Positions 1 through 32,000 of a DNA stretch of 32,000 nt are shown piece after piece (the stretch's first letter is position 1; each line of letters opens with the position of its first letter). The notes below the pieces were generated by a model. The model saw only the letters and a list, made by a program, of their open reading frames with translations. It ran no database searches and was not told the origin of the DNA. The DNA comes from Candidatus Baldrarchaeum yapensis (GTDB lineage Archaea > Asgardarchaeota > Baldrarchaeia > Baldrarchaeales > Baldrarchaeaceae). A program made the translations under genes and the position numbers. The stretch covers positions 60,001 to 92,000 of the forward strand of contig JAEOSH010000002.1 of assembly GCA_016840465.1 (NCBI GenBank). Reading direction: 5' to 3'.

Positions 1-54
1 GCCCTAATATTACATGATGTCCCACCGAATACTGTTGTTAAGGATAAGTGGTAA
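1..54 (+). CDS. 3' end of a truncated gene, possibly a hexapeptide-repeat (left-handed beta-helix) acyl/nucleotidyltransferase such as a GlmU-like protein
   Basis: Frame 1 reads ALILHDVPPNTVVKDKW*. DVPPNTVV resembles the C-terminal 'DVP..tvv' motif of LbH transferases. Only 17 residues are visible. Confidence 0.4.
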   Translation, partial: ALILHDVPPNTVVKDKW

Positions 55-123
55 CTTTTCGAAAAACTTTACACATGAATGAGGGTTTGATATTCATAGA
101 GAGTTGTCGTTGGGATGTGAAGA

Positions 124-642
124 ATGTCCGGTCGCGATGAGAATTATGAGAGGAAAATTCGACGAGAAATAGACAAGATGCTTGCGAAGTTTGCGGGGAG
201 GATGTTATCCAGAGCATATGATGCGATCTACCATAAATTGCTTAAAGCGATGCAGGATGGAGTGATAAAGGTTGATGAGTATGGTATAGAAATGGATCCA
301 GAGACTTTTAGAAAGATTTTCCCCGCACTTGCAGAAGAGGTGTTCTCGGGAGTTGCTAAGTGTTCCATTTCTGGTGTTAGAAGTGAAGGAACGAGTTATG
401 TCGATGAACTTAGAAATCCGGATGTGATAAGCTTTATAAGAAGGGCAAAGAGCGTAGATGAGGCCCTTGAAGTTATAGATTTTCTTGAAAAGCGTGGTGA
501 AATTTCAAAAGAGTATGCTGATCGTTTACGGAAGCAGTTACGCGAAAAGGGATTAGAAAGTTTCGGTCCTCGAAAAGAACCTGGTTATTACATAAAGAGA
601 TATTACAAACCACGTTTTTACGATTTTGAGGAGGAAGATTAA
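124..642 (+). CDS. DUF2095 family protein (conserved archaeal, function unknown) with an N-terminal extension
   Basis: FRKIFPALAEE...NPDVISFIRRAKSVDEALEVIDFLEKRGEISKEYADRLRKQLREKGLESFGPRKEPGYY matches the DUF2095 pattern as recalled from Thermococcales homologues. Confidence 0.8.
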   Translation: MSGRDENYERKIRREIDKMLAKFAGRMLSRAYDAIYHKLLKAMQDGVIKVDEYGIEMDPETFRKIFPALAEEVFSGVAKCSISGVRSEGTSYVDELRNPDVISFIRRAKSVDEALEVIDFLEKRGEISKEYADRLRKQLREKGLESFGPRKEPGYYIKRYYKPRFYDFEEED

Positions 643-664
643 AAGATAGTTGCTGGTGAGATGC

Positions 665-2812
665 ATGAAGGAGATTCTCATTTCATTGCTAATATCTTTG
701 TTACCACTATTTGTAGCGCTCACTTTAATGATATGTTTAAAGAAGGCTAAGAGGTCAGAACTTTTAGTGCGCATATGCGCAGCATTTGTTATTTTTTGGA
801 CAATTTACTGTGTTTTTTCGGCAATGTTCTTTATGTTAATGGGAAGAGAGCCCGAAGTACTAATTACTAGGACAACATTCGATTGGAATGCCGTGTTGTT
901 GATGTTATCATTGCTGTTAGCCGAGGCTACACATGCCTTCATTGTTGCGGTCGTGTATTATCCGCTCTTCCTTTATCCGTTAATTTACGTTTTAGCGCCG
1001 ATAATTTCCGTCTTAATACTGTGTATTAATGTGGGCACATCACGATTGAAAGAAGTAGATACGTGGATCGACATAAAGTCTTATGAGAGGATGAATTGGA
1101 AGGAAGAAGTGGAATTTCTGAAATTGTCAATTGTAAGCCTTCCAGTATCATTGTACTTCCTAGTAACGATACTGAGACTATTCGGATATGAAGAGAACCC
1201 AATGGCCGTGGGAACTACGGCTCTTGGCTGGATAATTGAAGTGTTCGTAGTAACGCTACTGGCGTTTATTCTCGGAGCGCATATTTTGTATGCGGCAAGA
1301 GTCTATCATCAAGGAGTCTTCTTAGGGGAGGTTTTGAAGGGTAGAATCTTTCGAGGCTTCCTTGTGGTCGGGCTAATAATGTCCATAATGAGCATCTTGA
1401 CGTTTTTGCAGGCACACCCGATCGCCATTTACACGATACTCTACTTTTCCGCATACTACATTATGGTTGTAGGAATATTTCTTCTCTTTTTTAGATTCTT
1501 TGAACCGATCTCGGTCTACATATTTGTGAAATTGATTGCTTTCCTGAAGTCACCACGAGAGCTTAGAATTTCCCCCATCTCTATTGTGATAAGCGTAATG
1601 TGTGCTGTAGTTGCTGTTAGCGTGACATTGCTTTTCATGCGAACATTCCTTATCACTGTTCAACAACCGTTGACATACAGAATATCAGAAGACATTTCTA
1701 AATGCTTGATACGGCAGGTTGCAACGTATAACTCCATATTGAATGTTTGTGCAGTACTAACAATGTCTGCTGTGCAAACTCTCCTAGCTATAGTAGTACT
1801 CTCAGCTACCGCGTTTGTCACGAAGAAGGCCCTCCTGGGACGCGGAATAATCGTTCCGGCAATCTTTACTGGAATCGCCAAGGTTTTCACGGATATCATT
1901 CTTGTCAAGATAGAAAGATCCCTATTCTGGGAAGTGTTTGTATTCTCTGCATTCAAGATCTCTAATGTGATGATCTTTTTGCCACGTTCTGCATTCCTGA
2001 AGATGGATCCTATACTGGAGACATCATTCATTGCATTATTTTATCCGTACGAGATACTAAAAACAATTTCGACTATATTGGTGCTGATAATAGCGTTTTA
2101 TCTGTTCTTTGGAGGCATTCATACGTTTAGAGTCAAACAAGCGCGTGCAAATCTGTTATTCGTATGTGAAAGAGATGGTTTGCTTGATCGCGATACATTA
2201 TTTAAACCAGTGGATGAACTGCCCATACTGATCGATTCTGTAGAATTAAATGATAACGAGAGGAGAATTCTTGACCTTTTGAGTCAGTACAAAGCGATGA
2301 AGTTCGCATCGCTTTTGGAATTGTCAAATATGAACCGAAAAGAATTAATTTCCGTGTTGAAAAGTTTGAAGCGCAAGAAGTTAATAGAGATGTATGCATG
2401 CGATTTGGAAGTGGAAGTTCCGGTACCCTCAATTCTCGGGCTTTATGTCGTTAGTAATGAGGGTCTACCCATATATTCTGAAGAATTTGCAGAAAAAGCT
2501 ATAGATCCGACTTTGATTTCTGGAATGTTCTCCGCAATTTCTAGCTTTTTAAAGGAAACTGTAAGAAGTGCAGAACGGCTAAGAAAAATAGATCACGGGG
2601 ATATAATTATAGTGCTCGAGTATGGATCTAAGTTTTTCGTCGCATTAATAGTCGACCGAGAGACGCCAGAAATCCGTATGCGCCTGAAGAACTTTGTTAC
2701 GATGTTTGAAGTGAAATACGGCCGATTCATTAAAGAGGGGTACGTTGATCTTGGAAGGTTCGCGGACGCAAAAGATCTCGTGAGGGAGGTTTTTGGCGAA
2801 TTCCTACAATAA
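665..2812 (+). CDS. Multi-pass membrane protein (about 12-14 hydrophobic segments) with a cytoplasmic winged-HTH and a C-terminal longin-like domain
   Basis: Hydrophobic stretches span ORF residues ~8-490. LNDNERRILDLL...MNRKELISVLKSLKRKKLIE is wHTH-like. ILGLYVVSNEGLPIYS...DPTLISGMFSAISSFLKE...IDHGDIIIVLEYGSKFFVALIVD...LKNFVTMFEVKY is longin-like. SD GGTGA at 655-659 supports ATG 665 (ORF track starts at TTG 650). Confidence 0.75.
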   Translation: MKEILISLLISLLPLFVALTLMICLKKAKRSELLVRICAAFVIFWTIYCVFSAMFFMLMGREPEVLITRTTFDWNAVLLMLSLLLAEATHAFIVAVVYYPLFLYPLIYVLAPIISVLILCINVGTSRLKEVDTWIDIKSYERMNWKEEVEFLKLSIVSLPVSLYFLVTILRLFGYEENPMAVGTTALGWIIEVFVVTLLAFILGAHILYAARVYHQGVFLGEVLKGRIFRGFLVVGLIMSIMSILTFLQAHPIAIYTILYFSAYYIMVVGIFLLFFRFFEPISVYIFVKLIAFLKSPRELRISPISIVISVMCAVVAVSVTLLFMRTFLITVQQPLTYRISEDISKCLIRQVATYNSILNVCAVLTMSAVQTLLAIVVLSATAFVTKKALLGRGIIVPAIFTGIAKVFTDIILVKIERSLFWEVFVFSAFKISNVMIFLPRSAFLKMDPILETSFIALFYPYEILKTISTILVLIIAFYLFFGGIHTFRVKQARANLLFVCERDGLLDRDTLFKPVDELPILIDSVELNDNERRILDLLSQYKAMKFASLLELSNMNRKELISVLKSLKRKKLIEMYACDLEVEVPVPSILGLYVVSNEGLPIYSEEFAEKAIDPTLISGMFSAISSFLKETVRSAERLRKIDHGDIIIVLEYGSKFFVALIVDRETPEIRMRLKNFVTMFEVKYGRFIKEGYVDLGRFADAKDLVREVFGEFLQ

Positions 2813-2821
2813 TCAAATTGG

Positions 2822-3784
2822 GTGCTAAAAGTGAGCGAGATAAGGCCTATAAAGATAAGTAAGGGTTTAAAAGTCAGTGATTTGATCCACGAATATGGAA
2901 AAGCCGGGGTTTTCGGGGCAGGTAGGGTCTCACGAGCCGTAGAAATCTTAAGCGAGATGTTTTCTGATGACAAAGCTACTGTCTATTTAGGCTTCTCGGG
3001 TGCGCTCTGTGCAGCTGGTATGCGACAAATATTTGCAGAAATGATAAAAGAGGGGCTTTTGGACGTAATTGTAACTACTGGTGCTAATGTTACTCATGAT
3101 ATAATAGAGGCGCTTGGAGGCAGACATATAAGGAACATTAAGTACTTAGATGATGAGGATCTCCGTAGAAGGCAATTAAATAGAATATTTGATGCATTTA
3201 TAAGCGATGAGGCTTTTATTACCTTTGAAAAGAAAATCCAGATGATACTTTCTGATATAGAGGAAAAAAAGCGTAAAAATGGAATTGCTCCCTTCGAACT
3301 CATCTGGGAAATTGGCTACAGAATAAACGATCCGAATTCCATGGTGCGGCAGGCGGCTCTGAATAATGTTCCGATATTTTGCCCAGCGATAGTAGACTCA
3401 ATACTAGGTCTGCAGATCTATCTCTTTTCTCAGGAAAATACCATCAAGATAGATCCCTTGAAGGACTTAAGGAAGATAATAGATATAACATTCGAATCTG
3501 ACCGTAAGGGTGCAATTATTTTGGGAGGTGGTGTCCCCAAAAACTTCATATTTCAGGCAGCGCTCATTACAGGGAAGGGTTTTGATTATGCAATTCAAAT
3601 AACGATGGACAGGCCTGAGGCCGGGGGTCTTAGTGGAGCCTCGATTGCTGAGGCGATCTCTTGGGGTAAAGTTAAAAGTGATGCGCAGTGGGTTGATGTT
3701 ATAGGTGATGTGACAATAATCTTTCCGTTGATCCTTTCGGCAGCATTGGATAACATGGGAAAGGGCAAAGGTTCTACTCGCTAA
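2822..3784 (+). CDS. dys: Deoxyhypusine synthase
   Basis: Motifs IVTTGANVTHD, RIFDAFI, FCPAIVDS, ILGGGVPKNF and EAISWGKV (catalytic Lys). Alternative SD-supported GTG start at 2831. Confidence 0.95.
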   Translation: MLKVSEIRPIKISKGLKVSDLIHEYGKAGVFGAGRVSRAVEILSEMFSDDKATVYLGFSGALCAAGMRQIFAEMIKEGLLDVIVTTGANVTHDIIEALGGRHIRNIKYLDDEDLRRRQLNRIFDAFISDEAFITFEKKIQMILSDIEEKKRKNGIAPFELIWEIGYRINDPNSMVRQAALNNVPIFCPAIVDSILGLQIYLFSQENTIKIDPLKDLRKIIDITFESDRKGAIILGGGVPKNFIFQAALITGKGFDYAIQITMDRPEAGGLSGASIAEAISWGKVKSDAQWVDVIGDVTIIFPLILSAALDNMGKGKGSTR

Positions 3785-5141
3785 AATAGTACCAGGGCTC
3801 ATGCAATTTTATGGTCTCTTTTCTCTTCTTTTCCAGGCCATACCTTTGGTAAGGCTTTGTTAAATGTCTATGTGCACGAGGCGGTGGTATGTAGAGTCCA
3901 TCTTTCAGATCTCGCTTTATTTCTTCTACTTCTTTTTCTGCATCGACCAATTTTAAGCCACACTTTTTACAGCGATAACCACCTGATCTGCCCAATGACT
4001 TCATACGTTTTCCGCACTTTGGACATTTGGGGTTTCTAGAAATAAACTTTCTTGCCAACTTTACGATTTCAATTTTTTCAAGGTTTACGGTAAATTTCGA
4101 GCCATTCAGAGGTCTAACACCCCCATATGCTATGATTTCATCGCCCGGTTCGAGTTTTTGAATTATTTTGCGAAAATCTCCAGTGGGCTCATATGCTGCA
4201 GCATCTATGGCGCCCGTCTCATCCCTTAGTCTCACTATTACGTGCCCACCCTCAATTACCTCGGGTTTAGAATCAACTATAGCTTTGATTTTACAGGGCA
4301 GATACGGCCTTAGCTCGGATATTTTCCTATAAACTATAAGATGATCATCGGTTCCCTGGTTTGTCCGAAAAATCACCCAACATGCGATTGGCTCGCCCGT
4401 CTTGATGTACTTTAGCGCTTCGATTAATACCCTAGGATTCTCCCCCCTAATGCCAAAGAGCACCGGATCTGGGCCATGTGGTGTAATGAGAATTCTACCG
4501 GTTTCATAATCGACATTATTAAAAGTGAGCGGAAAGGTTTCCCTATCCATCAGCATGACTGATTGCGGATCCACTCTCCTAGGAGTTCCCCAATTCTCTC
4601 TTTTCCTATACGCAAGCAACTCGTACGTGTAATCGCCATCAAGAGTTTCGCCGACTGCTGCAAGAGCTCCTATAATTCCTCTGCGTTCCTTATAGCCTAT
4701 TATCTCAACATTCAACATTTTTGCGATTCTCTCTGCCTCCTCGATTTCGACAATATCTCTTATTACCTTTTTTGCAAAACACTTTAGCGGTGTAGGAATC
4801 TTTCCTCTTAAGAACGCTATACCGGGATTTGTCTTTTCATCCTCGATCATAAACCATTTTTCTACTTCCTGTATGACTGTACGTTTTATTTCTTCGATAA
4901 GATTCTCGTTTACGAGAACTCTTATTGCTACCGCGCCGTTTCCCCTCGTCTTGTATGGTACATTTGGGTTTAACCTGATAAGGTTGGGATAGTCAATGAA
5001 TTCAACTTCGAACTCCTTTACAAGTTTTCTGATAATTTGTGCTGCTATGTAAGTCGTACATCCACCCCTTACCGAGTCTGTATCATCTATTCCTATGTGA
5101 AACTCTATTTTGGGGCCAAAATGCGAGATTTTGCTCACCAC
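3774..5141 (-). CDS. tiaS: tRNA(Ile2) 2-agmatinylcytidine synthetase
   Basis: GIDDTDS..GGCTTY, RLNPNVPYKTRGNGAVA, TPHGPDPVLFGIRG, an OB-fold region and a CPKC...CKKC zinc ribbon. Confidence 0.95.
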   Translation of the reverse strand: MVSKISHFGPKIEFHIGIDDTDSVRGGCTTYIAAQIIRKLVKEFEVEFIDYPNLIRLNPNVPYKTRGNGAVAIRVLVNENLIEEIKRTVIQEVEKWFMIEDEKTNPGIAFLRGKIPTPLKCFAKKVIRDIVEIEEAERIAKMLNVEIIGYKERRGIIGALAAVGETLDGDYTYELLAYRKRENWGTPRRVDPQSVMLMDRETFPLTFNNVDYETGRILITPHGPDPVLFGIRGENPRVLIEALKYIKTGEPIACWVIFRTNQGTDDHLIVYRKISELRPYLPCKIKAIVDSKPEVIEGGHVIVRLRDETGAIDAAAYEPTGDFRKIIQKLEPGDEIIAYGGVRPLNGSKFTVNLEKIEIVKLARKFISRNPKCPKCGKRMKSLGRSGGYRCKKCGLKLVDAEKEVEEIKRDLKDGLYIPPPRAHRHLTKPYQRYGLEKKRKETIKLHEPWYYFSE

Positions 5142-5986
5142 CTTGCCAGAGGCAACAAAAATGCTACCATTGCAAGAAGCATCGCCAATAGTATTTTGTT
5201 TTTAACGTTTCTTGCATTAGCGGGCGATGGATCCTTTATCAGTTTCACTGATAAAAATACGAAGAAAGAATCGGCTACTAAAACCCCTATCAGATACGCT
5301 ATTGTCAGCAAATTCATTAGATACGGTAAGGGGCTCAATAAAACCGCGGTTATATAGAATAAAGCTGCAATTTTTGCCGCTTTGTCCTCTCCAAGACTTA
5401 TCGCTACTGTTTTTATTCCTTTGGCCTTATCTCCCTCAACATCCACGATTCCCTTATTTACTTCACGGCCCAGATTTGCAAAAAACGCTAAAAGAGCAAA
5501 TATCATTAGAAGATGTGTTACTCCCACGCCCACTGCGATGCCACCATAGAGGAAAGGGGCAGCAACGCACGCGCTTACTACTGCGTTCCCGAGCAAACCA
5601 TACTTCTTCAGTTTGAAGTTATACATTATTGCGAGCGTCCAAAAGAGTAGAGCAAAGAGAAAACTGTACAATCCGAGCAATGCTGAAAAGAGAAGCCCTA
5701 ACGCTGATAAAATTGCGGAAAATATTAATGCCTCCTCGGGACTTATCGCCCCCCTTGGTATGGGTCTATGAGGCGCATTGATAGCATCAATATGCCTGTC
5801 AAAATAATCGTTTGACGCATCTGCGGCACCTTGTATCAAAAAACCGGTCAGAAAGCCAAATATCGCGTGATATGAAGAAGGAGCACTTCCATGTAATGCA
5901 AACAATTCCCCTATTATCACCGCGATACCTATCATCACGCAATTAGGCACACGCATTAACTCGATAATGGCCTTTAACTTTTCCAT
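5135..5986 (-). CDS. Digeranylgeranylglyceryl phosphate synthase (UbiA family prenyltransferase, archaeal ether lipid synthesis)
   Basis: RVPNCVMIG, NDYFDRHIDAINAPHRPIPRG and REVNKGIVDVEGD, plus multiple TM segments. ATG at 5986 preferred (ORF track 5998). Confidence 0.85.
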   Translation of the reverse strand: MEKLKAIIELMRVPNCVMIGIAVIIGELFALHGSAPSSYHAIFGFLTGFLIQGAADASNDYFDRHIDAINAPHRPIPRGAISPEEALIFSAILSALGLLFSALLGLYSFLFALLFWTLAIMYNFKLKKYGLLGNAVVSACVAAPFLYGGIAVGVGVTHLLMIFALLAFFANLGREVNKGIVDVEGDKAKGIKTVAISLGEDKAAKIAALFYITAVLLSPLPYLMNLLTIAYLIGVLVADSFFVFLSVKLIKDPSPANARNVKNKILLAMLLAMVAFLLPLARW

Positions 5987-6030
5987 ACTCTCTCCCACTC
6001 TTTCTCAAGCCGTAGAAAAAACGATAATGA

Positions 6031-6105
6031 TGGGCCCGGCGGGATTTGAACCCGCGACCCCCGGCTTATCAGGCCGGTGCTCTAACCATGCTGAGCTACG
6101 GGCCC
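6031..6105 (-). tRNA. tRNA-Ile(GAU), no intron, CCA not encoded
   Basis: Acceptor stem GGGCCCG/CGGGCCC, discriminator A, anticodon arm CCGGC-CU GAU AA-GCCGG, T arm GCGGG UUCAAAU CCCGC. Confidence 0.97.
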
Positions 6106-6130
6106 TGAGGTTGCACGTGCCTACACATCC

Positions 6131-6140
6131 ATATATTTTA
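6131..6140 (-). promoter_or_regulatory. Putative TATA box of tRNA-Ile
   Basis: Minus-strand TAAAATATAT lies 26-35 nt upstream of the tRNA 5' end. Confidence 0.4.
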
Positions 6141-6141
6141 G

Positions 6142-6216
6142 TGGTGGACCCGCCGGGATTCGAACCCGGGGCCTCCGCCTTGCGAGGGCGGCGCTCTACC
6201 ACTGAGCTACGGGCCC
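6142..6216 (-). tRNA. tRNA-Ala(CGC), CCA encoded
   Basis: Acceptor stem GGGCCCG/CGGGUCC with the G3:U70 Ala identity pair, anticodon arm CCGCC-CU CGC AA-GGCGG, T loop UUCGAAU, 3' ACCA. Confidence 0.97.
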
Positions 6217-6242
6217 CATCATTACTCTTTTTACCTTTAACC

Positions 6243-6254
6243 TTTAAATTTTCC
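6243..6254 (-). promoter_or_regulatory. Putative BRE/TATA of tRNA-Ala
   Basis: Minus-strand GGAAAA-TTTAAA, with the TATA element about 27 nt upstream of the tRNA 5' end. Confidence 0.55.
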
Positions 6255-6410
6255 TACGTGTTTACATGTTGCTTTCCGGGATAAAAAGAGTTAGTTAGCA
6301 TGTAAAGTTGATCTTAGACGAGGACTAAGACTATTCTGGGAGGGGTGATTTTGCCTAAGAGAGGATGTGCGATCAGTCTAAAGGTTATGGTTTTAGGGGA
6401 GGTAATCTGG

Positions 6411-8861
6411 CTAAATTTTCAGATATACTGTGTATTCTTTGCCGCCCACTTGAAAGCTTTCCGAGATCATTCCCTCAGTGGTTGGTGGTGTTCCGAAATT
6501 TATACTTCTTGCCTTATGCATTTCCTTTAAGTCCTTTTCGAAGGGCTTGAGGTCTTTCGGCAACCATAACTCGCTTATTGAGGCTCTCAATGATATCTTC
6601 TTTGATTTTTTCAGTTTCCAGACACAACTGTTTGCTTTCAGAAGTATCGGCGTTACATTTGTTAAATCGGTCTCCCACTCCTTTGTCGGCTCAGGAAATC
6701 TCTCCAAATGAATGCTCTTGTTAGGAGAGTAGAGAGTGCGGTATATCTTTTCCGTAATGAAGGGAGTTATCGGAGCGAGCAATTTCAATATCGTCTTTAG
6801 AGCTGTGTGAAGTGCATACCATGCGCCCCTTTGCTCTTCCTCCGAGAATGTTCCGTCTCTATTATAGGCACGTGATTTTACGAGTTCTATGTAATGTGAT
6901 GCAAATGTCTCCCATACGAATGAACGTATGACGTTTGCAGGTATTTGGAAGTTAAGGGCTTCATACCCCTTCTTTGCCTCTTTTATCAATTTGTTCAGTT
7001 CTCCGAGGATCCATCTATCGGCGGGGAGTAATGTGAATCTCTCCTCAGGTATAGGGAACGCTGAGATGAAACGGGCAATGTTCCAGAGTTTTACCAAGAA
7101 TTTAAACGCTCCTTGGAGTCTTTGTTCCGAGAATCTAATATCAGATCCGAGACCAGCCTCCATACTAGACCATAGCCTCATAGCGTCCGCGCCATATTTC
7201 TCTATCAGGGGACGCGGCCATATTATGTTGCCTTTTGACTTAGACATTTTTTCGCCTTTTTCGTCGAGTACCATGCCGCTTATCCATACTTCTCTAAAGG
7301 CGGGCGCCTTGAGTAATAGATATGACCTAAGAATTGTGTAATACAGCCATGTCCGGACAATATCCTTTCCCTGAGGGCGTAAAGAGCACGGAAATGTTCT
7401 TTCAAAGAATTTCTGATCTCTCAGATACCTTAGTATTTGTAAATTGCTGATTCCTGAATCAAACCACGTGTCAAATGTTCTCTCTTCTCCACGGAATCCT
7501 TTTTTCGACCCACAGTGGGGACACTTATCAAAGGGCGGGGGTTCCCTCCATGGCTGATAATACTTTCCCGGTGGAGGCACTACTGCTTTTCCGCATTCCA
7601 AGCAGTACCATAATGGTATCTCCGTTCCGTAGTACCTACGTCTACTGATGGGCCAATCGGTTGTCACAGCATTTATCCAATTTAGTAATAATTGTTTGCT
7701 CTCGGGAGGGAAGAATTTGATCTCATCTACGATCTTCTTTAATTCGGGGAGAAATTCTACCTGCTTGAGATAGTATTCCGGCATTATTATGAACTCTATT
7801 GGATCCTTGGATCGCCAACATATCGGAATTCTATGGATTATTTTTTCTTTCTTTACTACGAGCCCCAGTTTCTCGAGATCCTTTATTATCTCTTCTCGAG
7901 CGCGTTTTACGGGCAGGCCCTTGTACTTGCCCGCAACTTCCGTCATTGTGCCATCGGGGCTTATTGCCGTTATAGGTTTCAACTTCAGCTCCCGATAAAG
8001 GCGTACATCTGTGTAGTCACCGAATGAGCATACCATCATGGCACCTGTTCCAAATTTAGGGTTTGCCTCCTTATGTGGTATTATCGGAACTTCTAAGTTG
8101 TATATCGGCACTATTGCAGTTTTCCCATGGAGTTGCTTGTATCTATCGTCATCGGGATGTACTATCACACATCCACAGGCGCAAAGCAACTCGGGGCGTG
8201 TCGTAGCAATAATTAAGTCCTGCCCTGTCTCTTTCACCTTGAATTTTATATAGACGAGAAGGGTTTCTTCTTCAGCGTACTCGACCTCGGCGTCTGCAAT
8301 TGTTGTCCGGCAGGTAGGACACCAGTTGTTGGGCCTGACGGCTTCGTATATCAGTCCTTTTTTCCAGTATTCTATAAATGTCGCTTGTGTTATTCTTCTA
8401 TATTCAGGACTGTCAGTTCTATAAATGTCCTTATCGTCGAAGGAGTTGCAACTAAGGCCCATTCTTCTGGCGATCCAAATTATGTCTTTTTCATACTCGT
8501 CCAGTAATTTCTTACATAGTTCTATGAACTTTTCGCGGGGCACCTCGAAAAACCTAACATTAAACATTTTCTCTGCTTCTACCTCTATAGGTAAACCGTT
8601 TCTGTCAATCCCAAATGGAAATAAGACTTCATATCCTTGCATGCGCCTAAATCTTGCGATCATGTCTATTTGACCGTAATGTATTGCACCTCCGAGGTGC
8701 CATTTTCCACTTGCATAGGGTGGCGGTGTGTCTATGGAGTATATAGGTTTGTTTGTGTTCTCATTGAACTTGTATGTTTGTTCTTTTTCCCAAAGTTCTA
8801 GTATCTCCTCCTCTATCGAGGGATCCCACCTAGTCTCTCCTAATTTTGGCTTAAACTCCAT
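6411..8861 (-). CDS. valS: Valine--tRNA ligase
   Basis: SIDTPPPYASGKWHLGG (HIGH-like), editing-domain IATTRPELL, WPISRRRYYG, FDTWFDS and KMSKS. SD GGAGAGGTGA upstream. Confidence 0.95.
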   Translation of the reverse strand: MEFKPKLGETRWDPSIEEEILELWEKEQTYKFNENTNKPIYSIDTPPPYASGKWHLGGAIHYGQIDMIARFRRMQGYEVLFPFGIDRNGLPIEVEAEKMFNVRFFEVPREKFIELCKKLLDEYEKDIIWIARRMGLSCNSFDDKDIYRTDSPEYRRITQATFIEYWKKGLIYEAVRPNNWCPTCRTTIADAEVEYAEEETLLVYIKFKVKETGQDLIIATTRPELLCACGCVIVHPDDDRYKQLHGKTAIVPIYNLEVPIIPHKEANPKFGTGAMMVCSFGDYTDVRLYRELKLKPITAISPDGTMTEVAGKYKGLPVKRAREEIIKDLEKLGLVVKKEKIIHRIPICWRSKDPIEFIIMPEYYLKQVEFLPELKKIVDEIKFFPPESKQLLLNWINAVTTDWPISRRRYYGTEIPLWYCLECGKAVVPPPGKYYQPWREPPPFDKCPHCGSKKGFRGEERTFDTWFDSGISNLQILRYLRDQKFFERTFPCSLRPQGKDIVRTWLYYTILRSYLLLKAPAFREVWISGMVLDEKGEKMSKSKGNIIWPRPLIEKYGADAMRLWSSMEAGLGSDIRFSEQRLQGAFKFLVKLWNIARFISAFPIPEERFTLLPADRWILGELNKLIKEAKKGYEALNFQIPANVIRSFVWETFASHYIELVKSRAYNRDGTFSEEEQRGAWYALHTALKTILKLLAPITPFITEKIYRTLYSPNKSIHLERFPEPTKEWETDLTNVTPILLKANSCVWKLKKSKKISLRASISELWLPKDLKPFEKDLKEMHKARSINFGTPPTTEGMISESFQVGGKEYTVYLKI

Positions 8862-9040
8862 ACAAAATCACCTCTCCACGTATCAATCCATGGAGAAACA
8901 GACTGCAATCGCAATCTTTGCCTATATGGAGAAGTAGACTGTTTTTCTCGCGTTGCTACGATCTTGTTAGCAGTTGACTTTACAACACCTCCAACTCACA
9001 TCGGGAACCTCCGTTATTAGGAGGATGTATAAGGTAGATC

Positions 9041-9056
9041 TTTAAATAATTTTTTA
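9041..9056. promoter_or_regulatory. Putative TATA element between divergent valS and pyrH
   Basis: TTTAAATA on the plus strand. On the minus strand it reads AAAAAATTATTTAAAG (A-rich BRE-like stretch followed by TATA). Confidence 0.5.
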
Positions 9057-9123
9057 CCCTTGATGTTCGGGCATGCATACATATCCAAGGAGCAATGTAA
9101 CAGGAGAGAGTCAGGTGTGATGC

Positions 9124-9846
9124 ATGAAGAGGGTAGTGATAAAGATAGGCGGTTCTATAATCTTCCGGTCAGATGGAACCTTGAATGATGATCTGATGAG
9201 GAAGTACGCGATCGTAATTAGAGATTTATTAAAGGACGATATCTTGCCCTCTATTGTGACCGGTGGTGGCATTATGAGTAAAAAATACGTAAAATGGGCT
9301 AAAAACTTCGGCGCTAACGATGCATTATGTGATATGCTTGGAATAACGCTATCTCGCGCAAACGCCTTACTACTGATATCTGCTCTTGGAGATATTGCAT
9401 ACCCAACCGTTCCAACATCCTTAGAAGAAGCATTGAAGGCTATAGCATCGGGGAAGGTCGTAGTAATGGGAGGACTTCAACCAGGGCAATCAACAAACGC
9501 CGTAGCAGCACTTTTAGCGGAAAGTATTGGTGCTGAAATGCTGATAATCGCTACAGACGTAGATGGAATTTACAGTGCTCCGCCTGAGATGTCCGATGCA
9601 AAATTGCTTAAAAGGATTTCGCCAGGCGGGTTGCTGTCGTTAATACTCAAGCATTCGAGTTTTGAAGCGGGAAAGTACCAGTTGTTTGACCCACTTGCTG
9701 TTCTAATTATACAGAGAGCCGGAATAGTTGTGAGAGTAATCAACGGAATTGATCCCGAGAATGTAGTCAGAGTTCTTAGGGGCGAGGACATTGGTACGTT
9801 AGTACTGCCTGAAGACAAGCGATATGGTGCGGGGGGTGGGATTTGA
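9124..9846 (+). CDS. pyrH: Uridylate (UMP) kinase
   Basis: VIKIGGS, IVTGGG, GGLQPGQSTNAVAA, ATDVDGIY and GEDIGT. SD AGGTG upstream. Confidence 0.95.
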   Translation: MKRVVIKIGGSIIFRSDGTLNDDLMRKYAIVIRDLLKDDILPSIVTGGGIMSKKYVKWAKNFGANDALCDMLGITLSRANALLLISALGDIAYPTVPTSLEEALKAIASGKVVVMGGLQPGQSTNAVAALLAESIGAEMLIIATDVDGIYSAPPEMSDAKLLKRISPGGLLSLILKHSSFEAGKYQLFDPLAVLIIQRAGIVVRVINGIDPENVVRVLRGEDIGTLVLPEDKRYGAGGGI

Positions 9847-9940
9847 ACCCACGTAGGCCTACGCCAGCGGATCTTGAGTCTCGACCGGGGGTCACGTATA
9901 GCCCCGACCGCCGCCTTTGACCGGGCTCGGCCACCCCCGC
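9825..9940 (-). tRNA. tRNA-Leu(CAA) with a 28-nt non-canonical intron at 30/31, CCA encoded
   Basis: Acceptor stem GCGGGGG/CCCCCGC, then A-CCA. After intron removal the anticodon arm is GCGGA-CU CAA GA-UCCGC. Long variable arm CGUAG-GC-CUACG; T arm GUGGG UUCAAAU CCCAC. Confidence 0.95.
9880..9907 (-). other. tRNA intron (position 30/31) with a relaxed bulge-helix-bulge
   Basis: Intron UCGGGGCUAUACGUGACCCCCGGUCGAG. Central helix C25-G26-G27-C28 pairs with intron GUCG; bulges GG|U and AG|A; intron helix CGGGG/CCCCG. Confidence 0.85.
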
Positions 9941-9999
9941 ACTGCGAATGTATCTTATTATCACGGGTTAAATTAAGTTTTCTCTTGTGAAGGTGGGAT

Positions 10000-11216
<1,217 letters not shown>

Positions 11217-11220
<4 letters not shown>

Positions 11221-11765
11221 TCATCCTTTTGTTTGTTTATTCTTTTCTTCCACGCAACTTTCCTTTTTAATTCTCCCCCACATTCTGGGCAGATATTACC
11301 TGAATAATCGGAAGGATATTGTCTTTTGCAGAACGGGCAATACAATCTCCATTGGATTTCCTCTTTTATTCCCGAGTAAGCTACTGGGGTGAAATCTACA
11401 GAGAGTCTTCTTGCAACGTTCTGGATCGCGTAATCATCAGATACTATTATTGGTTCCACGTTTCTCTCTCGCTTAAGTTTAAGAGCTAGTGCTAATAATT
11501 TTATATCCGTCGCATCTAATTTCCATAAATCACCAGTGTTGCGTGCTTCACGCTTTACTATCTCCACGTATTCGTCCTCAGGTGAGAGAACCTTAACCTT
11601 TCCGGATAATATGCTTACGTCTAAGACAAACTTTGCCCTTCTTGTTTTCACCTCATCAAGTACCTCTGGAACAGTGTATTGCTCAAAATCGGCAAATTGT
11701 GGATTAAATCCTCCGATAAAAGATGATGCGTCGAGAACCAACACTTTATGCCTTTTACTTGACAT
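11217..11765 (-). CDS. nob1: Nob1 endonuclease (PIN domain plus zinc ribbon; small-subunit rRNA 3' end maturation)
   Basis: VLVLDASSFI, TVPEVLDEV, LDATDIKLLALA, SDDYAIQNVA and CPFC...CPECG. Confidence 0.9.
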
Positions 11766-12579
11766 TTACAGTACCACGCTTCAGCAAGCTAAGTATTTCT
11801 TCAATAAGCTGTGGAGTCGAGGCTGCAATAACAGACACTTTCTCTGACAGGTCTATCTTGTAATTCATCGGGCTTCCATTGCCATTTCTAATAATAGCGC
11901 CACTTTCCTCAACTATCAGTTTTGCCGCTGCAATATCGGTGACTTTTAATGCTCCCCGAACATCCACTAGTGCATCATACGCCCCGCAACCAACATAACA
12001 CAATTCGAGTGCTACAGCTCCGAGTAACCTTATTTTCTTAACGGCACTTATAAGACTCATAATTGTTGATTTGTCAGTATTATACGCGTAGAGGCATATC
12101 ATTGCATCTTTCAATGACTTCACATGGGAAGGTTTCATTTTATCCCCATTCCAGTACGCTCCCTGACCTTTTATCGCCTCAAATACGTCTCCGCTCACCA
12201 GGTCTCTCACGAAACCGTAGATGATATTATCTAGTGTATTTCCAGTCGCTATTGCTGCTGAAAAACAATAAAACGCGATACCTCTGGAGGCGTTTGACGA
12301 TCCGTCGAGCGGATCTATTAGAATCGTAAAATTCGGTTTCTTTCCTATGATGATTTCGCCGCTCTCTTCACTTAATATTCTAACATCCTTAAAATATTCT
12401 CTGATGAACGATAATGTTGTATCTTCCGCAATTTTGTCTATAAACTTTGTATATTCGCCCGCAGGATTTCTCCCAACTATCTTTCTCCCTTCGGGCCGTC
12501 CTCGCAGTTTTTTGGTACTTTTGATAACCTCATTCGATAACTCCACAAACATTTCACTTATTTTTTCCAAATCCAACAT
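11755..12579 (-). CDS. suhB: Inositol monophosphatase / FBPase family protein
   Basis: LSEESG, IDPLDGSSN, RLLGAVALELCYV and TDIAAAKLIVEESG. Confidence 0.9.
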   Translation of the reverse strand: MLDLEKISEMFVELSNEVIKSTKKLRGRPEGRKIVGRNPAGEYTKFIDKIAEDTTLSFIREYFKDVRILSEESGEIIIGKKPNFTILIDPLDGSSNASRGIAFYCFSAAIATGNTLDNIIYGFVRDLVSGDVFEAIKGQGAYWNGDKMKPSHVKSLKDAMICLYAYNTDKSTIMSLISAVKKIRLLGAVALELCYVGCGAYDALVDVRGALKVTDIAAAKLIVEESGAIIRNGNGSPMNYKIDLSEKVSVIAASTPQLIEEILSLLKRGTVNVK

Positions 12580-13288
12580 ACAGATCGCCGTGTGTTCTTC
12601 GTAATGAAATTATACGCGCCTTACATTCATGTCTCTCGGACGAGTTAATAACGTTTTTCAGGATAACATAACCTGCGAGATCCAGTACTTTTTTCGCTTT
12701 GTCTATGAGAACAGTGTCGCTTGTTGCGACTACGTCTCCTGATTCCAAAATTTCCCTATCAGGACTTTTTGAAGTCTTTGCTGTTCCTCTTATAGAATAC
12801 TCCATCAGCATTTTTCTCATCATAGCTGCAAGTTCGCCACTTCTGCTTATAGGTTCGTCTAGTATTATTGTTGCCGTTTTCGGTTGTAGTTCTTTTATTG
12901 CTAGGATCATGAGCAGAAGCGCTCTTTTTGTTGCCTCAGAAATTCTGTACTTTCGAAATACACCTGCAATGTCGCGTATAAAACCGTCATCGCATAAGAG
13001 GAGGAGCCTGCCGAGCAAAAAGCTTTCTATGGTTATTAAGACATTATATCCGTCTACTGATAACGTGTACCTTGGTAGTGTGGATGGAGAGACCTTTTTT
13101 ATAATCCTCATTCGCGCTATTCTGAACGGAAAAACTGCACGTAAGAGTATATAACGCTCATTTTCGGATAGACGATAATGTTCACTTACTATTCTTAAAG
13201 CTACATGTTGCTTATATCCTCTATGCAATAAATATCTATAATCTTTTGCAGCCTCAATAAGTCTTGCGGGTGAAAAAATTTCAGACAC
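12554..13288 (-). CDS. DUF434 domain protein with a NYN/PIN-like C-terminal domain
   Basis: EAAKDYRYLLHRGY...HYRL...R..L.R (DUF434 pattern), VDGYNVLITIES, DDGFIRD, LDEP and VATSD. GTG at 13288 has SD GGTGA 7 nt upstream. The ORF-track extension to 13471 overlaps rpl12. Confidence 0.8.
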   Translation of the reverse strand: MSEIFSPARLIEAAKDYRYLLHRGYKQHVALRIVSEHYRLSENERYILLRAVFPFRIARMRIIKKVSPSTLPRYTLSVDGYNVLITIESFLLGRLLLLCDDGFIRDIAGVFRKYRISEATKRALLLMILAIKELQPKTATIILDEPISRSGELAAMMRKMLMEYSIRGTAKTSKSPDREILESGDVVATSDTVLIDKAKKVLDLAGYVILKNVINSSERHECKARIISLRRTHGDLYVGFGKNK

Positions 13289-13328
13289 CAGTAAATCACC
13301 AAGATGAGTGGGAAAGATGAAAAATACC

Positions 13329-13646
13329 TTAACCGAATAGCGCTCCAAGCCCTGTAATCTCTTCCTCTTCCTTCTTCTCTTCTTTTTCCTTCTTTTCCTC
13401 TTCTGCCTTTGCCGGAGCTTTTTCTTCTTCAGCAGGAGCAGAAGGCGCAGTAGATGCGATGGGAGCGACAAAAGATGCGCTCTTTATGGCCTCTTCTATG
13501 TTTATCTCACCTATTGCTGCGACGAAGGCCTTTATCCTAGCAGCATCCGCCGATATGCCTGCGGCTTCGAGGACCTTTCTGAGGTTTTCTTCATTTATTT
13601 CCTTTCCGGCCCGATGCAATAGCAGTGTTGCATACACATATTCCAT
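13329..13646 (-). CDS. rpl12: Ribosomal stalk protein P1 (L12p)
   Basis: [22 protein letters not shown], an Ala-rich hinge and an acidic tail ending GLGALFG. Confidence 0.97.
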
Positions 13647-13667
13647 TGCATGCACACCTCCTTAACA

Positions 13668-14699
13668 TTAACCAAACAATGCACCTAACCCTGTTATTTC
13701 TTCTTCCTCTTTCTTTTCCTCTTCCTCTTTGACTTCTTCCTCCTTTATTTCTTTTTCTCTTTTAACCTCTTCGACCGGGGAAGGTGCCTCTACCGCAATC
13801 TCCTCAGGTATCAACTCGGGGTTGCGTTCCTTTATTTTCAGTGCGAGTGATCTAGCCTCCATATCGGCTTTTGCAAAGAGTTGTTGCAGAACCTCCGGAA
13901 CCGGTAGGGCTACCGATAATGCAAGACTGTAAGCTTCCATATGGGCCTTCTGGAGAAGTGCAGGCATGATTTCACTGATCGGCAGTGCTGCGTTCAAAGC
14001 CAAGTTTAGGGCTTCTTGTTCAGCTTGAGAAATCATTTCTTTGAACTTATCGATATTAGGGAGAAGATCTTCGCCCTTTAGTATTATCCCGTCATCATAT
14101 GCTGCATGCATGGTCAATCCTACGGTTATTGGTTCGATTCCCAGTCTTGAGAGAATTATGGCAACTTTTCTAGAAATCCTCTCTCCTGCTTTTACAACTA
14201 CAGTGTCTTTGGTGACCCATATGGTTCCTGATTCCACCCTAGTGGGTATCCCTAGTTCACTGAGTTCGCTTATCACAGGTCCTGGGGGTATCCCCGTGTT
14301 TCCGGCTGGAACTATAATGTCATTCGGAGCAATTTGGCCTGCCTTCGCCGGCGCGCGCATCTTGTTCTTTTCTAGAAATAAATTGAGTTTCACGGGATTC
14401 TCGTTTGTTAATATAAGTGCGGTTTGACCTCTTACTTCATCTGCAAGTTTCGATATTCCCTGTTTAAACTGTTCAGCCCTTCTTAAGGCTATCTTTATGA
14501 ATGTGTTCTTCGATACTTTAATGATCGCCTTATCTCTGAGTGCAAACCTTAATTTTTGTAATTGAGCGGCACCTATTCCTTCGATCTTAGTAATACCTAC
14601 AGCCTTGAACTTCTTAATTAGTTCCAACAACTCCCTTACCTTTTCTACTTTCCTCTTCGGAACTGGCCTGCCTTGCCGCGTTAATTCTACCTGTTGCAT
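13668..14699 (-). CDS. rplP0: Ribosomal protein P0 (uL10)
   Basis: QLQKLR, KVSKNTFIKIAL, APAKAGQIAPNDIIVPAGNTG.PPGP and an acidic tail ending GLGALFG. SD GAGGTGA supports ATG 14699. Confidence 0.97.
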   Translation of the reverse strand: MQQVELTRQGRPVPKRKVEKVRELLELIKKFKAVGITKIEGIGAAQLQKLRFALRDKAIIKVSKNTFIKIALRRAEQFKQGISKLADEVRGQTALILTNENPVKLNLFLEKNKMRAPAKAGQIAPNDIIVPAGNTGIPPGPVISELSELGIPTRVESGTIWVTKDTVVVKAGERISRKVAIILSRLGIEPITVGLTMHAAYDDGIILKGEDLLPNIDKFKEMISQAEQEALNLALNAALPISEIMPALLQKAHMEAYSLALSVALPVPEVLQQLFAKADMEARSLALKIKERNPELIPEEIAVEAPSPVEEVKREKEIKEEEVKEEEEKKEEEEITGLGALFG

Positions 14700-14704
14700 T
14701 CCTA

Positions 14705-15358
14705 TCACCTCAGCCTAACCTCCACTGTGGGACTCATCGTAAACTTCAAATGCACGGATTTGAGATGTTCACGCCCGCGCTCAAGTTTTTCTAGAACAAA
14801 ATCCACCACAGCCTTGGCGTTTTCTGCTAGTTCCCTATCATCCATGTCCTCCGTTCCCACTTTAGTATTAATTATGGGATTATTTCGCATTTTTATCTTC
14901 GTCATCCTCTGAAATCTTTCAACTATCGACTTAATGTCCGCCGTTGGTGGAATGGGAGTTGGCATTTTTCCACGTGGGCCAAGGAATCTACCTAAGATCC
15001 TACCGACAAGTGGCATAAGATCCGTTTGTGCAACGAAGAAATCAAATTGCTTAGCCAATTTCTTTATGGCTTTCTTATTACCTTCTAAAGCCACCAAATC
15101 ATCCCTTGTTATCACATGGGCATTTGTTTCTCTTTTTGCACGAAGCGCCAGATCTCCCTCTGCTATAACACAAACCTTTATTGGCTTCTTTATCGGGTGG
15201 GGGAGTACCACGTTTGCAGTGATCCTGTTCTCTGGCTTATTTAGGTCTATTCCCTTAAATGACATGAGTATTTCAAGAGATTGTTTAAATCTCCTCTTCT
15301 TATTCACTTCTCTTAGTTTCCTTATTGCCTCTAAGAAATTTTCAAGCGGTATGGACAT
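14705..15358 (-). CDS. rpl1: Ribosomal protein uL1
   Basis: KRRFKQSLE, IDLNKPENRI, LGRFLGPRGKMP and KFTMSP. Confidence 0.97.
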   Translation of the reverse strand: MSIPLENFLEAIRKLREVNKKRRFKQSLEILMSFKGIDLNKPENRITANVVLPHPIKKPIKVCVIAEGDLALRAKRETNAHVITRDDLVALEGNKKAIKKLAKQFDFFVAQTDLMPLVGRILGRFLGPRGKMPTPIPPTADIKSIVERFQRMTKIKMRNNPIINTKVGTEDMDDRELAENAKAVVDFVLEKLERGREHLKSVHLKFTMSPTVEVRLR

Positions 15359-15361
15359 CAA

Positions 15362-15850
15362 TTATTCCTCCTTTAACAGATGATCCCACAGTCCTTCATC
15401 AATTTCCTTTTGAACGACTTTCGGATGTTTGCCCTCAACAGTGACCCCCATACTAACACAGGTCCCAAGTATCGTCTTAACAGCAGCTTTTAGACTGTAC
15501 ACGAACATATCCTTCATCTTCATCTTCGCTATTTTTATCACTTGTTCCATTTTAAGGTCTCCTATAATCTCGGACCCGGTGCGCCCACTACCCTTCTCCT
15601 TCTTTAGTTCCTTCAGTATGAGTGCACTTGCTGGCGGGGTACCTATCTCTACCCAGAACTCTTTAGTCTCTTTATCCACCGTCACTTTAACTGGAACTTT
15701 CATCCCAGCAAATTCCTTTGTTAGTTCATTTATCTTCTGAACAACCTGATACAGGTTGACCCCTGTTGGGCCGAGGGCGGGACCGAGAGGAGGGCCTGCA
15801 GATGCCTTTCCTCCTTCCACTAATAACTCCACCGTTACCTTCTGGCCCAT
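15362..15850 (-). CDS. rpl11: Ribosomal protein uL11
   Basis: [36 protein letters not shown] and [12 protein letters not shown]. Confidence 0.97.
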
Positions 15851-16332
15851 CACGTACCACCTCCACTTTCAGATCTGACGACTTTGATTACATCTATATG
15901 GACCCTAAGTGGTATTGGGGACGCAGATGTCAAGAGTTCCACGACGGCCTCTTCCTTATCTGTATCAACCTTAATTACTCTAGCACGCTCGCCTCTAAAT
16001 GGGCCGCTTGTTATTTCAACAATATCCCCAGATTTTATAGGTGTTATTGCTGTTTTTGGAACTAAAAATTGCTCTAATTGTTCGATCGGAATTTTTCCTA
16101 TCGCGCGTCCTTTCACATGGGGAATGCCAAATGTTATTCTCCTTATTGTCTCCTTATTATCCGCCTCTATAAAAATAAATCCTCTAATCCCATCGGGAAT
16201 CAAAATTGATGCTATGGGTTCTTTCCTCTCTCGTGCCCTTCTATAAATTATAGATGCAACTATTCGCTCCTGTCCAGCGGTCGTTCTGATCGCAAAAATT
16301 CCCATCTTTCTTCTCTCTTCGCTTTTACTCAT
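15850..16332 (-). CDS. spt5: Transcription elongation factor Spt5 (NusG)
   Basis: NGN domain (IRTTAGQE...GFIFIEA) plus KOW motif ([18 protein letters not shown]). Confidence 0.95.
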
Positions 16333-16333
16333 G

Positions 16334-16516
16334 TCATACACCCGTTAAAAGAGCAAATAGTAGTCTGATCGCAAAGGCTATTAGTCCTAAGATTATCAGC
16401 CCAAGTGCGGAGATCCTTAATCCTATTTTTAACTCTTCACCCGATGGCTTTTTAGCCATTCTCAATACACGCCTTAAGTCCTCAAAGAAGCTTTTTATCT
16501 TCATCATTATCATCAC
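16334..16516 (-). CDS. secE: Protein translocase subunit SecE / Sec61-gamma
   Basis: RRVLRMAKKP..EE followed by a single TM (GLIILGLIAFAI). Exact start uncertain (16516, 16513, 16507 or 16504). Confidence 0.9.
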   Translation of the reverse strand: MMIMMKIKSFFEDLRRVLRMAKKPSGEELKIGLRISALGLIILGLIAFAIRLLFALLTGV

Positions 16517-16586
16517 GCGCCAGAGGGAAGATCGATTTGCGTGTGAGCATTCAGAATAAATTCATTACGTCTGCTGTGCCAACTCC

Positions 16587-16600
16587 CTTAAAAATTTATT
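16587..16600 (-). promoter_or_regulatory. Putative TATA box for the secE-spt5-rpl11-rpl1-P0-P1 transcript
   Basis: Minus-strand AATAAATTTTTAAG in the 124-nt ftsZ-secE gap, preceded by a T-rich tract after the ftsZ stop. Confidence 0.45.
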
Positions 16601-16640
16601 TATTAGGAAATTTACGCGATGAAAAGAAACACCAAGGATG

Positions 16641-17726
16641 CTAAAAGCCTCCGGGCAACTCGACCTCGTGTGCGTTTAGATGCTCCAGGAGTTTGACCAT
16701 GTACGAGGAATCTATACCCGATGCTATTAACGTTATTCTCACAAATCTTTCAAGTGAGGGCTCTATAATAGCACCCCACTTTATTTCTGCCTCAGGATCT
16801 ATCATCGACGATATCCTTTCTATGATTATCTGCACATCCTTAAGTGTCAGGTCCGGCCCACCTGTTATGTTTATAAGTGCACCACGCGCACCACTTATGT
16901 CAACATCCAACAGGGGGTTGTATATTACTTTCTCGACGGCCTCCGTTGACCGGTTTTCTCCTTCACTTTCTCCGACTGAAATTAGTGAGAGTCCTGCATC
17001 TTCCAATATTGTTCTCACATCGGCAAAATCAACATTTACAAGCCCTGGTTTGGTTACAAGTTCCGTAATTCCCTTTACTGCGCTTATCAATATCTCGTCT
17101 GCAAGGAGGAAAGCCTGAGAAATCGTGAGATCGGGATTTATGGACAATAATCTGTCATTTGGTATTGCAATAACCGTATCACATATCTTTACCAATTTCT
17201 TCAATCCCGACATTGCATTTAACAAGCGCTTCTTGCCCTCTACTTTAAATGGCAGTGTGCAAACAGCCACTGTTAATGCTCCTTGATCCTTCGCAGCCCT
17301 CGCAACGATGGGTGAGGCTCCCGTTCCGGTTCCACCCCCTAGGCCACACGTTATAAACACAAGATCTGCACTTACGAGTTCTTTTATTCTGTCAAAGTCT
17401 TCTAAGGCTGCAGCTTCACCTATCGACGGGTCGTTCCCGGCGCCCAATCCGCCAGTTATCTCCTTACCTATTAGCAATTTTCTATCAGCCTTTGCTGATA
17501 AGAGGTCTTGAACATCTGTGTTTATAGCAAGCGTTTCCACACCATCTATTCCCAGTTCCTTTAACCTAGTTACAGTGTTGTTTCCAGCACCTCCCACTCC
17601 AGCCACTAATATCCTAGATCGCATACTCCTCAGTATTTTCTCAAGCTCCTCATCAGAGTACCATGACCTGCTTTCCACATCTCTGCGCTCATTGGTATCA
17701 AGTAAACCCTCCGCTATGTGATCCAT
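16641..17726 (-). CDS. ftsZ: Cell division protein FtsZ (FtsZ1-type genomic context)
   Basis: GVGGAGNN, GLGAG.DP, GGGTGTG tubulin signature, LPFKVEG and T7 loop NVDFAD. SD GGGTGA supports ATG 17726. Confidence 0.97.
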   Translation of the reverse strand: MDHIAEGLLDTNERRDVESRSWYSDEELEKILRSMRSRILVAGVGGAGNNTVTRLKELGIDGVETLAINTDVQDLLSAKADRKLLIGKEITGGLGAGNDPSIGEAAALEDFDRIKELVSADLVFITCGLGGGTGTGASPIVARAAKDQGALTVAVCTLPFKVEGKKRLLNAMSGLKKLVKICDTVIAIPNDRLLSINPDLTISQAFLLADEILISAVKGITELVTKPGLVNVDFADVRTILEDAGLSLISVGESEGENRSTEAVEKVIYNPLLDVDISGARGALINITGGPDLTLKDVQIIIERISSMIDPEAEIKWGAIIEPSLERFVRITLIASGIDSSYMVKLLEHLNAHEVELPGGF

Positions 17727-17818
17727 TATGGTCACCCTCGAGAATTCAGAATAAAAAGTAGGGCGCTTCTTTTACAACTGTGTACTCTTTTGGTGATACG
17801 ATGATGAGGATCAAAATA

Positions 17819-18751
17819 TTATATAAGGAGCGCTAGCAACGCCTTTTCCGTATGAAGTCGGTTCTCTGCTTGATCCCACACGACCGAGTGCACGGGGTCA
17901 TCTATAACTTCGGGTGCAACTTCCTCTCCTCTGTGAGCGGGAAGGCAATGCATAAAGATGAAGTCTTTCTTCGCATGTGATACGAGTTCTTTATTAACTT
18001 GCCAACCTTCAAAGTCCTTCTTTCGTTTTTCCGTCTCATGTTCCATGCCCATTGATACGAAGACATCAGTATAAATGACGTCCGCGTTTTCAACAGCCTC
18101 TATGGGATCATTTGTTATTACGACCTGCGAACCACTATGTGATGCGTTCTCCATTGTCCATTCTATTACGAATTCTTTTGGCTCATAGCCCTTAGGGGTT
18201 GCCACCGCAATATCTGCACCAAGTTTTGAGCACGCTATCATCAACGAGTGACAAACATTGTTTCCATCGCCCACGAATGCCACCTTGACTCCTTTCAATC
18301 TACCTTTCTTCTCAATTATTGTCATGATGTCTGCTAGTGCTTGGCAAGGATGGAATAAGTCACTTAACGCATTTATTACCGGAACCGTTGCGAATTCCGC
18401 AAGTTCCTCTAAATCTTTATGATCATATACTCTAGCGACTATTCCGTGAACGTATCTACTCAATACTCGTGCAGTATCGGATATTAGTTCTCCTCTTCTC
18501 AGTTGCAAATCGTCCCATCGAAGATAGAGAGCCGTGCCACCTAATTCATACATTGCAACCTCAAAACTGACTCTTGTACGCGTTGATGGTTTTTGGAATA
18601 TCATTGCGATCGTCTTATTACGTAAAGGCTTTCTAAACTCGCCATACGCTCTTTCCCTTTTAAACTCAAACGATGATTGGAGAATGAACTGTATCTCTTC
18701 AGGAGAGTAATCTTGAAGTGTCAGGAAGTCTCTACCACGAATATTTGCCAT
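17819..18751 (-). CDS. argF: Ornithine carbamoyltransferase
   Basis: PSTRTR carbamoyl-phosphate motif, NALSDLFHPCQ, DVFVSMG, HCLP and DQAENRLH. Confidence 0.95.
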   Translation of the reverse strand: MANIRGRDFLTLQDYSPEEIQFILQSSFEFKRERAYGEFRKPLRNKTIAMIFQKPSTRTRVSFEVAMYELGGTALYLRWDDLQLRRGELISDTARVLSRYVHGIVARVYDHKDLEELAEFATVPVINALSDLFHPCQALADIMTIIEKKGRLKGVKVAFVGDGNNVCHSLMIACSKLGADIAVATPKGYEPKEFVIEWTMENASHSGSQVVITNDPIEAVENADVIYTDVFVSMGMEHETEKRKKDFEGWQVNKELVSHAKKDFIFMHCLPAHRGEEVAPEVIDDPVHSVVWDQAENRLHTEKALLALLI

Positions 18752-18763
18752 AAAATTCACCCC

Positions 18764-19675
18764 TTATAACCCACTAAGAATGTTGTTAACGAACCATTCT
18801 GGGTCGAACTCTTTAAGATCATCGAGCGAGGTTCCCGTTCCTATAAATATTATGGGTTTTCCGGTAACATGAACTATCGAAATTGAAGACCCACCTTTTA
18901 CATCGGCGTCAACTTTTGTTAATATTGAACAATCTATTCCTACTGCCTCGTGGAACTTTTGGGCCTGTTCGAAAGCGTCGTTGCCGGCCAGTGCATCCCC
19001 AACGAATATTGTAAGATCTGGTTCGACCACCCTTGCTATTTTCTTCATCTCATCCATCAAATTTTTATCTGTTTGAACTCGCCCAGCAGTGTCTATTAGT
19101 ACCGCATCTATTCCTTTCGCCTTTGCATGCATTACAGCGTCATAGGCGACGGCGGCCGGATCCGCCCCATATTGATGTTTTATGACCCTAACACCGACCC
19201 TTTTTGCCAATTTTTCCAACTGTTCTATTGAGCCCGCCCGGAACGTATCTGCTGCTGCAAGAACGACAGAGTATCCATGCTTTTTGAGGAGATTCGCAAG
19301 TTTGGCTATCGTAGTTGTTTTTCCTGTCCCATTAAATCCCACAAATAACATAACCGTTGGTTTTCCCATTTTTCGATTTTTCTCAAGCATTTCAAAAATA
19401 TCAACCTTAGAAGGAGGATTTAGAATCTTTAATAACGTATTTCTTAACACATCAAGAACCAACTTTCGCGGGTTTTCAAGAATTCCTATTTTCTTTCCCA
19501 CGAGAGTCTCTTTTATCTTTTCGGCCAACTCTTCAGCGACTGGTAGTGCCACATCTGCGCTTACAAGTGCAAGTTTAAAGTCCCATAATATTTCATCGAG
19601 AGACTCTTCGCTGAGCGTTTTTTTGGTGACTTTTTCCAAGAGCTTGCCTATGCTCCTTTTGAGCTTTTCAAACAA
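18764..19675 (-). CDS. ftsY: SRP receptor FtsY
   Basis: GFNGTGKTTT, AADTFRAG, DTAGR and TKVD.D.KGG. TTG start at 19675 (MFEKLK) preferred over ORF-track 19684. Confidence 0.96.
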   Translation of the reverse strand: MFEKLKRSIGKLLEKVTKKTLSEESLDEILWDFKLALVSADVALPVAEELAEKIKETLVGKKIGILENPRKLVLDVLRNTLLKILNPPSKVDIFEMLEKNRKMGKPTVMLFVGFNGTGKTTTIAKLANLLKKHGYSVVLAAADTFRAGSIEQLEKLAKRVGVRVIKHQYGADPAAVAYDAVMHAKAKGIDAVLIDTAGRVQTDKNLMDEMKKIARVVEPDLTIFVGDALAGNDAFEQAQKFHEAVGIDCSILTKVDADVKGGSSISIVHVTGKPIIFIGTGTSLDDLKEFDPEWFVNNILSGL

Positions 19676-19688
19676 CGTATACACCCGT

Positions 19689-20141
19689 TTATTGCCCTTT
19701 CTGTTGTACTCTTTGCTGTTGCAGTTTTTCGGCTATTGATTGTATCTGTCTTTGCAATTCTGACATCCGTGCAAGCAGTTGAGCAAGCAGATTTTCCCTC
19801 TGCATTTTTATGTTTTGGAGTTCTGCAATCCTATTTTCGATAAATTGTTTTGCTTGCTCAATGGGCTTCAGTATTGCAACATTTGCTCCAACATTTATTA
19901 TCACGTTCTCGTGGTCCACCAGTTTTGCTTTGAGAAAAGCTCGGCCACCTATGGGTATTAATATTTCGTCCCTTCCCTCTCCTCTTATAATCCCCTCTAA
20001 AGTCTCCGCTGTTATCCTCAACTGATCTATCGATGCACCAACTATATACAATTCCTGCTGTATTAAATCTGCTTGAGCCTTATAGAAATTATACTCCATA
20101 ATCAATTTCTGAAGTGTGTTTTCGCTAACCTCTTCAGCCAT
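19689..20141 (-). CDS. pfdA: Prefoldin alpha subunit
   Basis: Coiled-coil ends flank the beta-hairpins EILIPIGGRAFLKAKL...VIINVGANV; canonical position after rplX. Confidence 0.92.
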   Translation of the reverse strand: MAEEVSENTLQKLIMEYNFYKAQADLIQQELYIVGASIDQLRITAETLEGIIRGEGRDEILIPIGGRAFLKAKLVDHENVIINVGANVAILKPIEQAKQFIENRIAELQNIKMQRENLLAQLLARMSELQRQIQSIAEKLQQQRVQQKGQ

Positions 20142-20146
20142 TTGTA

Positions 20147-20398
20147 TTACCTCATTATTTTGTCTGTCTTGCAGAAGAACCTTACTATTGGATCCTCTAC
20201 CTCCTCAGGAGATATCTCCGTCACATTTGATATTTTTATTGCCCGTCGTTTGACGCGGTGATCACTTCCTATTTTCGACAAAACATATTCTATTGCGTGT
20301 TCTTTTTTCAATGCACGTACCTCTTTGACGAATCTCACTATATCACCGTTGTTTCTGAAATATCCTTCTATCCTGAATACTTTGGGATGCTCCTCCAA
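20147..20398 (-). CDS. rpl18a: Ribosomal protein eL20 (L18a/LX)
   Basis: KVFRIEG, FVKEVRAL...A.E.V.S.IGS.HRVKR..IKI. Confidence 0.92.
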   Translation of the reverse strand: MEEHPKVFRIEGYFRNNGDIVRFVKEVRALKKEHAIEYVLSKIGSDHRVKRRAIKISNVTEISPEEVEDPIVRFFCKTDKIMR

Positions 20399-20409
20399 GG
20401 AGCAACACC

Positions 20410-21081
20410 TCAGACGCCGAGGGTTTCACTAATCCTTACCATTTCGTGATATGTAGTGTTTAATCCCACAGCGGCGCCCTTCGAGTTTGCAATCATTCCC
20501 GCACCTACAAATGGCATACCATGGTTAACGGTGCCGATACCTATAGGGACTTTAAATATAGATGATATCCACTCTATCTCCTCATCCGAGAACATTGGAT
20601 TTAATAATATTCCCTTATTGGTTGCAACCCCACAAGATCCAACAAGAGGGATCGTGTAATTTTCTCTCCTTAATACTTCAACATCCAGTACATCGGCTAT
20701 TATCCTAATGGCTTTAAAATCAAACTCGGGATGCACAATCGCATGTTTATCATTTGTAAGTATAAGGTTACCTAGTGCCGTTAACTTTGACGGCAACCTT
20801 TCGATATTGACATCACCACCGAGTTTCTCATGTAGCTGCCTTATCTCATCATCACTCGCATAATATGGAACCAGTATTCCTTTGGAATTAGCAGATACAA
20901 GAACGCCAATTAACGTACTATCGCCTATCTTCGCCTTTATAACCGGAACATCCAACGTTCTTTCTAGAGATTCTACTATTTTTTCCTCAGCATCAAATCT
21001 TACAAGAACAAATTTGTCTGTTGCGACTGCAAATACTCCGATATTAACATTGCCATTTATGTCTATTCGTATGATCGCCAA
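20410..21081 (-). CDS. eif6: Translation initiation factor 6 (aIF6)
   Basis: GNVNIGVF, LGNLILTND, GTVNHG.PFVGAG.IANSKGA.VG. Confidence 0.95.
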   Translation of the reverse strand: MAIIRIDINGNVNIGVFAVATDKFVLVRFDAEEKIVESLERTLDVPVIKAKIGDSTLIGVLVSANSKGILVPYYASDDEIRQLHEKLGGDVNIERLPSKLTALGNLILTNDKHAIVHPEFDFKAIRIIADVLDVEVLRRENYTIPLVGSCGVATNKGILLNPMFSDEEIEWISSIFKVPIGIGTVNHGMPFVGAGMIANSKGAAVGLNTTYHEMVRISETLGV

Positions 21082-21085
21082 ATTC

Positions 21086-21376
21086 TCACCCTTCGGCTAA
21101 GTAAACTGTCACGACATCGTCCTCTGTTTTCTGAGCTCTGACCTTTATCTTCCGTGGAGGCTTCTGAATACCTCTCTCCCATATTTTCTCGTTTAACTTT
21201 GTGTCTATTTTCACTTCTTTAGCTTTCATATGCCTCTTTATAAATTCTTTTATCGCATTTATTGCCTTCTTCGCTCTCTTTCTTCTAGAAACACATATGA
21301 ATTTTTTCGCAAGGGGAATCACATATATTCTTTCCTCTTTGACAACCTCTGCTCCCGCGGACCCCGCTTCTTCCAT
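21086..21376 (-). CDS. rpl31e: Ribosomal protein eL31
   Basis: [27 protein letters not shown] and LNEKIWERG...PP.KIKV. Confidence 0.96.
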
Positions 21377-21393
21377 ATTTTTTCACCCTAAAG

Positions 21394-21549
21394 TTAGAGT
21401 TTTAGTCTTTTTCGCCTCCAATGTCTTCTTTTGGGATGTGTCCTGACCCTTCCCTTCGTTCTTACGATAACCCATAATGGGACACTTCTATTTGATTTTA
21501 AAGCGCTTGCAAGTCGTAATTTTTTTCCTAAAGGTTTTGCTCGAGCCAT
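21394..21549 (-). CDS. rpl39e: Ribosomal protein eL39 (not in the ORF track; 51 aa)
   Basis: Manual translation [51 protein letters not shown]; SD GAAGGTG upstream. Confidence 0.96.
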
Positions 21550-21561
21550 TATGACACCTTC

Positions 21562-21897
21562 CTACCTAAATTTTATTTTCGGCTCACGTCTTGTACTATA
21601 CAATCTTTTGAGGATTTCTTTCAACATGTCATCGGTTATAGGTAGCTGAACTCTTCCAGTCTGGGCAAGCCTTATCAATTCTAACTCCAGTTGTTCTGCA
21701 AATGTTGGCCGCACCATTTTTATCCTTGTTAATCTTTCTCTAGCATCGGGCGTGAGAATCCTTCGAAGAATTGCTGCCTTCTGCTCTTCCATTTGTCTTC
21801 GCAGTTCTTCCCTTCTACGTGCTTCTTCCAACTCCCTTTGCAACTCAAGTAATCTTCTTCTTCTAAGAGCCTCCAACTCGGCATCCTCTTCCAACAT
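21562..21897 (-). CDS. PDCD5/TFAR19 family DNA-binding protein
   Basis: ELEALRRRRLLELQ, ILRRILTPDARERL.RIKMVRP.FA and ITDDMLKEIL. Confidence 0.93.
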   Translation of the reverse strand: MLEEDAELEALRRRRLLELQRELEEARRREELRRQMEEQKAAILRRILTPDARERLTRIKMVRPTFAEQLELELIRLAQTGRVQLPITDDMLKEILKRLYSTRREPKIKFR

Positions 21898-21921
21898 AAC
21901 CGCCTCTCATCACGTACTTTC

Positions 21922-22383
21922 TTAATATTTTGTAAGTGCTGGTATTTGTTTTTGCAGTTTTATTTTTATTTCATGTGCCAGTTTGTCGAGGAGAGATCTA
22001 CCCATATTTGTGAGTCTTCTTCCCTCTTTCGGAACCTTTTCGACTAGTCCCACCGCTTCTAGTTGTTGCAGAGCCTTTCTGATTATGGACCCACTACCTT
22101 TGTAGAAATGCTCAGGGCATGCACCATTGTTTTTGCGACCACCATACATGTTCCTAAGGCGCGATACGCCTATTGGACCATGGATGTATAGTTTTCTCAG
22201 GAGAGATGCACACCTAACGTACCACCAGTCTGGATCAGTGGGCGCTCTTTCCTTGTGTACGCCGGTTTTAACGAAATTTGCCCATGGTGGGGGTTTTATC
22301 TTGGGACTTTTCTTCAACTCCTCGGCAACTCTCTTAATGAGGAGATCTGCTGGTACATCATATACCGTTGTCACGGCACTCAC
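21922..22383 (-). CDS. rps19e: Ribosomal protein eS19
   Basis: [32 protein letters not shown] and [14 protein letters not shown]. Confidence 0.97.
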
Positions 22384-22453
22384 GCCCTTGAGATGATTAC
22401 TTTCTGAAGGTTATCATTAATTTCAACTAAAATTTTTTGTCATCGGAAGTTCC

Positions 22454-22795
22454 TTAAGACCTCTTCTTAACCCTGTTAACTTTGTAGGGGTACCTTATTT
22501 GTCTTTTACAGTTAAAGCACGTAATGGTAATATGAGGATATCTATTCGTCCTGAGTCTAACCCGGCAATTAACACCGGGAACGAGGAATGTACCACAATG
22601 TTTGCAGATTCTCCTCTTTATATGACGCGGTATGCGAACCCTACACTTCATACTTATTTTGCGTATTAAATCTATATACCGTTGTGCAAGTTCTGGCAAC
22701 TCCTCGAACAACTTGCTTGCCATCTCATATAATATCTCCATTCGCTGGCGGGCAATGTCTCTTATCAGTGCGCGCTCACTCTTCCTTCTAGCCAT
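22454..22795 (-). CDS. rnp4: Ribonuclease P protein component 4 (Rpp21)
   Basis: IARQRMEIL, RYIDLIRKISMK, RRICKHC..FLVPG.N.RVR and TCFNC. ATG at 22795 preferred (ORF track 22849). Confidence 0.93.
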   Translation of the reverse strand: MARRKSERALIRDIARQRMEILYEMASKLFEELPELAQRYIDLIRKISMKCRVRIPRHIKRRICKHCGTFLVPGVNCRVRLRTNRYPHITITCFNCKRQIRYPYKVNRVKKRS

Positions 22796-22884
22796 TGCAT
22801 CACATTCCTCATCATTTTTATTGGGTTTAAGACCTAATTTTTCATACACGCTTTAATGAATATAGATCTTTTTGGGTGCTCACA

Positions 22885-23592
22885 ATGCTGATGTTCATAG
22901 TTGCAGAAGCAGCACTCGAGGTGATTCCTCCAATCTTGAGACATTACAAGGCCATCCAGAGGCTTGCAAGCAGAAGAGGAAAGCGTCCTGATGAAATGCT
23001 ATTAGACTCTTCACTTCATCATTACTATATGAGGGCGTATCTAGGGGATTTTCACAAACGCGGTCGCCCTGATATTGTACACATGATTCTCCTATCAGTC
23101 ATGGGAACCCCACTCAATAAGGAAGGATTGCTCTCCGTCTACATTCACACATATAACGATTATGTGCTTTACATTAACCCCGAGACAAGGCTTCCTAAGA
23201 ACTACAATCGATTTGTTGGCCTTATGGAACAATTATTTAAATTAGGAAAAGTGCCCCCAGAAGGAGAGGCATTAATCAGACTTGAGAAGAAAACATTAAC
23301 TCAGTTGCTTGAGGAATTGAACCCTGATAAGGTGATACTGTTTTCGGAAGGTGGAGAATTGGTTGACCTTTTCGAGTTCTTTAAGAGGTTTTCTCCGGAT
23401 GAAAATATAGCAGTCATGATTGGTGGTTTTCCGCACGGCAGTTTTAGGGAGGAAACGGAAAAACTTGCTGATGTCAAAGTATCCATAGATCCTGAACCGT
23501 TGGAGGCGTGGGTAGTTGCATCTCGGATAATTTACGCATATGAATACACTATCGGCGTGACGAGAAATCGTTTATTGAAAAAGTTAGGGTGA
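22885..23592 (+). CDS. nep1: Nep1/Emg1 SPOUT methyltransferase (small-subunit rRNA N1-methylpseudouridine)
   Basis: LLDSSLH, RGRPDIVH, PLNKEG.L..YIHT, RLPKNYNRFVGLMEQL and IGGFPHG.F. Confidence 0.95.
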   Translation: MLMFIVAEAALEVIPPILRHYKAIQRLASRRGKRPDEMLLDSSLHHYYMRAYLGDFHKRGRPDIVHMILLSVMGTPLNKEGLLSVYIHTYNDYVLYINPETRLPKNYNRFVGLMEQLFKLGKVPPEGEALIRLEKKTLTQLLEELNPDKVILFSEGGELVDLFEFFKRFSPDENIAVMIGGFPHGSFREETEKLADVKVSIDPEPLEAWVVASRIIYAYEYTIGVTRNRLLKKLG

Positions 23593-24812
23593 TAAAGTTG
23601 TTAATAGGAATTGTGGGAAAGCCCTCATCGGGAAAAACAACGTTTTTGAATGCTGCATGTTTGACTTCATACAAAGTTGCCGATTACCCGTTTACAACCA
23701 TAGAGCCCCAGCCTGGGACTGCTTTTGTCCGCGTAAAATGTGTTTGTAAGGAGTTTGACGTTAAATGCAATCCTAAAGTGGGTTATTGTGTCAATGGCGT
23801 ACGATATGTGCCCGTACATATGCTCGATGTTGCTGGTCTCGTTCCAGATGCCTGGATGGGAAGGGGGTTAGGGAATAAGTTCTTAGATGACCTTAGAACG
23901 GCAGATGCCCTGATTCATGTGGTTGATGCAAGTGGCTCCACTGATGCTGAGGGCAGAAAAGTGCCACCAGGATCATGGGATCCGGTAAAGGACGTCGAAT
24001 TTCTCGAAAGAGAGATAGCTATGTGGATAGTTCAGATACTCAAAAGGGACTGGAGAAGGCTTGTAGGCAAAGCACGAAGTTTAAGAGTAAAGCCGGAGGA
24101 TGTATTATTTGAACGATTATCTGGATTGAAAATTTCAAAAACGGATATAGCATCCGCTTTAAAGGCCAGCGGGTTGGAGGGAAAGAAGCTAGATACTTGG
24201 AATGATGACGATCTGTATAATTTCGTTAAAGTTTTACGAGAGATATCAAAACCGATGATAATTGCTGCGAACAAAATAGATTTGCCATACGCGGAAGAGA
24301 ACCTCAAGCGACTCATAGAAGTATTTAAAGGAAGATATGAAGTTGTTCCTTGTTGCGCTGCAGGTGAATATGCACTTAGGCAACTTGCACAGCGAGGGAT
24401 AATCAGTTATAACCCAGGGGATTGCGATTTTGAAATTTTAAAGCCGGAAAAACTTTCTAAAGATGCTTTAGATAGATTGGAAAGGTTAAGATCTCAGGTG
24501 CTAAAAAAATATGGATCTACTGGCGTACAGATGGTATTAGAAAAGGTAGTATTTGAGTTATTGGATCTTATCCCCGTATTTCCGGTAGAAGATCCAAAGA
24601 GACTTACCGATCATCATGGAAATGTGCTTCCGGATGTCTTTTTGGTACCGAGGGGCTCAACCGCACGGGATTTAGCTTACATGATACATACCGAATTAGG
24701 AGATACGTTTCTTTATGCAATTGATGTAAGAACGGGTATGAGACTGGGTGAAGACGAGGAACTCAAAGAGAGAGCTGTTGTAAAAATTGTTGCAACAGCC
24801 GCGAGGAGGTAG
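23589..24812 (+). CDS. ychF: OBG/YchF-family translation-associated NTPase (archaeal type, with TGS domain)
   Basis: GKPSSGKTT, YPFTT, DVAGLVP.A..GRGLGNKFLDDL, NKID and the C-terminal TGS segment AYMIHTELG. Confidence 0.9.
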   Translation: MIKLLIGIVGKPSSGKTTFLNAACLTSYKVADYPFTTIEPQPGTAFVRVKCVCKEFDVKCNPKVGYCVNGVRYVPVHMLDVAGLVPDAWMGRGLGNKFLDDLRTADALIHVVDASGSTDAEGRKVPPGSWDPVKDVEFLEREIAMWIVQILKRDWRRLVGKARSLRVKPEDVLFERLSGLKISKTDIASALKASGLEGKKLDTWNDDDLYNFVKVLREISKPMIIAANKIDLPYAEENLKRLIEVFKGRYEVVPCCAAGEYALRQLAQRGIISYNPGDCDFEILKPEKLSKDALDRLERLRSQVLKKYGSTGVQMVLEKVVFELLDLIPVFPVEDPKRLTDHHGNVLPDVFLVPRGSTARDLAYMIHTELGDTFLYAIDVRTGMRLGEDEELKERAVVKIVATAARR

Positions 24813-24817
24813 GAAAT

Positions 24818-25795
24818 ATGGAAATTAGAGTCTTGGTAACTGACCCTATACACAAAGATGGCATCGAACTTCTGAAAAAAAGTGGTTTTTCTGTAGATGA
24901 AAAGCCCGACATTAGCCATGATGAACTCGTGAAAATAGTAGGAGATTATGAAGTACTTATTGTGAGAGGACGTACTAAAGTCACAAGAGACGTGATTTCG
25001 GTTGCTAAAAAGTTAAAGGTCATTGGGAGAGCTGGTGTCGGTTTGGATAATATAGACTTAGAGGCCGCACGAGAGAGAGGTATTACTGTATTCAATGCGC
25101 CGGAGGCCGCGTCAGTTGCCGTTGCAGAACTCGTATTTGGGCTTCTAATTGCAGTAATGCGCGGAATATGTTTAGGAAATGCGGCACTTAAAAGAGGAGA
25201 ATGGATTAAAGCAAAACTTATGGGACATGAGTTAAGAGGAAAAGTTTTAGGAATAATAGGCTTAGGCAGAATAGGAACCGAGGTTGCAAAGCGCGCTAAG
25301 GCATTTGAAATGTACGTAAAGGCGTATGATGTTAGGGAAGAGGCCCGGCAATTGGCAGAAAGTTTAGGAGTCGAGTTTGTCGGGACTTCTAGGGAGGCGT
25401 TTGAGGAGTTGCTTAGAACTTCTGACATTATAACGATTCATGTCCCACTGACCAAGGACACTTATCATTTAATAGGCAAAAAAGAACTATCACTCATGAA
25501 ACCCAATGCTATCATCATAAATACCTCACGAGGTGGGGTTATCGATGAAAATGCCCTTTATGAGTTCCTCAAAGAGAGAAAAATATACGCCGCAGGACTC
25601 GATGTTTTCGAACAAGAACCCCCACGAGATCTGCGATTAGTCGGATTACCCAATGTGGTGGCTACACCACATATAGGGGCATCAACAGAGGAGGCCCAAA
25701 GAGCAGCATCTATAACTATTGCTGAGAGAATAATTCAGTACTTTGGAGAGAAAGGATGGCGCCGGGGGCGGGATTCGAACCCGCGCGGCCCGTAA
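24818..25795 (+). CDS. serA: D-isomer 2-hydroxyacid dehydrogenase, probably short-type D-3-phosphoglycerate dehydrogenase (no ACT domain)
   Basis: RAGVGLDNID, GIIGLGRIG, HVPL, NTSRGGVIDE, LDVF and TPHIGASTEEAQ. Substrate not certain. Confidence 0.75.
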   Translation: MEIRVLVTDPIHKDGIELLKKSGFSVDEKPDISHDELVKIVGDYEVLIVRGRTKVTRDVISVAKKLKVIGRAGVGLDNIDLEAARERGITVFNAPEAASVAVAELVFGLLIAVMRGICLGNAALKRGEWIKAKLMGHELRGKVLGIIGLGRIGTEVAKRAKAFEMYVKAYDVREEARQLAESLGVEFVGTSREAFEELLRTSDIITIHVPLTKDTYHLIGKKELSLMKPNAIIINTSRGGVIDENALYEFLKERKIYAAGLDVFEQEPPRDLRLVGLPNVVATPHIGASTEEAQRAASITIAERIIQYFGEKGWRRGRDSNPRGP

Positions 25796-25807
25796 GGGCC
25801 ACGGGCT

Positions 25808-25820
25808 TTATGGTCGAAAT
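25808..25820 (-). other. 13-nt tRNA intron at canonical 37/38
   Basis: Intron AUUUCGACCAUAA. U33-G34-G35 pair with intron CCA, with a C32.U mismatch; bulges AG|A and AA|A. Confidence 0.82.
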
Positions 25821-25828
25821 CTCCAGGC

Positions 25829-25847
25829 TTGCGCCCGCCGTAGCGGT
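25829..25847 (-). other. 19-nt tRNA intron at 29/30
   Basis: Intron ACCGCUACGGCGGGCGCAA. Central helix G24-C25-G26-C27 pairs with intron GCGC; bulges GG|A and AA|G; intron hairpin CCGC-UACG-GCGG. Confidence 0.87.
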
Positions 25848-25981
25848 CCGCGCCTTGGCCAGCTAGGCTACCCCGGCGCGATAATACCTATATGGGAGTT
25901 ATGGTGGGGAAATGATTACATCCCGATACGGTACTTCGCTCTACTAATTTTACTTTTGGTTTTGACAGAAACTTATATTTT

Positions 25982-26605
25982 TTATGACATTGGTTTGCTT
26001 AATGGTGCTTCGCAAAGTCTTGATAAAAACACGAAATATCCTTTCTTTTTCGCTAAAATTTCAAGATTGCCGAATGTTTCTTCCATGAACTTCATTATTC
26101 TTTCTGCGCCTTTATTTCTTTTTGCGACGATTTGTAGAGTTCCTCCATTTTTCAAATGTATTGGTGCGAGTTTTATTAATTTGATAACAGTATCGAGTCC
26201 CTTATGGATCGGAGGGTTAGAAACTATAGCATTGAACTTCATGCCTCTAACTGGCTCATAAAGATCTCCCTGAATCACTTTTACATTTCTCACACCGTTT
26301 CTCTTAGCGTTCTCACGCGCTAACATTACTGCCCTCCTGTTAATATCCGTCATTATAACATGCAACCTTTCATTTATCTTTGCGGCCACTATCCCTATAA
26401 CACCATAACCGCATCCAAGATCTAGGAAAGTTCCCTCATTCGGAATTTCCATGGTTTCGACAAGAAGTCTTGTCCCTAGGTCTACTTTCTTGTAGGAAAA
26501 AACTCCAGACGCTGTTAAAAACTCGAATATATGCCCTCTAAGGACAGTCTTTACGAGAAAAAGTTCAAATTCTGTAATCTGCTCTTCTGAATAATAATGC
26601 GGCAT
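25982..26605 (-). CDS. Class I SAM-dependent methyltransferase (MTS domain; RsmC/MJ0882-like)
   Basis: HYYS N-terminus, T..GVFS..KVD.GT.LL, DLGCGYG and the NPP motif. Confidence 0.85.
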   Translation of the reverse strand: MPHYYSEEQITEFELFLVKTVLRGHIFEFLTASGVFSYKKVDLGTRLLVETMEIPNEGTFLDLGCGYGVIGIVAAKINERLHVIMTDINRRAVMLARENAKRNGVRNVKVIQGDLYEPVRGMKFNAIVSNPPIHKGLDTVIKLIKLAPIHLKNGGTLQIVAKRNKGAERIMKFMEETFGNLEILAKKKGYFVFLSRLCEAPLSKPMS

Positions 26606-26606
26606 T

Positions 26607-27611
26607 CTAACCACTCTTCTTGAATTCCTTCCAACTAGGATACGTGCCTCTTTTCATAATCACTCTATCGATGGTCGCTGCTATGCCCTTACTCTTCTTT
26701 AGTATTTCCTCCGTCGACATAACTGCTCTGCCCAATGCTATAACTTCATCTTTTAATGTAAAAATCGCAACAAGATCCCCCGGCTTTATTCCTTCGTGTA
26801 ATTTAACAATCCCGGGTACGGTAAGATGGGCACCATGACACAAGGCATCTACTGCCGAGTCACGCACCCAAATATGCGGCAGATGATCTAATGCGCGCTC
26901 GACGGGCTGTATGCATTTTCTCAGAAACTGTTCGTCGCCATCTTCCTTCCAGAAGTGATAAGCATCCACAAGATCATGAAGTGTAACCAGTGTTTCATCC
27001 TCTTTAAACGGTCCAGTTCTTGTCCTCCTTAGCTCTCTCATGTGAGCGCCGCTACCTAGTGCCTCGCCGATATCAAAAATAAGCTTTCTAATGTAAGTTC
27101 CAGCTTGACATCCAACCCTCATCAGAACGTTTCTTCCTTCTATCTCCAGAATTTTTATATAGTAAATCTTTCTCGTTCTAAGGCGGCGTTTCACAGACGA
27201 TCTTACCGGGGGACGTTGATAAATTTCGCCCACAAATTCACTAACGACTTCCCTGATTTTGTCTTCTGGCACATCCCTGTGTAAGTACATGACTGTTACG
27301 TACTCTTTTCCTGCAGGTAATAGTGTTTGTATGACCTTTGTTGCATTTTCTAGCGCTATAGGAAGCACTCCAGTGACGCCGGGATCCAAAGTTCCTCCAT
27401 GACCCGCTTTTTTAACATTTAATATCCGTTTTATCCAAGCAACTACCTCATGGCTTGTGGGTCCCGCTGGTTTGTCCAAATTTATTACTCCATTTTCTAT
27501 TAGACTCTCTATTGGACGTTCGTCTGGGTAACAACCGTATCTGGGATCTGTTTCTGCCTCGCTTTTGACAATGATCTTTCTTTTCACATCGGATGGAAGC
27601 TTACACTCCAT
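26607..27611 (-). CDS. cbf5: H/ACA RNA-guided / tRNA pseudouridine synthase Cbf5
   Basis: LDKPAGPTSHEV, GHGGTLDP (catalytic Asp), QRPP..S.VKR.LR.R, CQAGTYIR and a C-terminal PUA domain. Confidence 0.96.
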   Translation of the reverse strand: MECKLPSDVKRKIIVKSEAETDPRYGCYPDERPIESLIENGVINLDKPAGPTSHEVVAWIKRILNVKKAGHGGTLDPGVTGVLPIALENATKVIQTLLPAGKEYVTVMYLHRDVPEDKIREVVSEFVGEIYQRPPVRSSVKRRLRTRKIYYIKILEIEGRNVLMRVGCQAGTYIRKLIFDIGEALGSGAHMRELRRTRTGPFKEDETLVTLHDLVDAYHFWKEDGDEQFLRKCIQPVERALDHLPHIWVRDSAVDALCHGAHLTVPGIVKLHEGIKPGDLVAIFTLKDEVIALGRAVMSTEEILKKSKGIAATIDRVIMKRGTYPSWKEFKKSG

Positions 27612-27680
27612 TAATGCCACCAGATACTATTCAAAAAGATGGTAAATTAGGACTTCGGTTCTTGGATATCGCAAAAGAAA

Positions 27681-27971
27681 TCAAAGGGATATTTTAACCC
27701 TCTCACGCATAAAATCGAGTATGCCTTCTTTCTCCAGAGCACTTCTTACCTCATCATCGCTGGCATTCTTTGGTATATTTATTTTGCGTGGTGTAGGCTC
27801 TAGATGCTTGATATTGCATCTTCTTCGCTTAACACCGGACACATCCTTTGGTCCAGTTACCAGTACAAAATTTTTGTCTATAATGTCTACGATCACGCAC
27901 TTTCTTCCAGCTTCTCTTCCCATAGTCTTCACACATATCCTTCCGATATCTATCAGGCGCTCTGCACTCAT
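27681..27971 (-). CDS. rpl14e: Ribosomal protein eL14
   Basis: [49 protein letters not shown]. Confidence 0.96.
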
Positions 27972-27976
27972 GACCA

Positions 27977-28528
27977 TCACCGCACCTTTTGTGATGCTAG
28001 GTATTCTTCAATCACAGTTTTTAAAATCTTGAGTACGCTCTCTATTGAAAACTTTTCTGTATTGATCATGACGTCGTATATTTTCGGATCAAAAGGCTCC
28101 GCTCCATATATCTCCTTATATCTCTTTAATTCGCTCAACTCTCTCTCGAGAGTCTCTTTATATGCCTGTTTATAACTTATGCCGTCTCTTTTTGCAATTC
28201 TCCTAACCCTAACTTCCAAAGGGGCGGTTACGAGTATTTTTAAGTCGGCAATTTCACGTGCAACCCATGCAGTCAACCTTCCATCAAGAACAACATTGCC
28301 CCTTCTGGCCTCATTTAGAGTTGTATTGTCGATCATTCTGTCTATCTCATAATCTTTTTCAGCTTGCTTGCTAAATTCACTTAATGATAGCCCCTTTTCC
28401 TTTGCAAGCCGCCTAAATATCTCTCCTGCGGAAAAGTACCGCAAATTAAACTCCTTTGCTATAAATTTTGCATATGTTGTTTTTCCACTGCCAGCGGGTC
28501 CGCTGATCGCTATTGTTATTTTCTTCAC
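27977..28528 (-). CDS. cmk: Cytidylate kinase (archaeal type)
   Basis: [33 protein letters not shown] and R..RIA.RD. Confidence 0.93.
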
Positions 28529-28800
28529 ATGAACATTCCTCGCACGGTCTCCTTTATCTTACGAGATAGACAATTCGGACATAAGTATCCACCATATGGG
28601 CGCTCGGGTCTTCTGGAAGATTTTGGCAACTTTCTTAGTTCACTGGGTCTAAGTCTTGGAACGCCTCCCAGCGGTTTTCCACAGAGTGCACACTTCGCGA
28701 AGTCGACCTTCTTTTTCTCGTAATGAATTACAACGCGACCTCCTGGAGTTCTAACGAAATGCTTTTTCGCAGACCTCGACCTATACCTTGGTTGCGGCAT
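28525..28800 (-). CDS. rpl34e: Ribosomal protein eL34
   Basis: [24 protein letters not shown] and [11 protein letters not shown]. Confidence 0.97.
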
Positions 28801-28816
28801 TCATACATCCCCCAAA

Positions 28817-29308
28817 TCACATCTTTACTGTTAGCTTTCTCAGGAGAGAGCCGAATGAGAAGCTGCAAAGTACGTACCACCATATGAAATTTAAACTCCC
28901 GATACCGTCCTCATAAACTTGACCAAAGAATGAAGGTACTTCCACAGGAACTAAAACCACCGGGGCGTCGCCATAGACCATGTTACGGAGTATCAAAAAG
29001 AGCGTTATAAACACTACGGATGATATTATGAAGAACTTGAAGGTTTCCTTTGCGAGTTCCATTTCCAACTTTTTTATCCTCCTTTCGTGTCTCTTCAACT
29101 TTACGAACTTCCTCTCATCCCCCTCTCTGTAAGCTCTCAGCAATTCGGATCTCCATTTCTTTATTTCGCTACTATATCTTTGAACCTTATTTATGTCTGT
29201 AGTTACTTTTTGAATTAGTATCGAGAGAGCTGAGAATAGAAGAGCAAATAGAAGAATGGAAATCGTGGAATACGGCATCGTTCTTAATGTTTCTATTATA
29301 TCCGCCAT
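28817..29308 (-). CDS. DUF106 / EMC3-TMCO1 family (Oxa1 superfamily) membrane insertase-like protein
   Basis: TM - coiled coil - TM layout with WWYVLCSFSFG.LLRK near the C-terminus; canonical position between secY and rpl34e. Confidence 0.85.
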   Translation of the reverse strand: MADIIETLRTMPYSTISILLFALLFSALSILIQKVTTDINKVQRYSSEIKKWRSELLRAYREGDERKFVKLKRHERRIKKLEMELAKETFKFFIISSVVFITLFLILRNMVYGDAPVVLVPVEVPSFFGQVYEDGIGSLNFIWWYVLCSFSFGSLLRKLTVKM

Positions 29309-29320
29309 TCTTTTCACCCG

Positions 29321-30781
29321 TTATTCTAATCCTAAGAACGCTCTCACTGCCGGATGCAATTCAGCAAGTTGTTCTCTTAGGATTAACTGGTAATATTGAT
29401 AAAGAATATCAACAAAGAGGAGAATTCCCACACCAGTCCCTAATGCCCCTAAGAAGTCTGCAAATACCGCGAGTAGCCCTATTAGAATACCGCTGAAAAT
29501 TGTGACAGGAGGAATGTATCGCTTAAATATTCTTTCTAGAATTCTCTCGGAGGACCTAAATCCGGGAACCTGAAGGCCTGCCTGTACAAGTTGCTTTGCT
29601 ATATCAGCGGGAGCCATACCGGAAACTTCGACCCAAAGCACACCGAAAATCACACAAAGTATTAAGAACAGCACCATATAGGTAACCGCGCGTACTGGGT
29701 CCTCGATTACTGCTTGAATACCACGTGGTGGGCTCAGATAATAAGCTAACCCCGTTGTTGGCTTAACAATGCCTTCCTCGGTAATCTCATACCTTCCAAG
29801 TATATCTACTATGAGCCTGAGAAATGCGTTTTCCGAGTCTCCCCATCTTCGCCATGTGAGTTGCGAAGTGAAGAGAATAATTGCGTAAAACGCTTGAGCA
29901 AATATTACTGGAATCACGGAAACATACATTAAGCGTATTGGATAGGTTCCTCTTATTCCTCTAAATCTAGAATAAGCAACAGGGATCTCTATTCTACACG
30001 TTTCTATATAAACTATTACTATGAAGAGTATTATTGTCGTTATAACTCCCGTCATGTCAGGTAAATTCTTCCCTCTATTTAATATGGATATAAGTTCATT
30101 CCACTTGCCCGTATTCCAAGCATTGCCCACTGCCTGAAAGAATGCTATCACCGCGCCGTAGGCATAACCATCACCATTGGGTATAGAAAATGGAGAAAAA
30201 GCATTCCACATAATTCTGTCCGCAACACCTGCTATTATGAAAATACTAACTCCGCTACCTATTCCCCAACCCTTTTGTATCATTTCATCCATCAAGATGA
30301 TTATTATCCCCGCAAATAATAATTGGAAGAATATCAGAACTGCTGTGTTGAACGCTATTCTGCCGTATGCACCACTAGCTATGTACATTACTGCTTGAAC
30401 CATTGTGAGTAAAATTGCTAACACCTTTTGAACACCTGTAAAGAGCGCACGATCTTCCGGATCACTCAAATCGATATCTATCATTCGAGATCCTACTAGT
30501 ACTTGCATGAGCAATCCTGCTGTTACTATAGGGCCAATGCCCAACTCTGTTAATGTTCCCCTAGATGATGCAAGAACCACTCTTATGGAGTAAAAGACGT
30601 CGGGAGCATGTGGGGAGTGTGGAATCCCATAAAGCGGTATGTTACTCATAATTATGTATATTATCATGACAAGTAGCGTCCATCCCAATTTTTCCCGAAG
30701 ACTGACTCTACGGGTTGGAGGCTTTACTTCCGGTGTTATTCTTATCAGCGGAGAAAATGCCTGCAGAAATTTACTTGGCAT
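29321..30781 (-). CDS. secY: Protein translocase subunit SecY / Sec61-alpha
   Basis: EKL.WT, GTLTELGIGPIVTAG, DR.LF.G.QK, KGWGIGSG.S.FI, YPIRLMY.S.IP.I and G.GTG.LL. Confidence 0.98.
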   Translation of the reverse strand: MPSKFLQAFSPLIRITPEVKPPTRRVSLREKLGWTLLVMIIYIIMSNIPLYGIPHSPHAPDVFYSIRVVLASSRGTLTELGIGPIVTAGLLMQVLVGSRMIDIDLSDPEDRALFTGVQKVLAILLTMVQAVMYIASGAYGRIAFNTAVLIFFQLLFAGIIIILMDEMIQKGWGIGSGVSIFIIAGVADRIMWNAFSPFSIPNGDGYAYGAVIAFFQAVGNAWNTGKWNELISILNRGKNLPDMTGVITTIILFIVIVYIETCRIEIPVAYSRFRGIRGTYPIRLMYVSVIPVIFAQAFYAIILFTSQLTWRRWGDSENAFLRLIVDILGRYEITEEGIVKPTTGLAYYLSPPRGIQAVIEDPVRAVTYMVLFLILCVIFGVLWVEVSGMAPADIAKQLVQAGLQVPGFRSSERILERIFKRYIPPVTIFSGILIGLLAVFADFLGALGTGVGILLFVDILYQYYQLILREQLAELHPAVRAFLGLE

Positions 30782-30783
30782 TT

Positions 30784-31245
30784 CTAACTACCCTCGGATG
30801 TCTCGCCTATTTTTATAACCTCACCACCAGCATTTATTATTTTTTCGGCAGCCTTTTCAGAGAACTCTATCGCTTTAACTATAAGCGGTCTGGTGACCTT
30901 CCCCTTTCCTAACACCTTCTCGTAACCAAGTTTTGTCACGTCTATCACTATTTTGTCATCTTTAAATTCCGCCTTGCCCTCCTTGGCAAGTCTTTCGGCA
31001 ATCTCGTCGAGTTCTCCGACATTTATAGCGGATAGTTCTTTAACTAGTCTAAAGTACCTTGTAAATCCGTGCTTTCCAAAGTAATCAGGTTCATATTTAA
31101 CGATATATGTCCAGAGGTGCTTATGTCTACCACTCTTTCCTCGACCTCCACGTTGTCCAGCACCTCTATGTTGTCCTACGCGTCCATAACCATGCGTTCG
31201 TGACCCTCGCATTTTTCGCGATTTTTTCCTCCTTCTCACTACCAT
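30784..31245 (-). CDS. rpl15: Ribosomal protein uL15
   Basis: RGSRTHGYG, HRGAG.RGGRG..G, YFGKHGF and KVLGKG. Confidence 0.97.
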   Translation of the reverse strand: MVVRRRKKSRKMRGSRTHGYGRVGQHRGAGQRGGRGKSGRHKHLWTYIVKYEPDYFGKHGFTRYFRLVKELSAINVGELDEIAERLAKEGKAEFKDDKIVIDVTKLGYEKVLGKGKVTRPLIVKAIEFSEKAAEKIINAGGEVIKIGETSEGS

Positions 31246-31260
31246 TGCTTAACCTCCTAA

Positions 31261-31746
31261 TCAGACCATTCTCTCCAATAACTCGTTAATAGCTTCACCC
31301 CTATATCCGAGTTCCCCGCCCTCTTGGTAATGCCTCTTCTTTGACCCTCTAAATCCTCCCTTGGGTGGATGTAATCGAAATACTGGTTTCATTCTTGGTA
31401 TGTCTTTCAATTCCGCCTCAAACTTCAAGAAGGCATCAACAAACTCTTCTATAGACTTGAATCTCGTAGTCTTTTGAAGATATTCGTCTGTTATCTTTTT
31501 ATTGCCCTCTAATCTTCCCCTCTTCCTAATCAGTTTTATTAGCGCTTCCCTGTTTACCTCTCCCCATGTAACATAATCTTTTACCTTCTGTAACATACCG
31601 AGATAACTGGGACGATCATCTATTATAATAGCATGATTTACCTTGTGAAGTCTAAGCATTTTTAAAGTATCTAAAACCTCTTTACGTACTCCGGGCTCTC
31701 CTCGCAATCTTATTACTACTAAACGCTTACTTCTTTGTTGCTCCAT
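31261..31746 (-). CDS. rpl30: Ribosomal protein uL30
   Basis: [41 protein letters not shown] and GELGYRG..INELL.RM. Confidence 0.97.
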
Positions 31747-31757
31747 TCGAATCACCG

Positions 31758-32000
31758 TTACTTCCAGTCCTTTGGAGATACGAACTTATAAGTGTTCTTT
31801 AAAGCGTCATATACCGCCTTCGCGAAATTATGGGTGGTTCTAGTCTCCCCTAACGTTTTTGTCCATACGTCCTGTATACCTGCAAGTCTAAGAACGGTTT
31901 TTGCCACGTCACCTGCAACTAGTCCTGTTCCACGTGGTGCAGGGATTAGCGTGACCACTACGCTGCCACATTTGCCAGTAACTTTAAACGGAACAGAGTG
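31758..32000 (-). CDS. rps5: Ribosomal protein uS5, 3' part (gene begins beyond the window)
   Basis: [30 protein letters not shown]...LAGIQDVWT...G.T.T..NFAKA; frame open to the window edge. Confidence 0.97.

Follow-up and report, generated by a model that had tools for sequence, protein, structure and literature searches.

The valS locus and the leaders compared

The window analysed in this work is a stretch of 32 000 nucleotides from the genome of Candidatus Baldrarchaeum yapensis, an Asgard archaeon of the Baldrarchaeia, and all positions below refer to it unless another contig is named. It carries on its minus strand the gene of valine--tRNA ligase, valS, which is separated from a divergent neighbour by a spacer of 262 bp (8862-9123). 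The genes and the ribosome-binding element of valS are the following:

6411-8861, minus strand: valS, valine--tRNA ligase of 816 amino acids; Pfam domains tRNA-synt_1 and Anticodon_1, homologues named valine--tRNA ligase
8868-8872, minus strand: valS Shine-Dalgarno (SD) sequence GGTGA, kept in all relatives
9124-9846, plus strand: divergent neighbour of valS, amino-acid-kinase family

The valS SD starts 11 nt before the ATG, at the peak observed for the genome (10-11).

The B. yapensis genome is a MAG of 2.27 Mb, 96% complete, and the sole member of its family. Its kin at the level of the order are four genomes of one genus (the sister genus below) and no others. Neither the genomes, the metagenome contigs nor a set of 5.8 billion proteins contain a closer relative of B. 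yapensis, and the next ValRS in this protein set is 75% identical. The valS leader alignment was built with three sister-genus genomes and eight metagenome contigs, and comprises 10 distinct sequences in all. Reading frames were analysed in 18 leaders (eight of valS, five of ileS and five of leuS). The sampling covers one order, represented by B. yapensis and one sister genus with about three sub-lineages per gene; the sequences are related, and joint statistics over the 18 leaders are consequently overstated. Genome statistics are based on crude gene models (ORFs of 150 aa or more, whose starts were assigned by their SD).

A variant strain is present in a hydrothermal-vent metagenome (run X6), with flanking coding DNA 86-92% identical to that of the window (8634-8873 and 9114-9230). 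There is no contig of this strain over the valS leader among the contigs of four DNA runs; its leader may have diverged more than its genes, or may be unassembled. The runs listed as containing DNA of this uncultured lineage include none of RNA.

Secondary structure of the valS leader

The leader contains a direct repeat and several hairpins close to the valS ribosome-binding site (RBS):

8926-8941, minus strand: repeat copy 1 (CAGTCTACTTCTCCAT), with the anti-SD-like CTTCTCCAT; 14/16 identical to copy 2
8890-8905, minus strand: repeat copy 2 (CAGTCTGTTTCTCCAT), the 5' arm of the SD hairpin
8900-8917, minus strand: small hairpin AGATTGC-GATT-GCAGTCT, present in the MFE and centroid folds
8869-8900, minus strand: SD-sequestering hairpin of 12 pairs, lineage-specific, lying within the +1 conduit ORF described below

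The first-pass annotation had proposed that mutually exclusive helices at the valS RBS form an RNA-only switch, a sequestrator and an anti-sequestrator responding to tRNA-Val charging or to ValRS. All the elements on which it was built (the helices, the 16-nt repeat and the TATA-like word) are indeed found at their positions. The 8-bp helix 8896-8889/8880-8873 encloses an 8-nt loop and extends to the 12-pair hairpin 8900-8869, which is followed by UUUUGU, and the valS SD is sequestered in B. yapensis. The alternative pairing of GAGAAA..CAG (8949-8939) with CTGTTTCTC (8901-8893) is likewise possible; it would consist of 6+3 pairs with a 2-nt bulge and is nearly isoenergetic with the SD hairpin in B. 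yapensis (-13.4 versus -13.3 kcal/mol). The two repeat copies (8941-8926 and 8905-8890) match as had been described, and copy 1 pairs with the valS AUGGAG in the MFE fold, in B. yapensis only. A further small hairpin, GTTG..CAAC, is confirmed at 8986-8973.

The folding energy of the valS RBS window (51 nt) is -15.8 kcal/mol, against a genome mean of -8.3 +/- 3.5, so that the hairpin over the RBS ranks within the top 2.6% among the 1607 RBS windows taken from the B. yapensis genome. The whole leader (171 nt) has a folding z of -1.9. The structure of the valS leader is real and moderately beyond chance, somewhat unusual and not extreme. The ileS RBS window of B. yapensis reaches -3.8 kcal/mol.

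The valS RBS windows of the sister genus reach only -2.7 to -8.4 kcal/mol, and the RNAalifold consensus of its valS leaders (-0.8 kcal/mol) reveals no convincing consensus structure. At the place aligned with the 8900-8917 hairpin, the leaders of the sister genus form an AU-rich one. A pairing of CUUUUCAC with the uORF SD (see below) or the valS SD, drawn in the sister genus, was rejected as it has no counterpart in B. yapensis.

The first-pass annotation had also remarked that no canonical T-box consensus is visible in the leader. This agrees with the Rfam searches: no family matches the region 8800-9180 on either strand even at E <= 10, the T-box family (RF00230) included, and the scan of the whole window at gathering thresholds returns tRNAs only. 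An RNA-only sequestrator/anti-sequestrator that binds uncharged tRNA-Val or ValRS, in a T-box-like or thrS-like manner, could make use of two near-isoenergetic helices and of an SD hairpin ranking in the top 2.6% of the genome, but it is extremely improbable when the helices are absent from the sister genus, no Rfam family matches, and by eye no tRNA-like or specifier/T-box element is conserved between the genera. The annotation had itself made this switch depend on the conservation of the helices in relatives. The other part of its proposal stands: the leader is most likely regulatory, and charging of tRNA-Val is most likely the signal.

A conserved short open reading frame upstream of valS

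Upstream of these structures, the leader contains a promoter element and a short upstream ORF (uORF) with its own SD:

9040-9055, minus strand: TATA-like promoter element AAAAAATTATTTAAAG, with the core TTATTTAA at 9049-9042; aligned to AAAAWTTTAATTAA, which is conserved in the sister genus
9007-9012, minus strand: uORF SD GGAGGT, invariant in the 10 distinct leaders
8967-8999, minus strand: uORF GTG AGT TGG AGG TGT TGT AAA GTC AAC TGC TAA (M S W R C C K V N C stop)
8986-8992, minus strand: internal SD-like GGAGGTG within the uORF, invariant

The length of about 155 nt suggested earlier for the leader is supported by the alignment of the TATA-like element with the TATA of the sister genus and by its normal distance to the start of the uORF (43-50 nt to the GTG, while TATA-like words in the genome peak 40-60 nt before starts). 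There is no TATA-like word in the usual window before the valS ATG of B. yapensis. The sister genus has an AT-rich motif, [TC]A[AT]AAAAT, about 55 nt before valS, which could be a second promoter. The GGAGG of the uORF starts 13 nt before its GTG, inside the genome-wide range of 12-14, and this SD is complementary to the 16S 3' end (GGAUCACCUCCU) of the B. yapensis genome.

The order of the conserved elements is the same in all leaders: the TATA; about 30 nt further on, GGAGGTT; six variable nucleotides; the GTG; one variable codon; the core TGG AGG TGY TSY AAA GTC; two variable codons; and TAA or TAG. Across the order the uORF has 10 codons, encoding M-x-W-R-C-S/C-K-V-x-x-stop. Its start, codons 3-8 and its in-frame stop are kept in all relatives, with variation at codon 2, at codons 9-10 and in the flanks, and the synonymous changes between relatives are TGT/TGC and TAA/TAG. 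The sequences diverge past the stop, and the conserved islands coincide exactly with the SD, the start, the core and the in-frame stop.

An out-of-frame ATG-TGA start-stop overlaps the uORF GTG in B. yapensis (GATGTGAGT; 9001-8996, minus strand). ATG TGA or GTG TGA overlaps also occur at some sister-genus leuS uORFs, and they are not kept in all leaders.

The ileS and leuS leaders

In these genomes, ileS and leuS are preceded by leaders laid out like that of valS, in which an Ile or a Leu codon, respectively, takes the matching position. What is kept between the two genera is a TATA, an SD placed 13-14 nt ahead of a GTG, and the uORF:

Contig C32, 19600-19800: ileS leader of B. yapensis; uORF, over the two genera, GTG AGG GAT nnn MAA ATY, of 14-15 codons, with Ile at codon 6
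Contig C84, 49470-49640: leuS leader of B. yapensis; uORF, over the two genera, GTG AGG GRT nnn ATT CTC, of 7-12 codons, with Leu at codon 6

The encoded peptides begin with M R D x K/Q I for ileS, where ATC/ATT is a synonymous change, and M R D/G x I L for leuS. There is one conserved Ile codon in the former and one conserved Leu codon in the latter. In the uORFs of valS, ileS and leuS, the codon of the enzyme's own amino acid (the cognate codon) is the last conserved codon or, for ileS, the last but one.

The conserved block might instead be an untranslated DNA operator or an RNA site for a protein such as an Lrp-type regulator or ValRS. The conservation is at the nucleotide level and includes third codon positions, the GGAGGT sequence forms a direct repeat with 20 bp spacing, and the ileS and leuS cores allow small hairpins. 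Such a site is very unlikely, however, as the block has no dyad symmetry and differs between valS and ileS/leuS, its islands are exactly those of an SD, a start and a stop, and the stop-to-stop and Ile ATC/ATT changes preserve the coding meaning. It would also leave the open +1 frame, described in the following section, unexplained.

An open +1 frame between the uORF and the synthetase start

The region between the uORF and valS is covered by a frame that has no start codon of its own:

8840-8977, minus strand: +1-frame conduit ORF of 45 codons; stop TAG at 8842-8840, 19 nt past the A of the valS ATG

In all eight valS leaders this +1 frame is without a stop, whereas each of the other frames has 2-5 stops. 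Over the 18 leaders, there are 66 stops in frame 0, none in the +1 frame and 72 in the +2 frame between the cognate codon and the start of the synthetase. In 18/18 leaders, 38-67 codons can be read in the +1 frame from the cognate codon before a stop is reached; this stop falls at +1 to +26 relative to the synthetase start, except in one leader, where it falls at +65. In valS, the end is an ATGA overlap in most sister-genus leaders and lies at +19 in B. yapensis. In ileS the frame is open for 51-67 codons and ends at +19/+20 after the start in 5/5 genomes; in leuS it is open for 38-41 codons and ends at +8 to +26, the +65 leader being the one exception. The 0 frame is closed 1-9 codons after the cognate codon, and the +2 frame within 3-15 codons in 17/18 leaders, the exception being the ileS leader of B. 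yapensis, in which it stays open.

The shuffle P of the open +1 frame ranges from 0.005 to 0.29 per sequence; it is 0.005-0.06 in most of the AT-rich sister-genus leaders (0.10 in one) and 0.08-0.29 in B. yapensis. The identity of the spacers is 35-48% between the genera and 50-69% between sister-genus sub-lineages. The two other frames contain 65 distinct stop columns, and these are mostly lineage-specific; in spacers so diverged, this indicates that stops turn over freely, the +1 frame excepted.

No start codon of the +1 frame has an SD in front of it, and several leaders have no ATG, GTG or TTG in it at all. In most leaders a TGA inside GTGA closes the frame just upstream. It would therefore be reachable only from the uORF. 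In valS of B. yapensis, there is no ATG, GTG or TTG in the +1 frame before the candidate shift site described below, and the TGA inside GTGAGT closes the frame upstream.

Two observations on this frame count against a frameshift sensor. An open non-main frame of at least 90 nt before a gene is common in B. yapensis taken alone (162/941 genes). The cognate codon is not depleted in the conduit frames, with 1-3 Val, 2-3 Ile and 4 Leu codons (counted by eye in part of the set), and a starved ribosome in the conduit frame would meet the same codon again.

The conduit could also be translated as an upstream cistron that sets a basal level of synthetase translation, by constitutive frameshifting or non-canonical initiation, and without any sensor of charging. 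This would account for a +1 frame that is open and ends at the synthetase start, and for the ATGA stop/start overlap in sister-genus valS. It is decidedly unlikely, as the match of codon and synthetase in 3/3 genes would then be a coincidence, with a probability roughly estimated at 1e-3 to 1e-4, and as the frame lacks an SD-preceded start codon.

Anatomy of the candidate shift site

The passage from the uORF into the +1 frame is predicted to take place at the end of the conserved core:

8976-8981, minus strand: candidate shift site AAA GTC, with the P-site Lys codon and the A-site Val sensor codon; invariant, without synonymous change

A +1 slip in valS would let the tRNA on AAA re-pair with AAG and bring TCA (Ser) into the A site. 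The P-site codon, next before the cognate one, is AAA in valS and in B. yapensis ileS, CAA in sister-genus ileS and AUU in leuS. Re-pairing in the +1 frame is full for AAA_G and AAA_A and reaches 2/3 positions for CAA_A and AUU_C; the imperfect P-site re-pairing of CAA and AUU counts against a frameshift. The cognate codons are C-ending, with one U-ending, and in 17/18 leaders a +1 slip would place UCN (Ser) in the A site. There is no synonymous change at GTC and CTC and almost none at ATC (one ATT), and we attribute this near-absence of synonymous change at C-ending codons to the UCN codon that follows from them in the +1 frame.

The internal GGAGG of the valS uORF starts 11 nt before the AAA, one nucleotide short of the genome optimum of 12. 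The same register is found in the three genes, with GGAGG or (U)GAGG starting 11 nt before the P-site codon, while SD spacings in the genome peak at 12 and range over 12-14. A +1 slip would restore the optimal spacing of 12. The ileS and leuS cores are clearly homologous, and the 11-nt register thus amounts to at most two independent observations. Comparison of the leaders shows four features to be conserved in the order: the uORF, its cognate codon, the register of the SD and an open +1 frame.

This anatomy was compared with that of two known types of control. In a leader-peptide attenuator, the regulated gene is preceded by a short ORF with its own SD, and the valS leader contains one (8999-8967). 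Several or tandem cognate codons are expected in it; we find a single conserved Val codon, at position 8. Its mutually exclusive helices, one of which acts as a terminator or SD sequestrator, should be conserved, and here they are present in B. yapensis only. The prfB-type frameshift has an A-site codon tied to the regulated product, as do these leaders, in which GUC precedes valS, AUC or AUU precedes ileS and CUC precedes leuS, each conserved; decoding at this codon is presumably rate-limiting. As in prfB, the 0 frame closes soon and the +1 frame is open up to the product, and an SD-like sequence stands upstream at a sub-optimal, short spacing, with the anti-SD present in the 16S 3' end.

Classical leader-peptide control without a frameshift, in which a ribosome stalled at the single Val codon alters folding or termination at a U-tract or by FttA (as in the pheM-pheST, trpL or ermCL type), has several points in its favour. 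These are the conserved SD-led uORF with its cognate codon, the mutually exclusive helices and the terminator-like hairpin with UUUU before valS in B. yapensis, the T4-T6 tracts in the sister-genus leaders, and the FttA polarity known in archaea (PMC12548453). We nevertheless consider it unlikely. It leaves unexplained both the stop-free +1 frame in 18 diverged leaders and the scarce or absent synonymous change at the cognate codons; moreover, the helices lack conservation and are not the same before valS, ileS and leuS, and there is one cognate codon rather than a run.

A probable frameshift sensor of tRNA charging

On the basis of the conserved arrangement, the valS leader is probably a prfB-like sensor of tRNA charging, in which a hungry codon induces a +1 frameshift that is coupled to the translation of the synthetase. 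What we infer is that the ribosome shifts frame, that it does so according to the charging of the tRNA, and that its passage is coupled to synthetase translation. The mRNA would start about 155 nt upstream of the gene, at the conserved TATA promoter, and would first encode the SD-led, GTG-initiated uORF of 10 codons. With Lys AAA in the P site and Val GUC in the A site, the pairing of GGAGGUG with the 16S 3' end would be closer by one nucleotide than is optimal. When Val-tRNA(Val) is ample, GUC would be read and translation would terminate two codons later. When it is scarce, the paused ribosome would slip by +1 (AAA to AAG) and read UCA (Ser). The shifted ribosome would then translate the 45-codon, start-less conduit frame (8977-8840) through both leader hairpins, that of the SD included, and would stop 19 nt past the valS AUG. 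Its passage would open the RBS and/or permit termination-reinitiation, giving more ValRS when the product of this enzyme is short. The SD hairpin would be a lineage-specific lock, opened by the frameshifted ribosome. The ileS and leuS genes of the same organisms would have the same device, with AUC/AUU and CUC.

A short spacing of the SD to the P-site codon promotes +1 frameshifting in prfB (Devaraj & Fredrick 2010, as cited in PMC10798248). Both RNA unfolding and reinitiation are established modes of translational coupling, a phenomenon also known in Haloferax (PMC12548453). The gain to be expected from coupling is affected by two features of the sister genus that count against the model: its valS RBS is unstructured, and a possible second promoter lies about 55 nt upstream. 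Taking the three genes together, the pattern of codons and frames tips somewhat towards the wider view that Baldrarchaeia gauge the charging of individual tRNAs by a leader mini-ORF with one hungry codon and a +1 shift into a start-less conduit that leads to the synthetase start.

Comparison with known regulatory systems

The nearest likeness is with bacterial prfB, which encodes release factor 2 (shift site CUU_UGA_C, with the upstream SD-like AGGGGG). On the model, the two would share an A-site codon decoded slowly, at a rate set by the regulated gene's product; a P-site codon that may re-pair in the +1 frame, which in these leaders is full for AAA only; an internal SD-like motif at too short a distance from this codon; a stop in the 0 frame shortly past the site; and negative feedback. 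The valS leader differs in that it would sense aminoacyl-tRNA at a sense codon, whereas prfB senses a release factor at a stop; in that the shift would take place in a separate leader mini-ORF, and the non-conserved +1 conduit ends at the start of the gene instead of forming its body; and in that its host is an archaeon. A further difference counts against the model: the spacer after the SD motif is 4-5 nt in the valS, ileS and leuS leaders and 3 nt in prfB.

The leaders of E. coli pheM-pheST, trpL, ilvL and leuL also have an SD-led mini-ORF with cognate codons, by which the ribosome gauges tRNA charging. Unlike them, the valS leader has one cognate codon and no conserved terminator/antiterminator helices, and its output appears to be translational (frame change and coupling) instead of transcription termination. 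The T-box riboswitch (RF00230) likewise controls synthetases by tRNA charging, but there the RNA binds the tRNA directly; its hallmarks are a stem I with specifier loop, the conserved 14-nt T-box sequence and a terminator/antiterminator or sequestrator, and the Rfam scans show no such element in the valS leader.

Ty1 (CUU_AGG_C) is a case of hungry-codon +1 frameshifting, and a +1 frameshift also operates in antizyme OAZ1. These and the starvation-induced frameshifts have in common with the proposed device a +1 slip triggered by slow A-site decoding, and in antizyme the frequency of frameshifting also reports a metabolite and closes a feedback loop. None of them, however, is known to sense the charging of one tRNA in the control of its own synthetase, or is known from cellular archaeal genes. 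To our knowledge, the regulation of aminoacyl-tRNA synthetases in archaea is largely unknown, and we know of no T-box or leader-peptide attenuator described in archaea. Leader-peptide attenuators have been predicted for actinobacterial leuS and trpS (PMC1262725). Starvation-induced frameshifts are named in a 2021 review of archaeal recoding, which has the -1 case of fucA1 as the only one among cellular archaeal genes (PMC8211752). Our literature search found no published description of such a frameshift sensor of charging before synthetase genes.

If the model is correct, T-boxes and leader-peptide attenuation would be joined by a third general way of achieving synthetase feedback, and cellular archaeal genes would have their first regulatory +1 frameshift. 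The ribosome itself would read tRNA charging through a change of frame, and the feedback frameshift of prfB and hungry-codon slippage would be joined in a new sensor. The cassette is compact (about 45 nt) and can be tested with reporters. It would also be a warning for annotation, as start-less open frames in long leaders can be functional.

Distribution of the layout and other loci

An annotation-free scan of about 1800 genes of B. yapensis for a TATA, an SD and an ORF of 3-30 codons at least 50 nt upstream, with a spacer of at least 110 nt, returned 21 loci, and ileS, leuS and valS account for three of these. The rest were taken as chance; the seven largest annotated among them (an AMP-binding enzyme, amidohydrolases, an acyl-CoA dehydrogenase and others) display no amino-acid logic. 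The layout of TATA, SD and uORF is absent from eight other synthetase genes of B. yapensis. The scan also brought up an SD-led ORF of 11 codons, MLFCQYPLPRS (with Phe and Tyr codons), on the minus strand of contig C85, about 290 nt before a gene of 297 aa (13195-14088).

The 18-nt uORF core was searched in 400 genomes of the phylum with up to two mismatches (<=2): exact matches occur only in the order, and the rest are at control level. The second core matches (genomes G001 and G003) and the matches to a back-translation of WRCxKV lie inside coding genes and were rejected. In Hermod-like and other Asgard lineages, the valS leaders are short or unrelated, with neither the uORF block nor a long open non-main frame. 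Likewise, 26 ileS upstream regions from seven other Asgard families lack the layout of TATA, SD and short ORF, under strict criteria that would miss other designs. Among the lineages searched, the putative valS device seems specific to Baldrarchaeales.

The metG gene of B. yapensis has a short leader, and its MetRS frame has no ATG, GTG or TTG before the conserved N-terminus (contig C84, about 10790-10850, minus strand). A GTG-led ORF of 10 codons in another frame contains A_AAA_AAC, a canonical -1 slippery heptamer, and its -1 frame is that of MetRS. This start reflects either a homopolymer assembly error or -1 recoding.

ARAGORN detects 24 tRNA genes in the B. yapensis genome, without tRNA-Val(GAC) or tRNA-Lys(UUU), which counts against the sensor model; the census is too partial for isoacceptor calls in this incomplete, intron-rich genome. 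Two tRNA genes, tRNA-Ala(CGC) and tRNA-Ile(GAU), lie at 6031-6216 of the window, minus strand, 195-380 nt downstream of the valS stop, and may be co-transcribed with valS. The second of them, tRNA-Ile(GAU), is the reader of the candidate AUC/AUU sensor codon of the ileS leader.
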